64,000 nucleotides of DNA from a virus. Made by a program: the position numbers and the translations under genes. Below the pieces are notes generated by a model. It had not been told where the DNA came from, did not search any database, and was given only the letters and a program-made list of their open reading frames with translations. The DNA lies in the IMG/VR virus record IMGVR_UViG_3300025195_000002. One strand, written 5' to 3'. How positions within the stretch are numbered: the stretch's first letter is position 1; each line of letters opens with the position of its first letter. Shown here one piece after another: positions 1-64,000 of this stretch.

Positions 1-1
1 T

Positions 2-595
2 GAATATATCCTACCGGGCATTAATGACAATGCATACAGCTATGGTACGCATAACAAAACAGCACCATTCTTTCATGCGTTGATGTTAAGTTACCTAAAC
101 ATTGCAAAACAGCTGAACCAACGTGTTAATATGTTCAAAGAACATTTAGTAGATGTTGACGATCTGTTAATTGATGTTAGCTTCGAAGCGGAGATGGGTT
201 GTCTTTCAGACATGCGTGATGAGATTCCGGTACTCGATGGTAACCAGGGTGATATTGAAAATAAAGCACCTGAATCAACTATTACCAACACACCAAATTC
301 CTCTCCAAAACCTTCTGGGGTTAACGAGACAGTTAAGAAACCAGCACCCGCAACTACTTCAAGTGGCGGGCGTGATTGGAATAGTGTAACAGGTAATCGA
401 AATCAACAGAGTGGTTATCAACCTGCTAATGTTGGTTGGGGTAGTGCATCGTTTGCACCACCGGCAACCGGACGACAGGCAGCAATGCAGAAACAGCAGC
501 AGATGCAATATCAAAACTCACCGTGGAACCAAGGACAACAAGGTAACAATGGTTGGTCCCAAGGTAATAATTGGGGTAGTGGGGGTGGCGTATAG
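2..595 (+). CDS. 5'-truncated core protein with a long disordered Q/N/G/W-rich C-tail; by synteny possibly the PicA/Imp1 (phiKZ gp69) nuclear-import protein
   Basis: Frame is open from base 2 (EYILPGINDNAYSYG...) into the 80..595 ORF. It lies upstream of a small reverse gene and the gp71-73/gp74/gp75-type block, matching phiKZ gene order. The identity rests on synteny only. Confidence 0.45.
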   Translation, partial: EYILPGINDNAYSYGTHNKTAPFFHALMLSYLNIAKQLNQRVNMFKEHLVDVDDLLIDVSFEAEMGCLSDMRDEIPVLDGNQGDIENKAPESTITNTPNSSPKPSGVNETVKKPAPATTSSGGRDWNSVTGNRNQQSGYQPANVGWGSASFAPPATGRQAAMQKQQQMQYQNSPWNQGQQGNNGWSQGNNWGSGGGV

Positions 596-609
596 TCATC
601 TAGATAAAA

Positions 610-654
610 CGGCATAGGTAGAGGGGTTAACCCCTCTACCTTCTTTTTTTGCCG
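610..654. terminator. Bidirectional hairpin terminator
   Basis: CGGCATA-GGTAGAGGGG-ttaa-CCCCTCTACC-TTCTTTTTTTGCCG between convergent genes. Confidence 0.85.
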
Positions 655-692
655 TCAGACTGTCGATTTTTACATAGTAAATAGATAATATG

Positions 693-1028
693 TTAAACCT
701 TGTTAGCAAGATGCATTGCTTTCAAACGTTCTATCTCTTCTACTGCTGGCATGATAACAGTGTTTTTATTAACGTAATCACTGGGATGTTCGTACCCATT
801 GACTCTTAATATAATCCAGTGATACTTAGTTTGAACATCAAGTTCTAATAGCAGCCCATAGAAATCAGATTCTTGGCGATAAACTCGATGTTCGTCTACC
901 ACAACAGTCTGTGTTTTTTCATGTTCTCTTAGATGAGTGAGATGGGTCTCTATCATAACACGAAAATCTGCGTCATAGTAAACATCTGCACCATTTTGAC
1001 GCTGTAGTTGGTGAATAGATAATGTCAT
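693..1028 (-). CDS. Small conserved phiKZ-like protein (gp70 position), possibly a LysM/tail-X-like fold
   Basis: ATG at 1028 has an AGGAG SD. The motif FYGLLLEL..YHWIILRVNG..PSDY resembles tail-X/LysM-like baseplate proteins. Confidence 0.6.
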   Translation of the reverse strand: MTLSIHQLQRQNGADVYYDADFRVMIETHLTHLREHEKTQTVVVDEHRVYRQESDFYGLLLELDVQTKYHWIILRVNGYEHPSDYVNKNTVIMPAVEEIERLKAMHLANKV

Positions 1029-1053
1029 TGAGTTTCTCCTAAACAACTTAACA

Positions 1054-1063
1054 CCTACATTAT
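1054..1063 (+). promoter_or_regulatory. Early-type promoter motif (CCTACATTAT)
   Basis: Variant of the phiKZ early TATATTAC consensus. The same motif recurs upstream of several genes in this window. Confidence 0.55.
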
Positions 1064-1107
1064 CATAGTGCAAGATAACATAAGCCCTTTACATAGGATT
1101 ATTAACG

Positions 1108-3165
1108 ATGTCTAATAATACAACAGAACTACATCCAGAGCTTATGGGCCTAGGTAATAACCTAGATCCTTTTGGGAAGAACAACTCAGCATCGCGTAGA
1201 AAGATGTTTGCTTCCCATCTAAGTCAGGCGTTGGTAATAGAAGGTTCGACACCTAAACGCATTCAGACCGGAGCGGAGCGAGAGCTTGGTAAATACACTA
1301 AAGCAATCGTAATGCCAGTAGACGCCTCTATCATCAAGGTGATAGAGCGGTATCCAAGACGTCCTGGTGCTGGTTCTATCCGTCACAATCCATCAACTGC
1401 CATCATCTACGAAAACGTAGATACTCAAGAAGTTGATATATTAATGATTGAGAATTTTTGTTCGGACCATAACACCTTTGGTTTTGAACTAAAGCCTACT
1501 TCAATGATGGAAAAGATCTATCCGGGCATGCAGGTTCCTGCTGGCACTATTCTGGCGAAAAGTAATTCACTCAAAGATGATGGTAATTATGCGTATGGGT
1601 TAGAAGCCAATGTTGCGTATATGACTATTCCAGAGACTATTGAAGATGGTTTTGTCATTAGCGAGTCTATGGCTGAGAAGCTTACCACCACCATGACAGG
1701 TAACCGAGTAATCAGTTGGGGTAAAGAGTATTATCCATTGAACCTATATGGCGATGAGAATACTTACAAACCGTTTCCGGATATTGGTGATAAGATACGT
1801 GACGATGGCCTACTTTGTGCACTTCGCAAATACGATCCCGCATTAGGGATGGTTGAAATGACGCCTAAGGCGTTGATGACACCTGACTACACATATGACA
1901 ATTTGACCTATGTTACACCTGCAGCAGGTGCAACGGTTTATGACGTTATTGTGGAACAGGACCATAACTTACCTTATAGTCCTACACCCGTTGGGATGAA
2001 TGAGCAACCTGACAAATACCTTCGATTAAGCAATCAGTTCTACGAATCTATTTATAATGAATATCGTCGAATTGCAAAGCAGCGTGGTAAAGGTCTTATC
2101 CTATCACCAGCCTTATCAAACATTGTTACTAGGGCTATCTCTAATAAACCCAACGCCGCTCCACACAAAGTTACCCAAAAGTATCGCTATACTCCCTTGG
2201 ATGATCGTCGTGTAGAGATTCGCTATTCTAAGAAAGTGAAGGCAACGAAGGGATTTAAAATTACCGATAGTTCAGGAGGTAAGGGTGTTGTTGTAAGCGT
2301 ACGTCCAGATACCAATATGCCTTTAGGACAAGATGGTCTTAGGGCTGATGTAATAATGGATCCCATCTCACCTGTTAAGCGTATTAACTTATCTCAACTA
2401 TACGAACAGTACATTAATGCAACTAGCCATATGGTGTCGTGTATAGTTACTGATCTAGTTAACAGAGGACAGAGTCAAGAAGCGTGGGAGTATGTTAGCA
2501 ACTACTACAGAGTCGTTTCACCACCTATGGCTGAAGTCGTTGAAGAAGTAGTCAATAACGAAAAGCGTATCGCTCACCATCTTGAGAACATTGTTAGCGA
2601 TGGTATCTATCTATACATTCCCACAGACAGTCCTTATATTGGGCCTGACTTAATTAAGGAGTTGAGTGAGAAATTCCCAGTAAACATACAACCGGTCACC
2701 TACACACCAGAGAATGGTGTCCCAGTTACTACAGTAGATCCTGTATTGATTGGTTCAAAGTACATGATGTTGTTAGAAGCTGCACCACATAACTGGTCGT
2801 CAGTTTCAACCGCTAAACTACAACACCATGGTCTTCCAGCTAAAGCCTCTAAGACTGATCGTTATAGCTCACCTAACAGTGAATTGCCGGTTAGGATTAT
2901 GGGTGAGGATGAGGTACGATTGATGATAGCGGCAGTAGGTGCTGAAGTTACAGCGGAGATACTAGATACCTCAGCATCACCGCTATCGCAGAAGGAGACT
3001 ATCAGAAGCATCATGAACACTGATAAACCTAGCCACATTGAACGTGGGGTTAACCGCCGTAAATTCCCATTAGGTCATGCTAGGCCTTTGGAGTATGTTA
3101 ACCATCTATTGAACTGTGCGGGTGTTAGATTAACAAAAGGAACGTATGATCATGACAAAGTTTAA
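1108..3165 (+). CDS. Non-virion RNA polymerase beta subunit, C-terminal part (phiKZ gp71-73 type)
   Basis: Beta motifs: RRKMFASHLSQ, YGLEANVAYM..EDGFVISES, GFKITDSSGGKGVV (GDK..GRHGNKG equivalent), DVIMDP, VRIMGEDEVR. Confidence 0.92.
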   Translation: MSNNTTELHPELMGLGNNLDPFGKNNSASRRKMFASHLSQALVIEGSTPKRIQTGAERELGKYTKAIVMPVDASIIKVIERYPRRPGAGSIRHNPSTAIIYENVDTQEVDILMIENFCSDHNTFGFELKPTSMMEKIYPGMQVPAGTILAKSNSLKDDGNYAYGLEANVAYMTIPETIEDGFVISESMAEKLTTTMTGNRVISWGKEYYPLNLYGDENTYKPFPDIGDKIRDDGLLCALRKYDPALGMVEMTPKALMTPDYTYDNLTYVTPAAGATVYDVIVEQDHNLPYSPTPVGMNEQPDKYLRLSNQFYESIYNEYRRIAKQRGKGLILSPALSNIVTRAISNKPNAAPHKVTQKYRYTPLDDRRVEIRYSKKVKATKGFKITDSSGGKGVVVSVRPDTNMPLGQDGLRADVIMDPISPVKRINLSQLYEQYINATSHMVSCIVTDLVNRGQSQEAWEYVSNYYRVVSPPMAEVVEEVVNNEKRIAHHLENIVSDGIYLYIPTDSPYIGPDLIKELSEKFPVNIQPVTYTPENGVPVTTVDPVLIGSKYMMLLEAAPHNWSSVSTAKLQHHGLPAKASKTDRYSSPNSELPVRIMGEDEVRLMIAAVGAEVTAEILDTSASPLSQKETIRSIMNTDKPSHIERGVNRRKFPLGHARPLEYVNHLLNCAGVRLTKGTYDHDKV

Positions 3166-5128
3166 TGTCAGAGAGTTACAAAAGTTAACCAGCGATGAAA
3201 TATGGGCGATGGATGATAAAGTATTCACCATCGTCTTTGATGATGGTGAGCTAGTAACATCGACACGCCCAACTATACTGAGTCATTACTACTGGGAGAT
3301 GCAGCGGCATTTCCCAAACGCCACTATCTTAAAGCGTCATCATGTAGGTAATGGTCATTTTACACCTAAGTTACATGAAGATATTTTAAGTTACGTACTG
3401 TTTGACACGTTTGCGTCATTAAACGAAGCAGTAGACATCATGTTGTTATCCCGAATCGCATATGAGATAACAAACAAGTTGTATAATGACACTACTGAGA
3501 AGTTAGCTGGATTTGTTTCAACGGTAAGTATTTTGGACTACATCGAAATACACAACCACCCTACTATTAAGAAGGTAAGGGACGAGTTCCAGCCTAATGA
3601 ACGGGCTATCGAACGTGGCTATGGTCATGTAAAAGATCTACTCTATAACCGTGCTGATGAGTTGGTTAATAACAACGTAACTGCCTTTTGTCGGTCTAAC
3701 GTGTTGAGTGTAGGTCAGATAGTTCAGTCAGTTGCGGCACGTGGATTCGTTACGGATATTGATAGTCGTATACCACCTAACCCTATAGCGACAAGTTATA
3801 CAGAAGGGATGAACACCTTACATGATTCGTTAATTGAATCGCGTTCAGGTGCCAAAGCTTCACTTGCACAGAAAGATCCGTTACAGGCAACACAGTATTA
3901 CAACCGGCGGATGCAGCTTGGGTGTTCTATTATAGAAAACTTACATAGGGCAGACTGTGGGACTAAGCGCACTGTACGGTTCCGTGTTCTACCTCAGTCG
4001 TTGAAGGCGTTGGCGGGGAAATACTACCATAGCGGTGACGGTGTACTCAAAGCGATAAAGGGTAATGAAAAGCAGTTAATAGGTCAAACCATCAACATAC
4101 GTTCATCGTTAACCTGCGAACACCCAGACCCTTACGGTGTCTGTAGTATCTGTATGGGTGAGATAGCAACATCGGTACCACCTGGTGCTAACCTGGGACA
4201 CGTGGCGGCTGTAGAACTCTGCGCCGTTATCTCACAAAGTGTACTATCTATTAAACACTTAGAGGTAAGTTCAGTTGCTATTGAGATCACGTTAGACGAT
4301 CATCACCGACAGTACCTTAAACTTGGTACAAAGGGTGATACGGTTTATATCAAGAAACAACCTCGTTATGAGAAAATGGAATTGGTATTAAACTACAATG
4401 ACGTTAAACACATCGGTGACATTAACACTATCGAGGATGTGAGTGATCTATCAGCAGGTAGAATTTCTGCGTGTAAAGATATTGTCTTAAACGGATACCG
4501 TGGTGAGGAGTTTGAAGATGTCTTGTTGACTGTATCGTCAGGTAAGAACTATTCGTCTCTATCAGGCGAGATGTTGGAGTACTTGAAAGAGTATGGGTGG
4601 GAACTTAATGAGAAAGGGTTCTATGTTTGCGATTTAAGTAATTGGGACTTTGACCAACCTGCCTTTACCCTACCGATGCGCCACATGAACATGCTTGAAT
4701 ATATGGATACCATCAAGACGTTCATTGAATCATCAAGTAGCCAGGAAGATAAAGGTGCAAGTATGTCGTCACGGACAACAAAGAAACCCACAGATGACAA
4801 ACGTAACCGCATTGTCAATTGTGATTCGTTGTCTCAAGGTCTGACTGATCTACATGTACTGGTATCAGAAAAGCTCAGTGTAAATATAGCACACCTTGAA
4901 ATTATCATGCTGTCTATTTTGGCACGTAACCCTGATCTTATGGACCATCGCTTACCAAGACCTCAGGACCAAAAGGTCTATGGGACCTATAAGCAAAATA
5001 TGGAACTTAGATCGCTGACGGGTCAGGCTGCTTGGATGAACCAGGCATTGATGTTAACCTCGGCAACGTCATTTGCTGTGACTAACCGACCAAGACATCC
5101 AATGGATATCGTGTTTATTGGAAAGTAA
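3146..5128 (+). CDS. Non-virion RNA polymerase beta' subunit, C-terminal part (phiKZ gp74 type)
   Basis: Bridge helix ESRSGAKASL..TQYYNRRMQL, DCGT, RSSLTC..GVCSICMG zinc site, and trigger-loop-like SQSVLSIKH. Confidence 0.92.
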   Translation: MIMTKFNVRELQKLTSDEIWAMDDKVFTIVFDDGELVTSTRPTILSHYYWEMQRHFPNATILKRHHVGNGHFTPKLHEDILSYVLFDTFASLNEAVDIMLLSRIAYEITNKLYNDTTEKLAGFVSTVSILDYIEIHNHPTIKKVRDEFQPNERAIERGYGHVKDLLYNRADELVNNNVTAFCRSNVLSVGQIVQSVAARGFVTDIDSRIPPNPIATSYTEGMNTLHDSLIESRSGAKASLAQKDPLQATQYYNRRMQLGCSIIENLHRADCGTKRTVRFRVLPQSLKALAGKYYHSGDGVLKAIKGNEKQLIGQTINIRSSLTCEHPDPYGVCSICMGEIATSVPPGANLGHVAAVELCAVISQSVLSIKHLEVSSVAIEITLDDHHRQYLKLGTKGDTVYIKKQPRYEKMELVLNYNDVKHIGDINTIEDVSDLSAGRISACKDIVLNGYRGEEFEDVLLTVSSGKNYSSLSGEMLEYLKEYGWELNEKGFYVCDLSNWDFDQPAFTLPMRHMNMLEYMDTIKTFIESSSSQEDKGASMSSRTTKKPTDDKRNRIVNCDSLSQGLTDLHVLVSEKLSVNIAHLEIIMLSILARNPDLMDHRLPRPQDQKVYGTYKQNMELRSLTGQAAWMNQALMLTSATSFAVTNRPRHPMDIVFIGK

Positions 5129-5145
5129 AAAAAAAGGAGGGCATC

Positions 5146-6678
5146 GTGCCGACTCAGTATTATGCACATGTAGATGTGAAATCCCACCATGTGCGTTTCC
5201 ACACCATGATGCCTGAATGTAAGCGGGTTCTTTACGAGTTTTGTAAGAATCTAATAGACTACGATCAAGGGTACGATCCACGTACCCATAGCTATTATAA
5301 GATCCCTAAACGGGTCTTTGCAGCGTCACCACATGACCGTAGGGAACTTCGCTTTCACATCAACCACTTTAAAGAGATCCTTCAACACCTTAACGTCTTA
5401 GGGATTAAAACTGAAAATCTTAACATCCAACACTTTACACCAGTGGAAGGTAAAGATGTTGATAGTTTTGATATTCATATAACCCCTAGAGACTATCAAG
5501 AACCTGTGGTTGATCATTTCTGTAAGCCAGGATCTAGTAAGATCACTAATGCTCAAACTGGTTCAGGTAAAACTGCATGTTCTTTGTTTGCTGCTGCGTT
5601 TATGAATAAACGTACGGTATTAGTAGTTCCTGCTAAATATATTACGGAAGGTAAGTGGATAGGAGACGTTACTAATGTATTAAATGTACCTAGGGATAGA
5701 CTTTGTGTGGTGAAAGGATCTAAGGCCATGCGCAACATCATTGATCTAGGTCTGGCAGATGAGATCAATTATGATTTTATTATTATCTCTGCCACGACCA
5801 TGTATAACTTTTATAAGGCCTATGAAGAAGGTCGTATGGAAGAAGAAGGGTATAACTGCAACCCTGACGAATTATACACGGTCATTAATGCCGGTTTACG
5901 GATTATTGATGAAGTACATGAGAACTTTCATCTTAACTACATGCAGGATCTTTACGGTCATGTAGCTAAAACCATATATATGTCTGCTACGTTAGTATCA
6001 GATGATCGCTTTATTAATAGTATGTTAGAGATAGCCTATCCAGTTGGGGAGCGTATATCGCCAGAGTATGATGGTAAGTATATTGCCTGTACGGCTCTTA
6101 CATACCGTTGTGACCGTATAGACCTACTTCCACATAAGCGACGTAAGATGTACTCTCAGATGCTCTTTGAAGCTTCTATACTAAAGAAAAAGTTTAGAGC
6201 CGAAGCGTATGGGGCAATGATCTACGATATTGTTATTAATGAGTATGTAACAATACGTGAACCTGGTCAGAAAATGATGGTATTTGCTGATACCATTGAG
6301 ATGTGTACTTTTCTTTCTGATTATATTAAAACCAGATTGACAGACTTAGTGGTAAACCGATTCGTCGGTGAAGATCCGGATGAGTATTTGTATGAATCCG
6401 ATGTCGTGATCACTACTCCTAAATCAGCAGGAACGGCGGTAGACATTAAAGGACTGAAAGTTACGTTGTTGACCTCAGCGATTGGTTCTCGACAACTTAA
6501 CGCTCAGATACTTGGTAGACTTCGTAAGCTTAGAGGCTTTAAAGACAATACGCCTCGTTTCTATTATTTAGTATGTGAAGACATCGACTCCCACGTTAAA
6601 TACCACGAGCGTAAGTTAGCAACATTTGCTGATAAAGTTAAAACGCATAAGACCCTACAAACACAATATACTATTTAA
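5146..6678 (+). CDS. SF2 DExH helicase (phiKZ gp75 type)
   Basis: AQTGSGKT Walker A, IIDEVH, MSAT, QILGRLR. GTG start with an AAGGAGG SD. Confidence 0.9.
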   Translation: MPTQYYAHVDVKSHHVRFHTMMPECKRVLYEFCKNLIDYDQGYDPRTHSYYKIPKRVFAASPHDRRELRFHINHFKEILQHLNVLGIKTENLNIQHFTPVEGKDVDSFDIHITPRDYQEPVVDHFCKPGSSKITNAQTGSGKTACSLFAAAFMNKRTVLVVPAKYITEGKWIGDVTNVLNVPRDRLCVVKGSKAMRNIIDLGLADEINYDFIIISATTMYNFYKAYEEGRMEEEGYNCNPDELYTVINAGLRIIDEVHENFHLNYMQDLYGHVAKTIYMSATLVSDDRFINSMLEIAYPVGERISPEYDGKYIACTALTYRCDRIDLLPHKRRKMYSQMLFEASILKKKFRAEAYGAMIYDIVINEYVTIREPGQKMMVFADTIEMCTFLSDYIKTRLTDLVVNRFVGEDPDEYLYESDVVITTPKSAGTAVDIKGLKVTLLTSAIGSRQLNAQILGRLRKLRGFKDNTPRFYYLVCEDIDSHVKYHERKLATFADKVKTHKTLQTQYTI

Positions 6679-6689
6679 GGACAACCATC

Positions 6690-6788
6690 ATGCCAACAGT
6701 TGCATCTGATAGAGCCCAGCGTAAAGGTAAACGTTTAGACCCTAAAGTTATTGCCTTAATCAACCGTCGATTGAAAAAGCGTAATTAA
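6690..6788 (+). CDS. 32-aa basic micro-protein (MPTVASDRAQRKGKRLDPKVIALINRRLKKRN)
   Basis: AAGGA SD, ATG at 6690, TAA at 6786-6788, followed by a hairpin. Too short for the ORF track. Confidence 0.6.
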   Translation: MPTVASDRAQRKGKRLDPKVIALINRRLKKRN

Positions 6789-6803
6789 AAAACTAGCAAC
6801 ATC

Positions 6804-6833
6804 AGGTCTGCCCTATAAGGGCAGACCTATGCC
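6804..6833 (+). terminator. Hairpin + TATGCC element
   Basis: AGGTCTGCCCT-ata-AGGGCAGACCT followed by ATGCC. Confidence 0.7.
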
Positions 6834-6847
6834 CTTAAGGAATATTT

Positions 6848-7666
6848 ATGCTATATCAGCTAATTAATGGTGAGATGATAGGGGTGGTGGATAAAGACTT
6901 CCCTGGAGAAGATGTCTGTATAAACTCTATGACCATTAAGCATTATTTTGTTGAGACAGGTCAGATCGGTGAATTATTCACTATGCCGTACAGGGCTGGA
7001 CTTTATATGCATGTGTTTGAAGGAAGTAAGGTTATACTTAGTGAAGTCAAACACGATAACCTTCCGCCCAATATCTATAGTGCTATTACGATAGGTGAGT
7101 ATACTACTGTATTGTATATAAAAAATAATACTATACGTTATAGAAAACTAGTACTGTCTATATTTGAAAATGTCTGTGAGGTAATAGAGGATAACTATGT
7201 CTCTAAAGATTGTGCACCCTATAGACCTATTATGGAGGACTTAAATGTTATCAGGACAGCAAGATTTAACGAAGATAAAAACACTGTCACGACGTTATTC
7301 AATTATTTAGATTCTAATCGACCCGTTAAAGATTTAACGTCCATTAAACCTTATGGTTATATGTCTGTATGTAAGGTTACAGACCACGGCATTTATTACT
7401 TAGATGCTTTTAAAAAGCTAACGCTATATAAACACACTGTTGTTGTCAGCACAGATAAAGATAAAGGCGTGAGTGTTGATTTGGTTCGTGAACGTGTATG
7501 GCATAGTAACTATTCGATAGAAGATAACATGTTATCGATTGCTATACATGATGGTGGAGCGCTAATAACCTATAGGGTATTAGATAGTCAAGGTAATTTA
7601 ATTAAAAATAAAACACGTGTAGTCTATGTGAAAGGAAAAGACGTGATTGCACGAGAAACCGTTTAA
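6848..7666 (+). CDS. Hypothetical protein
   Basis: 272-aa ORF with an AAGGA SD; no motif recognised. Confidence 0.75.
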   Translation: MLYQLINGEMIGVVDKDFPGEDVCINSMTIKHYFVETGQIGELFTMPYRAGLYMHVFEGSKVILSEVKHDNLPPNIYSAITIGEYTTVLYIKNNTIRYRKLVLSIFENVCEVIEDNYVSKDCAPYRPIMEDLNVIRTARFNEDKNTVTTLFNYLDSNRPVKDLTSIKPYGYMSVCKVTDHGIYYLDAFKKLTLYKHTVVVSTDKDKGVSVDLVRERVWHSNYSIEDNMLSIAIHDGGALITYRVLDSQGNLIKNKTRVVYVKGKDVIARETV

Positions 7667-7678
7667 TGTGAGGTAGTT

Positions 7679-7990
7679 GTGATCGTTTATACCAAGGAAC
7701 AAGCTCAGGCAGAGCTTCCACCTATTAGTGATAAATCACTTTTAGATTCTGTTAATGTAGCATTATCGCTATATCTAAACAGCCATTGGTCTTTAAAAAA
7801 TAGTATTGATGCGGCGTATATTCAACACAAGCCACAATCTAAACGCTCTATTGAAAGATTAATGCGGGATGTGATTCCTGAGGAAGTATTTGTCTCTAGG
7901 TCTAATATAGGCTGGACGGCCCATAGGTCAAAATCTATATTAGAAGGCATGGCTGCTAAACGAGCTGCTAAACAAAAATGTACTATTTAA
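7679..7990 (+). CDS. Hypothetical protein
   Basis: GTG start with a GAGGT SD; 103 aa. Confidence 0.75.
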   Translation: MIVYTKEQAQAELPPISDKSLLDSVNVALSLYLNSHWSLKNSIDAAYIQHKPQSKRSIERLMRDVIPEEVFVSRSNIGWTAHRSKSILEGMAAKRAAKQKCTI

Positions 7991-8040
7991 CGCATAAAAG
8001 GAGAGGGCTAGACCCTCTCCTTATGTCTTTTCTTTTTTAT
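7991..8040. terminator. Bidirectional hairpin terminator
   Basis: CGCATA-AAGGAGAGGG-ctaga-CCCTCTCCTT-ATGTCTTTTCTTTTTT at a convergent junction. Confidence 0.85.
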
Positions 8041-8046
8041 CTCGAA

Positions 8047-8457
8047 TCAACCAAACAGCTTACCTAATAGCATCTTTAATGCAACCATTAGGATGTTATT
8101 TCTGTAGTAACCCTTTAAGATGTGCTCTACATCATCTTTTTCGATCCATTGACGACTCCAGTTATCAATGAACATATCCTGATATTCTAAGATGAGATGA
8201 CCTTGAAGATCCTTCCCCGCAAGACAATACCAAAATCGTGCCTTAAATACCAAAATCCCTGTCCAGAACTTCCAAAGACTTTCATCACACACATACCACC
8301 ATACAGTAGTAGCGTAATCATCGCAGTCACCATGGAACTTTCCATTCTTGTCTTCTTTCATAATGCGCCAGCTATCGACTTTCTTATCTGACTTATAGAC
8401 AAAACGATGTTGTAAATTCTCTATCTTGCGGCGTGCCTCAGCGCTTATTGTAGGCAT
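8047..8457 (-). CDS. Transglutaminase-like cysteine peptidase (BTLCP-like)
   Basis: GDCDDYA catalytic-Cys motif followed by GHLIL (His) and IDN (Asp). Confidence 0.7.
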   Translation of the reverse strand: MPTISAEARRKIENLQHRFVYKSDKKVDSWRIMKEDKNGKFHGDCDDYATTVWWYVCDESLWKFWTGILVFKARFWYCLAGKDLQGHLILEYQDMFIDNWSRQWIEKDDVEHILKGYYRNNILMVALKMLLGKLFG

Positions 8458-8482
8458 GTTTGTTTCCTCACATTTAGGTTAT

Positions 8483-9598
8483 TTATTTAACCTTAGTAGA
8501 TTTCTCAACGATATCTAACATATTGCTAGCTATTCGATTATAGAGATTCATCATATTAAGTGATGGCTGCTGGGCGTTGGTCAATATAAATTGCAGATAG
8601 TTACCAACTTTCTTCTTATCTTTAAAATTATCAAACACGCTGCTCAATACAAGATCTAACAAGGTCTTATCGCTAAATGCCATCAAGGGAGCCATGCCCT
8701 TGCTGCTTAATTTATTGATTTGTTCTTGAAACTCTTTAAGTTTAATCTGACTGTCAACAATGCTATCAATGATTTCCATGCATGTCTTTTTATCTAAAGA
8801 TTGCATTTCTACCACCTTTGAGGCGGGCTGATCATTGGCAATGCCCATTTTAAAGACACCGACATCAACACCCATAACACTATAATTGTTATCATTGTAG
8901 TAGATAGAGCGGCTATTACTTAACAGAGGAGTGGCGTCACGATAACCGTTCATGGTGAACTCATACTTGTCCGTCATTAGCTTATGCAGAGGGCTGTTCA
9001 TCAGCAATGATGCCGACTTACCAAACTCATCAAAGAAAGGTTTAAGTTCTTTTGTTCTCAAGCCACCAATAGCCGTTTGTACAGCCGCACCACCAAGTAA
9101 TACCAACTTGTCTAGAAGTTCACCAAAATCGATCTTATCGACTATGTAAAATCCTGCATCGACAGCAACCGAGGTATGTTTCATACAGGTATCCAAAACT
9201 TCGTTGACGTGTTTCCATTGCACAAGAAGGTCGCTAGAAGACATCTCTCCTGGAAGGAGGAACTTCATTTGAGTTTTAACAGCTATGGTACCGGAGGTAT
9301 CCAGATTCTTTACTTTGTCTTTTAATTTATTGGCCCTCGCTATCTGACCGTTAAGGTTCTTAGACGTGGATTTAAAAGCGGTACTTGTCTGATCTTTTAT
9401 ATTCTTAAGGCCCTCGATGAATCCTTCTTGCGACACGCTATCGTAGTCAATGGATTCTAACGCCAACTATGCTTCTAACATTCCATCAATGACTTCATTG
9501 ATATCATCAGTATTTACCGCTTCGTTTTCATTTTCTAACGAAGCACCTAAGTTGCTGTTAGCATTGTGTTGTTTTATTGCTATGGCTATGTGTTTCAT
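8483..9598 (-). CDS. Internal head (ejection) protein paralog, phiKZ gp93/gp162-like, interrupted by an in-frame TAG at 9467-9469
   Basis: ATG at 9598 with an AGGA SD gives MKHIAIAIK..GASLENENE..GMLEA*LALESIDYDSVSQEGFIEGLKN, in frame with the 327-aa ORF. It carries S/A-x-E processing motifs. Confidence 0.65.
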
Positions 9599-9612
9599 TA
9601 CTTAGTTCCTAT

Positions 9613-9921
9613 TTAATTTAAAGTTAATTTTAATTCAACATAAATACCAGGTTTATGGCTTGGTATTTGTCGTATCCAACACAAATCTTTAGCACCCAAT
9701 ACAGTGGCGATTGTGAGTGAGTTTTCATTAAGCAATTCAGATATTAAACTACTTATATAGAATTGATCCCTCACAACGATCCAACGATTGACTTGAAGAG
9801 TAACAATCTCAGTAAGCGTACCAATAGCATTTGTTCTAAAATCTAGGCGTTCTAAAACTTGCTTGTGTTTGCGCTCCGTAGCCTTAGCACCACAGAGCTC
9901 GTAGTGTAACTCAATCTTCAT
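9613..9921 (-). CDS. Hypothetical protein
   Basis: 102-aa ORF co-oriented and tightly packed with its neighbours. Confidence 0.7.
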   Translation of the reverse strand: MKIELHYELCGAKATERKHKQVLERLDFRTNAIGTLTEIVTLQVNRWIVVRDQFYISSLISELLNENSLTIATVLGAKDLCWIRQIPSHKPGIYVELKLTLN

Positions 9922-9936
9922 TTCTCTATAATTCCG

Positions 9937-11202
9937 TTATTGGATAAAATCAAGTCCTTGAAGCGCTTCTGTGTTAATATTAGACGCGTGAAATTTTGAA
10001 AGGAACAAGGAAAGAAAGGCACTTCCTGTTGCAGATGCTAGAAGTGAAAGTGCTTTATCGTTATCAGCAATAGCATCCCCCATACATACTTTACAGTAAT
10101 CAGTAAAGGGTACCTTACACGCCATCGGGCTTCTCATTAAAAGTGTCTTCCCAACACTATTTTTCAACACGGCTTTCGTCAACGGTTTGCTAGGATCAGA
10201 CACTAAACGTCGACCAATAAACTCACGGTAGTTCATCTCATTGATAGCCATAGGCATACCAACCTTATCTTTGCAGTCATCTTCGGAGATAAAGCTGTTC
10301 TGGAAGACCCGGGTAATAGTCTTCACCGCCTCACCACCCAGCGCAGTCTGTGTAGACCGTGCATAGGAGCCATCACGTAGAGAGTTGATCAGTGCTGGAA
10401 GATCGTCTACATTCCAACCGTCCTGTAGAGAACGGGGAATAACTTCAATTTTAGAGGGGTCTTCAAATGACGCCTCACCACCATGCATGATGTATGCCTG
10501 CTTACGAGTTACGTTAAAAGCCTTTGCTGACTTATAGAACCCTGACGATGGGTCGTCTTTAATGTACTCTCTGTCCATATCGATGAGTTCTTTCTCTATC
10601 TTAGCAATAACTGCAGGATTATTTAACTCATCTTTGTGTTCTTTTAATAACTGATCACGTCGTTTAATAATAGCAGGGTTAGTGGTGACGGATTTCTCAG
10701 AAGCCGATGGTACCCACAAGCTTGTCAGACTTGACATGAAGTACAGCTGCTTGAAATAAACAGATACTTCTTCAGCGGTAATATCGTCCGCCTTTAAGGC
10801 AACAGCAATCTGATCCCCGATTTTACTTGCTTTTATTTCATCGTTAATAAAAGGAAAGATGTCACCAAATGGATAAGAAAGCATCATCGCATTGGCTAAA
10901 GCTCTACCTACCGTTGTTTCAACCCCACCCTTAATGTTAGCCAAATCACCTTTAACTAATTTGCAGGGATCCTTAGGATTTAATAACGACGCGCCTTGCT
11001 TATAGCCCACGATAGGACCTTGATAGTTACCATCTTCTCCAACGTAATGAAGTTTGTCATCCACTAACGCCAGTTCCCCAACATACATCTCACCGCGAGG
11101 TTTAGGTGTAAAGATACCAAAGACGCTTAGATGCCAGTGTTTCTGTATGAACGCATTGTTTTTTAAGGCAAATGCGAAATAACCATTAATGTCAATACTC
11201 AT
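9937..11202 (-). CDS. Virion RNA polymerase beta' fragment (phiKZ gp80 type)
   Basis: RSTQTALGGEAVK bridge-helix-like segment, EDDC, and RSPMAC..YCKVCMG zinc motif. Confidence 0.85.
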   Translation of the reverse strand: MSIDINGYFAFALKNNAFIQKHWHLSVFGIFTPKPRGEMYVGELALVDDKLHYVGEDGNYQGPIVGYKQGASLLNPKDPCKLVKGDLANIKGGVETTVGRALANAMMLSYPFGDIFPFINDEIKASKIGDQIAVALKADDITAEEVSVYFKQLYFMSSLTSLWVPSASEKSVTTNPAIIKRRDQLLKEHKDELNNPAVIAKIEKELIDMDREYIKDDPSSGFYKSAKAFNVTRKQAYIMHGGEASFEDPSKIEVIPRSLQDGWNVDDLPALINSLRDGSYARSTQTALGGEAVKTITRVFQNSFISEDDCKDKVGMPMAINEMNYREFIGRRLVSDPSKPLTKAVLKNSVGKTLLMRSPMACKVPFTDYCKVCMGDAIADNDKALSLLASATGSAFLSLFLSKFHASNINTEALQGLDFIQ

Positions 11203-12056
11203 TATAAGTGTCCGGCGTATACAGTTTGTTTAAGTTCTACAATAATCGCTTGTGCAAGTATTTCATCGCCAAGTTGACTATTAATGAATTGAGCGAGAGT
11301 TTCAGCCAGAATATGATCAGCCGTATTACTAATAATGACACAACCATACATCAACAATGCAAGGTTTTTAATATCATTACTTGCTATCAGGTCTTCTACA
11401 TCACTATCAACATGCAGCCACAGTGTCTCTAAAGGAAGACCAAAATCAATACCACGGGCTAGCATTGCTTTAATAGGATTGTTGTCAATCTTGGATAATG
11501 GACTTTCCTGATAACGCACTCTAGCCATCTCACGTGCTGAATCAGTAACGATAGAGATACCTTCTACTTTCCCCTCTACAATTTCCCAAAGACGATCAAT
11601 TAATGCATCATCTACAGAGTCAACAACTTCTAATACATTAGAAAAGGTTACTGCTGCGCCTTGAGTGTGGAATGCCTCTAAAAGCATGGCTACCGCGATG
11701 ACATTATCGTCGCTCGATTCTAACGTTTCAATAATGATCTGGGGTTCATCACTTTGACCTACTAAATAAAGTGTTTCAAGTAATGCAAGATAGGTTAGGG
11801 GTTGAGGTGACTGCTCGTCATCAATAACCACCCCATGGGTTGCCAGGAGATTGATAAGGTATTCATGATAAATGACTGTGACTTCGTCGATAAGAAATCC
11901 AGTATTATGTTGGTTGTTAGATAAGACAAATGAATCAACCGTTTCAACAAACCCCTGAACCTGCATGTCAAAGAAAAGTTGATTACAGCCAGTGTAAAAT
12001 ACCTGGCGTGTTTCAGGTAGCGTAGCGATGAGTGCGTCGGCGTCAGTTATATACAT
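11202..12056 (-). CDS. Conserved phiKZ-like hypothetical (probable virion) protein
   Basis: Acidic ORF; ATG at 12056 has an AAGGG SD; stop overlaps the vRNAP start. Confidence 0.7.
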   Translation of the reverse strand: MYITDADALIATLPETRQVFYTGCNQLFFDMQVQGFVETVDSFVLSNNQHNTGFLIDEVTVIYHEYLINLLATHGVVIDDEQSPQPLTYLALLETLYLVGQSDEPQIIIETLESSDDNVIAVAMLLEAFHTQGAAVTFSNVLEVVDSVDDALIDRLWEIVEGKVEGISIVTDSAREMARVRYQESPLSKIDNNPIKAMLARGIDFGLPLETLWLHVDSDVEDLIASNDIKNLALLMYGCVIISNTADHILAETLAQFINSQLGDEILAQAIIVELKQTVYAGHL

Positions 12057-12157
12057 GGAACTACCCTTATTAATTTTTTGATACGTTAAGTTATACGGCA
12101 TCCCGTAATCCTACAAGACGTGTAATTCATATTTTATTGGACAGGAATATAAATAAA

Positions 12158-12733
12158 ATGGCCAAATCACCTAGAAAGTCAAAGAAATCCCCTGCTACTA
12201 AGAAGACGTCACCTATCGCTGACGCATGGGGTGAGCTTCGTAATCTGAGTAACGCTGCCGCTGGAATGTTGTCTTCGGCTTCTCAGGTATCTGCTCTGTT
12301 TAAAAATCCTGAAGCCCTTAAAAAGGTGCAGGATAAGCAGAAGCTAAATGCATTAGGTCGTGTCTTACTTAATGACTTGACTAATTTCAATACTCGTTTA
12401 ACAGCAATCAAAGATCGCCATATTAATCAACCACCACCAAAAGATGATGGCGATGCTGCAATTATTGCGATTGAAATCGGTCAAGATTATCAGCAGTGGA
12501 TGGAGGACTATAATACAGTTATTCCAATTACGACAGCACAGATACTTGAACTTACCGAGGGACGTTCTGCTGAAGAAGTAGAAGCTAACGCAGCAGTAGC
12601 AAAGGCTGAAATAGAAAAACAGCAGGCATCGGCCCCAGGCCCTACTAAAATGAAACAAACACGCGTTAAACCAGCAACTACGCCTAAGAAAACTTTAGAT
12701 CTAATGGCGTTGGCAAGAGGGAAGAAGAAATGA
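12158..12733 (+). CDS. Conserved hypothetical protein with a helical core and basic termini
   Basis: ATG at 12158 with an AGGA SD; overlaps the next gene (ATGA). Confidence 0.75.
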   Translation: MAKSPRKSKKSPATKKTSPIADAWGELRNLSNAAAGMLSSASQVSALFKNPEALKKVQDKQKLNALGRVLLNDLTNFNTRLTAIKDRHINQPPPKDDGDAAIIAIEIGQDYQQWMEDYNTVIPITTAQILELTEGRSAEEVEANAAVAKAEIEKQQASAPGPTKMKQTRVKPATTPKKTLDLMALARGKKK

Positions 12734-14301
12734 GCGGTAATGAGAACGACTCTAGTAACCATGAACCCCGTACGCGGGTCTCAGACCATTACGACCAACA
12801 TGAGTTGGAGAATGCCGGCTATAGACCTGACGAGGGTAGCGGTGAGGAAGTATCAGAGAAGCATCCGCCTAATTTCGCTCAATCCGGGGACTATAGCAAT
12901 CCTTTAGATGAAAGTAAGAACACGGATATTCCTTTAGCATTACCTAGTGCTAATATGTCTAACCTGTTAGATACATTGTCTAATATGGCAAAGGTTCAAC
13001 TTTCATCAGACTCAGCTAAACTTTGGAGCGAGACATTAGAATATAGTGCTAGCATGGATATCATGCCCTATTCTAAAATGTTCAGCAAACCATTATTTGA
13101 AGAACGTTTAGCGTCCGAAGCTTCTGATTTTAGACAATACGTTGAGAGTGATTCTGGTCGACTTAGTGCAGTTAAGCCTAAGATTGCCAAAACAGCCCCC
13201 GGTGGTACGGTGTCAGGTGAAGCAGCCTTATTAAAGGTTAACTCTATGTTGACCATGGGTACCAGCGTTCAAATACCACTCTGGCATTCCGGTTTCTGGG
13301 TAAGTATCAAAGCACCTTCAGAAGGGGCGTTAATTGAACTTGATGAACGTATTGCTTTGGAGAAGGGTAAACTGGGACGCAATACGCGCGGCACTGCCTT
13401 TAGTCACTCGGGTGTTTATATCCGTGGTCATCTGTTTAATTTCATCATCGACCATATCTACGACTGTAATGTTAAAGATTGGAACGAGCAGATGTTACGT
13501 GAAAACATCCTGGCAACTGATATGGCTATTTTAACCTGGGGGCTAAGTTGTGCTATTTACCCTAAAGGTTATCCGTTTACCCGAGCTTGTGTTTCTAACG
13601 TAAGTGAATGTCAGCACGTAATAAAGGAAACGTTAAACATTCCTAAGTTACTGTGGACTGACAATAACGCTATGTCAGATAAACAAAAGACACATATGGC
13701 ACAGCGCTCATCTAAGGTTACTTTGGACCGGGTAACGTGGTATCAGGAAGAATTCACACATCCTAAGTCTACTAACTTGCGTGTTAACGATGCCGTCGCT
13801 ATGGATCTTCGTGTTCCTTCTATGCTTGAAACTATCAGCGCTGGTGTCCAGTGGGCGGAAGACATCGAACAGATGACTGAGGCTGGGTTAGGTAAAGACA
13901 TCAAATATGAAAAACGTGCTCGATATATGGATGAGCAAAGTAAACTTATCATGTTACGCCGATACTCGCACTGGGTGAAGCGTTTTATCATTGGTGATGA
14001 TGATGATGTAGCAGTAGTAGCTGAAAATGATCGTGAAACAATTGATAAGGTCTGTGAACAGCTTTCTGCTGATACGGATACTATTCGTACATTTCGTGAT
14101 CATGTCCAGACGTTTATTGACAACGCCGCATTTAGCATTGTAGGTATTCCAACTTACACCTGCCCGTCTTGTGGTGGTGAGCAACAAGACGTCTATGGTC
14201 GTAGTCCTTACATCATCCCACTTGAGATTGAGCAACTTTTTATTATCCTCGTAGCGTTCAAACGGAGCAAGAGGATAAACGAGCGCAGCGAGGTCGATTA
14301 A
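12730..14301 (+). CDS. Conserved virion protein, possibly baseplate hub assembly (T4 gp26-like)
   Basis: 523 aa with ACVSN..C..C and CPSCG zinc motifs, plus GTSVQIPLWHSGFWVSIKAP as recalled for phiKZ-like homologs. Confidence 0.6.
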   Translation: MSGNENDSSNHEPRTRVSDHYDQHELENAGYRPDEGSGEEVSEKHPPNFAQSGDYSNPLDESKNTDIPLALPSANMSNLLDTLSNMAKVQLSSDSAKLWSETLEYSASMDIMPYSKMFSKPLFEERLASEASDFRQYVESDSGRLSAVKPKIAKTAPGGTVSGEAALLKVNSMLTMGTSVQIPLWHSGFWVSIKAPSEGALIELDERIALEKGKLGRNTRGTAFSHSGVYIRGHLFNFIIDHIYDCNVKDWNEQMLRENILATDMAILTWGLSCAIYPKGYPFTRACVSNVSECQHVIKETLNIPKLLWTDNNAMSDKQKTHMAQRSSKVTLDRVTWYQEEFTHPKSTNLRVNDAVAMDLRVPSMLETISAGVQWAEDIEQMTEAGLGKDIKYEKRARYMDEQSKLIMLRRYSHWVKRFIIGDDDDVAVVAENDRETIDKVCEQLSADTDTIRTFRDHVQTFIDNAAFSIVGIPTYTCPSCGGEQQDVYGRSPYIIPLEIEQLFIILVAFKRSKRINERSEVD

Positions 14302-14348
14302 TATCGCCCCGATTTGGGCTCGAAAAGGAACAATCAAAAGATTCTGCC

Positions 14349-14774
14349 TTGAACCAAGCAATGGTAACCCTTCCACCTTTAGATAGCATTGGCGCGCAAA
14401 TAGCGTTATCAGAGGCGTATGACCACACTTATGGGATCTTTAATTACGATAGTGCACAGTACAATCCATTAAGTATTGTTGCCATGCATCCTATTGAAGA
14501 CACATTAAAGGTAGGTCTGCGTCCTTTTATTATCAAACGCTTTCGCATCTATGATATTCAGAAGCGGTATGGGTTATCATTAACTGAGTTACTTGCTTTA
14601 CCTCGTGACATGGTTACTGATATTTTTGATGACGCAGCAAAAGCTATTACTGAAGAAGAAGAGCAGATGCAGCAGATTCAAGAAGAAATGAAAGAAGCGG
14701 TAGCTGAACAAAAGGCGGCAAAACGAAAGTCCATGCGGGCTCAGAAAATCAGAGGAAAGTTAAAGAAGAAGTAG
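14349..14774 (+). CDS. Conserved hypothetical protein (baseplate-assembly-chaperone-like); true start may be ATA at 14301
   Basis: IQKRYGLSLTELLALP motif and a C-terminal coiled coil; the frame is open upstream to 14232. Confidence 0.65.
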   Translation: MNQAMVTLPPLDSIGAQIALSEAYDHTYGIFNYDSAQYNPLSIVAMHPIEDTLKVGLRPFIIKRFRIYDIQKRYGLSLTELLALPRDMVTDIFDDAAKAITEEEEQMQQIQEEMKEAVAEQKAAKRKSMRAQKIRGKLKKK

Positions 14775-14801
14775 AAGGGGGGTAGACCCCCTTCTATGCC
14801 G
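14772..14801 (+). terminator. Hairpin + TATGCCG element
   Basis: TAGAAGGGGG-gtaga-CCCCCTTCTA-TGCCG. Confidence 0.8.
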
Positions 14802-14873
14802 TATAAGTTACCTTTTACAGAATCAAGAAACCCTATAGATTCTTAATCCGAATTAAAATAAAAAAGGATTACA

Positions 14874-15326
14874 ATGAGACTTAATATTATTCATGCTGAT
14901 TTATTTAATCTGGATGTCGATACTATCACGTGTCCTGTTAATTGTGATGGAACGATGGGTAATGGTCTCGCACTTGCCTTTAAAATGAAATACCCATCAG
15001 ATTTGTTTACTAATTACAGAGAGCTATGTCTATCAGATAAACTCACCCCAGGACATTGTTGGTTTTATAGACACCCTTACCGTAATGTGCTTTGTTTTGC
15101 TACAAAAGATAGTTGGCGTCAAGATTCTAAGTTAGAGTGGGTTAGTAACGGGCTATACAACTGTTTGGAAAATCTCCCTAAACTAGGTGTTAAACGAATA
15201 GGATTTCCTTTATTGGGTTGTGGTAAAGGAAAATTGAGCAAACATGTTGTTATTGATGTGTTTAAAGAAGTATTTGACGAGAGTATCCACACCAACCTTG
15301 ATCTTGAGGTTACTGTATGTTTATGA
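14874..15326 (+). CDS. Macro domain ADP-ribose hydrolase (DarG/PARG-like)
   Basis: ADLF..DTITCPVNCDGTMGNGLALAFK, FATKDSWRQDS, GFPLLGCGKGKL are canonical macro-domain motifs. Confidence 0.88.
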   Translation: MRLNIIHADLFNLDVDTITCPVNCDGTMGNGLALAFKMKYPSDLFTNYRELCLSDKLTPGHCWFYRHPYRNVLCFATKDSWRQDSKLEWVSNGLYNCLENLPKLGVKRIGFPLLGCGKGKLSKHVVIDVFKEVFDESIHTNLDLEVTVCL

Positions 15327-15359
15327 GGCGGTAACCGTTAATTAAAATAGGAGAAGGTC

Positions 15360-16661
15360 ATGACGTGTAAAGTCGACCGTTTTGCGGGACTTATTAAAGA
15401 ACGTATAGAAATGGATAGTGCGGTCACTAGCTTAGAATCATTAACGTTAGAGATTGAGCAGGATCAACATCGTATCTATAACCAGCATGACGCGCTAGTA
15501 TCCTTAGAATCGCTTCTAGATAACGCAGAGGGTGAGTTGGGTGTAACCGAATACCTGTGCCTTAAATTAAACATGGAGACGTTAGGGATCGCTACAGAGG
15601 CAATTAGCGTTGAAGGTTTACGTGAACAAGTTAAGATACTTTGGCGAGGACTTATCCAACAAATCGTCGATGGGATAAAGAAGATAAAAGCTTGGGCCAG
15701 TAAGATGGCAGCAGCTTTGCCTAGACTACGTAAATACGTAGAAGAAGTTCTTAATGCTAAATCTACAACTTATTACGATACGACTATTTCACTACGTACA
15801 GAAATGAGTAGTCTGGCAGGCGATAAGTTAACAAAAGAAAATATCCTTAACGGTATGAAGGTATTAGAGGACATCACCACTGATTGTTTTAGAGTTGATT
15901 TTCCTGAGACGTTAGCGTCTGTAGATAGAGTATTGGCTTTGTTTAAAGAAGTACCAAAGACGTTTGCGATTGACAGATCACTATCGTCGTATGACAGTCG
16001 CGATGAAAGAGAGGCACGTGAGCTTACCGTTAACTTAATCATTAACTCCCGTGTACAGTTAGATGTAGGTGAGCGTAATCCACCTGCTGGTATCTGGAGC
16101 GAATCACTCAAATTGAGAGGGATTACCACAGATAGATACCTGACTTTTAGTCCTCGTAAAGACCCGTTTGTAGGTGACAGATTTGCACTTTACCGCTATC
16201 CTCGTTTTAAAGATGAAAACTATAGTGGTTTGGTTAAACAATCACCTACTATTGCTAATTATGCTACTGCTGGTATTAATTATCTAAATGCAATTCGTGT
16301 TGATCTGTATAGTCGAACAAATAACACTGGTGTCGATGAGGTGAAGTTAGAGCAATTGTCCTACGATGAAGTACAGAAAGTATGTCAGCGCTGTTTGAAT
16401 ATATTGGACAGTTTCGATTATTACTATTCTTATTTTGATGAGATTCAAGAGTATAAAGAGGATCTTATTAAAGAAGGTAATAGCGCGGCAGGGATAATCA
16501 CGGATGACGGCGAGACTAACAGACGGCTGGTGTCTGAGTTAATCCGTGGCATTGTTCGTTTCCAGACCACGCGACTCGATAAACCTTTTGTCTCTATCAT
16601 TGGTCACGGTGTTAAGTCTATTTATGCATTGATGTCTTATGCGCAAAAGAGCCTAGCTTAA
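15360..16661 (+). CDS. Internal head protein paralog (phiKZ gp93/gp162-163 family)
   Basis: Acidic propeptide with SLE/SVE sites, then GLREQVKILWRGLIQQIVDGIKKIKAW amphipathic helix. Confidence 0.75.
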   Translation: MTCKVDRFAGLIKERIEMDSAVTSLESLTLEIEQDQHRIYNQHDALVSLESLLDNAEGELGVTEYLCLKLNMETLGIATEAISVEGLREQVKILWRGLIQQIVDGIKKIKAWASKMAAALPRLRKYVEEVLNAKSTTYYDTTISLRTEMSSLAGDKLTKENILNGMKVLEDITTDCFRVDFPETLASVDRVLALFKEVPKTFAIDRSLSSYDSRDEREARELTVNLIINSRVQLDVGERNPPAGIWSESLKLRGITTDRYLTFSPRKDPFVGDRFALYRYPRFKDENYSGLVKQSPTIANYATAGINYLNAIRVDLYSRTNNTGVDEVKLEQLSYDEVQKVCQRCLNILDSFDYYYSYFDEIQEYKEDLIKEGNSAAGIITDDGETNRRLVSELIRGIVRFQTTRLDKPFVSIIGHGVKSIYALMSYAQKSLA

Positions 16662-16669
16662 CTGACACC

Positions 16670-16677
16670 TATATTAC
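16670..16677 (+). promoter_or_regulatory. Early promoter motif TATATTAC
   Basis: Exact match to the phiKZ early consensus, about 40 nt upstream of 16717. Confidence 0.65.
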
Positions 16678-16716
16678 CTAACAGGTTCCCACCCATAACT
16701 AACCTAAGGTGATATA

Positions 16717-16929
16717 ATGAATTTACCCGATGATATTAAAAAGAGATTAGAAATTAGAGCTGCTGACCTAGAGTTATCAGATAGAGAAGAGATGGTACTT
16801 ATAGAGGCTGTCTCATCACTACCTAATCCAGGCAGTGTCGTTAACGATATCTTATTCTTAAATAAAGAAAATCTGATTGACACTGTCATTGTTCCCTATG
16901 CTAAGCTAAAAGCTATTCGTTTAAAGTAG
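16717..16929 (+). CDS. Hypothetical 70-aa early protein
   Basis: AAGGTG SD; downstream of an early promoter motif and followed by a terminator. Confidence 0.75.
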   Translation: MNLPDDIKKRLEIRAADLELSDREEMVLIEAVSSLPNPGSVVNDILFLNKENLIDTVIVPYAKLKAIRLK

Positions 16930-16937
16930 TCGTTATA

Positions 16938-16970
16938 AAGAAGGGTATACCACAACCCTTCTTTTTTTAT
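16938..16970 (+). terminator. Intrinsic terminator
   Basis: AAGAAGGGT-ataccaca-ACCCTTCTT followed by a T run. Confidence 0.8.
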
Positions 16971-16990
16971 TTCAATTAAGGAGCGGTACC

Positions 16991-17221
16991 ATGGAAGCAT
17001 TTGTATTTCCTATTTTGTTTGCTATTTCTAAGAAACTGATTGCAGCTGCAATTGTGTTAGTTTTCTGGTTTATTTCTCTGCGCATTGCAGATAAAATTCT
17101 GGATATCAATTTCAAGGAAGAATGGGATAACATTAAGGATGATAAAGCCAAGGTAAGTTACTGGAATACACGCATGATTGCGTTTGCCATTATGCTACTA
17201 GGTTGTTTTGCTCTAGTGTAG
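16991..17221 (+). CDS. Small two-TM membrane protein (holin-like or DUF350-like)
   Basis: Two hydrophobic segments flank a charged loop; AAGGAG SD; directly upstream of an SLT gene. Confidence 0.65.
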   Translation: MEAFVFPILFAISKKLIAAAIVLVFWFISLRIADKILDINFKEEWDNIKDDKAKVSYWNTRMIAFAIMLLGCFALV

Positions 17222-17229
17222 GAGAGATG

Positions 17230-17964
17230 ATGCGTTATCTATTACTTATACTGTTTCTATTATTGCCTGCGTGTGGTAACGATAACGACAAACCCTCATC
17301 GGCCGATACCTCTACAGGGCAAGTAGAAGAGGAGGTTAACACCTCACCTGTTGAAGTTATCCCACCCCCCGAACCGATTAGAGACTCACCTATCGTTGTT
17401 AAGAAAGATGAGATAGAAGAGAATACCTATCAGATTACAGATGCACGTAAACTATCAGGTCTCCAGTCTATTAAATATGACATCTATTTTAAAGCAGCGA
17501 TGAGTTGGCAGATGCCGTATATTGATTGGAAGTGGCTAAAGGCGCAGTGCTGGCAGGAAAGTCGGTTCAACCCTAAAGCGGTTAGTCCGGTAGGTGCAGC
17601 TGGGGTGTGTCAGTTTATGCCAGGGACCTGGGAGGGTGTTCCTATCTTTGTCCGTGAGGATAGAGATGTGTGGGATGCAAGAACCAATATTGATGCAGCA
17701 GCGTGGTATATGAATACCCGTTATAATTTCTGGACTTCACCAAGACCCCAACTCGATCGTATCCAGTTAGCGCAAGCCTGTTACAATGCAGGCTGTGGTC
17801 ATGTGTTGAATGCCCAGAAGAAATGTAATAACCCTAGTGGTTATGATGAGATCATCGAATGCTTACCTCTAATAACGGGTGATCATTCAAAAGAAACCAT
17901 CGACTATGTTCAAAAGATCGGTGGGTTTGCAAGAGAGTTAAATGTCATAATGCCTAAAGATTAA
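17230..17964 (+). CDS. Lipoprotein-anchored lytic transglycosylase (SLT domain)
   Basis: MRYLLLILFLLLPAC lipobox, acidic/Pro linker, KAQCWQESRFNPKAVSPVGAAGVCQFMPGTW, ACYNAGCG. Confidence 0.88.
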   Translation: MRYLLLILFLLLPACGNDNDKPSSADTSTGQVEEEVNTSPVEVIPPPEPIRDSPIVVKKDEIEENTYQITDARKLSGLQSIKYDIYFKAAMSWQMPYIDWKWLKAQCWQESRFNPKAVSPVGAAGVCQFMPGTWEGVPIFVREDRDVWDARTNIDAAAWYMNTRYNFWTSPRPQLDRIQLAQACYNAGCGHVLNAQKKCNNPSGYDEIIECLPLITGDHSKETIDYVQKIGGFARELNVIMPKD

Positions 17965-18025
17965 CGCCTGTGCATTTATTCTATGTATACCCCATTGATT
18001 CATTTATTAACAAAAGGTAGCAGAT

Positions 18026-18742
18026 ATGTCTGAAGAAAATCAAAACCCAGAATCCACGGATAGCCAAGGTGAATCGGTGGAAAAAGCTCAACCCACCAAA
18101 CGTACATCATCTCGTAGTAAACGTGGTAACCGAAAATCAAACCCAGCGCCAGCTCCTAAAGCCGAGGATAAGCCGGTAGAAAAGCCAGAAGCCAGCGCCG
18201 AAAAGCAAGTTGAAACTGAAGCTGAAGTGCCTGAAGTTAACGCTGTAGCGCCTGAAGTACCAGAGACACCGGTTACTGAGCCTGAAGCCCCTAAAGAAGA
18301 AGTGGCTAAGGACCTTGATGTTAGCGTTATTGGCGGGACCATTATCTCTCAGGTACGCGATTATGCTGAGGCGATGAATAAAGGTCGTCCAATGGATGCT
18401 GCGCGCGGTGCCTCACAGCAACTATTGCTACATCGTGCCATTCAACGCATCTTTAATCTCGAAGGTAAAGAGTTCTATACCGTCTTTAAAGAAGTGTTGG
18501 CTATTATCAATGAAAACCGGGACGGCGCATTCCACGAAAAACGCCTCTATCGCTTCATTGATCAGGTTAAGATGTCTACTGCTGACCGTAAGTCTTTTGA
18601 ACGTTTGTTGAATCTCTTCATTACCGTTTGTGATCCAGCACAACGCCAACAGGCACTTAAGCAAGTTGACATTGAGTCAGTAGCCGGTACTCTGCGTAAC
18701 GGTGAAAAAGAACAGAAGTTGATTTCCTTCTTTGGGGGTTAA
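18026..18742 (+). CDS. Conserved virion protein with a disordered P/E/K/A-rich N-terminus
   Basis: AAGGT SD; late-type TATG at 17982; helical C-domain YAEAMNKGRP. Confidence 0.7.
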   Translation: MSEENQNPESTDSQGESVEKAQPTKRTSSRSKRGNRKSNPAPAPKAEDKPVEKPEASAEKQVETEAEVPEVNAVAPEVPETPVTEPEAPKEEVAKDLDVSVIGGTIISQVRDYAEAMNKGRPMDAARGASQQLLLHRAIQRIFNLEGKEFYTVFKEVLAIINENRDGAFHEKRLYRFIDQVKMSTADRKSFERLLNLFITVCDPAQRQQALKQVDIESVAGTLRNGEKEQKLISFFGG

Positions 18743-18775
18743 TTAACACTGTAAGTGGTGCAACAGCCACGACTC

Positions 18776-18814
18776 CACCACCCGTTCTCCAGGGCGGGTA
18801 GTGGTTTTATGCCG
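18776..18814 (+). terminator. Hairpin + TATGCCG element
   Basis: Imperfect CCACCACCCG..CGGGTAGTGG stem followed by TTTTATGCCG. Confidence 0.65.
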
Positions 18815-18841
18815 CCATGCTAAAGTAAATAATTATACCCC

Positions 18842-18849
18842 TATATTAC
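18842..18849 (+). promoter_or_regulatory. Early promoter motif TATATTAC
   Basis: Exact consensus upstream of 18907. Confidence 0.65.
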
Positions 18850-18906
18850 TATTATGATTCAATGCCCTTATTGAATTGCGCTAATATAACATAAAGAGTA
18901 TAAATA

Positions 18907-19305
18907 ATGAACGATAAACTAAGCCTTTTAAAAACTTTTCACAATAACTATTGGGTAAAATATAAGATAGGAGCTGCGCTAATCGCTCAAGGCGAGGTAC
19001 ACTCCATGGTGTCTACGCGACTGGATGGACTACGTTACCTATTTGAAGTCAGCGGTTTCCCCTATAGCGCTTTAGCAAAAAGCTTTTTTGATAACCACAG
19101 TCATACTCTTAAACGTGGGTTAATCGAAATCGGGTTGATGTCAGGTAGTGTTGAAGAACGGGTGTTACTGATGGCAAATATCGAGCAGCAACTTATCGAC
19201 CGTATAGCCCAATATGCTGATGACGGCATTAGTGAATCAATGGCCTGTGAAGCAATTATAAAAACCATTAGCCTATGTCCAAATAGTGAAGTAAAGTTAA
19301 GTTAA
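18907..19305 (+). CDS. Conserved hypothetical protein (phiKZ gp81 position)
   Basis: 132 aa, convergent with the polymerase gene; placement by synteny. Confidence 0.65.
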   Translation: MNDKLSLLKTFHNNYWVKYKIGAALIAQGEVHSMVSTRLDGLRYLFEVSGFPYSALAKSFFDNHSHTLKRGLIEIGLMSGSVEERVLLMANIEQQLIDRIAQYADDGISESMACEAIIKTISLCPNSEVKLS

Positions 19306-19307
19306 AC

Positions 19308-19367
19308 AGCATAAATACCATCCTACCTTTTATCAGGTAGGATGGCTTATGACGTCTTTTTTTTTTA
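19308..19367. terminator. Bidirectional hairpin terminator
   Basis: AGCATA..CCATCCTACCT-tttatc-AGGTAGGATGG-cTTATGACG plus a T run. Confidence 0.85.
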
Positions 19368-19368
19368 A

Positions 19369-21303
19369 TTAAGAATGTATTGGATGATCTATTCCTTTCT
19401 CTTTTGTAAACTCAAAAAGAAGTTCATTCATACTTGGCATCGATAGCATCTCTCGACACACCTCTACTGCATTAGTTTGTGCGGCGGTCATGTTAATAGC
19501 TACCCGCCGATAAACATCATCACTTTTACCTAATATCTTACAAAACTCCAATATAGTCGTTTCACGAGAAGCATTAGTGATAATCCCTATGTTTGGATAA
19601 CCTGCCGCTACATCCAAATCAGATACTGCAACAGATAGTCCAGTTTCTATAGTGGGATCTTCCTCGATTAGGTTTAATCCACGCTTGTGGATCAGATGAC
19701 TGGGTAGAGTCGTTATCCACCCTTGTAGTGAGGGTAGCAGCGCATCGATCTCAGCTACCATCTCATCACTGGTTGATCCCATTACCAACCCTTCTTCCTC
19801 CTCACAAACAAAATGTAAGTCATCAGCCAGACGTCGAGGAGTAGAAGGGAACTTTGCTAGATCAGAATGGCCTAACAATATCCTCATCTTTTTAATATCC
19901 GTTTGATCCTCATCTAGTAATTCAACTGCAATACAGTCAAAGGAGTTATAGATTAAATATTCAGCAGGATAGTGCGTTTGCATGAACTGATGCCACTCTA
20001 ACCCCTTAAAACCATCAGCCTCTTCAAACTTTAACTTAGATAAGTTAAGGTGTCTATTTAGTATAGCATCTAAACTATAAGAGGGCTGTTGAGCTTCAGT
20101 GACACGAAGCTTTTTATACAAACACATTGAATCGATGAAGTAGAAGCCAGCCGGGGCGATGACCGTATGCCAAAGGTCAGCAACGTGTTGAGAGTAGGTT
20201 TTACCATCAGCCTTGGTTTTCTGTAGCTGTCCTTCCTTATACCTAAAGTATTTATACTCTGGAGGAATACGAGGGTCGCTAAAAACCTCAGCAGGGTCTT
20301 CGCCATGACGTTTACACGACTCTATCATTTTAGGCACATCAAAGTTCATGTTCCAGATAAGGATAAAGTCAGGTTGCCATTGGTGTGCACGCTTTAATAG
20401 AGCACGGGTTACCTCAAAGTCATTTTCTACAATTTCAACTTCAAGGTTGATGTTTCTCTCTTTCTTGTATTTTTCAAGATAAAGTTCAAATAACCCTTCA
20501 ACGATAGGCACTGCCTTACCCTGTATGCGCGCAGCAAAACGCTTAGTGACAGCAATAAACACCTTATCTTTCATGGTTAATGAACCAGAGATAATTGGCT
20601 GTTCGTATGGCTTGCGTTCTTTCTGTAAGCTAACGATCTCTTCACGTTCTAACTTTAACTGTTCGTTAATGCGCTTAACATCTTTAGCACCCTTTGGATC
20701 TTTGGCTGCCTCTTCTGCCTGTTGACGAAGATGATCCATACGAGCTTGGGATTGTCCAATACGTTCATCGTAACGTTTACATACTGCTTTATCGTCAGGG
20801 TGTAAGTGCTCGAAAACGGTATTTGTCTCTAAATCGAGTACCGCATTATTGGCATCATAACGCGCATCGTTATATTCTGGATAGTCTCTCATGTATTTAT
20901 GTTTGACCAATACCGTTGGCATTATATCTGTACCATAAACATAAGGACTACGATTCAACATACCTAGACGCATAAATCCAGGTGTCATACCTAATGCACG
21001 TGCAAGGTTATCCGCCAATAATACCTGCGTCGACTCGTAACGCTGGACTTTCTTACGGTCTTCCCATTCTTTTTTCTCATGGTGTGTCTGATGACCTTCA
21101 CGTGTGATATAGAATGATTTCTTAACATTTATTTTAGGGACTAGGCGCGAACGGGTCGTTCCGTCTTTAAAGTGAACTCTTTCTTTAACTAAAACTAGAT
21201 CATCTTTCTTAGTATATTGGTTAACAAAATAGTTAGCATGGATACATTCAAGACCGGCAATATCCTCTGGATTAACTGTCACGGTGGGCTCCTTAATTAA
21301 CAC
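19369..21303 (-). CDS. Split family-B DNA polymerase, N-terminal 3'-5' exonuclease half (phiKZ gp82 type)
   Basis: ExoI LDLET, ExoII IWNMNFDVP, ExoIII YNSFDC, and a motif-A-like SDLDVAAGYP near the C-terminus. Confidence 0.85.
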   Translation of the reverse strand: MLIKEPTVTVNPEDIAGLECIHANYFVNQYTKKDDLVLVKERVHFKDGTTRSRLVPKINVKKSFYITREGHQTHHEKKEWEDRKKVQRYESTQVLLADNLARALGMTPGFMRLGMLNRSPYVYGTDIMPTVLVKHKYMRDYPEYNDARYDANNAVLDLETNTVFEHLHPDDKAVCKRYDERIGQSQARMDHLRQQAEEAAKDPKGAKDVKRINEQLKLEREEIVSLQKERKPYEQPIISGSLTMKDKVFIAVTKRFAARIQGKAVPIVEGLFELYLEKYKKERNINLEVEIVENDFEVTRALLKRAHQWQPDFILIWNMNFDVPKMIESCKRHGEDPAEVFSDPRIPPEYKYFRYKEGQLQKTKADGKTYSQHVADLWHTVIAPAGFYFIDSMCLYKKLRVTEAQQPSYSLDAILNRHLNLSKLKFEEADGFKGLEWHQFMQTHYPAEYLIYNSFDCIAVELLDEDQTDIKKMRILLGHSDLAKFPSTPRRLADDLHFVCEEEEGLVMGSTSDEMVAEIDALLPSLQGWITTLPSHLIHKRGLNLIEEDPTIETGLSVAVSDLDVAAGYPNIGIITNASRETTILEFCKILGKSDDVYRRVAINMTAAQTNAVEVCREMLSMPSMNELLFEFTKEKGIDHPIHS

Positions 21304-21350
21304 GGCTATACTATTTCTATGACGTGTTATTAATAAAATATAGGATTCAC

Positions 21351-22724
21351 ATGAGACAGTCGATTAAAAACAGACTAGGTGAGCAAACGCCGCAAACCTC
21401 CAGTTTTAATAAACAGACGTTGGACACTACCCATTCTACCGGTGTCGAAACAATGTTCAATAAAGCCGAGTGTGAATTCATCGCCATTGAACAGTGTAAT
21501 GATGATGTTGAAGATCTTATACGCATAGCCGATGGCCTTGAAGCTATTGAAAAACAGCAACCACTTGACATAAACGACAGTTTAACAAAAGCATGTGTAG
21601 ATTCCATAGCCGGTGAAGTTGGCTTAGAGGCCAAGGATGTGGTTGAAGATATTGTAGAGACCATTCGTCGTATATGGAGAACAATTTACAACGCTATTCG
21701 TAAAGGTATTCGCCAGGTTAAAATTTGGTTAAAGACACTGCTTGATGGTACTGAGAAATTCAAAACCCGCGTTGATGCGTTAAGTGAAAGGTTAACTACG
21801 GTATCTACAGAATCTAAAGACAAAACACCCATAACAGCCCCGTTGATATCGGCGGCGTTAGATGTGGAAGGTGAGGTAAGTCCACTATTGATTAAAGACA
21901 GACTATCCCTCGTGACGCCTTTATTTAGTAAACAAATGGTCGGTAACGTTGAAGCCGTTACTTCCATGTTGACGGGAATGGCTAAAGTTGACCCTACTGA
22001 TATTAAGACTATTTCAGTTTTTAAAGACGCAGTTACAGTTAAAGAAAAGGTAGATAGCGTTTTAGGTGGTATTGTTCTATCTAAAAAGAAACTGCCTTTA
22101 AAAGAGGGGATTATCCAAGTTATATTTCCAAGGGTGGTAGTTTCGGATATTTTTGAATTTACACTTAAAGCTAGCCAGGTTCATTCAACAGAAACATTGC
22201 CGGGCAATAAGGCAATTTATGTGTTGTCCAGTAAGTTAATTGGAAAACATGAACACATTAAAGTTAAATCAGCCCATCTCAACCTCACAGCGCGCTTGGG
22301 TAGTTTATCTTTAATCAATCCCAGTATTAAATTGACAGAAAACAAACTACCGGTACTTAGCTATGGCGATATGGTAGATTTATGTACCTTTGTATCTTCA
22401 AAGTTAGATGATGTTATTTATTTTAACGATTATTATACCAAGCGTTCATTAAAATCATCAGAAGCGATGTTTGATCAGGTAGATAAGTTGTCTGATACTA
22501 TCTATAGCAAGGTCGAAGATAGGGATCAGGCCGCTGAGGCGCGTAGTGTTTTTAAAGTTATATCTAACATGAGTCAAGAAGTTTACCAACTAAGCGAGGG
22601 ATTGACATTAAATACTGTTCGCTACACTATTAAAACTTGTCGCGCCATTATAAAGTACGTTGAAGAATCGGCCTCGCGGTACGAATCTAATCTTGATGAA
22701 AGTACATTACTAGAGAGTAAATAA
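21351..22724 (+). CDS. Internal head protein paralog (gp93 family)
   Basis: GVE/AIE/GLE sites, then DIVETIRRIWRTIYNAIRKGIRQVKIWLK and LPGNKAI; AGGA SD at 21351. Confidence 0.75.
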   Translation: MRQSIKNRLGEQTPQTSSFNKQTLDTTHSTGVETMFNKAECEFIAIEQCNDDVEDLIRIADGLEAIEKQQPLDINDSLTKACVDSIAGEVGLEAKDVVEDIVETIRRIWRTIYNAIRKGIRQVKIWLKTLLDGTEKFKTRVDALSERLTTVSTESKDKTPITAPLISAALDVEGEVSPLLIKDRLSLVTPLFSKQMVGNVEAVTSMLTGMAKVDPTDIKTISVFKDAVTVKEKVDSVLGGIVLSKKKLPLKEGIIQVIFPRVVVSDIFEFTLKASQVHSTETLPGNKAIYVLSSKLIGKHEHIKVKSAHLNLTARLGSLSLINPSIKLTENKLPVLSYGDMVDLCTFVSSKLDDVIYFNDYYTKRSLKSSEAMFDQVDKLSDTIYSKVEDRDQAAEARSVFKVISNMSQEVYQLSEGLTLNTVRYTIKTCRAIIKYVEESASRYESNLDESTLLESK

Positions 22725-22726
22725 CA

Positions 22727-24016
22727 ATGAACCGCTTACCCCATTATTTTACTGCCTCTAACGAGGCAATTGATCATCAGTTTAACGGTGTGTTAAAGGC
22801 AGCGTTGGTTCAGCGAATCGGTGTTCTCATCGGTAAGAAAGAATCAAACGTTATTCAGGAAGCATTACCTACGTTATCTGATGTTATTAAAACACACACT
22901 GGCGTCTCACTTAAGCTTGAGCTTGTGGAGGGTATGGGTATGTTTGTAGAACTACCCTCACTGTCAGCAAACAACCCTATCGTTAATGCCTGGCGTCGTG
23001 GTCCCTGGATGACAAAACAAGGCGAAGCGTTAGTCAAAGAGGCTAATAAGCCGATTGAAGGGAGTATCGATCTTAATAAAGGTAAGGTTGATGGTGTCTT
23101 TAGTGAAACCACCCAAACGCTTTATATTGGTAAAGAATATTTCTACCATCCCTTGGTTACCTTTACACCAGAAGAGATAGCGGCGGTTATCTTGCATGAA
23201 GTAGGGCATGTCTTTACGTATTTTGAGATGCTGTCACGTACTGCTACTACAAACTACATTCTACGTGGCACCCTTGAACAGTTAATGGAAGCTAAGGATA
23301 GAAAATCAAAGATCACTATCCTTAAAGATACCGAAAAGACATCTGGTATACCATTGGGTGATTTAGATGATATCGCCGACATTGCTGATATAAAAGCAGT
23401 TAGTGTGATGTTATTTAAACAGATTGATGACGCTCAACGTAGTGAGTTAGGGTTTAGTGCCTATGATACGACGGGTGCTGAATCACTCGCCGACCAGTTT
23501 GCTGCTAGACACGGTCTAGCGTTACCTCTGGCAACTGGTTTGGATAAAGTCACCCGCATGTATGGTGATGCGGCTCACCGGTCAACGCTCACCTTTGCTG
23601 CTATTAAAGTAGCCATTTGGTCATCTTTGTTTACTGCTGCCGTCTTTACTCCTATTGCTGCTGGAATTGTAGTAGGTGTCATCACTATTAAACTACTATC
23701 GGGTATCTTAGGGGTCGCTGAATACGATGAGCTTCCTGATCGGTATAAGCGTTTACGCCATCAATTAGTCGATGGTTTAAAACGAAAAGAGATTACTGGC
23801 GAACAGGAAAAACAACTCATTTCAGAAATTAACCAGCTAGATAAGATGGTCGAGTCTGTTAACGAGCATGTTTCTTTATCGTTACTTGTACTTAACCACC
23901 TCATCCCAAGTAAACGCAAAGCAGCTAAATCTAAAGTGTTCCAGCAAGACTTAGAGTCTATGCTCGCTAACGATCTCTTTGTTAAATCAGCAGAATTAAA
24001 ACACGCGACTGCGTAA
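22727..24016 (+). CDS. Head protein with a zincin HExxH motif
   Basis: ASNE processing site near the N-terminus, AAVILHEVGH, ESLADQFA, and a hydrophobic hairpin. Confidence 0.7.
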   Translation: MNRLPHYFTASNEAIDHQFNGVLKAALVQRIGVLIGKKESNVIQEALPTLSDVIKTHTGVSLKLELVEGMGMFVELPSLSANNPIVNAWRRGPWMTKQGEALVKEANKPIEGSIDLNKGKVDGVFSETTQTLYIGKEYFYHPLVTFTPEEIAAVILHEVGHVFTYFEMLSRTATTNYILRGTLEQLMEAKDRKSKITILKDTEKTSGIPLGDLDDIADIADIKAVSVMLFKQIDDAQRSELGFSAYDTTGAESLADQFAARHGLALPLATGLDKVTRMYGDAAHRSTLTFAAIKVAIWSSLFTAAVFTPIAAGIVVGVITIKLLSGILGVAEYDELPDRYKRLRHQLVDGLKRKEITGEQEKQLISEINQLDKMVESVNEHVSLSLLVLNHLIPSKRKAAKSKVFQQDLESMLANDLFVKSAELKHATA

Positions 24017-24029
24017 GGAATAATGAATC

Positions 24030-24470
24030 ATGAAGAAGTTAAAGAAAACGGCCCAATTAGTTGGTGAGTTCAATCAACTGTTTAACCGCTGTAGCATCAA
24101 ACCTCAGGACCGTCAGGCAGTAATGTGCTTGGGTATTGCGCGTTATGTAGGCTATGAGTTAGATCTCCCAACCAGTGAAGTGCATAATCCTCGCTCTTAT
24201 TTTATTGAAATGCATAAGGGTACAATGGATGAGTTTCTTTCATCTATTAATGAGCAGTTTGTTATCGATGTTGAAACAACGGCTGACCTGGCCTTTAAAA
24301 TTTGGACAATGCGTTATAACCTACTCTTTAATCCATCGTCATTGTCGTTAGAGGGATTGATGGGTCTTTGTCAGGCGAAGAAGTTTAGTGACGCCGAATA
24401 CTCTGAAAAATGGAGTGGGTTCTGTAACCAGCTTTGCGGTACGTTAGTACAATTTACCCAACCGGAGTAA
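24030..24470 (+). CDS. Conserved virion hypothetical protein
   Basis: AAGGA SD; lies within the structural operon. Confidence 0.7.
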   Translation: MKKLKKTAQLVGEFNQLFNRCSIKPQDRQAVMCLGIARYVGYELDLPTSEVHNPRSYFIEMHKGTMDEFLSSINEQFVIDVETTADLAFKIWTMRYNLLFNPSSLSLEGLMGLCQAKKFSDAEYSEKWSGFCNQLCGTLVQFTQPE

Positions 24471-24474
24471 TCTC

Positions 24475-25746
24475 ATGTTGATCCCATTTGATGATCCTGC
24501 TATTTTAGAGCAGGAAAGAAGTGCTAATGCGTTAATTCAGCACGCCGTCGAGGGTATCTGCTTACTTAAAGAGATTACTCAACGTCTTAATAGCGAGGGT
24601 GCGTCCCAAGAAATAGCTATTATGATTGAGTCAATTGACACAGAAGCCCTACCAGAGCGTTACCCGAAAGAAAGCTTTACTATCGACCCAACGCCTACTA
24701 ACTTGTCGATCGCCGCTGAGAGCGCCGTACAGGCCGTTATAAAGGCATTAGGTAAAGCCTCTAAGGCCGTCATTGAGTTTATCGTTAAACTTTACAAATC
24801 CATCATTGATGTCATTAGCGGTTTATTTAATAAACTAGCTTCTGTGGTCCGTGGTCAGAAGAAGGCTAAAGAGACTGAAGCCAAGAGTAATGATCTTGGT
24901 AGTAAGTTAGATGGAGAGGCTATTAAGGACTATAACCCAGAAGACGGCAGCTATGTGCTGAATGATAAAGTTGAGTTTGAGGATGGGGATTATAAACTCA
25001 CCTTACACTACGACATTATCCAAGAAGCACTATCGCCGCTGGTTGTTAAAGTCTTTGAAAATAACCTAACGCCCGGCGAACTACAACACAACATCATGGC
25101 GGCCGTACAAGATGCTAAATCTACTAATGCGCGTTATGAAGAATTTGTGGGGGCGGTTAATGCGTTTAATGAATCCCCAGAAGATAAAACTCTACAGGCA
25201 TTGGTATCATGGCTACGCAATGAAGAAGAGCGTGAACACTTCCATGACATCTATCGTATTGCAAAAGTAGTTGGGGTTAATGACTTGTCAGAGGATTTAC
25301 ATAACCTCATGGGTCATGGTCTAGGGACACTACTTCAAACACTTAAAGACGAGGATGAGGTCCGTTACGAAGGTGATGCGAGCCAGCTTGCTATTCTTAA
25401 ACGAATGGTAAGAAGTCGTTATGACCTTGAACAACTTGAGGTGTTTGGTGATTTTGAAAAGCAGGTGAAGAAACTGGACCGTGGGATTAATGGTATTAAA
25501 AAGAATACGTTTGAATTAGTAGAACGGGGCTGGGATCCTGAGCTGCGTTCACGTGTTCAACAGTCTGTTAATGTCTATTTAGAATACTTCAGGAATCGAA
25601 GTCGTTTTAATACGCAGATCATTTCAGCCTGTGCTATCATAATTCAGTCATTAGGTCGTTTTGCTGCGGCTCAGACTACGTTTGAAGGTAAACTTTACGG
25701 TGAACTCCTACGTGTTAAAGAGCAGTATGAATACAATGTAACCTAG
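24475..25746 (+). CDS. Internal head protein with a cleavable propeptide
   Basis: YPKESFTIDPTPTNLSIAAES motif followed by an amphipathic helix. Confidence 0.7.
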   Translation: MLIPFDDPAILEQERSANALIQHAVEGICLLKEITQRLNSEGASQEIAIMIESIDTEALPERYPKESFTIDPTPTNLSIAAESAVQAVIKALGKASKAVIEFIVKLYKSIIDVISGLFNKLASVVRGQKKAKETEAKSNDLGSKLDGEAIKDYNPEDGSYVLNDKVEFEDGDYKLTLHYDIIQEALSPLVVKVFENNLTPGELQHNIMAAVQDAKSTNARYEEFVGAVNAFNESPEDKTLQALVSWLRNEEEREHFHDIYRIAKVVGVNDLSEDLHNLMGHGLGTLLQTLKDEDEVRYEGDASQLAILKRMVRSRYDLEQLEVFGDFEKQVKKLDRGINGIKKNTFELVERGWDPELRSRVQQSVNVYLEYFRNRSRFNTQIISACAIIIQSLGRFAAAQTTFEGKLYGELLRVKEQYEYNVT

Positions 25747-25747
25747 G

Positions 25748-25801
25748 CGCATAAAAGCCTAACCACCTAGCCGTGAGGCCGGGTGGTTAGCTTATGCCGT
25801 T
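25748..25801. repeat. 54-bp bidirectional terminator, exact inverted copy of 53262-53315
   Basis: Base-by-base reverse complement of 53262-53315; stem CTAACCACC../..GGTGGTTAG flanked by CGCATA and TATGCCG. Confidence 0.92.
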
Positions 25802-28692
25802 TATTGATGTAAAACAAAGTTAATGGTGATGTCATCCACAACAGTTAATGTACCATCAGTAGACAGTGAGAGACGGTTAGCAATAGTACTAACTGCATTT
25901 ACGTCAAGTACTGTATAGGCCTCTATGTTATTAGAAGGTCCCAAACCATCAATGACAACTGAAATGACTTCACTCCCTCCAGCTTCTAACAGCGCTTGTT
26001 CAATACCTAATACGGTAACCGTATCGTTATCTAAGGCCTCTGCTATCAGCGTACGAGTTTGTCTTTCAATAGCGCTACGTAAATCATTATCACGACTACC
26101 ATCAGTGGTCATGTAGTAAGTTACAACAAAGCTTTGTGCAGCGGGTATCGTCTGACTAATATTGTCAGCAACCGTAATAGTGATGTCACCTAATGTCTGG
26201 CGAGGAGCAAAGCTAATATCCGTACGTTCTAATAGAAGTCCGTCTAGGCTGGCAATATCCTCTTCCAGGTACTCAATGATAGTGTCTGGAACACCATTAC
26301 GATAGTTAACGACATCCGTTGCTGTAGCAAAACGGTATTTTGCATCAAAGCACACCAGAGTAATGATGTTATTTACTGACCGCGCATTGGCTACAATAGG
26401 GTTACCATCACTGTCTAATATGGTCTCCCCCGCTCTATGTCGAACGATAGGTTCTCCGTCTTTCAAGACTAAATCGCCCTGATTATGTAGTTTGTTAAAG
26501 ACAACGTCCCCATCACCAGTAACCGTATAGACGCGTGTTCCAAACTCATCAGTTTCGTAAACGTCTTTGTCGTACGTTACATAGACGGGTTCGTCGTAGG
26601 TAGCGTATCGTAAAGAGGAAACAATTGAACGTGAATCGGACCGCAGTAAAGTCATAGCGGTACCAAACTTCAAAGTAATCCCTTCTTTTAATAATCCCAC
26701 ATAACTACTGGTGATCATGTTTGTATTGATCTGTCCGGTAAACCCATTAACTTCCTGATTGGTAGGTTGGGTATCCGTTAAGATATACGTAAGCGACAGC
26801 TCGGTTTCAAGGTCAATATAGTAGACTTGTAGATCTGACATATACTGTTTGAACCCGGTCATCGCAATGCGGTCTTCCGACGTTACATCAAAATTAGTTG
26901 TTAAGACAAACTCATATAACGGGTACCCGTCCGCATATCCCAAGAACGTTCCAAACAACACACTTAAGTTAGTATCCCCGGGTGGGTTAAAACCAAGTTG
27001 TAAGGTTAACTGGGTGATATCGATGTCATCACCCATCTCACTAGTTTCAACAGTCACTAGCAACCGATAACCATTCCTTACTCGTTCAAATGACAAAGAA
27101 CGGGTAGAGGCCTGGGCAGTGAGCTGATTGTTATCTTCATAAAACCGACGAGAAACAATCTCGGGGTTATCAAGATAATACGGACGACAATCAAACGCAT
27201 TCTCGGTGGTATCCAATACATAATGGAACGGTGTATAGAGGAACGTGTTATTGTTCATTGCCGAGATTAATGAATCCGACGCCATGTTAGTGTAGATTGT
27301 CTGCTCTTCTGAACTCAGATATTCTAACAACCCGTCCTTTAAACGGTAAAGAGTGTCTGGTCCAATGGTCAATCGATTACCGTTATCATAGCACGTATTT
27401 AACTCAGCCAACGCTGCCCGATTAACCTGGATGGTGCGAGTAATAGTGCCAATTGGTGATGTCAGCGTGTTTAAATCCGGAGAAGGTAATAAACGCGTGG
27501 CTTGGTATATACGGTCAGTAACATTATCCAGTCGTTTAACTACCTTGTAGCCAAGATCACTTAATGTCGTATCTAACGCACTGTCGGTGATAGGTACGTT
27601 CTGACGATTGTCGTTATAAATCACTCGCTGTTTTAGCTCATCGATACTTAAAGCCGATGCGCCATTTCGTGTTGTATCCTGAGAGAATATAGACACATTC
27701 GCAAGAGAACTCAACGGTGCCACGTACTTTGCGTTGGGTACGTTATCAATGTCGCGCCACTCAACTGCATATTCACTGGTTGGAAAGTTATCCAGTATTA
27801 ACGATATATCGCCCTCGGTAGTATAAATATCTACCCGGATATTAGACTGTAACAATCCATTGGTGTAGTATATTTCTGGTATCGTTACGGTTAATGTCTG
27901 ATCGGCAACGCGCAGTAAGGCTGTTACTGTGTCACTAGGAAATACCTGATCCGAATGCGTAGTCGATACCTCGGTATAATTACCAGCCCCGTCACCCATC
28001 CATACACGGGCATAATAAAAATTATCATTGAACGTGAAACGCTGCGTGAGACTGGTAGATACCGTAGTAGCAAAGTACTTCGGTGTTAATCGAAACTGGA
28101 ACACGTCGACGTCAATGCGTAGATAGTCAATACCATCAATAGTTACAATGGCGTTTTCTACTACGTTGCTCGATAGTGTCTGTAGAGGACTTTCGATATC
28201 GGTATCGTATAACACCTGGATAGCGTTGTTTTCCAATACGCGTAGTTCGATTGGGTAGTGTATACCAAAGAACGTTTCTGATATAACAAACACTGTATTG
28301 CGAGGAATAGTTATCTTTCTCGTATTAGCGGTTCCAGTTGCGGTAGATTGTGCAACAATTTCCTCTTTAGAGAACAGTAACGTAAATGTAGCAGAAGACG
28401 GCATGGCAAACCGACCGATGTAATCTTCATCTGCCATATGGCGATAAAGGTCTTCCTCACTCTCTGCTAGTGCGGGATATAACTTGCGCATACTGATATC
28501 GTTTTGAACACCGGCCGCTGCTGCTTGAACCGCAGAGGCTTCTAATAAGAAGATAAAGGGGTTTGTTGGATCACTTAAATCATACTCCCCGTTGTATGCC
28601 TCTTCCAATGCATCTAAAGTAACCCGTTGAATATTACCTGGGTCAAAACGGTAACGTGAGAGTTGAGTCATGACTTTGTTAAGCGTTGTCAT
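25801..28692 (-). CDS. Large virion structural protein, probable baseplate wedge (phiKZ gp87 type)
   Basis: DPTNPFIFLLEAS, LYPALAES.EDLYRHM..D, GRFAMPS and LSIDELKQRVI as recalled for phiKZ-like baseplate proteins; synteny. Confidence 0.7.
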   Translation of the reverse strand: MTTLNKVMTQLSRYRFDPGNIQRVTLDALEEAYNGEYDLSDPTNPFIFLLEASAVQAAAAGVQNDISMRKLYPALAESEEDLYRHMADEDYIGRFAMPSSATFTLLFSKEEIVAQSTATGTANTRKITIPRNTVFVISETFFGIHYPIELRVLENNAIQVLYDTDIESPLQTLSSNVVENAIVTIDGIDYLRIDVDVFQFRLTPKYFATTVSTSLTQRFTFNDNFYYARVWMGDGAGNYTEVSTTHSDQVFPSDTVTALLRVADQTLTVTIPEIYYTNGLLQSNIRVDIYTTEGDISLILDNFPTSEYAVEWRDIDNVPNAKYVAPLSSLANVSIFSQDTTRNGASALSIDELKQRVIYNDNRQNVPITDSALDTTLSDLGYKVVKRLDNVTDRIYQATRLLPSPDLNTLTSPIGTITRTIQVNRAALAELNTCYDNGNRLTIGPDTLYRLKDGLLEYLSSEEQTIYTNMASDSLISAMNNNTFLYTPFHYVLDTTENAFDCRPYYLDNPEIVSRRFYEDNNQLTAQASTRSLSFERVRNGYRLLVTVETSEMGDDIDITQLTLQLGFNPPGDTNLSVLFGTFLGYADGYPLYEFVLTTNFDVTSEDRIAMTGFKQYMSDLQVYYIDLETELSLTYILTDTQPTNQEVNGFTGQINTNMITSSYVGLLKEGITLKFGTAMTLLRSDSRSIVSSLRYATYDEPVYVTYDKDVYETDEFGTRVYTVTGDGDVVFNKLHNQGDLVLKDGEPIVRHRAGETILDSDGNPIVANARSVNNIITLVCFDAKYRFATATDVVNYRNGVPDTIIEYLEEDIASLDGLLLERTDISFAPRQTLGDITITVADNISQTIPAAQSFVVTYYMTTDGSRDNDLRSAIERQTRTLIAEALDNDTVTVLGIEQALLEAGGSEVISVVIDGLGPSNNIEAYTVLDVNAVSTIANRLSLSTDGTLTVVDDITINFVLHQ

Positions 28693-28695
28693 CTA

Positions 28696-29724
28696 TTATA
28701 CTCCAGATAAATTAACTTGTTCGTTAAGGGTTAGGTTATAGGTATCGTTAGGTACCCACCATTCTAATTCATTGTCTTCTGCAATGCGAGGATAACCATT
28801 GTAGTTAAAGATAGTTAGTTCTGATTTACTTAACTTCTTAAACAATTGATGGCGGGTTTTATCGCCCATCTGGGGATTGAATAACGTCACCGTTGCATTA
28901 AATTCTTGAATACTAATTGGGTCGTTATATTCAACACCCATACACTGAAAAGGTATAGACAGCTGTTCATTATCGTTCGCCAAAGGGCTATCAGTGCTAT
29001 AGTTAAAGGCAGCACCCATAGGGACTGCCGTTGGAAATGCTGCGCCGCAGTTAGCTATTTTTTGAACATAGGTTCGCGTTGGATCCAATACGAGTCGGTA
29101 GATGCGGGTCATGTAGTCAATCTCGTTCTCGACAATCATATCCGGATAAGGTACCAACTCACCACGACTTACGGCCATGGCATAATGTGTCCATGCGAAA
29201 AATAATGCTGAGATGGGATCACCTATTATATTGCGGAAGTTTGCAGTTAACGAAAACGTACCGTAATTGCGCGGTATGTCATCAACCATTGTCCAACTTT
29301 CTTTTGCTAACCCTTCTTGTGAGGTATAAGTATCAACGTCCACATCAGGCCAACCACTGATAGACAGTAAGTTATTCGTTAGCATTGGAATAAAAGCAAA
29401 ACTATCATCTACCAAGCCAGGTGCCCTAACTGAACGGGGTGTTTTTGAACCGTCTGGATCTAGCAAAACACGTATCAAACGCTGTTGCGTTAACTCTGAT
29501 TGAGTAAGGAGCGGGGCAAGTATACGACTAGCGCTTAAGTTATCGTATGACAAATTTAATCTAGGCCGTGTGAAAAACGTCAGGCCGTGATTATCCGTAT
29601 TCTGGGTAACCGGGTTCCCAACGCCTCGGTGATTGATGCCTTTATGGACATTCGTTGCTGTTGCGGATAAATTCCCAAGCCCACTCCCTTTCGAGATAAG
29701 GTTAATCGTTTCACGATTTGACAT
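28696..29724 (-). CDS. Virion protein, tail tube/baseplate junction-like (phiKZ gp88 type)
   Basis: GLTFFTRPRLNLSYDNL, IDYMTRIYRLVLD, AFPTAVPMGAAFNY. Confidence 0.65.
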   Translation of the reverse strand: MSNRETINLISKGSGLGNLSATATNVHKGINHRGVGNPVTQNTDNHGLTFFTRPRLNLSYDNLSASRILAPLLTQSELTQQRLIRVLLDPDGSKTPRSVRAPGLVDDSFAFIPMLTNNLLSISGWPDVDVDTYTSQEGLAKESWTMVDDIPRNYGTFSLTANFRNIIGDPISALFFAWTHYAMAVSRGELVPYPDMIVENEIDYMTRIYRLVLDPTRTYVQKIANCGAAFPTAVPMGAAFNYSTDSPLANDNEQLSIPFQCMGVEYNDPISIQEFNATVTLFNPQMGDKTRHQLFKKLSKSELTIFNYNGYPRIAEDNELEWWVPNDTYNLTLNEQVNLSGV

Positions 29725-29757
29725 TCTAATTACTCTCCCATTATAGGACTTGTTATC

Positions 29758-30807
29758 ATGATTAAAGACACGGCCGATACCACTATATCAGTGGTGAGCA
29801 AACTAGCCGGTTTAATTGAATCTGCTAAAGGCTCAACCTTAACTGAGGTCACTCGCTCTACACGCGTCGAACCCATCGTGATGATGGAATCTCGTCTGCG
29901 TAATGAACCGTTTATGACTGATGTACTTCAAACACTTTCATCTATCTTTGCCGGCTATTATCTACAAGCCGTAGCAGTGCTGACGAAAGTTAATGGCGTT
30001 GAAGTTGTAAAAACATTAGACCGTTTGTCCACAGAACGTTCACCGATTGATTCTATCGGTATTGAAGCATACAAGCATGGATTACCTAACTATGATTCAA
30101 AAACCGTAGGGTCGGTCGCTGTGTCTTTGCTACCAGGTGTGGAAAGCCAATCGCTAAATGAACTGACAACCGTTAATAATTTAGCAGTTGGTAAGCTGTT
30201 CGAGGTAACTGTAGGTGTGGGTGATCAAAAGGTCACAATTCCGATGTCGATTCGTTTGAATGTAAAAGACATCAACACCCAAGGTATGGTTCATATTTTA
30301 GCCGCCGGGGTTAAGGATAACAGCGCTAAGGAGCGTTATCATCGTTGGAGAGCAGGTGAGTTAACGTTCATCAAAGATCTACTGTTATCTCAAGACATCA
30401 TCGATGCGCGCAAACAGGCGATGCTCGAAGACAAAACAAATACGTTGGCCCGCATTGAGAGTCGTCGTAACAAAAACCGTCTCTCAGGTATCCTATCAGG
30501 GAAAGCATCATTAAACGATGCATCAGGTATCGTTGTTGTATCTGCTGAAACCGCAGAATCTATCGAGTCTGAAATCGGTGGGAAATTAAGTAAGTTTAAG
30601 CACCGTGAGGCGTTGTTTAAAAATGCCTTCATCATGCTAATGGCTGTCATCGACACCGAGTGGGAGCGTGTTACGATCTACCACCGTGGTATCGAAGATG
30701 AAACAGACTTAAGTTACCGTGATCTTCAGACCGCCAACAAACGTTCTGGCCCTGACGTCATTGAATTGCTTAAAGCATTTCAAGCAGGTAACGCACCTCG
30801 TTTATAA
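29758..30807 (+). CDS. Major inner head/inner body protein (phiKZ gp89 type)
   Basis: TRSTRVEPIVMME..YYLQA, GIE processing site, GKLFEV; divergent from the gp88-type gene. Confidence 0.7.
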   Translation: MIKDTADTTISVVSKLAGLIESAKGSTLTEVTRSTRVEPIVMMESRLRNEPFMTDVLQTLSSIFAGYYLQAVAVLTKVNGVEVVKTLDRLSTERSPIDSIGIEAYKHGLPNYDSKTVGSVAVSLLPGVESQSLNELTTVNNLAVGKLFEVTVGVGDQKVTIPMSIRLNVKDINTQGMVHILAAGVKDNSAKERYHRWRAGELTFIKDLLLSQDIIDARKQAMLEDKTNTLARIESRRNKNRLSGILSGKASLNDASGIVVVSAETAESIESEIGGKLSKFKHREALFKNAFIMLMAVIDTEWERVTIYHRGIEDETDLSYRDLQTANKRSGPDVIELLKAFQAGNAPRL

Positions 30808-30819
30808 GGAAACGATTTT

Positions 30820-31707
30820 ATGAAACTTACAGCCCTTTTTGCCTCTCTCCTTCCGTCTACCTCTAAAGAGACGCTACTAGGGGACATTAATCTGATACGT
30901 GAATCGATTAACGTCTATACGTTACCGGTTTATAAAACGGCTTCTGATATGGCACGCAATGCACCGCTTAAAGGTGAGATTGCCGAGATGTTGGAAAAGA
31001 AAGCCAAACGTGAACTTGATCTGTATAAAGACAATGCATTACAGACAATCCACACGGCGTTATCTCGAGCAGTGGTTAACCTGTCTGTGGTTGAAGATCT
31101 AGTTCGTAAGAATGTTGAACAAGACAGTCTAATGCGTGATGCGATGACTTATACCCAGGCAAGCATTTTACAATACATCCAAGTGGTGCGTTTTTGTTCA
31201 AGCTTTGCACGCCGTCTACTATTAGTAATGACTGAACAATCTGCTAATGTGTTATCGGACGAGTATAGTAAATCACGTGAGCGTGAGTTGGACTATGTAA
31301 AACAGTACATGGACGGCTTCCTCCGTGGAATCAATGCGGTAGGTGGTAAGAAACAGGATACAGTCGAAGCGTTTGAGAAGATTCCTGATATATTATTGGA
31401 TCCTGAAACGGTTGATGTCACCAAACAAACGGTTGGTATTCGTCGCATCGACCCGTTTAAGTTTGATCTGATCCCTTATCGTTGGAACCCTATCTACCAC
31501 TTGCGCATGGCCATTACTAATTGGCAAGTTCAAAATGCGAAGTTAGCACAGGAAGAACTGGAATCGTTAGAACTTCGGTTACTTCATCTTAAACAACGAC
31601 GTGACGGTAAAGAAAATGCATCCATCGAACAACAAATCAACCACACTCAGGCACGCATCGACAAGTTGCGCTACAAACTCCATCGCGATGAGCAGAAGGC
31701 TGCCTAG
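30820..31707 (+). CDS. Inner body protein (phiKZ gp90 type)
   Basis: WNPIYHLRM motif and a C-terminal coiled coil; synteny. Confidence 0.7.
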   Translation: MKLTALFASLLPSTSKETLLGDINLIRESINVYTLPVYKTASDMARNAPLKGEIAEMLEKKAKRELDLYKDNALQTIHTALSRAVVNLSVVEDLVRKNVEQDSLMRDAMTYTQASILQYIQVVRFCSSFARRLLLVMTEQSANVLSDEYSKSRERELDYVKQYMDGFLRGINAVGGKKQDTVEAFEKIPDILLDPETVDVTKQTVGIRRIDPFKFDLIPYRWNPIYHLRMAITNWQVQNAKLAQEELESLELRLLHLKQRRDGKENASIEQQINHTQARIDKLRYKLHRDEQKAA

Positions 31708-32275
31708 TCGTCCACGCAACTATCGTAACTATGAGTCGGCCTGTTTTCAAAGTGGAATGGTTCAGCCATTCCTTAATGATAATAGCGAAACCTATTACAG
31801 TTCTGAAGATATCCACAATACTCTTTTGGGTTTTATCGAAGCTGTAAAATATCGTAAGACTGATAAGGTCCCTATGGATATGGTTAACGATGTGGTCAAA
31901 TATGCTATTTGGTTGACATCAGGTCAGCGTTTCTACGACCTACTTATCGCACAATGTGATAATGGTCAATTGAAAGATCAGACGCGAGACTTCTTGGTTG
32001 ATACAGTCAATATGTTAGCCTGTGGTCATCGTATTATGAACGTCCATACGTGGCTACGTTTATTTACCACAACCGAAGCAAGTTATAGCGCGTCTAAAAG
32101 AGGTCCTATTAAAGATCACGCTTTATATGACGCGTTAAAAGCAACGTTGCCCGCTAACCCTATAGCGACATGGCTTGCCATGGACGGTGGTTTTGAAGAC
32201 CTCGTAACAACGCTGTATATCTTATTTGCCCAGTCCAATCGCGACCCATGGCAGATTACCCCTAACCGGGTGTAG
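31688..32275 (+). CDS. Conserved virion hypothetical protein (gp91/92 position)
   Basis: ATG at 31688 overlaps the upstream stop region; R/P-rich N-terminus. Confidence 0.65.
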   Translation: MSRRLPSRPRNYRNYESACFQSGMVQPFLNDNSETYYSSEDIHNTLLGFIEAVKYRKTDKVPMDMVNDVVKYAIWLTSGQRFYDLLIAQCDNGQLKDQTRDFLVDTVNMLACGHRIMNVHTWLRLFTTTEASYSASKRGPIKDHALYDALKATLPANPIATWLAMDGGFEDLVTTLYILFAQSNRDPWQITPNRV

Positions 32276-32338
32276 TTTTACGTAAAACTATTTGAATGTT
32301 TAATTAAGCAAACTTTATATAAAGGGAGTAAGACAATT

Positions 32339-33655
32339 ATGTCTAACCGTTTAAAATCTCTACTGGCCACTACAGCGCCGTCTGTATCGGTTGAAGAACA
32401 CAGCAACAAGACTAAGGTTGACGTTGCTTTATCTCAAGTTGAATTAACTGGTGTTGCGTTGGAAAACGCTGAAGCTAAACTTGACCTTGAGTCTATCAGT
32501 GTTGAACAATCGAATGCTGATATCACTGAACTGGAAGAAATTGCAGTAGGTCTGGAGTCTATCCAAGCCGCTGCTCAAGCAACGATTGCTGATGGTGGCC
32601 TTAAACGCGCAGCTGCGGCGATGATGCATGTTGCTATTGAAGGTTATGCTAACCGTTTAGGTCTGGAAGAAGCGATGGTACCTGCTATTGAATCATTTGG
32701 TTCTGAAGGCGAAGCCATGACAGCTACCCAAGTGTCGGTTGAAGGCATTAAAGATGTTATCAATCGCGTATGGGAAGCCGTGAAAGCAGCGGTAATGAAA
32801 GCATACGAAGCAGTAGCTAACTGGTTTAAACAGTTCTTCATCAATGCTGAGAAAATCAAAACACGTGCTGAAAAGGTTAAAGAGTCTGTTAAAGACAAGA
32901 CCGGTGATGCCGAAGAAGCCAAAGTTTCTGTTGGCGGTGCGGTAGCAAAACTCCACAAAGGTGGTAAGTTGGCATCTGTTTCTGCCGCAGCCAGTGACGT
33001 TAAAGACCTTCTGGGTGACGTACTGGGCGCACAGAGCATTCTGTCTAAGAAAGCAGGTGACCTAGCTGACATCGTTGGTAAAGTTTCTGCAGCGACTCCT
33101 GAAGATGCTGCTGCGCAAGTGGTTGCAGCTAAAGAGTTGGTTGGTGGTGCAAGCGACGCTTTTAAAGGTGCCTTGAAACTGACTGAAAAATCTGAAGGTG
33201 GTGAAACTGCGCTGTACTCTGAAGAACTGCCGGGTGGTAAACAAGTTAAAGTAGTTGCCGAAGACGGTAAATACTCTGCTTCTTTAGTCGATGCCGGTGA
33301 AGTGAAGCTTGCTGATGCCGATAAAGAAGTTGACACTCTGTCTGTTGCCGACATCGAAAGTCTTTGTGACGTGGTGGTTGATTGTACAGACGTCCTGGGC
33401 GGCGCTAAGAAAACTGTCTTTGAAGATGGTAAGAAAGTTAAAGACGACCTGATCAAAGCGGGTGCCGATTCTGCTGGTAAGCTCAAAGACGACACTGATA
33501 AAGTGGTTGCTGACAGCACTCAGTCTTTAGTACGCATGCTGCCTGTATTTACTCGCATGGTTGACCAGCCATCTATGGCACTTTTAGCCCACTCTGCTAA
33601 AGCGCTAGGCGCGGTACTGGATATTGCTGCTGCATCTGCAAAGCAATACAAGTAA
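32339..33655 (+). CDS. Major internal head protein (phiKZ gp93 / SPN3US gp53 family)
   Basis: Repeated SVE/ALE/GLE sites, PAIESFG, VSVEGIKDVINRVWEAVKAAV, LPGGK. Confidence 0.82.
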   Translation: MSNRLKSLLATTAPSVSVEEHSNKTKVDVALSQVELTGVALENAEAKLDLESISVEQSNADITELEEIAVGLESIQAAAQATIADGGLKRAAAAMMHVAIEGYANRLGLEEAMVPAIESFGSEGEAMTATQVSVEGIKDVINRVWEAVKAAVMKAYEAVANWFKQFFINAEKIKTRAEKVKESVKDKTGDAEEAKVSVGGAVAKLHKGGKLASVSAAASDVKDLLGDVLGAQSILSKKAGDLADIVGKVSAATPEDAAAQVVAAKELVGGASDAFKGALKLTEKSEGGETALYSEELPGGKQVKVVAEDGKYSASLVDAGEVKLADADKEVDTLSVADIESLCDVVVDCTDVLGGAKKTVFEDGKKVKDDLIKAGADSAGKLKDDTDKVVADSTQSLVRMLPVFTRMVDQPSMALLAHSAKALGAVLDIAAASAKQYK

Positions 33656-33668
33656 GTTAGTTGTCTTC

Positions 33669-33691
33669 TAGGAGGAGGTTACTCCTCCTAC
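33669..33691 (+). terminator. Hairpin element
   Basis: TAGGAGGAG-gtta-CTCCTCCTA. Confidence 0.65.
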
Positions 33692-33742
33692 TCCCTGTTA
33701 TTTAATTAACATTCATTGATTTAAGTATTTAGGAAAAAGAAA

Positions 33743-35077
33743 ATGCGTAAATTCTTTCAAGAACCAGCTGTAGCTAAACCAGCTGTAGTAGCATTAAGCG
33801 CCGATGAGCAGATGGAAGCGATGGTTGCCTCTGAAGAGAGCTTTCAGGAATTCATCCAACTTGAAGCCGAAAACGCTCGAGCTATGGAGATTGCTGCCGG
33901 TTTAGAAAATTTAGCGATGGTTGCTGATCATGTTAAATCTGCGTCTAACACCGACTTGGCTTTCTTTGATGCCGGTATTGACCTTGCCTTAGTAGGCACT
34001 GGTATCTCATCTGAATCTATCGTTCCAGGCCTGGAAGATATGGAAGGTAGCGTGATCTCAACTGAATCTGTAAAAGAAACAGTTGACAAAATCTGGACAG
34101 CGATTAAGAAAGTCATCGAAAACATGTGGAAACAAATCCAGATCTTCTGGGGCAATTTGGTTAAAGCTGCACCTGGTCTGAAACTGCGTGCTGAAGCATT
34201 GTCAGAAAAGGTAGCCGAGTTAGGTTCTGCATCAACTGATGCGAAAACGTTCTCTGCCGGTAATGCGTTAAAGACATTATCTGTTGACGGTAATTTGCCG
34301 AAGAAAGGGTCTGACGTTATCGAAGGTCTGTCTTTGGTTGAATCCATTGCCAGCCACCTTTATGGTAAGTACAAAACTGACATGATCAAGATTGGTAAAG
34401 ACGTTGACTCTGCACTGTCTGCTTTTGATCTGACCTCTATCGATACTGCCAAAAGTTCACTGGATGCAGTAACGTCTGCTTACGCCGGCCTTCATGATCT
34501 TAATGAGTTCAAAGGCGTTAAGATGGTTAAAGTAGGTCGTGATGTACGCTTCAACCGTTCTGAGACTGTTGAAGCTGCCCACCTGCCAACTGACAAATCT
34601 ATCTTCAGTGTAAGCTTCCCGGCTGATGAGTCTGAAGACGTACTGGGTCGTGCTGAGCGTATCCGTAAGTCAACGTTGATGTTGATGGAAACTACTGCCG
34701 GTGACGCTAAAGCGAAAGATAAAGAAGCTGAGATGGAAGTCTTTGCTACTTCTGACGTACTTACTATCGCCGAGCGTTGTGTGGCACTGTCCAGTATGGT
34801 TGCTGATCATGACGCTAAAGCAGTTAAGTCTGTTGCTGACGGTATCATCAAAGCGTCTGATGCGTTGAACAAGAAGTTTAAAGATGCCAGCAAAGAAGAA
34901 GGCGGTGTTGCCTCTGCTTCTAGCTATGTTGATTCTGCAATGAAATTCAACGTGGCATTCACTTCGGTTTCTACTAAGTTCGAAGCCCAGCTCGCGCGTC
35001 TTGCAATGACCACTGTACGTGCAGCGCTGTCTGTTGCGCAGTCTAACTTATCCCAGTATAAGAAAGACAAAGCGTAA
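33743..35077 (+). CDS. Internal head protein paralog (gp93-97 family)
   Basis: GLE sites and ISTESVKETVDKIWTAIKKVIENMW; tandem with the previous paralog. Confidence 0.82.
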   Translation: MRKFFQEPAVAKPAVVALSADEQMEAMVASEESFQEFIQLEAENARAMEIAAGLENLAMVADHVKSASNTDLAFFDAGIDLALVGTGISSESIVPGLEDMEGSVISTESVKETVDKIWTAIKKVIENMWKQIQIFWGNLVKAAPGLKLRAEALSEKVAELGSASTDAKTFSAGNALKTLSVDGNLPKKGSDVIEGLSLVESIASHLYGKYKTDMIKIGKDVDSALSAFDLTSIDTAKSSLDAVTSAYAGLHDLNEFKGVKMVKVGRDVRFNRSETVEAAHLPTDKSIFSVSFPADESEDVLGRAERIRKSTLMLMETTAGDAKAKDKEAEMEVFATSDVLTIAERCVALSSMVADHDAKAVKSVADGIIKASDALNKKFKDASKEEGGVASASSYVDSAMKFNVAFTSVSTKFEAQLARLAMTTVRAALSVAQSNLSQYKKDKA

Positions 35078-35116
35078 GTGATGAGCGTCTAAAAAATCCC
35101 AACATCTGGGTCGTAG

Positions 35117-35147
35117 GCTAGGAGGAATTCCTCCTAGCTTTATGCCG
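35117..35147 (+). terminator. Hairpin + TATGCCG element
   Basis: GCTAGGAGG-aatt-CCTCCTAGC-TTTATGCCG. Confidence 0.8.
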
Positions 35148-35156
35148 TATATCTAT

Positions 35157-35443
35157 GATGGGATGTGCTGTCATTCGTTCACGCAAACAAGTTGATTATA
35201 TCGTTCTTCCCTGGCAACTTGATATTGTGAACATGGGTGTAGGTTTTGGGTTGGGCTATTCACCTACACCCCTCTTTTCTGACACCCCATCTAACTGTCT
35301 GATGGTAGAGGTAGGTTTTTCCTTTATTTTCCCTATCTCAATCAACGCTCTGGACAAGCGTCCAATGTCAGACAGTGTTTGGCCACTAGTGGTGGCTGCT
35401 AAGAGGGATGGGGGCTGTGATGGTCCCCATCCCTGCTTATGCC
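35157..35443 (+). ncRNA. Candidate structured ncRNA of about 285 nt
   Basis: Eight complementary helix pairs seen by eye; begins at the G of a TATG late-promoter motif and ends in a hairpin+TATGCCG element. Confidence 0.55.
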
Positions 35444-35520
35444 GTCAGGGATGGTATGAATTTAAACGTCAGACGTATTACGTATGACTATATAACGATT
35501 TATTTAATGGAATTAACACC

Positions 35521-37056
35521 ATGCCACGTATTGCGATTGATTGCGGCGATAGCTACGATAGCGTTATCCGCCCTACTGTTTTGACGGTAGTAGAACAAGT
35601 AAAGAAGGTGACGGGACTAGGTCGCGTCAAAACGCTATTTACGGGTGATCCAAATAACACACCTCAAGTAGGTAGTCTGATAGACAATCCAGAAAAAGAT
35701 GTTACCTTTACTAACCAGGAATACCTACAGTTAGAAGTACGTACGGAGTATATGGACTCTGATCTTTTAACGAATAATGTTTTTAATCGAAACAACATTC
35801 CTCTTTTTAGAGACATTGACTTAGGTGTGTATATGGCACCGGTAGTCGGACATACCCGTGCTACAATCAGTGTCCGCTATAAAGCGCAAAGTCGTAACGA
35901 TGCAGATAGATGGCTATCTGAAATAAAGCGTCGAACTGCCCAAGGATTTAAAGAACTGACTCATGATGTTGAGTATCATTATCTTATCCCACGCGAGCTA
36001 TTGGTGATCTTAGACCAGATCCATAAAAAACGAGAAGCGGTAGCAGGGTATGGTGAGGATCTCAATCGCTACCTCACCGATCATTTCCATGAGAAAGTTA
36101 CCTGGTTCACGAATCAAAGTGGGCAGCGTAAGGCTTTGGGTGTCAGAGAGAAACAGACGGGGATATTGGGATACTTTAATTTCGATTCCTTGCCTGAAAT
36201 TGAAAAAGGTGAAACAGGTAACTGGATAAGTCAGTTTGATTACATTGTTGAATTTGACAGACCACACTCAGTAGTGATGCAATATCCACTGGTTGTCCAT
36301 AACCAGCTACTTGACACTAAGTATTTTGATGACACTATAGACTTCAACCAAACCCTTGAACTTTATCTAAGTAGTGTTTTTAATCAAGGGATGGATGTCA
36401 CTGTTAATCGCCATCGCCTACCTGCGCTGTCTACTTTATTAGGTTACGCTGTACCTGCTTTTGATGAATGGCTACCGCAAGAGGTCCCTATGTCTACAAC
36501 GACAATGGCTAGAATATTACTGGCTGTGGATGTCGATAACCCTCGCTATTTATGTAACATTGGAGAGCTAGGAGACTTTGCATTAGTTGATGAGGTAATT
36601 ACGTATCTGAAACGCCGTCATGACTTTGCGACAACACTCAAAGCGTCTCCAATATTCTTTAGTCTGTATCAAGATAATACCAGGATGTCTGATACGGTGA
36701 TGCAGATGGATGATCAAGGTAATTTATTTACAACGGTTGATCTATCATTACGTCGAGTATATCACCTTAGAGTAGGTATCTTTAACGATCTAAGTCTGTT
36801 AAATGAGAAAGTATTAGAAGATCTCAGAATGGATGGTGAATTTGCCAAGATACTATTGATCGCACTTGAACCATCATTGCGTGATGATCCATTACTTGAG
36901 TTATTACCCGATGGCCGTTTACCTAAACGTAACTTTTGGGATGCCATTGCCCGTATTAAAGGAACGAACCGACACTACAAGAATAAAATTGAAGTCAATC
37001 GGTTTACTGTTGCCAGTCTATTAATAACCTCGCGTAGACGCTCGCGATACGTGTAA
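35521..37056 (+). CDS. Conserved virion structural protein (phiKZ gp98 position)
   Basis: 511 aa; YPLVVHNQLL; synteny after the head paralogs. Confidence 0.7.
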   Translation: MPRIAIDCGDSYDSVIRPTVLTVVEQVKKVTGLGRVKTLFTGDPNNTPQVGSLIDNPEKDVTFTNQEYLQLEVRTEYMDSDLLTNNVFNRNNIPLFRDIDLGVYMAPVVGHTRATISVRYKAQSRNDADRWLSEIKRRTAQGFKELTHDVEYHYLIPRELLVILDQIHKKREAVAGYGEDLNRYLTDHFHEKVTWFTNQSGQRKALGVREKQTGILGYFNFDSLPEIEKGETGNWISQFDYIVEFDRPHSVVMQYPLVVHNQLLDTKYFDDTIDFNQTLELYLSSVFNQGMDVTVNRHRLPALSTLLGYAVPAFDEWLPQEVPMSTTTMARILLAVDVDNPRYLCNIGELGDFALVDEVITYLKRRHDFATTLKASPIFFSLYQDNTRMSDTVMQMDDQGNLFTTVDLSLRRVYHLRVGIFNDLSLLNEKVLEDLRMDGEFAKILLIALEPSLRDDPLLELLPDGRLPKRNFWDAIARIKGTNRHYKNKIEVNRFTVASLLITSRRRSRYV

Positions 37057-37068
37057 GGAGAGTTTATC

Positions 37069-38442
37069 ATGCCGTTAATGGGACAACCTACCAAACCCAG
37101 CGCCTCTGAAGAGACGGAGTTAAAAAAGAAAACGGATGCAATTAATAAAATCGTAACGCCTATATCTCACCCAGAAGAGTCTCAGAGAGCTTTTCTTGAA
37201 GAGGTAATAGATACGCATCATTTACCAACAAACGCCCTTCTAACGCATATAGAGGGCTCAGATTGGACGGTTAACTATTACTCCCAGGTGTTAAGTCAGG
37301 GATCTGAAGCTAATCCCCAGTCTTTATCCCAAGATCCTGTTCACCAGCAGTACAGTTTAATTGTTGGGTTAGAGATTAAAGTTACCTCAGCTTTAGAACA
37401 GGCCCAGAATACAGAAGATGGTACGTTTACAGTAACGGGTACAGCAACAACATTACCTGGTCTGGTCCCTATGTCAGGGGATATGTTCACTGCTGATGTA
37501 GGTGATGGTCGAGTCGGTGTATTCACGCTAACCTCTTCTCGTCGTATGAGCATGATGCGTGATACAGTCCATGAGATCGAGTACATCATGACCGACTACC
37601 TTACTGCTGGGGTAGAAGATGATCTAAGTAGTAAAGTGGTTGAAACCCGTCACTTTAATATGGACTACTTATTAAACGGTGAAGACCCTTTCTTAGATAC
37701 TGTTGATTTTAACCTGGAAGGGCAGTTAAAGGAAAGTTATTACCGAATGATTTCGTGGTATGTTCAGTTATTTTACAGCCGTGAATATAAAACACTGCTA
37801 GTTCCTGATAGCCAAGGTGTATTAACGTCTACCTACGACCCTAACGTGTTGAAGTTATTTCACTTAATCATCTCGCGCAATGACCTTGGACATGGTCCTT
37901 ATCCCACCATTAAACAAGTAGGGGGTGATGTTGAAACTGACACACTCACGTTATGGGATGCGTTAGTTAAACGTGACCCAGACATTTTACGCTTTGCTGC
38001 AACCCATTCTCGCAGAGTGCTTGCATCGGATTTTTCTATCCAACCCTTCTTCTCATCTATTGCTGTTACTAACATTAAACATGTTATTTGGCCTGCATCG
38101 GAGTTAACTCACAAAGAGAAGCGGGGCGGGGTAAATAGGAACGATCTACTCGCTGCGATTCCTGAATCTACCGTTTTAAATTATGGTTCACCAGATACGG
38201 TTATGTTGCGTGAACCCGATATAGATAGCTTCTATGTATTTAGTAAGCCGTTTTATGAGGGTGATGCGGAACAGATGTCTCAGCTGGAATATATGGTTGA
38301 TCAGTATTTGGATGGTGATGCACTTAACTTAAGTGACATTAAAGACATCATCGACGCGCTTTATGATGCAACCCCACTACAGCAATTCTACTATGTCCCG
38401 GTTATGCTAGTACTTATTAAAGTCTTTGTTAGGAATCTTTAA
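37069..38442 (+). CDS. Virion protein, possible neck/head-completion protein (T4 gp14-like N-terminus)
   Basis: LLTHIEGSDWTVNYYSQ, VPMSGDMFTADVGDGRVGVF, QFYYVPVML. Confidence 0.6.
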   Translation: MPLMGQPTKPSASEETELKKKTDAINKIVTPISHPEESQRAFLEEVIDTHHLPTNALLTHIEGSDWTVNYYSQVLSQGSEANPQSLSQDPVHQQYSLIVGLEIKVTSALEQAQNTEDGTFTVTGTATTLPGLVPMSGDMFTADVGDGRVGVFTLTSSRRMSMMRDTVHEIEYIMTDYLTAGVEDDLSSKVVETRHFNMDYLLNGEDPFLDTVDFNLEGQLKESYYRMISWYVQLFYSREYKTLLVPDSQGVLTSTYDPNVLKLFHLIISRNDLGHGPYPTIKQVGGDVETDTLTLWDALVKRDPDILRFAATHSRRVLASDFSIQPFFSSIAVTNIKHVIWPASELTHKEKRGGVNRNDLLAAIPESTVLNYGSPDTVMLREPDIDSFYVFSKPFYEGDAEQMSQLEYMVDQYLDGDALNLSDIKDIIDALYDATPLQQFYYVPVMLVLIKVFVRNL

Positions 38443-38444
38443 CC

Positions 38445-39017
38445 ATGCCAAGTCAACCTAAATCAAAACACACTAATGCTTATAAGTTGTTTAACTACCC
38501 GTTTATGATTTGGGTGGCTAACATCTATATGGTTAGTGATGTGGAAGTAGAACAGATTGGTACATTCTCCACCGGTAATACTATTAAAGATGAGAACCTT
38601 GCTCGTCAGGAATGTCGTAGGATGGTAACTATTGCCAAGATGGCTGAAATTGTAGACATGGGAGGTAGCTTTAGTTTTATCAATGGTGTCGATGCACAAC
38701 GGGCTTATGATATTATTGTAGGACACTTAAGTGATTGGGTTGATGCCATGAACCATCGGGTTAACATGAGACGCCCACCCAAAGAAGATTTACGTAAACT
38801 CAATGAACTTGCCGAGTTGCTCTATACCAGCGCACGTCTTAAAATCATTGAAGATACGTCAGTGCCTACCCTGGTTCAAAAGCTGCTTAACATGTCACCC
38901 ATGGCTGCGCCTACTAAATTGGTCCGTGATGGAGTAGCAGAGAAACATAGACACCCCATTGCCGATATGATTGCAGACGGTCAGGAACTTAAGGAAATGA
39001 GAAGATGGCGGGAATAG
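38445..39017 (+). CDS. Conserved hypothetical protein (phiKZ gp100 position)
   Basis: YDIIVGHLSDW..PPKEDLRKLNELAE; synteny. Confidence 0.7.
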   Translation: MPSQPKSKHTNAYKLFNYPFMIWVANIYMVSDVEVEQIGTFSTGNTIKDENLARQECRRMVTIAKMAEIVDMGGSFSFINGVDAQRAYDIIVGHLSDWVDAMNHRVNMRRPPKEDLRKLNELAELLYTSARLKIIEDTSVPTLVQKLLNMSPMAAPTKLVRDGVAEKHRHPIADMIADGQELKEMRRWRE

Positions 39018-40441
39018 TAGATGATAGTGTTTTATATAACGACGTCATTGATATCGTCACCTCACCGTATTCGAATGTAGATGACCGTTACCGACCTGAC
39101 AAACAGTACAAATATCGCCTTGAGATGTATGTTGGGGATAAAGCAATTGAGGCGATTAAGGTACTGGCTGTTGATATTAAACGCGATTTTCAAAATGAGT
39201 TTAGTCAATCGATGATCGTTGAAGCGGCGGTTGGCCTTGGTACCTACACCCATGAGATCTTTCCTAATAAACAAGGATTGACCGCTAAGTTGTATCGACA
39301 GTTGGTATTAACAGCTAGCAATGGTAAGGTGGTTAGTGATGCAGCTGAGGTCTGTTGGGAATATCAGTGTATTATTGTGGGTGAGCAATCACCAGCAATG
39401 GTAGCGTCAACAGAGGCTACGGCCGATAAAGAGACCGGTGATCGTTCTGATATCGTCTCTATTGAACTCCAGCTTATTGAACAGATCGTTGATGAGTTTC
39501 GTGTAGTTGAGGTAGGGGGTATCTTTAAGGACTGTACCGTTAAGCAAGTCTTAGAGTTGTTTTTTGCTAACGTTCAGAATGTCGATACACCTCCCTCTAA
39601 TCTAACCGTCAGTGCCGATGATTACTTAGAATGGAATGTACGCAATGTGGTAAGTGGTGCAGATATTGTTGATCCTGACAACATCCGTACTTACGACCAC
39701 ATCCTTATCCCCCACGGTACAAGGTTGGTTGATTTACCTAACTACCTTCAGAAAACCTACGGTGTTTATAAAACAGGAATAGGTTATTTCTTTCAGAAAA
39801 CGATCTGGTTCATTTTTCCTGCTTACCATACTCGTCGTTATGAAGATGAGGCGCAAACACTCACTATTGCCAATATACCTGCTAATAGAATGCCTGGTAT
39901 CGAAAAGACCTACAAGGTAAGAGATCCTATCAGTCACTATGGTAAGGTCTATATGCTGGCAACCGGTGAAGTAGTACAGAAAGATCACTCTGAGCGTCGT
40001 CAGATGAATGAAGGGAATGCTTACTACCACGTTAATGCTGACCGTATCATGGATGTCTTTTCTACAACAAGTGCTAATGTTACAACTATAGTAGACGAGG
40101 ATCATGAGGTTCAAGCTGCAGTAGAGAGTCGTATCCATACTAACTTCCTTAAGTTAAGTAAAGATGCCATTACGCATAACGCGTTTGTTGAAAACAGCAG
40201 GCTATCTAGACAAGTAGGCTCTCATGTTCAAATACGTTGGGAGAATGCAGATATTGACCAGGTGTATCCTGGTATGCCTGTGCTGCTACTCTACATCTTA
40301 GATGGTAACGTGGCTAAACTTTACGGCACATTACAGCGTATCGACCAGGACTCTACCGCTATAGAACCTGGACCTACCGAACACCGTCATTTAAGAAACG
40401 CGGTTATTACCGTTTGGGTAGAGCGTGATAAAACCGATTAA
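39005..40441 (+). CDS. Virion protein, baseplate hub-like (phiKZ gp101 position)
   Basis: YDHILIPHGTRLVDLPNYLQKTYGVY, WENADIDQVYPGMPV. Confidence 0.65.
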   Translation: MAGIVDDSVLYNDVIDIVTSPYSNVDDRYRPDKQYKYRLEMYVGDKAIEAIKVLAVDIKRDFQNEFSQSMIVEAAVGLGTYTHEIFPNKQGLTAKLYRQLVLTASNGKVVSDAAEVCWEYQCIIVGEQSPAMVASTEATADKETGDRSDIVSIELQLIEQIVDEFRVVEVGGIFKDCTVKQVLELFFANVQNVDTPPSNLTVSADDYLEWNVRNVVSGADIVDPDNIRTYDHILIPHGTRLVDLPNYLQKTYGVYKTGIGYFFQKTIWFIFPAYHTRRYEDEAQTLTIANIPANRMPGIEKTYKVRDPISHYGKVYMLATGEVVQKDHSERRQMNEGNAYYHVNADRIMDVFSTTSANVTTIVDEDHEVQAAVESRIHTNFLKLSKDAITHNAFVENSRLSRQVGSHVQIRWENADIDQVYPGMPVLLLYILDGNVAKLYGTLQRIDQDSTAIEPGPTEHRHLRNAVITVWVERDKTD

Positions 40442-40451
40442 CCTAAACACC

Positions 40452-40459
40452 TACATTAC
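40452..40459 (+). promoter_or_regulatory. Early promoter motif TACATTAC
   Basis: One mismatch to TATATTAC, directly upstream of the 40475 micro-gene. Confidence 0.6.
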
Positions 40460-40474
40460 TAAAAGGAGACTATC

Positions 40475-40627
40475 GTGAGTGATGGTTTTGATGATTTTGA
40501 TTTTGATATCGACGAAGCAGCACTAGAGCGTGCAAATGCAGAACGTATGGCAGAGCAAGATGAAGAAGCGAAAGCTTTAACGGAAGGCGATGTCGATGGC
40601 TGTGAAGGCGGTGCGTGTAAAATCTAA
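40475..40627 (+). CDS. 50-aa acidic peptide ending in an NrdA-like redox tail (CEGGACKI)
   Basis: AAGGAG SD, GTG start, TAA at 40625-40627. Translation MSDGFDDFDFDIDEAALERANAERMAEQDEEAKALTEGDVDGCEGGACKI. Confidence 0.85.
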   Translation: MSDGFDDFDFDIDEAALERANAERMAEQDEEAKALTEGDVDGCEGGACKI

Positions 40628-40636
40628 AGAACTATA

Positions 40637-40667
40637 GGGAAGACTTTCGGGTCTTCCCGTTATGCCC
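40637..40667 (+). terminator. Hairpin + TATGCC element
   Basis: GGGAAGAC-tttcgg-GTCTTCCC-GTTATGCCC. Confidence 0.8.
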
Positions 40668-40693
40668 TTAAGGAAACTAAAGGTAAAAAAATC

Positions 40694-41245
40694 ATGAAAG
40701 AAGATATTAAAAAACTATGTCAGTTACGTGGTGTGATAGTTGAGGTTATATCTAAGCCGAAACTTACTGAATGTCTAAGTAAAGAACTTGATGAATTAGA
40801 CATGTCTATACGTGAGCCATTAAGAACTATAGATGATTATATCGCCCTAGCGAATGAGTTAGAAAACGCTATAGCGAAAACCGTGTTCATTGAATCATTA
40901 CTTGTAGACCATGGCAAGATTGATTATGCAAACGGGAATATGGTTTTTACATCTAATCTTAGCGCAGTATTCAGGCGAATACATCATGCGGTAGTAGTTA
41001 ATGGACATTGTCTGGTGTCTGTTCATTCTACGTCAGGTCTCTGGTTGTTAACGGTAATGCCATACATAACGTCATTAACTCTAGTTCTTGATGAAACTAA
41101 ATGCTCTGTGATTATAAATAAGCTCGATAATACTACTGACAGCAATCAAGGTATCTTTAACCAGCCTACCAGTCCGTATAAAGGCATGAAGGCGTGGTCA
41201 GAAAACGCGGATTTTACATTTACTAAAAAACCAAGCAAGACTTAA
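40694..41245 (+). CDS. Hypothetical protein
   Basis: 183-aa ORF with an AAGGT SD. Confidence 0.75.
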   Translation: MKEDIKKLCQLRGVIVEVISKPKLTECLSKELDELDMSIREPLRTIDDYIALANELENAIAKTVFIESLLVDHGKIDYANGNMVFTSNLSAVFRRIHHAVVVNGHCLVSVHSTSGLWLLTVMPYITSLTLVLDETKCSVIINKLDNTTDSNQGIFNQPTSPYKGMKAWSENADFTFTKKPSKT

Positions 41246-41259
41246 AGGACAAGTAATAA

Positions 41260-41730
41260 ATGGCTAGAATGAAACCCTTAGATGTCAAAGCGTATCAGAG
41301 AAACCAAACTCGGGTAGCTCAGTTGTTAGACATCGCTGAAGGGTCACCCGAACCCGTTAAGGCTTTTAATGCGTTAATGGTAAACCATATCAACAGCGAC
41401 TTACCCACTGCTCGCAGTTTCAGACGACAAGCAGTAAAGGGCGAATTCCCTCGTCCCTTTAAAGCCTGGAATGCCATCGAGCGACTTATGATACATCATG
41501 GGTTAGATGTGTTGTTTGATAAAAGTAGTGAAGCTATCTGGCTACATAGACAGCATCACCCTCTACACGCTAAAAATGGATTTCCCTTTAGGCGTGATCT
41601 TAAACTCACCATGGAGATGATCAACTGGATTAACACCCATCCTTGTATTATTAAACCAGTAAATCAAACTGCGCTTTTAAAACTAATACAAGCACCTGAC
41701 TCTCCAATAATCAGGGCAGGTGACAGCTAG
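41260..41730 (+). CDS. Hypothetical protein
   Basis: 156-aa ORF with an AAGGA SD. Confidence 0.75.
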   Translation: MARMKPLDVKAYQRNQTRVAQLLDIAEGSPEPVKAFNALMVNHINSDLPTARSFRRQAVKGEFPRPFKAWNAIERLMIHHGLDVLFDKSSEAIWLHRQHHPLHAKNGFPFRRDLKLTMEMINWINTHPCIIKPVNQTALLKLIQAPDSPIIRAGDS

Positions 41731-41827
41731 TATATAAATACACACTGCCTTTAAACTATTATGAGACGTGTTCTTTAAACACGCTTACACCTTTTAAACC
41801 AAAATAATAAATTAATGGATTATTACA

Positions 41828-42364
41828 ATGAACAATTCAATCCCTTTAAATACCGTATTTCATTCTCCTAAACACCGTGTTGCTGACAACGCCAAGCGTC
41901 TGATTACCCTAACTAATCTGTCGCATTTTAAACAAGTTGTAGGCGCGCTACATCCAGCTAAGGGTCTACCTACCGCCTTGGTTGATCAGTACAGCATTGA
42001 CATGAATGTGTCGTCAGAGTGCGTTACAGCATGTCTGGAGTGGGTGTGTCGTGTAAACCGCTTGGACAATGCTCAACTGCGTATCCTTGCGTTAACTAAC
42101 ATCATGTCAGGTCGTCTGTATGAAGAAGACTTGCTGACTAATGTTCATTTAGATGAGATCGAGCAATTGCATAACGACCCTCACGCAATAGACCTAACTG
42201 CTATTGAAAAAGCAATGAACATCCATCGTACTACTATATGGGATCGCCCTACTATATCGTGGTGTGAGATAGAAGCCATGGGGCAGTACGCGCCTACGCT
42301 TACAAAAACGTTTTACCGGTTAATTAACGGCAAGGCATTTATTAAAGAAAGTGTTTGCATATAA
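41828..42364 (+). CDS. Hypothetical protein
   Basis: 178-aa ORF after an AT-rich gap. Confidence 0.75.
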   Translation: MNNSIPLNTVFHSPKHRVADNAKRLITLTNLSHFKQVVGALHPAKGLPTALVDQYSIDMNVSSECVTACLEWVCRVNRLDNAQLRILALTNIMSGRLYEEDLLTNVHLDEIEQLHNDPHAIDLTAIEKAMNIHRTTIWDRPTISWCEIEAMGQYAPTLTKTFYRLINGKAFIKESVCI

Positions 42365-42373
42365 GGATAGGTA

Positions 42374-42991
42374 ATGAGCAACAATGCCAATTTAATAACT
42401 GTAAGGCAGGAAGCCAACAAAGCCCGGATGTTTTTAAAGCAGTTTCTTGATCCGTCTTTGGACAGACGAGCAAGTAATTTCATCCAGGGATTCAACAACG
42501 TTTACGAAGCATCGCTCAGACAACTAGAAAACTTCCAATTCCGCAACACCTCATCGGTTACACTAACACACGTTTTTAATACTGCTGAGATCAACGCGTT
42601 GGGTCTAAGTGAACCTGCCGCGCGTGTAACTATGGCTGTAGTTAAACACCTGCCATACACGGCTATGCAAAATGCCATATATCAAGATCTTGTTAATGAA
42701 ATTGTAATGTTACCAGATAACATTCCTACCGTTAAAATAGGTCGTGGTATCTTTGCTAGGAAAAGGAAGTCAGTTATTAACTTCAACGTGATGCTGCAGG
42801 ATAGGGTATTAGATTGGTATTTGCGCCATATATTAATACTGGGTAACATCCTCATACTCGAACGACACGTCTGTACAGGTAAGCCATCGACCGCTTTACT
42901 AAAGGCTTGTGCGGAACGTGCAAAGAAGTTTGCTGTGCTATATCAAGAATTATTAAAACGCTCACCCCTTTTAAAGGATATAATAAAATGA
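42374..42991 (+). CDS. Hypothetical protein
   Basis: 205 aa; ATGA overlap with the endonuclease gene. Confidence 0.75.
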   Translation: MSNNANLITVRQEANKARMFLKQFLDPSLDRRASNFIQGFNNVYEASLRQLENFQFRNTSSVTLTHVFNTAEINALGLSEPAARVTMAVVKHLPYTAMQNAIYQDLVNEIVMLPDNIPTVKIGRGIFARKRKSVINFNVMLQDRVLDWYLRHILILGNILILERHVCTGKPSTALLKACAERAKKFAVLYQELLKRSPLLKDIIK

Positions 42992-43761
42992 AACAAAAAT
43001 CAGTAGGACTATTCACCATACTACTAGCTACCATTGCTATTGGTATTATCATGTCTGCAAGTACCGGTTATGCAGCGGACATTCCTAAGTCATTCCCTAC
43101 CAGTGTAAAATGGATGGTAGAGGACATCCACAAACCCCCATTGAACCAGACGTTTTATTGTGGGTGTGCTTTTAAAGATAATAAAAGTGTGGATTATTCA
43201 GACTGTGACTATCAGCCTGTTAATATAAACGGCACGCGCGCTAACCGCATTGAAGCTGAACATGCCATGCCTGCGGTTATGTTAGGTGGTGGGTTAATGT
43301 GTTGGGGTGATACACGTAAAGATATTCCTGCGTGTTATGAGTCGGATGGGGATCTGTTATCATCTAGAGCGTGTTGCGAGAAAACTAACATGATCTACGA
43401 GCGGGCGCAAAACGACTTAGTGAATCTAGTGCCCGCCATTGGCGAGCTTAATAACCTACGTTCAGACAAGTTGTTTTCAAATATACATGGTGAGGGGCGT
43501 GACTTTGGTAGTTGTGATGTTGAAGTCAACCAAGAATATGTAGAGGTGCGTGACGTTATGCGTGGGGATGTAGCCCGCATCTTTCTGTATATGTTAGATG
43601 CCTACTCATTACCACTTGATATTGTAATAAGCGATAAAGAACTCATGCATCTCTATTATTGGGATTTAAAAGACCCCGTGAGTGATGATGAGCGTTTACG
43701 TAATCAGCGTATCTGTGAAAAACAAGGTAGTGGTAACCACTACGTAGGTGAATGTGAATAA
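42988..43761 (+). CDS. endA: Secreted endonuclease I (EndA/Dns family, beta-beta-alpha-Me)
   Basis: Signal peptide (..STGYA), TFYCGC, RANRIEAEH, NDLVNLVPAIGELNNLRS, RGDVAR. Confidence 0.88.
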   Translation: MKQKSVGLFTILLATIAIGIIMSASTGYAADIPKSFPTSVKWMVEDIHKPPLNQTFYCGCAFKDNKSVDYSDCDYQPVNINGTRANRIEAEHAMPAVMLGGGLMCWGDTRKDIPACYESDGDLLSSRACCEKTNMIYERAQNDLVNLVPAIGELNNLRSDKLFSNIHGEGRDFGSCDVEVNQEYVEVRDVMRGDVARIFLYMLDAYSLPLDIVISDKELMHLYYWDLKDPVSDDERLRNQRICEKQGSGNHYVGECE

Positions 43762-43764
43762 TTA

Positions 43765-43793
43765 GGGAGGGCTTCGGCCCTCCCCTTATGCCT
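43765..43793 (+). terminator. Hairpin + TATGCC element
   Basis: GGGAGGGC-TTCG-GCCCTCCC-CTTATGCCT. Confidence 0.85.
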
Positions 43794-43816
43794 GAATTTA
43801 AATAGAGAAATGGTTT

Positions 43817-44329
43817 ATGAATAAACTAACACCGTTTATAGATTTTGATACGGGTGACTGTAAGAAGCCACACTATCTTAAACCTGAGACCAAGGGTCAG
43901 GGTATAGTACCACGAAAAACTAGCCAAGTTGAAGTACGACGTGTACCGCCAGATTGGAAACATCCAAAAGATAATGAAGGAAACTATATTCCTTTATTCG
44001 ATGGTTTGTTAGTAGAAAAGCACAATTATAAAATTATGCTATATAAGAGTCGAGCAAAAGAAGGGTTTGCTACTATCGACGGGCTGCTATATTGGATGGG
44101 CGCTCCCTTTACACCCTGTGAAGACGGTTTAATTGATCCAACGCATGCAACCCAAGGTTACACTGCCTTTGAAGCTACATCGTATTGTCTTTACGAAACT
44201 GTTACGGGAGGGACGCCTAAATCGCCAGTGTTTGATAGCTTAAAAGATATGGCTGCTTGGATTAAACAAGACAACGACGGCCGAACCCTTAATCACATTT
44301 TAACTAATTTAGTTAGCTTGTTACGGTAG
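43817..44329 (+). CDS. Hypothetical protein of a recurrent phage family
   Basis: RRVPPDWKHP..YIPL and YCLYETVTGGTPKSPVF motifs. Confidence 0.7.
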   Translation: MNKLTPFIDFDTGDCKKPHYLKPETKGQGIVPRKTSQVEVRRVPPDWKHPKDNEGNYIPLFDGLLVEKHNYKIMLYKSRAKEGFATIDGLLYWMGAPFTPCEDGLIDPTHATQGYTAFEATSYCLYETVTGGTPKSPVFDSLKDMAAWIKQDNDGRTLNHILTNLVSLLR

Positions 44330-44337
44330 GAAACCTC

Positions 44338-44547
44338 ATGTCTGATTCAACATTTAACATAGAAGACAAGGCCAAAGATGTGGCAGCGCGGTTGCGTAGT
44401 CTAGCAGATGCCATAGAGACAGGCGAATACGACTACCAGACCAAATTGTCAATCAAAGGCTTTAGTTTCAAATATGAACTTGAAGCAACACGAAAAGTAG
44501 AAATACCTTTACCCTTTAATAGTGACGAGGAATGTTCTAATGTTTAA
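44338..44547 (+). CDS. Hypothetical 69-aa protein
   Basis: AGGA SD; tight packing with neighbours. Confidence 0.7.
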   Translation: MSDSTFNIEDKAKDVAARLRSLADAIETGEYDYQTKLSIKGFSFKYELEATRKVEIPLPFNSDEECSNV

Positions 44548-44833
44548 ACTTCTTTTATTAGTGGCATTATTGTGGGTGGCGTACGAGTACTATAAAAAAT
44601 GCACGCCAGTCATCGCCGACATGCGCATCCTAAAAGATACCAGCATGACGTACCAGGAATGGAACACCAACGTCTTTAATCCCGCACTTGTCAAAGCTTA
44701 TCAAACTAAACGCCATGTTAAAGTTATTCGCTATGAGGATGACACTAATCGTGGTAGAATTAACGATAAGTTTGAGATAGACAAGCATTTATTAGAATGG
44801 ATGCGACCTCTACCTAAAGTAGACTTTGAATAA
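44540..44833 (+). CDS. Small membrane-anchored protein
   Basis: GAGGA SD; N-terminal TM segment MFKLLLLVALLWVAYEYYKK. Confidence 0.7.
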   Translation: MFKLLLLVALLWVAYEYYKKCTPVIADMRILKDTSMTYQEWNTNVFNPALVKAYQTKRHVKVIRYEDDTNRGRINDKFEIDKHLLEWMRPLPKVDFE

Positions 44834-44836
44834 ACT

Positions 44837-44867
44837 AAGAAGGGTTAACGCCCTTCTTTTTTTGCCG
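44837..44867 (+). terminator. Intrinsic terminator with a TTTGCCG tail
   Basis: AAGAAGGG-ttaacg-CCCTTCTT-TTTTTGCCG. Confidence 0.8.
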
Positions 44868-44921
44868 TCAATGTTGTATTTAACAGCCCTTAGGGATCTT
44901 ATAATACTAAGGAGAGTGACT

Positions 44922-45401
44922 ATGGGCGCTGAAGCTATAACGATGTTTAGGGGCGAATATTCGTTCTTAAGTAACTTTTACATATTAGAAACCCCGCTTC
45001 CTGAAAACGCTATATTTAAAACACGCTCACATCCCCTGTTTTACTTTGCGTCCTCTGAACACGCTTACGTAGCCTGTAAGACTGATAATGAAGAGATTCG
45101 CAGATATATTGCAAGTCTATATAAACCCGGTGAAGTTAAACGCTATGGTCGATCTATCGACATCGTAGACAATTGGGATGATATCAGACAAGCATGTATG
45201 TGGGATGTGTTATATGCAAAATTCACCTTTAATCCCCATTTAAAAGAAAAGCTACTTGCTACTGGTGACCGAGAACTAGTCGAAGGGAATTGGCATGGTG
45301 ATAAATACTGGGGCGTGTGTCTGCGCACCGGGGAAGGCAACAACCATTTAGGACGTATGCTCATGGAGCTGCGTGATTACTTTAGAGATATAGAGGAATA
45401 A
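44922..45401 (+). CDS. NADAR family hydrolase (YbiA-like)
   Basis: FRGEYSFLSNFY, SSEHAYVACK, VKRYGR..W, KF..NPHLKEKLLATGDRELVEG..DKYWG, GNNHLGRMLMELR. Confidence 0.92.
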   Translation: MGAEAITMFRGEYSFLSNFYILETPLPENAIFKTRSHPLFYFASSEHAYVACKTDNEEIRRYIASLYKPGEVKRYGRSIDIVDNWDDIRQACMWDVLYAKFTFNPHLKEKLLATGDRELVEGNWHGDKYWGVCLRTGEGNNHLGRMLMELRDYFRDIEE

Positions 45402-45403
45402 CC

Positions 45404-46282
45404 ATGATCTTACCAAAGAACTTACCGTCAGCTGAAGTACAGTATCTTGACCTTTTACGTACGACCATGGAGCACGGTCACGACATCCGCAATGACCGTA
45501 CTGGGATGGTCTGCCGCACAGTTACAGGTGCGGTGATGTATTACAATGTAGGAGGGGGTGAATTTCCTCTTACCACTACACGTAAAAGCTATTGGCGTAA
45601 GGCGATTAGAGAACTCTGCGGCTACTTCCGTGGGTTTAACAGCGCAGCGCAGTTTAGAGACCTAGGTACTGATAGCTGGGATATCAACGCTAATGAAACA
45701 CGTGCGTGGTTAGATAACCCTCATCGTAAAGGTACGGATGACATTGGTTTGGTTTACGGAGGCGTAGCTAAACGCTGGCCAACGCATGACGGCCACACCA
45801 TGGATCTATTTAAAAAGGTCTACACTAACCTTAAAGCAGGAGTAGATGATCGCGGCGAGATCGTTACGTTTTGGAATCCAGGTCTTTTTGAATTAGGTGC
45901 GCTAAGACCATGTATGTATAGCCACACCTTTACACTGTTAGGCGACACATTGCACATGACGTCGACTCAGCGTAGCTCTGATGCGTTTTTGGGTGTGAAT
46001 TGGAATATGATGCAGTGTTATGTTTTCTTAGCGGTGATGGCTAAGATAACAGGTCATAAGCCGGGTTGGGTTAAACATGACCATAATAACTTCCACATCT
46101 ACGAAAACCATTTTGAACAGGTGACGGAACAGTTGAGTCGTGATCCCTATGAGATGCCTACAATAAAGTTAAGTGACCGTATCACGGATTGGGACTATGT
46201 GGTTAACCATATGACCGATGAAGACTTTGAGGTAATAGGCTATCAGTCACACCCACCTATCTCAGGTAAAATGTCAGCATAA
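45404..46282 (+). CDS. thyA: Thymidylate synthase
   Basis: RNDRTG, FPLTTTRK, LRPC catalytic Cys, TQRSSDAFLGVNWN, HIYENH. Confidence 0.95.
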   Translation: MILPKNLPSAEVQYLDLLRTTMEHGHDIRNDRTGMVCRTVTGAVMYYNVGGGEFPLTTTRKSYWRKAIRELCGYFRGFNSAAQFRDLGTDSWDINANETRAWLDNPHRKGTDDIGLVYGGVAKRWPTHDGHTMDLFKKVYTNLKAGVDDRGEIVTFWNPGLFELGALRPCMYSHTFTLLGDTLHMTSTQRSSDAFLGVNWNMMQCYVFLAVMAKITGHKPGWVKHDHNNFHIYENHFEQVTEQLSRDPYEMPTIKLSDRITDWDYVVNHMTDEDFEVIGYQSHPPISGKMSA

Positions 46283-46291
46283 GGAACTTAC

Positions 46292-46498
46292 ATGATTGAA
46301 GAGATCATACAGACCCATGGCGATAAAAATGTAATTGCAAAAAGTGCAGATGGCAATCAGATAACTAAACTTGGCGTTGCTAAAGATGCCTTGAGTTTAT
46401 TTGAGGATGCGCTATTTACCAGTTACTTCATTGAAAACAATCATGTGGTCATTATAGCCACAGATGATTTCTTTAATTTACAACCAGGATTAAGTTAG
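46292..46498 (+). CDS. Hypothetical 68-aa protein
   Basis: AAGGA SD between thyA and dcd. Confidence 0.7.
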   Translation: MIEEIIQTHGDKNVIAKSADGNQITKLGVAKDALSLFEDALFTSYFIENNHVVIIATDDFFNLQPGLS

Positions 46499-46503
46499 TT
46501 GTT

Positions 46504-47121
46504 ATGTTGATACCAGATTACGCTATAGAGGCACTTTGCACGGGTGATTGTTCTATCGAAATTGATGGAACGATTGTCAATAATAAAAAGCGTCCTATGA
46601 TTGAGCCATTCATCAATACGTCGGTGAAAGTTAACGACAACGATCAACGTATTCCTAGTTATGGTCTTAGTAGCTTTGGTTATGATGTTCGTCTTGCCCC
46701 TGAGTTTAAACTCTTTAGCAAACCTAACGATGGACGCATTATCGATATCATGAACTTTGATGAGCGTGAGTTTGTTGAAGAAGTGAAGGCCGACAGTGTT
46801 ATCCTGCCTCCAGGTGGGTTGTTGCTATCTCGTACAGTAGAATACTTCTCTATTCCAAATAACGTCATGGGTACATGTTCTAATAAGAGCACATGGGCAC
46901 GTATTGGTATGTTTAGTCTGGTAACACCGCTGGAGCCAGGTTGGGAAGGTAACTTAGTGGTGGAGATCACCAACTGTACCAATCTACCCATGCGTATATA
47001 CGCAGGTGTGGGTATTGCGCAGATAGAGTTTAAAGCATCTAAGGTCCGCCCAAACGTCACTTACGGTGATAGAGGGGGTAAGTACCAGGGTCAGACAGGT
47101 ATTACCGGCAGTAAGCTATAA
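46504..47121 (+). CDS. dcd: dCTP deaminase
   Basis: SYGLSSFGYDVRL, NKSTWARIG, PLEPGWEGNLVVEI, YGDRGGKYQGQ. Confidence 0.95.
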   Translation: MLIPDYAIEALCTGDCSIEIDGTIVNNKKRPMIEPFINTSVKVNDNDQRIPSYGLSSFGYDVRLAPEFKLFSKPNDGRIIDIMNFDEREFVEEVKADSVILPPGGLLLSRTVEYFSIPNNVMGTCSNKSTWARIGMFSLVTPLEPGWEGNLVVEITNCTNLPMRIYAGVGIAQIEFKASKVRPNVTYGDRGGKYQGQTGITGSKL

Positions 47122-47139
47122 TGACTAAATAGTTAACTA

Positions 47140-47167
47140 AAGTAGGGCTAGTCCCTACTTTATGCCG
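47140..47167 (+). terminator. Hairpin + TATGCCG element
   Basis: AAGTAGGG-ctagt-CCCTACTT-TATGCCG. Confidence 0.8.
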
Positions 47168-47188
47168 TATCCGTAACATTTATACCTC

Positions 47189-47196
47189 TATATTAC
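47189..47196 (+). promoter_or_regulatory. Early promoter motif TATATTAC
   Basis: Exact consensus upstream of 47254. Confidence 0.65.
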
Positions 47197-47253
47197 CTTA
47201 GTGAATAAATACAATAATGTATTATTCTTTAAACTAAATAAGGTATTAAGCCC

Positions 47254-48066
47254 ATGCAGATTACACAAACATTCACCCTGACCCGTACAGAAGTTGCTGC
47301 TTTTCGCGAACAGTCTAGTCAAGCTATTGACTTACTTAAACCACTAGCTTCAGAGTTGGTGGGTGAGCAAAAGACTGAAGCCCAAGCAGCGAAGCTCCTA
47401 GAGCAGTTAAAAACCTCTATAACTGTTGATGTTAAAGTTGCAAATAAACTAAGCACGGTGGGTTACCTGCTACGTATAAAAGATGATGTTGAGGTCGTAC
47501 TGACCGTTGATGTTGATGATGAAGTATTTACCGAGCTGATGGCCTACGGTGTAGATCTTCTAAAAGATTACATGGATATCCTTAAAGCAATGATTAATCT
47601 AGTTGTTAATTTAAAAGAACTCCAAGCCGATAGTGAATTACGTTCTACCCGCCGTCTCGTGGCGCTTAAAGAACGTATGGGTGATGATCAGACTAGCGTG
47701 AAAGTAAACGGTGATGAGATGGTGAGGGACGTGAAAGGATCTATGGCTGTCGATAGTTATTCTTATCCTTACTGGACTATTGAACAAGAAGATCTGATTC
47801 CAGACGTCATGTATATCGGGGCAGACAGCGGCATCGATGACATTCAGGCTAAGTTGGTAAATCTTAGTTTAGCGCGTCCGAATAAAACCTTGACATTAAG
47901 TGCGTCAGCAAGAGTCAGGATGGTTGTTAAAAATGGTGAAGTAATTAAATCTTCTAAATTTGAAGATTTTTACATTATGGATGAGGAGGTTAAAGAGGAA
48001 GCTAAGATCTTTAACAACCTCATACCAGCTAGCCACGACGTATTGGGTAACTTTAAAACTAAATAA
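47254..48066 (+). CDS. Hypothetical early protein
   Basis: 270 aa; AAGGT SD. Confidence 0.75.
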   Translation: MQITQTFTLTRTEVAAFREQSSQAIDLLKPLASELVGEQKTEAQAAKLLEQLKTSITVDVKVANKLSTVGYLLRIKDDVEVVLTVDVDDEVFTELMAYGVDLLKDYMDILKAMINLVVNLKELQADSELRSTRRLVALKERMGDDQTSVKVNGDEMVRDVKGSMAVDSYSYPYWTIEQEDLIPDVMYIGADSGIDDIQAKLVNLSLARPNKTLTLSASARVRMVVKNGEVIKSSKFEDFYIMDEEVKEEAKIFNNLIPASHDVLGNFKTK

Positions 48067-48169
48067 GCAACTCAAGTGGGTAGGTGTAATATTGACCTAC
48101 CCTTTTAAACTTAAACACCGTATCCCCACTATAACGTGGGTTACTATTAATCTTTAAGGAAACATTAAC

Positions 48170-48670
48170 ATGACAGCTACTGCTATTGAAACAACTACTA
48201 ACCTAACACCTGCAACTCCCGCTAACATCAAACAACTTATCAAAGATAACGAAGGTCGTCTAGCTAAGGCGCTGGTTAATCTAATCGCGGGTTTTGAAGA
48301 CAATGCTGTATTAGACGATGACTTATATATCATCGATCAAATCCCAACCCATTGGAATAATGGCTCGGGCTATCTAGATCGCGGTGTAGACGACGCCAGC
48401 GTAGCTAAACGTATTCAATTCATCGGTCTAACCGAAGATAACCGTCTAGTGCATGTAACTAATACACCAGTGGGTAACGTTATTATGTTTGATCGCTACA
48501 GCTATGGTAGCAACGGTGTAATTGTAGCAAATATGCCAGAACACATTAAACGCATGTATGGGTCGCTTATGCGTGGACAGCTATCTGACATGGCTATTGA
48601 TAATACCGTGCGTTATAACTTAGGTAAAGCATTATTCGACATGGTTGATTACTGCAAGGAAGCAAAATAA
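48170..48670 (+). CDS. Hypothetical protein
   Basis: 166 aa; AAGGA SD; TAATG overlap with the next gene. Confidence 0.75.
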   Translation: MTATAIETTTNLTPATPANIKQLIKDNEGRLAKALVNLIAGFEDNAVLDDDLYIIDQIPTHWNNGSGYLDRGVDDASVAKRIQFIGLTEDNRLVHVTNTPVGNVIMFDRYSYGSNGVIVANMPEHIKRMYGSLMRGQLSDMAIDNTVRYNLGKALFDMVDYCKEAK

Positions 48671-49080
48671 TGAAAACTAAAACTACCCGTCTACAGCGTG
48701 AAGAAGTACAACAAGCCTCAGCTGAGGTTATTCAACTGTTTAAACAAAAGCATGATGTTAGGTTAACACCGCTTGAGATTATGGTGAAGCTGCGCCTATC
48801 AGATCTGAGTCTGCCAGCCGTATTAGCGTTAGCTATTGTAGATAGTAACCACCATGGCAAATATCCTCTAGTCTACGTAGGTGAGGTTGAAGGGTTCTTC
48901 ATGAGCTACTATAGAAATGGTGATAATCCATGGGGTTACTCGGCTATTGCGCAGATGCTTAATAAGTTGGTTAAGAAAGACCTGTTGGCTAAAGAACGCC
49001 ACGGTCGCTACATGGCCTACGGCATGACACGTAAGGGGATTCGCTTCTTACGTGACCTAGGTCTAGATATTACCAAATAA
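48670..49080 (+). CDS. Probable winged-helix DNA-binding protein
   Basis: C-terminal YSAIAQMLNKLVKKDLLAKERHGRYMAYGMTRKG has a MarR/wHTH-like recognition helix and wing pattern. Confidence 0.55.
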   Translation: MKTKTTRLQREEVQQASAEVIQLFKQKHDVRLTPLEIMVKLRLSDLSLPAVLALAIVDSNHHGKYPLVYVGEVEGFFMSYYRNGDNPWGYSAIAQMLNKLVKKDLLAKERHGRYMAYGMTRKGIRFLRDLGLDITK

Positions 49081-49177
49081 CAATAGAGTTTTTAAGGGGT
49101 AGGGGATTACATAGATGCTAGCTACTATGATCCCCTTTCTTTTTTTATAATAAACTAAACCCTTTTAAGGATAAACT

Positions 49178-49825
49178 ATGTTAACTAAAAAACGTTTACT
49201 TCCTAAATGCCTAACCGCCACCCGTTTAAGAATAGGGGCGTTGGAGATACGATGGGCAATACCTAAGTTTGATCGTTCGCTACATTTTCTATTAACGCGT
49301 ACCACCAAACAAATGATCAGTTGGGATGAGGGAAGAAATGACATTACGTTTTCCCTTTACTGGCTATGTATTACTATTCATTTAGGTAATTGGGCCTGTA
49401 CAGAAACCCTTAATTCAGATCAAGAAAGTTTTTGGTACGGTGTTTTTATTAGAAGCGAATCGCTACACTTCTATCTAGGAGGACGGGGTTCTAAATTAGT
49501 AGACTTACCATGGCGGGTGAGTGCTGTTGAGCCTTATAAGGAACATACGCTTGCTGAGACCGTTGGTCTACATTACCATGACCGACCTAACCTTAATAGC
49601 GTGGATGCCAATGTGCGGGTCTACTATATTAAGGTTGCCCCTATCGGATTTCGCTGGATCCCTTTTCTATCGTGGAAGATTTACCGCGCAGAAATTGATT
49701 TTGCCGAGGAAGTAGGCGTCGGTGTGGGTAGTTGGAAAGGTGGGACGTTAAGCACTAGTTTTATGATCCCTAATAAAATGCAATGCGCAGAAGCACTGCG
49801 TTATTATGAAAATAATCACGCATGA
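49178..49825 (+). CDS. Hypothetical protein, aromatic-rich
   Basis: 215 aa; AAGGA SD; followed by a terminator at 49830-49862. Confidence 0.75.
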   Translation: MLTKKRLLPKCLTATRLRIGALEIRWAIPKFDRSLHFLLTRTTKQMISWDEGRNDITFSLYWLCITIHLGNWACTETLNSDQESFWYGVFIRSESLHFYLGGRGSKLVDLPWRVSAVEPYKEHTLAETVGLHYHDRPNLNSVDANVRVYYIKVAPIGFRWIPFLSWKIYRAEIDFAEEVGVGVGSWKGGTLSTSFMIPNKMQCAEALRYYENNHA

Positions 49826-49895
49826 TAGATAAGGGGCGTTACGGCGTCCCTTTCTTTTTTTGTTTCCATCTATTCTTAACGTTGTGGAGAACGTA

Positions 49896-50450
49896 ATGAG
49901 TAATAAAGTCACGTGGAGCAGTGATTTTGGTCCCAGCTACACCCCCGATCAAATGTTGCGTATGGGTGTGTTCATGGATTGCCGTTATAACGCGGCCATC
50001 ACGGACCTACCCGCAGCGTGGTACAAGCATAAAAACGTTATACCTAGCTCGCAAGAGCCCGACGCATCAGATAATTACTTTGGCGTTAAATCCCGTCAGT
50101 CGTTAAAAGAATGGCAGCGTAAAGGCTGGACTGACCCCGACTACCCTCTTGGGTGGTGGGAGTGGTACGTCCATTTCTTTTTTGGAAGGCGTTTAGGTGA
50201 GAAAGATGAATTGGAAATCAATCGGTGGCGTAGTTTTGTAGCACGACATCAGGGTCAGATTAAAGCAAACTGTAATTTAAACGATAAGAATTGTCGTCCT
50301 AAACAACGACAAGCTCTGTTGCAGTGGGGGTGGGATAGTAGTACGTTGTTCAACGACCAACAAGTAACACGTAATGCTAGGAAGTTAGCCAAAAGTATAA
50401 ACGTGGGGTTGGAAGATTCAAATGCTATGATTGTATCTCTAAACTGGTAG
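49896..50450 (+). CDS. Conserved protein of unknown function (family recalled from giant viruses and eukaryotes)
   Basis: PSYTP.QML.MGVF, NYFGVKSRQSL.EWQRKGW, P.GWWEWY..FF.GRR, CRPKQRQALLQW. Confidence 0.7.
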   Translation: MSNKVTWSSDFGPSYTPDQMLRMGVFMDCRYNAAITDLPAAWYKHKNVIPSSQEPDASDNYFGVKSRQSLKEWQRKGWTDPDYPLGWWEWYVHFFFGRRLGEKDELEINRWRSFVARHQGQIKANCNLNDKNCRPKQRQALLQWGWDSSTLFNDQQVTRNARKLAKSINVGLEDSNAMIVSLNW

Positions 50451-50481
50451 AGGTTGTTACAAAACATAGCGGGGTATGTAG

Positions 50482-51192
50482 ATGAGACGTTTGCTAACTA
50501 TCAGCTTTACACGTTCTAGTATCGAGACGCTGATAGAGCACTTAGAAGATAGAAAACGATGGGCTGAGGTGATTAAATCGATACTATTAGCGCAACGAGA
50601 TCAATGTTTTAGTGATGCTCTTAAGGAGGCTGATCCAGGCCATAGTGTCTATGATGATGTAGATATGGCGGTTAAGCACTACGTGAATGAAAACCTCAAT
50701 TACGTTTTCTTTAAACGATATAATCTCTTCTACAATACTTATATGAAAATCATTGACGTCATCATGGGGGTTTTTGATAAATTAGGTCTAAAACCCCAAC
50801 GGCGAAATAATTTTGATGTAAAGATCAATGTAGATCACCCTCACCATAGAGCCGATGATGAACTTTATCGAGGTGAAGCATCTTTTAACCAATTATCCAT
50901 TGAGAAAGGTGAGGATATTACTACGGGTAAGGTTTATTGGATTGTTAATCTAAGTCAATACGGTAGTCATCTTCAAGAGGTGTTGAAAGACACTAACAAT
51001 ATAGAAGATAGACTAGACTCCATGATTGTCATGTTAGATTTGTTTATAGAACACGCTATAAATGCAAAAGTTTTATTGGGTAAATCTAAAGAGGATCAAG
51101 AGATACACTTTCCTGTCGAACCGCTCAATCGATGTTTAAATGGTATAATAGAATTAAGAGATGAGTTAATTAAAGGAGGAGGTCACTCATGA
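50482..51192 (+). CDS. Hypothetical protein
   Basis: 236 aa; its stop lies inside a 13-bp-stem hairpin (51173-51202). Confidence 0.75.
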   Translation: MRRLLTISFTRSSIETLIEHLEDRKRWAEVIKSILLAQRDQCFSDALKEADPGHSVYDDVDMAVKHYVNENLNYVFFKRYNLFYNTYMKIIDVIMGVFDKLGLKPQRRNNFDVKINVDHPHHRADDELYRGEASFNQLSIEKGEDITTGKVYWIVNLSQYGSHLQEVLKDTNNIEDRLDSMIVMLDLFIEHAINAKVLLGKSKEDQEIHFPVEPLNRCLNGIIELRDELIKGGGHS

Positions 51193-51216
51193 CCTCCTCC
51201 TTATGACGATAAGGAT

Positions 51217-52431
51217 GTGGAGATGAAGCCCGTTAGACTATTACTTGACAAGGCTAGGTTGACCGATGGTCAAATTCAACAATTTGACGCTGTTAGAAAA
51301 CTGATAAAGAAAAGAACAGAGGCCTATATTGTAGACCAGCAGCTCGCCTCTAAAATTACTGCAGATACTAGCCCAACCATTAATGATATTATTCAAAGAC
51401 ACATCAAACTTCGACCAGAAACTAAGCCTAATCGTAAATTACTTGATGTGGAGCGGACACGCTACGATGCTAAAATTAAATCGATTGCTGAAAAAGAAGA
51501 GTGGCGCTTTAAAGCCAGTGAAATGTTTCACCGTGAACTCTATAAAACATTAGAGTTACAGTTGGTAGAGAAGACAGAGAAGGCCATTGGCTTAAATAGC
51601 ATTGAATTACTTGATGTTCTTTATCATCCTAATATTGATTATCGTAAATTAGCAGGTATAGTAGAACAAGACCCTTCTTTAATAGACGGCATTCTATCTT
51701 ACCATGCTAATGAAAAGGATAATAATAAAGTCCCTGCCAGCCAAAAAAGTATGAAGGCTATTTTAGGCCATTTAGGGGTCAGCGTATTAGACAATGTCAT
51801 CCCATTAATACTGGCACAGAATGCCGTAAACGTTACCGGTAATCTACGACGGTCGTCAATTGAAAACAAGTTAAAGCGTTTAATGTCTTATAATGTATTA
51901 ACTTTTGGTACGTTGCTGGAACATATGCCTAGGAATAATCCATATCAGCGCCTAGGTGGACTTATGGGGGTGTTAGAGCCACTTAGCTATGCTGTCGTAT
52001 ACCGATTATTTTGTCTCCATCAGGAGAGCGTTAAGGACCGTGTAATGAAGAAGTGGTACCAGCAATCTAACCACACGCTTTATAACGCGCTACAAGACAT
52101 TGACGTTAATTTCGATGTTTTACCTATTTGGTTTGATCAGTTACAATTAAAAGTCAAAGAAACGTTAATCAATTATCTAAAGTGGAATCATACAACACCT
52201 GCGAGGCGTGCTTTAGAAGAAAGCCATGAAAACATTGACTTACATGAGCGATCACAGTCAGGTATACTATATAACCACGCGTATCATTTCGCACAGTTTA
52301 AGTTCCTACTTGAAGGTAAGATGTTAAGTAAGAATCTCATCACCCCTTATTTTTATGGGAATTATATTTCTAATGAACTTAGTAGATCTATGTTAAGTTC
52401 TATCCAAACGTCGACAATGGAGCTTGTTTGA
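51217..52431 (+). CDS. HDOD domain protein with an N-terminal extension (degenerate HD motif)
   Basis: LLDVLYHPNIDYRKLAGIVEQDPSLIDGIL and AILGHLGV are typical HDOD N-terminal helices. Confidence 0.72.
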   Translation: MEMKPVRLLLDKARLTDGQIQQFDAVRKLIKKRTEAYIVDQQLASKITADTSPTINDIIQRHIKLRPETKPNRKLLDVERTRYDAKIKSIAEKEEWRFKASEMFHRELYKTLELQLVEKTEKAIGLNSIELLDVLYHPNIDYRKLAGIVEQDPSLIDGILSYHANEKDNNKVPASQKSMKAILGHLGVSVLDNVIPLILAQNAVNVTGNLRRSSIENKLKRLMSYNVLTFGTLLEHMPRNNPYQRLGGLMGVLEPLSYAVVYRLFCLHQESVKDRVMKKWYQQSNHTLYNALQDIDVNFDVLPIWFDQLQLKVKETLINYLKWNHTTPARRALEESHENIDLHERSQSGILYNHAYHFAQFKFLLEGKMLSKNLITPYFYGNYISNELSRSMLSSIQTSTMELV

Positions 52432-53263
52432 TATGAAAAATAACGCGTTAACTTTATCTATACTTGATAAAATCAGCCACAATAAGCTAACGCTACCTAC
52501 ATTACCTGATATTGCATTGCGAGTTAAACAGACGGCAGAGGAAGATGATTCCACTATACTGGATGTAAGTAACGTCGTTGCAACGGACACCGCATTAACA
52601 ACTAGAATTATCCGCTATTCAAATAGCGCTTTAGTACGTGGTGTATCTCCCATTACAAACGTTCACGATGCCTGTAAACGGATTGGTTTGGTAAAGCTGA
52701 AAAACCTTGCAATCGGGATGGCGATGGAACAACTGTTTGACTCAAACAACAAGCAGATTCAAATTAAAATGCATGATATTTGGATGGATACCGTGACGAT
52801 GACATCGTGTGCGGTTGGCGCTTACTCGGTTTGTAATAAAAGTAAAGACCTGCGTGAAGAGACATTATTCCTTGCGTGTTTGGTCCACAACATCGGTATG
52901 TTAGCAATACTTAACGAAGCTGAAACAAACCCAGCTGAGTATGCAACAGAATCTTACCTTAAAGAGACTGCGGATAGATTAAACCCTATATTAGGTGGTC
53001 AGATCTTAAAGAGTTGGGAGTTTGATCAAGATGTCATCTATGCAGTAGAACGCTGGCGTCGTGGGGATGAGGGGTCTAATGTTAAACGGATTGGTTATGT
53101 TGACTACCTGCGCTTAGGTGCAGCACTCAACGGCTATTTCGGTGATAAACAAGACCGAATATTTAAACATTGTATTAATAAGAACATGTTTAAACACCCT
53201 ACCATACTAGAGTGTGACAAATACCATGAGATCTCACAGGCTGTTTTAGCAAGTTTCTTGTAA
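52424..53263 (+). CDS. Stand-alone HDOD domain protein
   Basis: LTLPTLPDIALRV, VVATDTALTTRIIRYSNS, CKRIG, LACLVHNIGML, LGGQILKSWEF. Confidence 0.9.
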   Translation: MFDMKNNALTLSILDKISHNKLTLPTLPDIALRVKQTAEEDDSTILDVSNVVATDTALTTRIIRYSNSALVRGVSPITNVHDACKRIGLVKLKNLAIGMAMEQLFDSNNKQIQIKMHDIWMDTVTMTSCAVGAYSVCNKSKDLREETLFLACLVHNIGMLAILNEAETNPAEYATESYLKETADRLNPILGGQILKSWEFDQDVIYAVERWRRGDEGSNVKRIGYVDYLRLGAALNGYFGDKQDRIFKHCINKNMFKHPTILECDKYHEISQAVLASFL

Positions 53264-53315
53264 CGGCATAAGCTAACCACCCGGCCTCACGGCTAGGTGG
53301 TTAGGCTTTTATGCG
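53262..53315. repeat. 54-bp bidirectional terminator, exact inverted copy of 25748-25801
   Basis: AACGGCATAAGCTAACCACCCGGCCTCACGGCTAGGTGGTTAGGCTTTTATGCG. Confidence 0.92.
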
Positions 53316-54868
53316 GCACTGGTCTTTTTCATATCCCACCATGGTGTCTCATCGGCACCAGGCTGACTATTTACACCACCCCCTACAGAGCGCCTTGATA
53401 AATCAGAACCATGTATATCGTCCGGAATGTCACCTATTGACTCAAATCGATACACGCAGAAAAGATCTCTATCTGGAGTAATCTTACCTGACTTACGATG
53501 TTTACCACGCATCATCGTAAGATAGCTATGTCCATCGCCCGGTTTTTCAATGTGGATAGTGATTTCTAAATCAGGTTCTTGGTCGATACCTTTAGCAGAA
53601 TCATAATAACCTTTATTGGCGACTTCTTTAACAAAGTCAGAACTTCCCATCCTTACTAACTGTTTGGCATCTGAACTTAACTGATGCGCTGTCAAGAAAG
53701 TAATGGCTTTAGGGTTACAATAGTTACGGACGCGTCTAAATAATTCACGTATACGGAACGCTTCGTTAGTCCCACTGTTACAACCTTGTTTACTCATCAT
53801 GTTAAGGTAATCTACTGATACCAGATGTATCTCATAACCTTCGGCCTGATATCTATCTAGTAATTCAAATAGATCACGGTAGGTGAAGTCAGTCGGATCG
53901 AAACGTAAGAACTTGAAGTGGTAGCCATTCTTACCCAAACGTTCTTTAAGATAAGCAGCTGCTTCTTGGATGTTAACATTTGATACGTCACATTCTTGCT
54001 TAGTCTCATTTTCCTTAAGATTCTTATAGAGAATCAGGATGTTATCTTCTATCTTGTTTTCTAACGAGATGTAGATGATGAGTGGTTTCTTCCTGGGGTC
54101 CAACATATAGGGTTTGTTATATAACGCTACGTGTTTAGGTATATTTAATAACATACCTGATTTAAAGTTGTGTTGAAGTGCACCGATAAGGACAAAGTCA
54201 CCTCGACGTATCCCATTATGGTCGCCTGTCATTCTATTGACACCTTGCCAACCTAACTTCATTATCCCTTCCGTTGAATTAGATTCATTGCCGTCTTTCA
54301 TGACCTTTTCAAGATCATCTATATTGTCGATATCTAACTCAGTTACTAGACCCTGTGCATTTTCAATCATCATGGTAGTGTAGGGCTCTAGCTTATCACA
54401 GAGATCCGCTGCAAACGTCTTCCAGTCCACAGACTCTTCATTAAAGTGAACGTCTTGCGATGCTTGCTTAATAATATTCTTAATTTTATTTCGTGATATA
54501 AACTGACGCAGGGTTCTTATATGGTCGTAGCAGATCTGCTGAATGCGTTCTTCTGACTCTACCTCTACCATACCTAGTTCAACGGCCTGGAATAGAGACT
54601 CGTCGTCTGTGATATTAACACGCAGGCGTTGAATAATGGTGTCTCTATCGTGTTGGTAACCATCAGGCTCTTCTAGCATATAGAGCAGTGTATCTCGCAG
54701 TGCAACCAGTGTGTCTTTGGAAGAGCCAGATACCGCACTATTAAATGTAGGTTTAAGTGCCTCGATAACGTCTTTAATAATAGGGGCTGACTGACCCGTA
54801 TTTTCCTTTAACTGCCCTTCTCGATAAAGTAACATTATCGACTTAACAAGCAATAGTTTTGAGTCCAT
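53309..54868 (-). CDS. dnaB: DnaB-like replicative helicase (phiKZ gp118 type)
   Basis: GALQHNFKSG Walker-A variant, ISLEN, SVDYLNMM, TAHQLSS, RGKHR. Confidence 0.85.
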   Translation of the reverse strand: MDSKLLLVKSIMLLYREGQLKENTGQSAPIIKDVIEALKPTFNSAVSGSSKDTLVALRDTLLYMLEEPDGYQHDRDTIIQRLRVNITDDESLFQAVELGMVEVESEERIQQICYDHIRTLRQFISRNKIKNIIKQASQDVHFNEESVDWKTFAADLCDKLEPYTTMMIENAQGLVTELDIDNIDDLEKVMKDGNESNSTEGIMKLGWQGVNRMTGDHNGIRRGDFVLIGALQHNFKSGMLLNIPKHVALYNKPYMLDPRKKPLIIYISLENKIEDNILILYKNLKENETKQECDVSNVNIQEAAAYLKERLGKNGYHFKFLRFDPTDFTYRDLFELLDRYQAEGYEIHLVSVDYLNMMSKQGCNSGTNEAFRIRELFRRVRNYCNPKAITFLTAHQLSSDAKQLVRMGSSDFVKEVANKGYYDSAKGIDQEPDLEITIHIEKPGDGHSYLTMMRGKHRKSGKITPDRDLFCVYRFESIGDIPDDIHGSDLSRRSVGGGVNSQPGADETPWWDMKKTSAA

Positions 54869-54920
54869 GAGGTTTCCTATTGTATAGATGAATCACCTGC
54901 AATCACTGTAAAGGCCCACT

Positions 54921-55454
54921 ATGAATTATGTCATTGTTCCCTATTGGCTAAAACAAATATTAGCGCGTCTGGGCGAGCCTCTCACCAGCGTGCTGGATAT
55001 TGAGAAATTGTCGTCTATACTATCACCAGAAGATGTTTTGTTATACCAAGCTTGCTGTTATAATACGATGATCCAACTCGGTTCTCAACAAACACCGTGG
55101 CTGAATGCATTGGCGCAAAGTTATCCACATGTTCGCATTAAAGGTATGCCTGACGGTCCTGAAGATGCAGTGCTTGTTAAACTTAAACAACATGAATCCT
55201 CTGAAGGTCAGAAACAAATTTTGCTCTATGGGCAAACTTTAGGTAGTGTAGATAAGTGTATCTCTATGACACCTTGTCTAATCGGCACGGATACTATAGG
55301 TTTGTGCATCGAACCTAGCGAAGAACCTGTAGTGGTTGTAGATTTATATGAGGAACTATTCAATATTCTTCAGATACGCTACAATCATGGCGACATACTA
55401 AAAACGCCACTGTATACCAGCTACGTTGCGATGCAACTGCGCGGCGCAGCGTAG
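54921..55454 (+). CDS. Conserved hypothetical protein (phiKZ gp119 position)
   Basis: Divergent from dnaB and upstream of the capsid gene. Confidence 0.7.
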   Translation: MNYVIVPYWLKQILARLGEPLTSVLDIEKLSSILSPEDVLLYQACCYNTMIQLGSQQTPWLNALAQSYPHVRIKGMPDGPEDAVLVKLKQHESSEGQKQILLYGQTLGSVDKCISMTPCLIGTDTIGLCIEPSEEPVVVVDLYEELFNILQIRYNHGDILKTPLYTSYVAMQLRGAA

Positions 55455-55500
55455 TCATCCGCATTTTTAACCTGTAGAAGTAGACGTGCCTCGTACACCT

Positions 55501-55504
55501 TATG
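55501..55504 (+). promoter_or_regulatory. Probable late promoter (TATG) for the capsid gene
   Basis: TATG about 50 nt upstream of the capsid start; the phiKZ late consensus is TATG. The motif is short, so support is weak. Confidence 0.4.
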
Positions 55505-55553
55505 AGACACTAGCTTCTTAATAATCCACGTTAATGAAAGGAAAGGTACGATA

Positions 55554-57716
55554 ATGTCCTTATTAAGCATCAAGAAAAAGGCAACCGGTTTAGGTGCCGC
55601 TAAAATGAGCATCCACACGCTTCTGCAGGAACAGGGTGCTGAAATGTCTAACCAGTCTATTGCCAACAACCTGGTATCTCTGGAATCATTGGACGATCAC
55701 GCTCGCTCTGATCTGGAAACGTCTTTTGAACATTGTTCAAATGAACTGAAGACTATCCTGTCTGAAACCATGGGTGAAGGGTTTGAGGTAAGTGACATCG
55801 GTCTGGAAGCCGCTGCCATCACTACTTTGGCAATCGGTAACCCAGCTGCGTACATGCAGTCTGCAACTCGCATTGGTATTGAGGGTATGATTGAATTACC
55901 TTCTTACGGTACTGCCGGTTCAATGGACTATCGTCTGTCTCCGTCAAATGAAGCATTCGACGAAGCTGAACTGCGTAAATTTGCTCCACACTCAATTGTA
56001 TTCAACGCCCTGGCCGCTGTGCAGGACCCGTTTGCTGAAGCATTCTTCCCGACGTACGTTATGTCGCCTGACAATGCTGGCGCTGAAGTATCTGTTCAAC
56101 GTACCATGGTTTTCAATGAAGTTAGCCGTAGCCCTACTGGTCAAGTTACTAACTTCAATAAAGTTAACCTGGTTGAAGCTGTTCAGGATGCCAAAGTCCT
56201 TGAAAACCAAACTACTGCATTGGTTCCAGTTTACCTGGCCGATGACAGCCGCGCTGAATACTTTGTTGACACTGACGTCCTTGCCCCTGTTGATACTAAA
56301 GTTGATGGCGACGAGTTCCAAACTTCTGCACTGCGCATCGATGCACAAATGGACCTGGTTGCAATGGCAACTTCTCCAAACCGCATCAACGCTCAGATCG
56401 ACAGCACTGACTCAATCGACGGTCGTGTTGAACTGAAAACTGTTTACGTTCGTGTACGTGATGCAGCCAACCTGGCTGATCCTGCTACTGGTAACGACGA
56501 AGTATTATCTATCAGCGTTAAAGGTCTGCCACGCACTACCTTCCAGCCGTCTGCTGAAGGCGATAGCCGTGAGATGACTCTTACTTTTGCTAACAACGCT
56601 CTGTTGTTAAGCGATGCGACCAAAGCTGTTGATGGTTCTGCTGCTGACGCGCTGTCTGGTCTGTCTGGTTACACTGCATCTGTTGATATTAAACTGAATG
56701 GTACTATCAACGTTGAAACCGGTGCTCTTGAACTGAACGCGTCTCCAATGCGTGTTAATGGTCTGGTTGATGCAAGCGGTACAAATATCGCTACTGCAAC
56801 TGGTGCTGGTAAGACAGCAATTGATAGCTTCTCTATGGAAGTTATCGGCTACAGCCTGGATGCTCGCCTGACTAATGCGAACCGTCGTACTCGTGGTATC
56901 CTGATCGATCGTACTGAAGTTAAAGAGCGTTACACTGTACCACTGGGTGCACCAATCTCTGCACCTCAGCCAATTCATGGTTCAAGTGACAGCGCTTCTG
57001 ATCTTCGCGCTCTGGTAACTACTGCACGTACTCGTACGTCTAACAACGCTGTGACCACGCTGCTTAACTATGTTGACAGCCTGAAATCAACTGTTGCTGT
57101 TGCCGCTGCGACGGGTGTTACTCCACAAGTACAAGGTATTGGCCGTCTTCTGGTTAAGCCTTACTTCCAGGAAGAAACTATCGATGCAGTTCAGGTAATC
57201 AACTCTACCAAGTCACACGAGAAAGCACAAGACTTCTCTGCGGTATTGGTTGATGCAATCCGTCAAATTGCTTACAAGATGATGGATCGTTCAAACTACG
57301 CTGCAGCGTTGGAAATGGAAACCGGCGGTGCCAACATTAAGCCTAAGTTGATCATCGGTACAGATAACGTTATCGCTCAGCACATCATGGTTTCTGGTGA
57401 TGATCGCACTGCAAGCATCGGCATGGACTTTGAAGTTGTATCTTCACCTGACTCTCGTATGAGTGGTAAGATCGTTCTTGGTTTCGGTCGCGGTGCAAGC
57501 GGTAAGCCTGACGCACTTGGTTTTGGTACTCACTTCTACATGCCTGAGCTTACTAGCACAGCGCAAGTATCACGTGACAATGCTACTACCAAAGAAACTC
57601 AGGTACAGCCTCGTGATCTTCACGTTCCTCATCTGCCAGTATTGGCTGTGATCAACGTTGAGAACATCGACCAGGTCTTCACCGATTACATTAAAGGTGT
57701 TCCTGCACGTAGCTAA
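55554..57716 (+). CDS. Major capsid protein precursor (phiKZ gp120 type)
   Basis: 720 aa; propeptide with SLE/GLE/GIE/SNE sites; QDPFAEAFFPT, RTRGILID, VPLGAPIS; synteny between dnaB and the nvRNAP gene. Confidence 0.9.
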   Translation: MSLLSIKKKATGLGAAKMSIHTLLQEQGAEMSNQSIANNLVSLESLDDHARSDLETSFEHCSNELKTILSETMGEGFEVSDIGLEAAAITTLAIGNPAAYMQSATRIGIEGMIELPSYGTAGSMDYRLSPSNEAFDEAELRKFAPHSIVFNALAAVQDPFAEAFFPTYVMSPDNAGAEVSVQRTMVFNEVSRSPTGQVTNFNKVNLVEAVQDAKVLENQTTALVPVYLADDSRAEYFVDTDVLAPVDTKVDGDEFQTSALRIDAQMDLVAMATSPNRINAQIDSTDSIDGRVELKTVYVRVRDAANLADPATGNDEVLSISVKGLPRTTFQPSAEGDSREMTLTFANNALLLSDATKAVDGSAADALSGLSGYTASVDIKLNGTINVETGALELNASPMRVNGLVDASGTNIATATGAGKTAIDSFSMEVIGYSLDARLTNANRRTRGILIDRTEVKERYTVPLGAPISAPQPIHGSSDSASDLRALVTTARTRTSNNAVTTLLNYVDSLKSTVAVAAATGVTPQVQGIGRLLVKPYFQEETIDAVQVINSTKSHEKAQDFSAVLVDAIRQIAYKMMDRSNYAAALEMETGGANIKPKLIIGTDNVIAQHIMVSGDDRTASIGMDFEVVSSPDSRMSGKIVLGFGRGASGKPDALGFGTHFYMPELTSTAQVSRDNATTKETQVQPRDLHVPHLPVLAVINVENIDQVFTDYIKGVPARS

Positions 57717-57724
57717 GCTACACC

Positions 57725-57884
57725 GGGGAGGGTAACCTCCCCACCGTTTCATTAACAATCTGGTTAAGATGCGTTAGCGTGTCGACAAGAAAAAAGAAGT
57801 ACGGCATAAACTGCCGATAAAGCCACGGACGTGGTAAAGTAGAACCCAGGGCATTTAGTCCTGGGTTCTATGCCGTCTATGCCG
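57725..57884. terminator. Multi-hairpin terminator cluster after the capsid gene
   Basis: Stems at 57725-57742, 57802-57816, 57823-57834 and 57840-57870, then a tandem TATGCCG-TC-TATGCCG. Confidence 0.75.
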
Positions 57885-57904
57885 TCTCTAGGTTTTTTCA
57901 CACC

Positions 57905-57912
57905 TACATTAC
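57905..57912 (+). promoter_or_regulatory. Early promoter motif TACATTAC
   Basis: Upstream of 57964; extended similarity to the 18842 site (..ATTACTA(T/A)T..TGATTCAA). Confidence 0.6.
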
Positions 57913-57963
57913 TATATTGATTCAAGTGCTAAGACCTTATCAGGATTTAACAAGAGAACGCCA

Positions 57964-59091
57964 ATGGACAACTCGCCAACAAAGGGGCATTTTACACGTG
58001 TAAGAACAATTGAAGGTTATCGAGAAAGTAGTTACAGTGCGCCGCGCCTAGCTGGACTTCGTATAACACAAAGCTACTATAACTACACGGGTGAACTCCT
58101 CTATTTCGCACACCGTAACAACATGATAATTCCACTTGCTATGGAGGACAAACATCTTAATATACCTAAAAGCCATACCGGTAAATTAATTATTGAACAA
58201 CAGTTTGTGGTTGCCTATAACCGTGTTGATGATTTTATCAATCAGCTTATGTTAGATGTCGAGCGGGATAACGACAAAGACCACATTGAACAACACTGTG
58301 CCTTAGAGGCCATTACTACAGGAGAACAAATAGAGAAGAGTCGGTCAGGACTTATCTTCACCCTACGTTACATTGTAGGTGGTAAACACATCGAACGCTT
58401 TAGTCAGGGGATATACTTAACCAATCTAGACATTTCAATTGGTTACAGTAAAGAGAATCTCATCCATCCCTATTCAGCGAAAGATGCACAGACTATTTTC
58501 AATCGCTATCGTAAAGATTCATTTGAATTAAAACAAAGTAATTTTACCGTCACACTCGTTGATAACGCTAAACGTTTCAATACGCTATATATCAATATCA
58601 ACGGGGATGCAATGGAAGTTACTCCAACAGAATCAGCACGGTTAGAAGACGGTGTTTGGATAACACGCAGTTCACATACCAGCGGTAAAGTTAAAGATGC
58701 AGATGCTGTTTTTGTAGGAGGTCCTAACACAATTAGGTTCGATACACTAGAGTGTCTAGACACTGATAATTACGATACCCCAATGCTGTATTATAGCCCA
58801 CAAGAATGCATCACTTATGGGAATGAGATAAAGTTATTGGAAAAGAAATACCAGTTGGAGAAAATTAAATTAGAGGCTGAGGCACGTGAAAGGGAAGAGA
58901 AGATCAAACAACAAGAAGATGCCCGTAGGGAACGGGATCATCAACGAAAGATGGACGAGATGGAAAGAAAAGCTAGGGTAGATCGTGTTAAGGATGAACG
59001 TAGTGTAGGAGTAGAAATTCTAAAAATAGGCGGCGCGTTAGTAACTGGTATTGGTATTGCATTGGCGGCAGTAGCAAAAATGCGCGATTAA
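57964..59091 (+). CDS. Conserved phiKZ-like protein with a C-terminal coiled coil and hydrophobic tail (gp122 position)
   Basis: GIYLTNLDISI; E/R/K-rich coil; KIGGALVTGIGIALAAV terminus. Confidence 0.7.
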   Translation: MDNSPTKGHFTRVRTIEGYRESSYSAPRLAGLRITQSYYNYTGELLYFAHRNNMIIPLAMEDKHLNIPKSHTGKLIIEQQFVVAYNRVDDFINQLMLDVERDNDKDHIEQHCALEAITTGEQIEKSRSGLIFTLRYIVGGKHIERFSQGIYLTNLDISIGYSKENLIHPYSAKDAQTIFNRYRKDSFELKQSNFTVTLVDNAKRFNTLYININGDAMEVTPTESARLEDGVWITRSSHTSGKVKDADAVFVGGPNTIRFDTLECLDTDNYDTPMLYYSPQECITYGNEIKLLEKKYQLEKIKLEAEAREREEKIKQQEDARRERDHQRKMDEMERKARVDRVKDERSVGVEILKIGGALVTGIGIALAAVAKMRD

Positions 59092-59186
59092 TGTCTTATT
59101 TTACAGAGACCACTTACATTATGTCGATGCTTTAAAGTAAGCATCGTTATGTCCGAGAGACGACATAACTGATCGGAGGATGGTAG

Positions 59187-60803
59187 ATGGATCAATATTT
59201 GTTTAAACACATACATGAAAAAAGCGTACCTAAATTCAATCCTTTGTTGGCGAAGGGTTTGGTGGTGGAACAAATGCGCGGCGTCGAGGAATATATCGAC
59301 CTTGTATGGAAGTGTGCAGCGAAAAGCTTTCCTGAGGGCTTTACGTATGACGGGGAATATAAACGTGCGACTCCAGAACAACAATATGCTTACATGACAC
59401 GTAAGCGTTCATCGCGGGCTGAGTTTAACTTAGCACCTAGCGACTTCTATGCGGTACAGTATAACTTTAGCTTTAAAGGTCAGAAACTCTACCCTCGACT
59501 CATGCAACTTCCTTACGTTGGACCAGGTGGCGTGATACGGGTTAATGGTTCTAAGTATGTTATCAATCCTGTCATGGTTGATAATCTGTTCTCGGTTGAC
59601 GATGGTAAACTGTTTGTTGCGTTGACACGTGATAAGCTTACCTTTGAACGGTTGACTCACAACCTTGTTATCGATGGAGAGAAAACCACACTTAGTATTC
59701 CATGGAGTACGATCTACCACCTTAGACAAAAGGATAAGACGTCTAAGATTATTTACATGCACGGACTTCGTCTTAACATGGTAAGTACTTTAGGTCATTA
59801 CTTATTCTGTCGATTTGGTGTAACTGAAACATTTAAGCGTTACTGCAACATGGATATAGTGGTAGGTGATAGACATTCTATCACAGAAAAGACTCATCCT
59901 CAAAATGAATGGTTCTTTGCGGATAGTCTCCATCTCAGACCTATTACGGTGAAGGGTAAGGGGTATGTTCCTACTCAAATCCGCATTGCCTGTAAACGCA
60001 GTCAGCGTAGTCAGTTATCGGATAACCTGCTAGCATCGTTCTTTTACTTAGCAGATCATTTCACCCAACGTATTAAACCAGAGTTTATTGACAATACAAG
60101 ACTCTGGCGTGTATTGATGGGACACGTGATCTTTAAGAGTAAAGTAAACGAAGGGCGTTTGCTTGAAGACATTGATGCACATCTAGTTAGTTTAGATTAT
60201 TACATCGATGGTCTAGTGCAAATGGACCTGGAACGCGAGGGGATTGACTGTAAAGATATTTATTCGCTAATGGCGTATATTATTGAAACCATGAACGAAA
60301 CAATCATCTCTACCGACGTATCTAACTTATATGGTAAGAAGCTAACAACATTGAGATATATATTACTAGATGTGATAAAGGCTATCTTCAATTTTACCTT
60401 TAAGTTGAATTCTAATAAGAATAAGGTATTAACGGTACGTGACATTGAAAATTTAATGGACAAGTATTTAAAGTTTGATACTATCCGCAAGATTAATACC
60501 GGACATGGTGAAGTCAGTTCTCTTTCTAATGCAGGCGATAGTCTGATGTTTAAGATGACTAACAAAGTGGTTCCTCAGACCGATGCGACTGGCTCTCGTA
60601 ACGGTACGAAAACCAAACCTTCTAGATTACTCCATGCTTCTCTGGCTGAAGTATGTAGTTATGGTAACCAGCCTAGTTCCTGTCCTACAGGCCATGGTCA
60701 AATTAACCCGTATCTCAATGTCACCCCTGAAGGTGAAATGATACCTAATCCAAGATTTGCTGATCTAATAGAAAGCGTACAGGCTCGAATTGCTAGAACG
60801 TAA
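59187..60803 (+). CDS. Non-virion RNA polymerase beta subunit, N-terminal part (phiKZ gp123 type)
   Basis: LPYVGPGGVIRVNGSKYVINPV, RLLHASLAEVCS, PTGHGQINPY; synteny. Confidence 0.85.
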   Translation: MDQYLFKHIHEKSVPKFNPLLAKGLVVEQMRGVEEYIDLVWKCAAKSFPEGFTYDGEYKRATPEQQYAYMTRKRSSRAEFNLAPSDFYAVQYNFSFKGQKLYPRLMQLPYVGPGGVIRVNGSKYVINPVMVDNLFSVDDGKLFVALTRDKLTFERLTHNLVIDGEKTTLSIPWSTIYHLRQKDKTSKIIYMHGLRLNMVSTLGHYLFCRFGVTETFKRYCNMDIVVGDRHSITEKTHPQNEWFFADSLHLRPITVKGKGYVPTQIRIACKRSQRSQLSDNLLASFFYLADHFTQRIKPEFIDNTRLWRVLMGHVIFKSKVNEGRLLEDIDAHLVSLDYYIDGLVQMDLEREGIDCKDIYSLMAYIIETMNETIISTDVSNLYGKKLTTLRYILLDVIKAIFNFTFKLNSNKNKVLTVRDIENLMDKYLKFDTIRKINTGHGEVSSLSNAGDSLMFKMTNKVVPQTDATGSRNGTKTKPSRLLHASLAEVCSYGNQPSSCPTGHGQINPYLNVTPEGEMIPNPRFADLIESVQARIART

Positions 60804-60850
60804 CTATTATATTTCAAATACACTACTGACAATAAACAACGAGGTCTCTT

Positions 60851-62929
60851 ATGTACCCCGGTAATTTACCCTTTGATCCTAATCAACCTAATCAGCAGGC
60901 CTTTATTCAAGGTCTGCCGTATTCGGTACCCGGTAGAAACCCCCCTAACGGTTTCCCAGCACAACTTGGTCCTGACGCGTTCAGGATGATGGATGGTTAT
61001 CTTCGCTATAACTTGCAAGAACAGGCAGGGCGTAATCCTCTGCGTATGTTTTTATTTAACCAGATGTCATCTAACTTCTATAACAATCAGTTTTATGAAG
61101 AGATGTTGATCAGTGCTGGAACTTTCTTAGAGCTAGTCATGGCTTCTGGCTCCTACAACACTGGAAATATGGAAGGTGTTGTTAAGATGGTAGCTGAGAA
61201 AATGACAAGCATTTATGCTTCCATTAATGCTACTCAATACCCACCACTCCAGCAGATGGTTCAAGATCCTAATATTGTTAACTCTGTTAACAACACCTTG
61301 AATGAATTTGAGCAAATTAAGCAGCAAATACTTAATTATCAAAGGAGTCAACAAGGTAATAATTGGGGTGGTAACCAGCAGCAAAACTGGCAAGGTGGCG
61401 GGTTTCAACAAAATTGGCAAGGTGGTGGTAATAGCTACGCTCCTCGTCAATCTACCTGGCAAGGTGGTAACAGTGGATACCAGCAACCTACTCAAACATC
61501 GACGGGTGGACGATCTATGTTTAGCGGCGGATACCAGCAACCTAACAAGTCTGTTGTTGATACCGGTAGACGAGGTGGAATGCATAATTTCCAAGAAGTT
61601 GATGTAGGTAAGTCTGAAAGTCATGATGTACCTAACACCACTCAATCAGATGGGTATGGTTTTAATCGTAACAAGTGGGACATGGCTGCACCAGAGACCA
61701 CGGAAGTTAAGACTAACGTTAAATTTGATAATGAACCAGTTACGTATGATGATCCGTTATACTATACTAGCATACCCGACCATCTAGCACTGGTAGCAAC
61801 ACTACCAGAAAACCTAGTACACAACCCTAACACGCACGAGCGTATATACCTTCCATCAAAGGAAGGACAGCTTGTCGAAGTCATTCAAGAAAAAGGTGAA
61901 TTCATGGACTATGAACAGCACGAATTAGATAATGCCCTTAAAACCCAAAACCTAGGTGCGCCTAGCCCGTCTCCACAAGGTGATGGTTGGGATAACTACC
62001 ATTACATCAATGCCAGCGCTACCATCTTAACGGATGAGAGTGAAGAGGACGAAGTAACCCCTGCAGTACAGCTCAATAATCTTATTGATGCACACTCCGA
62101 TCAGCAGGCTGAATTCTACCTTCGCCAGGCATTAATCAAGAAACGCCTTAAGGTGCCAGAAGATGCCATCTTAGAATTTCAGTATCGCCAGGTCAAACCT
62201 ATCGCCTATCGGGTAGATAGAGTAGGGGCTGACATGTTAGCAAAAGTTAGCAATGTCGCAGAGTTCATTGAAACTATGAACGACCTGGATATGCCTGAAC
62301 GTTTCTGTGGTCAGATTACTAAGCGTACTGTAACTATGATCAACGATGCGTTACTCTATTCAATGTCTATTGGGTGGACTATTGATGGTCTTGGTGATTA
62401 CCCTGATCTGTTGAAAGAAATTGCTGGTGAGTATGGTGAACATACTAAGCAACAGTTTGATAAGAAGATCAATGATTTGATACCACTGATGTTTTCAGCT
62501 ATTACTGCAACGGATGTCAGTAAGTATCTACAAGAAACCTATAACGCAGAACGTCTTAAAGACAACATCGTACAAGTTGCCGAAGACACTGAGCTGTCTG
62601 GGTTTGTAGAAAACATTGAAGATCCAGATGTTTTAGATCTAACGACTGAAGATTATGCTGTGGTTTTCCTAACTGACATCATCTCTATTACTCAGGTTCC
62701 TTGGAACTTAAAGTCAATGGAGCTAGGTCTGGATAAAGAAAAGCCAACGGCTGCTATCAAACAGTCTGTGAATCCGGTTGAGTTTAAAGTGATCCAAGAT
62801 CTCTTTGCTCGTACTAAAGACTTAAATGTACGTCATTACTTCATCGACACTATTGATGGATACCGCCTAAAGGTATTGCCAGGTTGGCTAAGTAAAGACT
62901 ATTATGCATTAGGCCTATGGCGCGAATAA
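60851..62929 (+). CDS. Conserved core protein with an internal Q/G/N/W prion-like tract
   Basis: GRNPLRMFLFNQMSSNFYNNQFY N-domain; GNNWGGNQQQNWQGGGFQQNWQGGG tract; acidic C-domain. Confidence 0.75.
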   Translation: MYPGNLPFDPNQPNQQAFIQGLPYSVPGRNPPNGFPAQLGPDAFRMMDGYLRYNLQEQAGRNPLRMFLFNQMSSNFYNNQFYEEMLISAGTFLELVMASGSYNTGNMEGVVKMVAEKMTSIYASINATQYPPLQQMVQDPNIVNSVNNTLNEFEQIKQQILNYQRSQQGNNWGGNQQQNWQGGGFQQNWQGGGNSYAPRQSTWQGGNSGYQQPTQTSTGGRSMFSGGYQQPNKSVVDTGRRGGMHNFQEVDVGKSESHDVPNTTQSDGYGFNRNKWDMAAPETTEVKTNVKFDNEPVTYDDPLYYTSIPDHLALVATLPENLVHNPNTHERIYLPSKEGQLVEVIQEKGEFMDYEQHELDNALKTQNLGAPSPSPQGDGWDNYHYINASATILTDESEEDEVTPAVQLNNLIDAHSDQQAEFYLRQALIKKRLKVPEDAILEFQYRQVKPIAYRVDRVGADMLAKVSNVAEFIETMNDLDMPERFCGQITKRTVTMINDALLYSMSIGWTIDGLGDYPDLLKEIAGEYGEHTKQQFDKKINDLIPLMFSAITATDVSKYLQETYNAERLKDNIVQVAEDTELSGFVENIEDPDVLDLTTEDYAVVFLTDIISITQVPWNLKSMELGLDKEKPTAAIKQSVNPVEFKVIQDLFARTKDLNVRHYFIDTIDGYRLKVLPGWLSKDYYALGLWRE

Positions 62930-62981
62930 GCGTCTAAGTCTTACCCATTTAAAGGGCGTCTGGTGTTAGGGCCAGACATTT

Positions 62982-63015
62982 TGGAGAGGGGGTTTTGCCC
63001 TCTCCTTTTTTTTTT
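62982..63015 (+). terminator. Intrinsic terminator
   Basis: GGAGAGGG-ggttttg-CCCTCTCC followed by a long T run. Confidence 0.8.
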
Positions 63016-63044
63016 GTTTCGTTTTAAAATAATAAGGACTAATA

Positions 63045-63236
63045 ATGAAAAATTTAAAGATGGACTCAGCGTTAACGCTAGCTATCGCATCAAGCCTCAC
63101 GGCATCTTCACCTATGTCGCATGATAGAAGAGCAGGACGGGTAAGGATGGAAGATGAACAAAGTCGTAATAAGCGTATCCGTGACAGGAAAAAAGCTAAG
63201 GAAGCTAGAAAGTCTAGACGTCGTAACCGCAAGTAG
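63045..63236 (+). CDS. 63-aa protein with a highly basic C-terminus
   Basis: AAGGA SD; ends RNKRIRDRKKAKEARKSRRRNRK. Confidence 0.7.
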   Translation: MKNLKMDSALTLAIASSLTASSPMSHDRRAGRVRMEDEQSRNKRIRDRKKAKEARKSRRRNRK

Positions 63237-63250
63237 TCTGTATGGGCCTG

Positions 63251-63306
63251 TATGCCGTTATAACGGCATATTGTAGGGTAACCTAGGTTACCCTACAAGT
63301 TATGCC
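63251..63306. terminator. Palindromic bidirectional element
   Basis: TATGCCG-TTATAA-CGGCATA, then the perfect 28-bp palindrome TTGTAGGGTAACCTAGGTTACCCTACAA, then TATGCC. Confidence 0.8.
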
Positions 63307-63999
63307 TTATATTGAAGGTAGATCGTCTTCAGAGTCACTAGGCGGTGTCTCACCCCCTGCCACATCATCAAGATTGTCTTCTAGCGGTACATCATCTTCT
63401 GGTAAATCAGTATTCCCGCCATCACCACTATCTGAAGTCCCGTCACCTTCTTCAAGTTTAGACTTCAACTCATCAACTTCATCCTGAAGCTGTTGAATGA
63501 TTGCTTCTTTCTCATCGCTGGCTTTTGTTAACTCATCCTGATCAGCATCAAGGTTATCTTGCGCCTTGCGACCTTCTTTACGCATCATCCGTAAAAGCTT
63601 TTGCATAGGACCAAGAATACTCTTAGCATGATCTTTGTGGATGCCGACAATATCAAACGCTTCTGCGCTGCCTGAATCTAACATTCCCTCAAGTTCCGGC
63701 ATGATATTATTCTTACGTAACCATTGACGTTGGAAATAACTACGAAGTGCTGCGATAGTGCCATCAATCCCTTCTTCCAATCCAGAATCTAACATACCAT
63801 CAAACATTTCAGAATCAACATAAGCCGGTAGGGCTGCTTCAAGTAAGCTGTTAAACTCTTCAAACGATGCACCCTGGTTAGCCAGCTTGGCTGTATCTGG
63901 CGTAGGAAGATTTAAACGAACCGAGTCAATGATTTCAGTGATGATACTTTCAACGGTATCGACTGTACCATCGTCAGTGACATCGGTATCTCCTTTCGC
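63307..63999 (-). CDS. C-terminal part of a large virion protein, probably the portal (phiKZ gp129 type); start is outside the window
   Basis: Frame is open to the window edge; LNLPTPD, LRSYFQRQWLRKNNIMPEL, acidic tail; reverse-strand position after the gp123 block. Confidence 0.5.
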   Translation of the reverse strand, partial: AKGDTDVTDDGTVDTVESIITEIIDSVRLNLPTPDTAKLANQGASFEEFNSLLEAALPAYVDSEMFDGMLDSGLEEGIDGTIAALRSYFQRQWLRKNNIMPELEGMLDSGSAEAFDIVGIHKDHAKSILGPMQKLLRMMRKEGRKAQDNLDADQDELTKASDEKEAIIQQLQDEVDELKSKLEEGDGTSDSGDGGNTDLPEDDVPLEDNLDDVAGGETPPSDSEDDLPSI

Positions 64000-64000
64000 T

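Follow-up and report, generated by a model that had tools for sequence, protein, structure and literature searches.

A two-domain structured RNA, probably a late non-coding RNA gene, among the virion genes of uncultured phiKZ-like phages

The DNA analysed here (the window) is a stretch of 64,000 nucleotides from the IMG/VR virus record IMGVR_UViG_3300025195_000002. It originates from an uncultured phiKZ-like giant phage of the nucleus-forming type, and it encodes split beta subunits of a multisubunit RNA polymerase, a polymerase subunit of the phiKZ gp123 type and a major head protein of the phiKZ type. Its proteins share less than 33% identity with those of known phages, and no deposited phage is close to it at the DNA level, as judged from searches of the phage collection for both near and distant DNA matches. 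Within the structural block, two paralogues of an internal head protein precede a gap at 35078-35520, and a homologue of phiKZ gp98 follows it (Table 1). As the initial annotation had pointed out, this gap is the largest among the structural genes. The gene order at 33743-37056 matches phiKZ (94-103 kb), running from gp94-96 to gp98-101; the inner-body gene gp97 is absent, and the RNA described here stands in its place. At the equivalent site of phiKZ, gp97 fills the slot and an 83-nt gap precedes gp98, and we found neither sequence nor model similarity to the RNA there.

Two hairpins with a common tail are located in the gap. T1, belonging to the upstream internal-head-protein gene, consists of a 10-bp GC-rich hairpin (35116-35139) and TTATGCCGT (35140-35148), and the upstream 48 nt fold at -22 kcal/mol. 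T2, also labelled P10, folds at -26 kcal/mol, and one pair of its stem is changed on both sides in the relative L006, from G-C to U-A. In a genome 99% identical to the window, the copy of the 110-aa ORF (protein P0017) differs by a single residue, Asp to Val, at the codon 35407-09; A35408 to T, within the T2 stem, would be the simplest change behind it, and the pairing position encodes an unaltered residue. In phiKZ, the terminator motif is a stem-loop followed by YTTATKYYGT, found at 61 terminators (Putzeys et al. 2024, PMC10914365). The hairpins of T1 and T2 are GC-rich and both tails fit this motif exactly, a likeness that describes the boundaries of the RNA only and is predicted here from sequence. 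The initial annotation had noticed a terminal hairpin with TATGCCG. The hairpin is indeed strong and of the phiKZ terminator type, but it had been overlooked that TATGCCG tails belong to a motif spread over the genome: 12 intergenic sites at gene ends in the window, T1 and T2 among them, combine a hairpin with this motif. Since these tails represent a genome-wide terminator motif, the RNA unit sits between two terminators. The RNA probably ends at T2, at about 35436-40. Elsewhere in the window, near-identical hairpin terminators of ~50 nt occur at two convergent gene junctions (25747-25800 and 53264-53308) with a TTATGC tail on both strands, and they are predicted to be bidirectional.

All relatives, even the distant L001, have a TATG at a distance of 5 nt from T1. 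The nvRNAP of phiKZ uses TATG as its late promoter, with the G as +1; the motif is necessary and not sufficient (PMC4666361). The first helix had been proposed to start exactly at the G of such a phiKZ-late-type TATG, which agrees with the fixed spacing of the motif in five lineages; the likeness to the promoter is a sequence match only. Both terminator motifs and the TATGs are oriented along the + strand. In the simplest reading, the RNA would be a unit of its own that begins at G35157 and extends to about 35440. Alternatively, its 5′ end could be G35144, at a TATG inside T1, and the RNA could also arise via read-through or processing. At the sequence level, the locus resembles the ncRNA candidates of phiKZ-like phages in its layout, with a candidate start followed by a predicted terminator and no conserved ORF. 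We also notice another motif, CCTA(C/T)ATTAC, which presumably resembles the core of the phiKZ-type early promoter. It occurs in intergenic positions upstream of genes at 16662-16690, 40442-40470, and about 18830, 47175, 57905 and 1060, with none in the RNA unit.

Table 1. Coordinates of the genes, sequence motifs and helices at the locus.
Feature	Coordinates	Strand	Remarks
Internal-head-protein paralogue	32339-33655		Upstream flank of the gap
Internal-head-protein paralogue	33743-35077		Immediate upstream flank of the gap
T1, phiKZ-type terminator of the upstream internal-head-protein gene	35116-35148	+	Hairpin and motif, all relatives
TATG, candidate late promoter core	35154-35157	+	+1 at G35157; kept in five lineages
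110-aa ORF	35155-35487	+	Judged not a gene
Domain 1, three-way junction (P1-P5)	35157-35293	+	R2 match, covariation
P1	35157-62/35286-91	+	Outermost helix, weak support
P2	35169-73/35280-84	+	Closes the domain 1 junction that holds P3-P4 and P5
P3	35177-82/35227-32	+	Forms a long hairpin with P4
P4	35188-94/35215-21	+	20-nt loop carrying UCUUCC
P5	35235-43/35263-71	+	19-nt loop (35244-62), invariant save one position
Domain 2, three-way junction (P6-P8)	35294-35376	+	R1 match, covariation, independent folds
P6	35294-302/35368-76	+	Closes the domain 2 junction that holds P7 and P8
P7	35308-15/35332-39	+	U-rich loop
P8	35345-49/35357-61	+	Invariant CUGGACA loop
P9 hairpin	35381-86/35392-97 (35381-35397)	+	Covariation
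T2/P10 terminator	35404-35445	+	Hairpin 35404-13/35425-34 and TTATGCCGT (35437-45)
TATG within conserved GATGGTATGAAT, candidate late promoter of the gp98-like gene	35455-35458	+	Window, L003/L004, L006
Second conserved TATG before the gp98-like gene	35482-85	+	Sequence
phiKZ gp98 homologue (gp98-like virion gene)	35521-37056		Downstream flank, followed by a virion structural protein

The complementary segments named in the initial annotation are all present in the gap, at the coordinates given there. The stretch 35154-35453 has a minimum free energy (MFE) of -117.8 kcal/mol, compared with -89.4 +/- 5.1 for 200 dinucleotide shuffles (z -5.61), none of which is as good; the trimmed unit 35157-35440 on the + strand also stands out from shuffles (z -5.09). 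The MFE structure includes the helices at 35157/35286, 35169/35280, 35177/35227, 35188/35215, 35235/35263, 35294/35368 and 35308/35332 as well as the terminal hairpin. The minus strand at this locus reaches z -5.8, and folding of this single sequence does not separate the strands.

We gathered relatives from IMG/VR by a profile of the gp98-like protein, which gave six contigs at 75% protein identity and L001 at 52%. The gap occurs in three different versions among the six contigs (L003=L007, L004=L005 and L006=L008). A gap of the same size is found at the same place in all retrieved relatives, and the two bounding TTATGCCGT-type motifs are spaced by 302-309 nt in all five lineages. The protein search also shows relatives at 98%, 75% and 50% identity (P0002, P0004 and P0006). 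No additional homologues came from a metagenome scan, which returned only the known contig, or from two IMG/VR pattern scans, which returned the same seven contigs, and a scan based on P0006 had no match. When folded independently by MFE, the sequences of the window, L003/L004 and L006 converge on one architecture, with two three-way junctions, a short hairpin and the terminator hairpin, and seven helices are kept in the relatives with compensatory changes. The claim of a multi-domain structured RNA with two multi-way junctions is borne out in this form, with both junctions common to the window and these relatives and backed by covariation.

Covariance models were built from the relatives only, with the window left out; R2 describes domain 1, and R1 describes domain 2 together with P9. 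R2 matches the window at 35157-35293 (93.7 bits, E 3e-25) and R1 at 35295-35399 (26.1 bits, E 4e-5), and neither has a second match within the window. MAFFT alignments misplace domain 2, so model-guided alignments were used instead, which are fitted to the structure and contain three or four distinct rows. The models contain 47 pairs, in which 96-97% of cells show standard pairing; 21 of these pairs are changed on both sides. Domain 1 accounts for 23 pairs, with 97.1% of cells paired and both-side changes at 7 pairs, compared with 0-1 in slid controls. Domain 2 and P9 account for 24 pairs, with 95.8% of cells standard and 14 pairs changed on both sides (P6, 5; P7, 2; P8, 4), compared with 1-3 in slid controls. 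In these controls the partner is moved by 1-3 columns, which gives 0-3 both-side changes overall. P9 alone has six pairs, with 100% of cells paired and three changed on both sides. On all measures but one, 0/500 shuffles score as high, the exception being the pair types in domain 1 (4/500); for domain 2 with P9, 0/500 shuffles do as well. Because only three distinct lineages align, the covariation evidence is an aggregate without per-pair statistics. The nucleotide identity of the RNA between lineages is 65-79%, much as in the coding DNA on either side (70-84%). The comparison of lineages shows that the RNA fold is maintained by selection.

P1 comprises 5 bp in one lineage and 4/6 in another; it has no covariation and is unsupported beyond the window. 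P2 and the outer part of P6 are retained as helices with shifts of register between lineages, and both were excluded from the covariance models. Two local proposals of the initial annotation fared less well in the relatives. The pairing TGGAC/GTCCA (35351-64) forms in the window but only there, and the relatives use the neighbouring covarying helix P8. Likewise, the pairing of 35278-84 with 35366-72, suggested as a switch or pseudoknot, is present in the window, but the corresponding segments of the relatives lack complementarity. The invariant parts across lineages are the 19-nt loop of P5, save one position, the CUGGACA loop of P8 and the UCUUCC tract in the loop of P4. P5 (35235-35271) and P7 (35308-35339) look alike in all three lineages, each with (G/A)UAGG at the stem end, UUUU opening the loop and CCUA returning. 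These look-alike hairpins may be twin binding sites.

A cmscan search of 34000-37000 against Rfam 15, which the initial annotation had recommended, found no family at E up to 10; it yielded only three microRNA matches of 19-23 bits, compared with thresholds of 74-96. No tRNA or tmRNA was found in the searched sequence. The RNA occurs in one copy per genome in the two relatives that were searched whole, and we found no paralogue of it. R1 and R2 have no match in L001, Klebsiella phage Eowyn, FLC9 or the head region of phiKZ. No cellular homologue was found, and matches of a loop 17-mer in cellular genomes are at chance, with <=18 bits for R2. As judged from these searches, the RNA is confined to a small group of related uncultured phiKZ-like phages of roughly 190 kb.

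The slot of L001 has kept its length and the motifs that bound it. Between these two terminator motifs, at L001:3646-3954, we observed a 309-nt structured RNA (z -4.6) with no match to R1 or R2. It shares only small motifs with the window RNA, for example a hairpin with GUAGG and a hairpin loop containing UUUUCCUGG. It would be either a different RNA or one that has diverged beyond recognition. Klebsiella phage Eowyn has a 357-nt gene-free stretch in its head block (L137:1847-2203) between two phiKZ-type terminators; this stretch is A-rich, less structured (z -2.9) and without a model match.

It is highly likely that the locus produces a functional structured RNA of some kind. We considered three other readings, namely that the 110-aa ORF is a protein gene, that the locus acts at the DNA level, or that it is what is left of a decayed gene, with accidental structure. 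An uninterrupted frame of 110 codons is shared by the window and a genome of 99% identity, whose copy is the only database homologue of the ORF. However, translation from this start would run into a stop after 13 codons in L003, L004 and L006, and the relatives have no ORF in common. The frame also crosses T2, it has no PHROG or Pfam match, and no AGGA-type ribosome site lies upstream of it. Between L003 and L004, a 1-nt indel in a loop alters the ORFs without harm. The view of the initial annotation that the gap is not a protein gene agrees with this lack of conservation and of a family match, and the protein-gene reading is already largely refuted. A DNA element or a decaying gene does not fit the nested compensatory changes, which include G-U pairs, nor the energy bias towards the + strand, which exceeds the - strand in stability by 6-17 kcal/mol in each of the five lineages. 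The supported helices contain 8 G-U cells, which would be A-C mismatches on the opposite strand and thus support the + strand. We regard all three of these readings as hardly credible. Another possibility is a structured RNA without its own promoter that is cut from read-through of the upstream internal-head-protein operon, either 3′UTR-derived or processed. Processed 3′UTR-derived ncRNAs are documented in phages, as ncRNA1 and ncRNA2 of PAK_P3. Nevertheless, T1, a strong terminator of the genome-wide class, stands directly upstream, and the TATG keeps its fixed spacing in all lineages down to L001, which makes such an origin unlikely.

The main rival, which we consider possible but doubtful, is a cis-acting 5′ leader of the gp98-like virion operon. 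Transcription from 35157 would stop at T2 unless a factor on the folded leader permits read-through, and the short RNA would be a by-product of premature termination, like the 5′UTR-derived ncRNA candidates of phiKZ and 201phi2-1. The layout of promoter, terminator and gene has been reported for 17 candidates of phiKZ and 8 of 201phi2-1 (PMC10914365; PMC11512511), and in the window the segment 35285-91 has two possible partners, the 5′ end (forming P1) and the 5′ strand of T2, which gives the classic 1:2 / 2:3 / 3:4 arrangement. The 2:3 duplex reaches -15.7 kcal/mol in the window, where 2% of shuffles are as good. In each of the three lineages, the P5 loop, which reads GGGUUGGG in the window, also shows near-complementarity to the T2 3′ strand. 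In L003 and L006, however, the antiterminator pairing is at the level of shuffled sequences (fractions 0.37 and 0.50), and P1 is weak as well. The conserved TATGs past T2 could provide the downstream gene with a promoter of its own, two three-way junctions with invariant loops exceed the needs of a simple attenuator, and Rfam contains no matching riboswitch or leader family. An assignment to attenuators or riboswitch-type leaders on the basis of a conserved antiterminator pairing was tried and rejected, as only the window has a 2:3 duplex that differs from shuffled sequence.

We notice in addition that words like GGGATGG occur three times, at 35158-64, 35405-11 and 35448-54. The 3′ strand of T2 can build the terminator with the upstream copy; its alternative partner is the copy that directly precedes the TATG at 35455. 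The alternative hairpin of the T2 3′ strand places TTATGCCGT in its loop and has -17 kcal/mol in the window, being weaker in the relatives.

We favour as the probable explanation a structured non-coding RNA gene of ~280 nt on the + strand, which would be late, separately terminated and trans-acting within a ribonucleoprotein. The stems drift between lineages, whereas the P5 loop, CUGGACA, UCUUCC and the twin UAGG-UUUU hairpins stay fixed. This pattern points to recognition by a partner, and a trans-acting ribonucleoprotein role is therefore favoured. According to this explanation, the phage RNA polymerase would start at G35157 of the conserved TATG, directly past T1, and transcribe the two three-way-junction domains and the small hairpin. 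Transcription would halt at T2, about 35436-40, and the TATG motifs past T2, as candidate promoters, would serve the gp98-like virion gene. The invariant loops may form the recognition surfaces for the partner, and the RNA would most likely act in trans within a ribonucleoprotein of the late phase.

A search of the window for sequences that could base-pair with the invariant loops gave matches at chance level only, the best being one perfect match of 10 nt, with ~1 expected. We also considered an anti-Shine-Dalgarno role through C/U-rich loops. The phage ribosome-site motif is AAGGA/AGGAA, and the loops of each homologue contain 4-8 complements of it at positions that are not fixed; a rough estimate of the chance expectation is about 3-4 (12 five-letter words, 300 nt). 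The initial annotation had suggested that the RNA may be packaged, scaffold assembly or act as a protein sponge. As a more specific role, the RNA might be a component of late development, either as a scaffold of the head or inner body or a packaged RNA, or as a decoy for a host RNA-binding defence or RNase. The scaffold or packaged version is suggested because the RNA occupies the slot of the phiKZ inner-body protein gp97; the decoy version would capture its target via the invariant loops and the twin UAGG-UUUU hairpins. Taken as a whole, such a role appears quite improbable.

The RNA can be compared with several known systems. Processive antitermination RNAs (HK022 put and EAR) and attenuators are structured RNAs located just past a promoter and before a terminator of a long operon. 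The window RNA has no resemblance in sequence or structure to HK022 put or EAR, and alternative pairing is not conserved here; the analogy is mechanistic only. Like ROOL, GOLLD and HEARO of Rfam, which are large phage-associated RNAs with no assigned function, it is a multi-junction phage RNA supported by covariation. In contrast to them, it is much smaller and has no match to an Rfam model, and there is no evidence of common descent. The closest counterparts are the ncRNA/sRNA candidates of phiKZ and 201phi2-1, which were mapped by ONT-cappable-seq (Putzeys et al. 2024, PMC10914365; PMC11512511). They share with the window RNA the type of RNA polymerase, the conservation of the unit in relatives, the lack of a translatable conserved ORF, and the form of a short unit between a start site and a hairpin-plus-TTAT terminator, upstream of a virion gene. 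However, these candidates are defined by transcripts and the window RNA by covariation only; they are mostly <250 nt with simple hairpins, whereas the window RNA has ~280 nt and two three-way junctions. The window RNA is a new family akin to these candidates, which it exceeds in size and intricacy, and all of its known members come from uncultured phages.

The ncRNAs of nucleus-forming jumbo phages have been seen in transcriptomes only recently, and to our knowledge none has a known function. With unusually clear comparative support, a two-domain fold, invariant loops that can serve as handles for pull-down, and predicted ends, the window RNA is a concrete candidate for testing. Our findings also suggest that the phiKZ terminator motif and the logic of TATG starts extend to a distant clade of uncultured phages.

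What the first reader, a model, noticed from the sequence alone, without database searches (positions are those of the whole stretch)
40475..40627. Free-standing copy of the ribonucleotide reductase (NrdA) redox tail as an early micro-gene
Seen: an unannotated 50-aa ORF with an AAGGAG SD, an early-promoter motif (TACATTAC, 40452) just upstream, and its own hairpin terminator (40637). It ends DVDGCEGGACKI. Known: E. coli class Ia NrdA ends DDGCESGACKI, and its Cys-x4-Cys pair (C754/C759) takes electrons from thioredoxin or glutaredoxin and re-reduces the active site. Inference: the phage expresses this swinging arm without the enzyme. It could be a trans-acting electron shuttle that boosts host or phage RNR turnover, a complement for a tail-less phage NrdA, or a Trx/Grx decoy. 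The acidic-aromatic N-terminus (FDDFDFDID) could be a docking motif. It heads an island that also carries thyA and dcd.
Basis: partly seen in the sequence, partly recalled or inferred. Interest (0 to 1): 0.85.

Follow-up and report, generated by a model that had tools for sequence, protein, structure and literature searches.

The report
Phage micro-protein copying reductase tails
A giant phage with no ribonucleotide reductase of its own makes a conserved 50-residue protein ending in an exact copy of the cysteine tail that recharges the host's reductase; it belongs to a large undescribed family found in other jumbo phages, Neisseria and Moraxella.

Summary
ORF 40475-40627 is a real gene under strong purifying selection (pN/pS 0.06-0.07). 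It has a conserved promoter-like 12-mer, an AAGGAG ribosome-binding site, a start codon that is GTG or ATG in near-identical relatives, and a hairpin with compensatory changes.

Its last nine residues, GCEGGACKI, equal the C-terminus of class Ia NrdA in many Gamma- and Betaproteobacteria. Nothing else in it resembles NrdA, so it is not a decayed nrdA end.

A profile of 19 such micro-proteins finds 338 protein clusters, all labelled hypothetical. Members include Salmonella phage SPN3US gp032, several Erwinia jumbo phages, Neisseriaceae (always between iscS and iscU) and Moraxella.

All 12 complete or near-complete phage genomes that carry the gene lack an RNR large subunit. The five checked also lack thioredoxin and glutaredoxin. 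The gene sits in thyA/dcd/MazG modules.

In this phage's clade the N-terminus (FDDFDF) also resembles the NrdB tail that docks on NrdA, but it resembles the SSB tip about equally well.

Best reading: a free auxiliary redox tail acting on host RNR. Whether it boosts or inhibits is unresolved. A role as complement of a tail-less phage NrdA is rejected.

Earlier notes of this scan report the same kind of gene on other DNA. I found no paper describing it.

The parts
40447..40459 (+). Promoter-like motif (ACACC + TACATTAC), probably of the phage's early (virion RNA polymerase) class
   Evidence: The extended motif recurs at 1056, 16670, 18842, 40452, 47189, 52498 and 57905, all on the + strand. It is conserved in diverged homologs L005-L007. 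Assigning it to the early class rests on analogy with jumbo-phage early promoters, which are conserved AT-rich ~10-mers (PMC7598289).
40463..40468 (+). Shine-Dalgarno sequence AAGGAG
   Evidence: Lies 6 nt upstream of the start codon. Conserved in all homologous loci.
40475..40627 (+). Micro-gene, 50 codons plus TAA
   Evidence: pN/pS is 0.063 and 0.071 against L005 and L007, with 19-20 synonymous and 5-6 non-synonymous differences. The start is GTG here and ATG in otherwise identical L140 and L142.
40481..40507 (+). N-terminal acidic-aromatic motif (residues 3-11, DGFDDFDFD), a candidate docking motif
   Evidence: Best match to NrdB C-terminal tails (DDFDDFDL type) has shuffle p 0.0013; homologs P0003 and P0006 give p <= 0.0003. 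It matches SSB C-tips equally well. Hydrophobic residues follow an i, i+3, i+5 spacing, as in NrdB tails (read from the sequences).
40514..40588 (+). Central acidic, helix-prone linker (residues 14-38)
   Evidence: The AlphaFold2 single-sequence model gives helices at 14-25 and 32-38 with low confidence (mean pLDDT 58.6). A similar linker occurs in the 61-aa protein of Vibrio phage 275E43-1.
40589..40624 (+). C-terminal NrdA-type redox tail (residues 39-50, Cys43 and Cys48, then K-I at the C-terminus)
   Evidence: The last 9 residues are identical to the NrdA C-terminus of many Gamma- and Betaproteobacteria. These residues are invariant in alignment A1. In the last 12 codons, 7 of 8 differences from L005 are synonymous.
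40637..40658 (+). Stable hairpin ending the micro-gene unit
   Evidence: The stem carries compensatory substitutions in L005-L007. No U-tract follows it.
40660..40667 (+). TTATGCCC motif after the hairpin, a likely TATG-type (late) promoter for the next gene
   Evidence: Conserved in L005-L007. The hairpin-plus-TTATGCC unit also precedes the genes at 6848, 35155, 43817 and 51217. TATG is the phiKZ late promoter element (PMC7598289).
45404..46282 (+). thyA (context: nucleotide-metabolism island)
   Evidence: PF00303, E 1e-70.
46504..47121 (+). dCTP deaminase-like gene (context)
   Evidence: PF22769, E 9e-28.

Best explanation
The gene encodes a free, mostly disordered acidic micro-protein. Its C-terminus is a working copy of the class Ia NrdA redox tail (Cys-x4-Cys-Lys-Ile at the C-terminus).

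The phage has no RNR, thioredoxin or glutaredoxin, so its partners must be host proteins.

Proposed mechanism:
1. Host thioredoxin or glutaredoxin reduces the tail, as it does the NrdA tail.
2. The N-terminal acidic-aromatic motif holds the peptide on host NrdA, probably in the cleft that binds the NrdB tail.
3. The tail enters the NrdA active site and re-reduces the disulfide left after each turnover.
4. This sustains or raises host dNTP output while the neighbouring thyA, dcd and related enzymes shape the pool.

Shown: a real, selected gene; tail identity; a family-wide invariant tail; no phage RNR, Trx or Grx; placement in nucleotide modules.

Inferred: binding to NrdA, reduction by Trx/Grx, and above all the sign of the effect (boost rather than block).
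For: - The gene is real. pN/pS is 0.06-0.07, and promoter motif, ribosome-binding site, start codon and hairpin are conserved.
- The tail equals host-type NrdA tails. It is the only invariant part across 19 diverse members and 338 clusters.
- 0 of 12 complete or near-complete phage genomes carrying the gene have PF02867. Of the five checked for Trx and Grx (three of them at least 99% complete), none has either.
- The gene lies in modules with thyA, dcd, dCMP deaminase or MazG. This holds in the window and in Seoulvirus, Erskinevirus, Derbicusvirus and Alexandravirus.
- In this clade the N-terminus matches NrdB C-tails (p <= 0.001).
- There is precedent that a separately encoded Cys tail can serve an RNR in trans: NrdJb of the split class II enzyme (PMC4520616).
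- The NrdA tail, the NrdB cleft and the Trx cycle are established biochemistry (bioRxiv 10.1101/2024.06.16.599213).
Against: - No binding or redox data exist.
- Host NrdA already carries its own tethered tail, so the gain from a free copy is not obvious.
- A peptide that occupies the NrdB-tail cleft would compete with NrdB and so inhibit. C-terminal NrdB peptides are classical RNR inhibitors (my own knowledge).
- The NrdB-like motif is N-terminal and has no free carboxylate.
- That motif is significant only in this clade and in one Moraxella. It is absent in the Neisseria, Erwinia-phage and SPN3US members.
- The same motif matches SSB tips equally well.
- Bacterial members sit in the isc operon or next to an Rrf2 regulator, not next to nrdAB.
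Confidence: 0.4

Rival explanations
1. RNR inhibitor or throttle, working like yeast Sml1 or like NrdB C-terminal peptides. The N-terminal motif occupies the NrdB-tail cleft on NrdA and the tail plugs the route to the active site, so NrdB and NrdA's own tail are excluded. In Neisseriaceae it would be made together with the isc operon and slow dNTP synthesis when iron or Fe-S supply is stressed. In phages it would stop host replication or redirect nucleotide flow.
For: - The motif matches NrdB tails in this clade and in Moraxella lacunata against its own NrdB (p 0.002).
- Bacteria that carry the gene still have an intact NrdA tail, so they do not need a spare one.
- Bacterial copies lie under isc or Rrf2-type control.
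- Competition between Sml1 and the R1 tail, and inhibition by R2 peptides, are established (my own knowledge).
Against: - Phages with no RNR depend on host dNTP synthesis or on salvage, so blocking it looks costly.
- The gene travels with dNTP-producing enzymes.
- The NrdB-like motif is not family-wide.
Confidence: 0.25
2. A thioredoxin- or glutaredoxin-directed peptide. As a tail look-alike it is a substrate or competitor of the host reductant. It either diverts reducing power away from host NrdA or couples a second reductant pool to another target.
For: - The tail is the known recognition element for Trx and Grx (Grx1-tail peptide work, my own knowledge).
- Resident NrdA tails carry Ala where the micro-proteins of the same genomes carry Glu (CAGGAC versus CEGGAC). 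This would fit a different reductant preference.
Against: - A dithiol peptide turns over and does not trap Trx, so it is a weak decoy unless something keeps oxidising it.
- This reading does not explain the conserved terminal Lys-Ile or the N-terminal motifs.
Confidence: 0.12
3. The target is not RNR. The peptide might deliver or accept thiol equivalents at IscS/IscU, given its isc-operon position. Or its N-terminus might mimic the SSB C-terminal tip and dock on SSB-client replication or repair proteins.
For: - In Neisseria, Eikenella and Kingella the gene is always between iscS and iscU.
- The window's motif scores 37 against an SSB tip (p < 0.003). The phiEaH2 variant matches its host-type SSB tip (p 0.005).
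Against: - The one invariant element is the exact NrdA tail, including the terminal Lys-Ile or Lys-Leu.
- Phage copies sit with nucleotide-metabolism genes, not with Fe-S or replisome genes.
- The SSB-like motif lacks the terminal Pro-Phe and free carboxylate that SSB clients bind (my own knowledge).
Confidence: 0.1
4. Not a functional protein of this kind: a decayed nrdA 3' fragment, a chance ORF, or a lanthipeptide-type RiPP precursor (the ESM Atlas's automatic name for the nearest cluster).
For: The Atlas's first hit is auto-named 'FxLD family lantipeptide', with score 0.88, which that tool rates as a lead only.
Against: - pN/pS is 0.06.
- Only 10 residues align to NrdA.
- Related clusters number in the hundreds.
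- The Cys region has no Ser or Thr, so lanthionine cannot form.
- No Lan or radical-SAM genes were seen among the neighbours scanned: the window and the Neisseria, Moraxella and Thalassolituus loci by Pfam, and the cultured phages by their annotation.
- No NCBIfam or Pfam hit at E <= 1 apart from noise.
Confidence: 0.03

Closest known systems
C-terminal redox tail of class Ia RNR alpha (E. coli NrdA Cys754/Cys759)
   Same: Same Cys-x4-Cys-Lys-Ile C-terminus preceded by acidic residues. Nine residues are identical to NrdA of many Gamma- and Betaproteobacteria and 8 of 9 to E. coli.
   Different: It is not attached to an RNR catalytic domain. Nothing upstream of the last 10 residues aligns. It is encoded by a phage without any RNR gene.
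NrdJb, the small subunit of the split class II RNR of Pseudomonas aeruginosa (PMC4520616)
   Same: A separate polypeptide whose C-terminal cysteines carry out thiol-disulfide exchange for the catalytic subunit in trans.
   Different: NrdJb is encoded next to nrdJa, is needed because NrdJa lacks the tail, and is a larger folded protein. Here the enzyme belongs to the host (or, in bacteria, still has its own tail) and the gene lies elsewhere.
Sml1-type small disordered RNR regulators of yeast, and NrdB/R2 C-terminal peptide inhibitors
   Same: A small, acidic, disordered protein that could engage the large subunit where the small-subunit tail and the large-subunit tail act. In this clade it carries an NrdB-tail-like motif.
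   Different: There is no sequence relationship. Sml1 has no Cys-pair tail. Inhibition by this peptide is not shown. This comparison rests on my own knowledge of those systems.
Uncharacterised micro-proteins of cultured phages and bacteria (SPN3US ACQ60_gp032, pEa_SNUABM_30 gp036, phiEaH2 gp153, N. meningitidis NMO_1220, Moraxella and Thalassolituus hypothetical proteins)
   Same: Same family by profile search. They share the invariant tail and, in many members, a VEGGVD-like segment before it.
   Different: The N-terminal halves differ by clade: FDDFDF plus a helix here, IPGLDPDA in enterobacterial jumbo phages, DLDNLDNLL in Neisseria. None has a described function.

Membership tests
Class Ia RNR alpha subunit (NrdA) | Catalytic ten-stranded barrel (Pfam PF02867 and related domains) | tested here: not met
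   No Pfam hit. BLASTP against a Thalassotalea NrdA aligns only residues 41-50.
Class Ia RNR alpha subunit (NrdA) | Cys-x4-Cys followed by Lys-Ile/Leu at the extreme C-terminus, after an acidic run | tested here: met
Class Ia RNR alpha subunit (NrdA) | Tail cysteines exchange electrons with Trx/Grx and with the active-site disulfide | not testable with these tools
   Needs biochemistry.
Free-standing RNR-tail micro-protein family (undescribed; profile A1) | Acidic protein of 38-90 aa ending in C-[EAVT]-G-G-A-C-K-[IL] | tested here: met
   The window protein is the first row of A1. The profile finds 338 clusters at E <= 0.01.
Free-standing RNR-tail micro-protein family (undescribed; profile A1) | Carried by phages that lack their own RNR large subunit | tested here: met
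   0 of 12 complete or near-complete carrier genomes have PF02867.
Split-RNR tail subunit (NrdJb type) | Encoded beside a tail-less catalytic subunit gene | tested here: not met
   The phage has no RNR gene. Bacterial carriers keep an intact NrdA tail.
NrdB C-terminal alpha-binding tail | Acidic motif with hydrophobic residues at i, i+3 and i+5 | tested here: met
   F5, F8 and F10 fit the spacing. The best match is DDFDDFDL-type tails, shuffle p 0.0013.
NrdB C-terminal alpha-binding tail | Located at the extreme C-terminus of a ferritin-like beta subunit | tested here: not met
   The motif is N-terminal, at residues 3-11.
NrdB C-terminal alpha-binding tail | Binds the cleft on NrdA | not testable with these tools
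   Needs a binding assay or a structure.
SSB C-terminal tip | Acidic run ending in Ile-Pro-Phe with a free carboxylate | tested here: not met
   The motif is similar (score 37, p < 0.003), but it is internal and lacks Pro-Phe.
FxLD-type lanthipeptide precursor | Ser/Thr plus Cys in the core, Lan enzymes nearby, match to the NCBIfam model | tested here: not met
   No Ser or Thr in the last 12 residues. No NCBIfam hit. Neighbours scanned are phage genes of unknown function with no Lan-type domain, nucleotide-metabolism genes, or isc genes.

The most novel reading that the evidence does not exclude
The family is a new class of small linear-motif regulators of class Ia RNR, shared by phages and bacteria. 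Each member joins a constant copy of the alpha-subunit redox tail to a variable docking motif, which in this phage copies the beta-subunit tail. One 50-residue peptide would then engage both tail-binding sites of host NrdA and set dNTP output: phage-controlled during infection, and Fe-S or stress-controlled in Neisseria and Moraxella. This would be the first bacterial or phage counterpart of the eukaryotic Sml1/Spd1 type of RNR control, or its activating mirror image.
Probability: 0.3. Interest if true: 0.85.

Novelty: new variant of a known kind. Interest (0 to 1): 0.72.

Why it matters
RNR sets the supply of DNA precursors and is a drug target. Its tail chemistry has been studied for decades, yet I found no free-standing tail protein described for class I enzymes.

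The family is large: 338 clusters. It occurs in tractable systems, including Salmonella phage SPN3US, the Erwinia amylovora jumbo phages, Neisseria and Moraxella. A simple peptide-plus-RNR assay could test it directly.

It would show how phages without RNR genes handle host dNTP synthesis. It might also reveal a post-translational layer of RNR control in bacteria that is tied to Fe-S or stress regulons.

Tried and rejected
- Complex prediction of the window protein (alignment A1) with a Thalassotalea NrdA (alignment A2): no verdict, score 0.14 against a mark of 0.32. It counts neither for nor against binding.
- Single-sequence searches found only close relatives. These were phmmer on 1.84 billion representatives, word-indexed searches in 'near' and 'longer' length modes, PDB sequences, Pfam, PHROGs and NCBIfam. 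The family appeared only after scanning for the back-translated tail.
- No DNA match in the phage collection. No whole genome is held for the window.
- Host identification through the phage's endonuclease I found nothing. The host remains unknown. Alteromonadales are suggested only because their NrdA and NrdB tails match.
- Literature searches found no description of such a protein. The DRT4 preprint concerns phage NrdAB as a defence trigger and is only background.
- 'Universal NrdB-tail mimicry' is rejected. The Neisseria, Eikenella, pEa_SNUABM_30 and SPN3US variants do not match NrdB tails, their own where known (p 0.13-1.0).
- 'Tail tracks the resident NrdA exactly' is rejected. Neisseria, Moraxella and Thalassolituus NrdA have CAGGAC while their micro-proteins have CEGGAC.
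- The lanthipeptide and decayed-fragment readings are rejected (see rivals).
The test was rerun from files.

Full report
**What is there**

The window is part of a phiKZ-like jumbo phage. Its major capsid protein lies at 55554-57716 (PF25620, E 2e-195), and no cultured phage is more than 38% identical to it.

ORF 40475-40627 encodes 50 residues ending DVDGCEGGACKI. AAGGAG lies 6 nt upstream of the GTG start. In two otherwise identical metagenomic relatives the start is ATG.

Against the diverged relatives L005 and L007 the ORF shows 19-20 synonymous and 5-6 non-synonymous differences, giving pN/pS of 0.06-0.07. In the last 12 codons, 7 of 8 differences are synonymous. It is a protein-coding gene under strong constraint.

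**Signals around the gene**

The 8-mer TACATTAC alone is not above chance. It is part of CACC + TAYATTAC, which recurs seven times in the window, always on the + strand and mostly just upstream of genes. The motif is kept in L005-L007.

Jumbo phages with their own RNA polymerases have a conserved AT-rich ~10-mer at early promoters and TATG at late ones (PMC7598289).

The hairpin at 40637-40658 is stable. It has compensatory stem changes in L005-L007 and is followed by a conserved TTATGCC motif. The same hairpin-plus-motif unit precedes four other genes in the window. The micro-gene thus looks like a one-gene unit between its own promoter and a structured 3' end.

**The tail**

A scan of one genome per prokaryotic species for the back-translated last nine residues plus a stop codon gave 119 loci. 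Most are the 3' ends of full-length nrdA in Pseudoalteromonas, Shewanella, Moritella, Thalassotalea, Pectobacterium, Gilliamella and others. E. coli NrdA differs at one position.

Only the last 10 residues align to NrdA. The gene is therefore not a decayed nrdA end.

**A large family**

About 20 of the bacterial loci and 16 of the 17 viral loci carry short acidic ORFs of 38-90 aa with the same tail, not nrdA.

A profile of 19 of them (A1) finds 338 clusters at E <= 0.01, all named hypothetical.

Members in cultured phages:
- Salmonella phage SPN3US gp032
- Erwinia phages pEa_SNUABM_30 gp036, phiEaH2 gp153 and EarlPhillipIV gp116
- Cronobacter phage CR5 gp113
- a 61-aa variant in Vibrio phage 275E43-1

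The tail, C-[EAVT]-GGAC-K-[IL], is the only invariant part. The N-terminal halves differ by clade.

**Genomic company**

Contigs of this phage clade have no RNR large subunit, small subunit or class III enzyme, including the 190,650-bp contig with terminal repeats.

Counting all complete or near-complete carrier genomes that I checked, 0 of 12 have PF02867. The five checked for thioredoxin and glutaredoxin have neither.

The one viral hit that does have an RNR (L141) carries the tail on a full-length NrdA.

The gene lies near these nucleotide-metabolism genes:

| Phage or genus | Neighbouring genes |
|---|---|
| This window | thyA, dcd |
| Seoulvirus, Erskinevirus | thyA, MazG |
| Derbicusvirus | MazG |
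| Alexandravirus | dCMP deaminase |

I did not correct the missing-RNR pattern for phylogeny.

**Bacterial members**

In Neisseria, Eikenella and Kingella the gene always lies between iscS and iscU, about 70 nt upstream of iscU.

In Moraxella lacunata it lies directly upstream of an Rrf2-family regulator.

These bacteria keep a normal NrdA tail. It reads CAGGAC where their micro-proteins read CEGGAC. So the micro-protein does not replace a missing tail.

**The N-terminus**

NrdB tails of marine Gammaproteobacteria end DDFDDFDL or DDFDDFEL.

The window protein begins MSDGFDDFDF. Its relatives P0003 and P0006 carry SDFDDFDL and DFDDFEL.

In composition-preserving shuffles, and taking the best of 35 distinct NrdB tails each time, p is 0.0013 for the window protein, under 0.0004 for P0003 and 0.0003 for P0006. 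Moraxella lacunata matches its own NrdB tail with p 0.002.

The match fails for the Neisseria, Eikenella, Erwinia-phage and SPN3US variants.

The same motif matches SSB C-terminal tips of FDDFDDDIPF type equally well. The phiEaH2 variant resembles its host-type SSB tip (p 0.005).

The motif is N-terminal, so it lacks the free carboxylate of both models. I treat 'NrdB-tail mimic' as a good lead for this clade, not as a finding.

**Mechanism**

It is established that the NrdA tail shuttles electrons from Trx or Grx to the active site, and that the NrdB tail anchors beta on alpha.

A separately encoded Cys tail can serve an RNR in trans, as NrdJb does.

From this and the context, I read the protein as a free auxiliary redox tail working on host RNR. 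A throttle role, like Sml1 or R2 peptides, is a strong rival, because occupying the NrdB cleft should inhibit. Sequence cannot settle the sign of the effect.

**Earlier notes of this scan**

Earlier notes report free RNR-tail micro-proteins in other phages without RNR, and detached tails in Saccharibacteria. They agree with this reading, but they are not independent evidence.

New in this report:
- the link to cultured jumbo phages
- the position inside the isc operon in Neisseriaceae
- the NrdB/SSB-like N-terminal motif
- the selection and signal analysis for this locus

Noticed in passing
window 1056, 16670, 18842, 40452, 47189, 52498, 57905 (+ strand): A recurrent 12-mer, CACC + TAYATTAC (one copy ends in T), mostly just upstream of genes. 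It is probably this phage's early promoter class. TA[CT]ATTAC occurs 10 times on the + strand and never on the - strand.
   Followed up: partly
window, upstream of the genes at 6848, 35155, 40694, 43817 and 51217: A repeated unit: a GC-rich hairpin followed by TTATGCC and then a ribosome-binding site. It looks like a transcript-end structure fused to a TATG-type (late) promoter.
   Followed up: partly
window 49178-49825 (+): The C-terminal part of this 215-aa protein matches the CBASS inhibitor Acb3 family (PF25187, E 1.3e-13).
   Followed up: no
window 42907-43761, 44826-45401, 52424-53263, 53309-54868: Endonuclease I (PF04231), a NADAR domain protein, an HDOD domain protein and a divergent DnaB-like helicase. 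An HDOD protein is unusual for a phage.
   Followed up: no
L026 5063-5188 and equivalent loci L008, L033, L042, L049, L085, L110, L126: In Neisseriaceae a 42-43-aa member of the family is a fixed part of the isc operon, between iscS and iscU, with its own ribosome-binding site. Public records call it hypothetical or call it with over-long starts.
   Followed up: partly
L127 2501-2740 (viral contig of 41.7 kb): An 80-aa protein with a non-acidic N-terminal domain carries the same tail (AGCEGGACKI). The tail can evidently be joined to different front ends.
   Followed up: no
proteins P0054 and P0061: Two 89-aa gene calls from short ENA contigs join the first ~46 residues of IscU to a Kingella-type micro-protein. 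They may be a real rearrangement or an assembly or gene-call artefact.
   Followed up: no
L153/L149 (Eikenella) and L152/L150 (N. meningitidis): In both genomes nrdA and nrdB lie on the same contig within a few kb, while the tail micro-gene sits elsewhere in the isc operon. The RNR operon itself looks ordinary.
   Followed up: no
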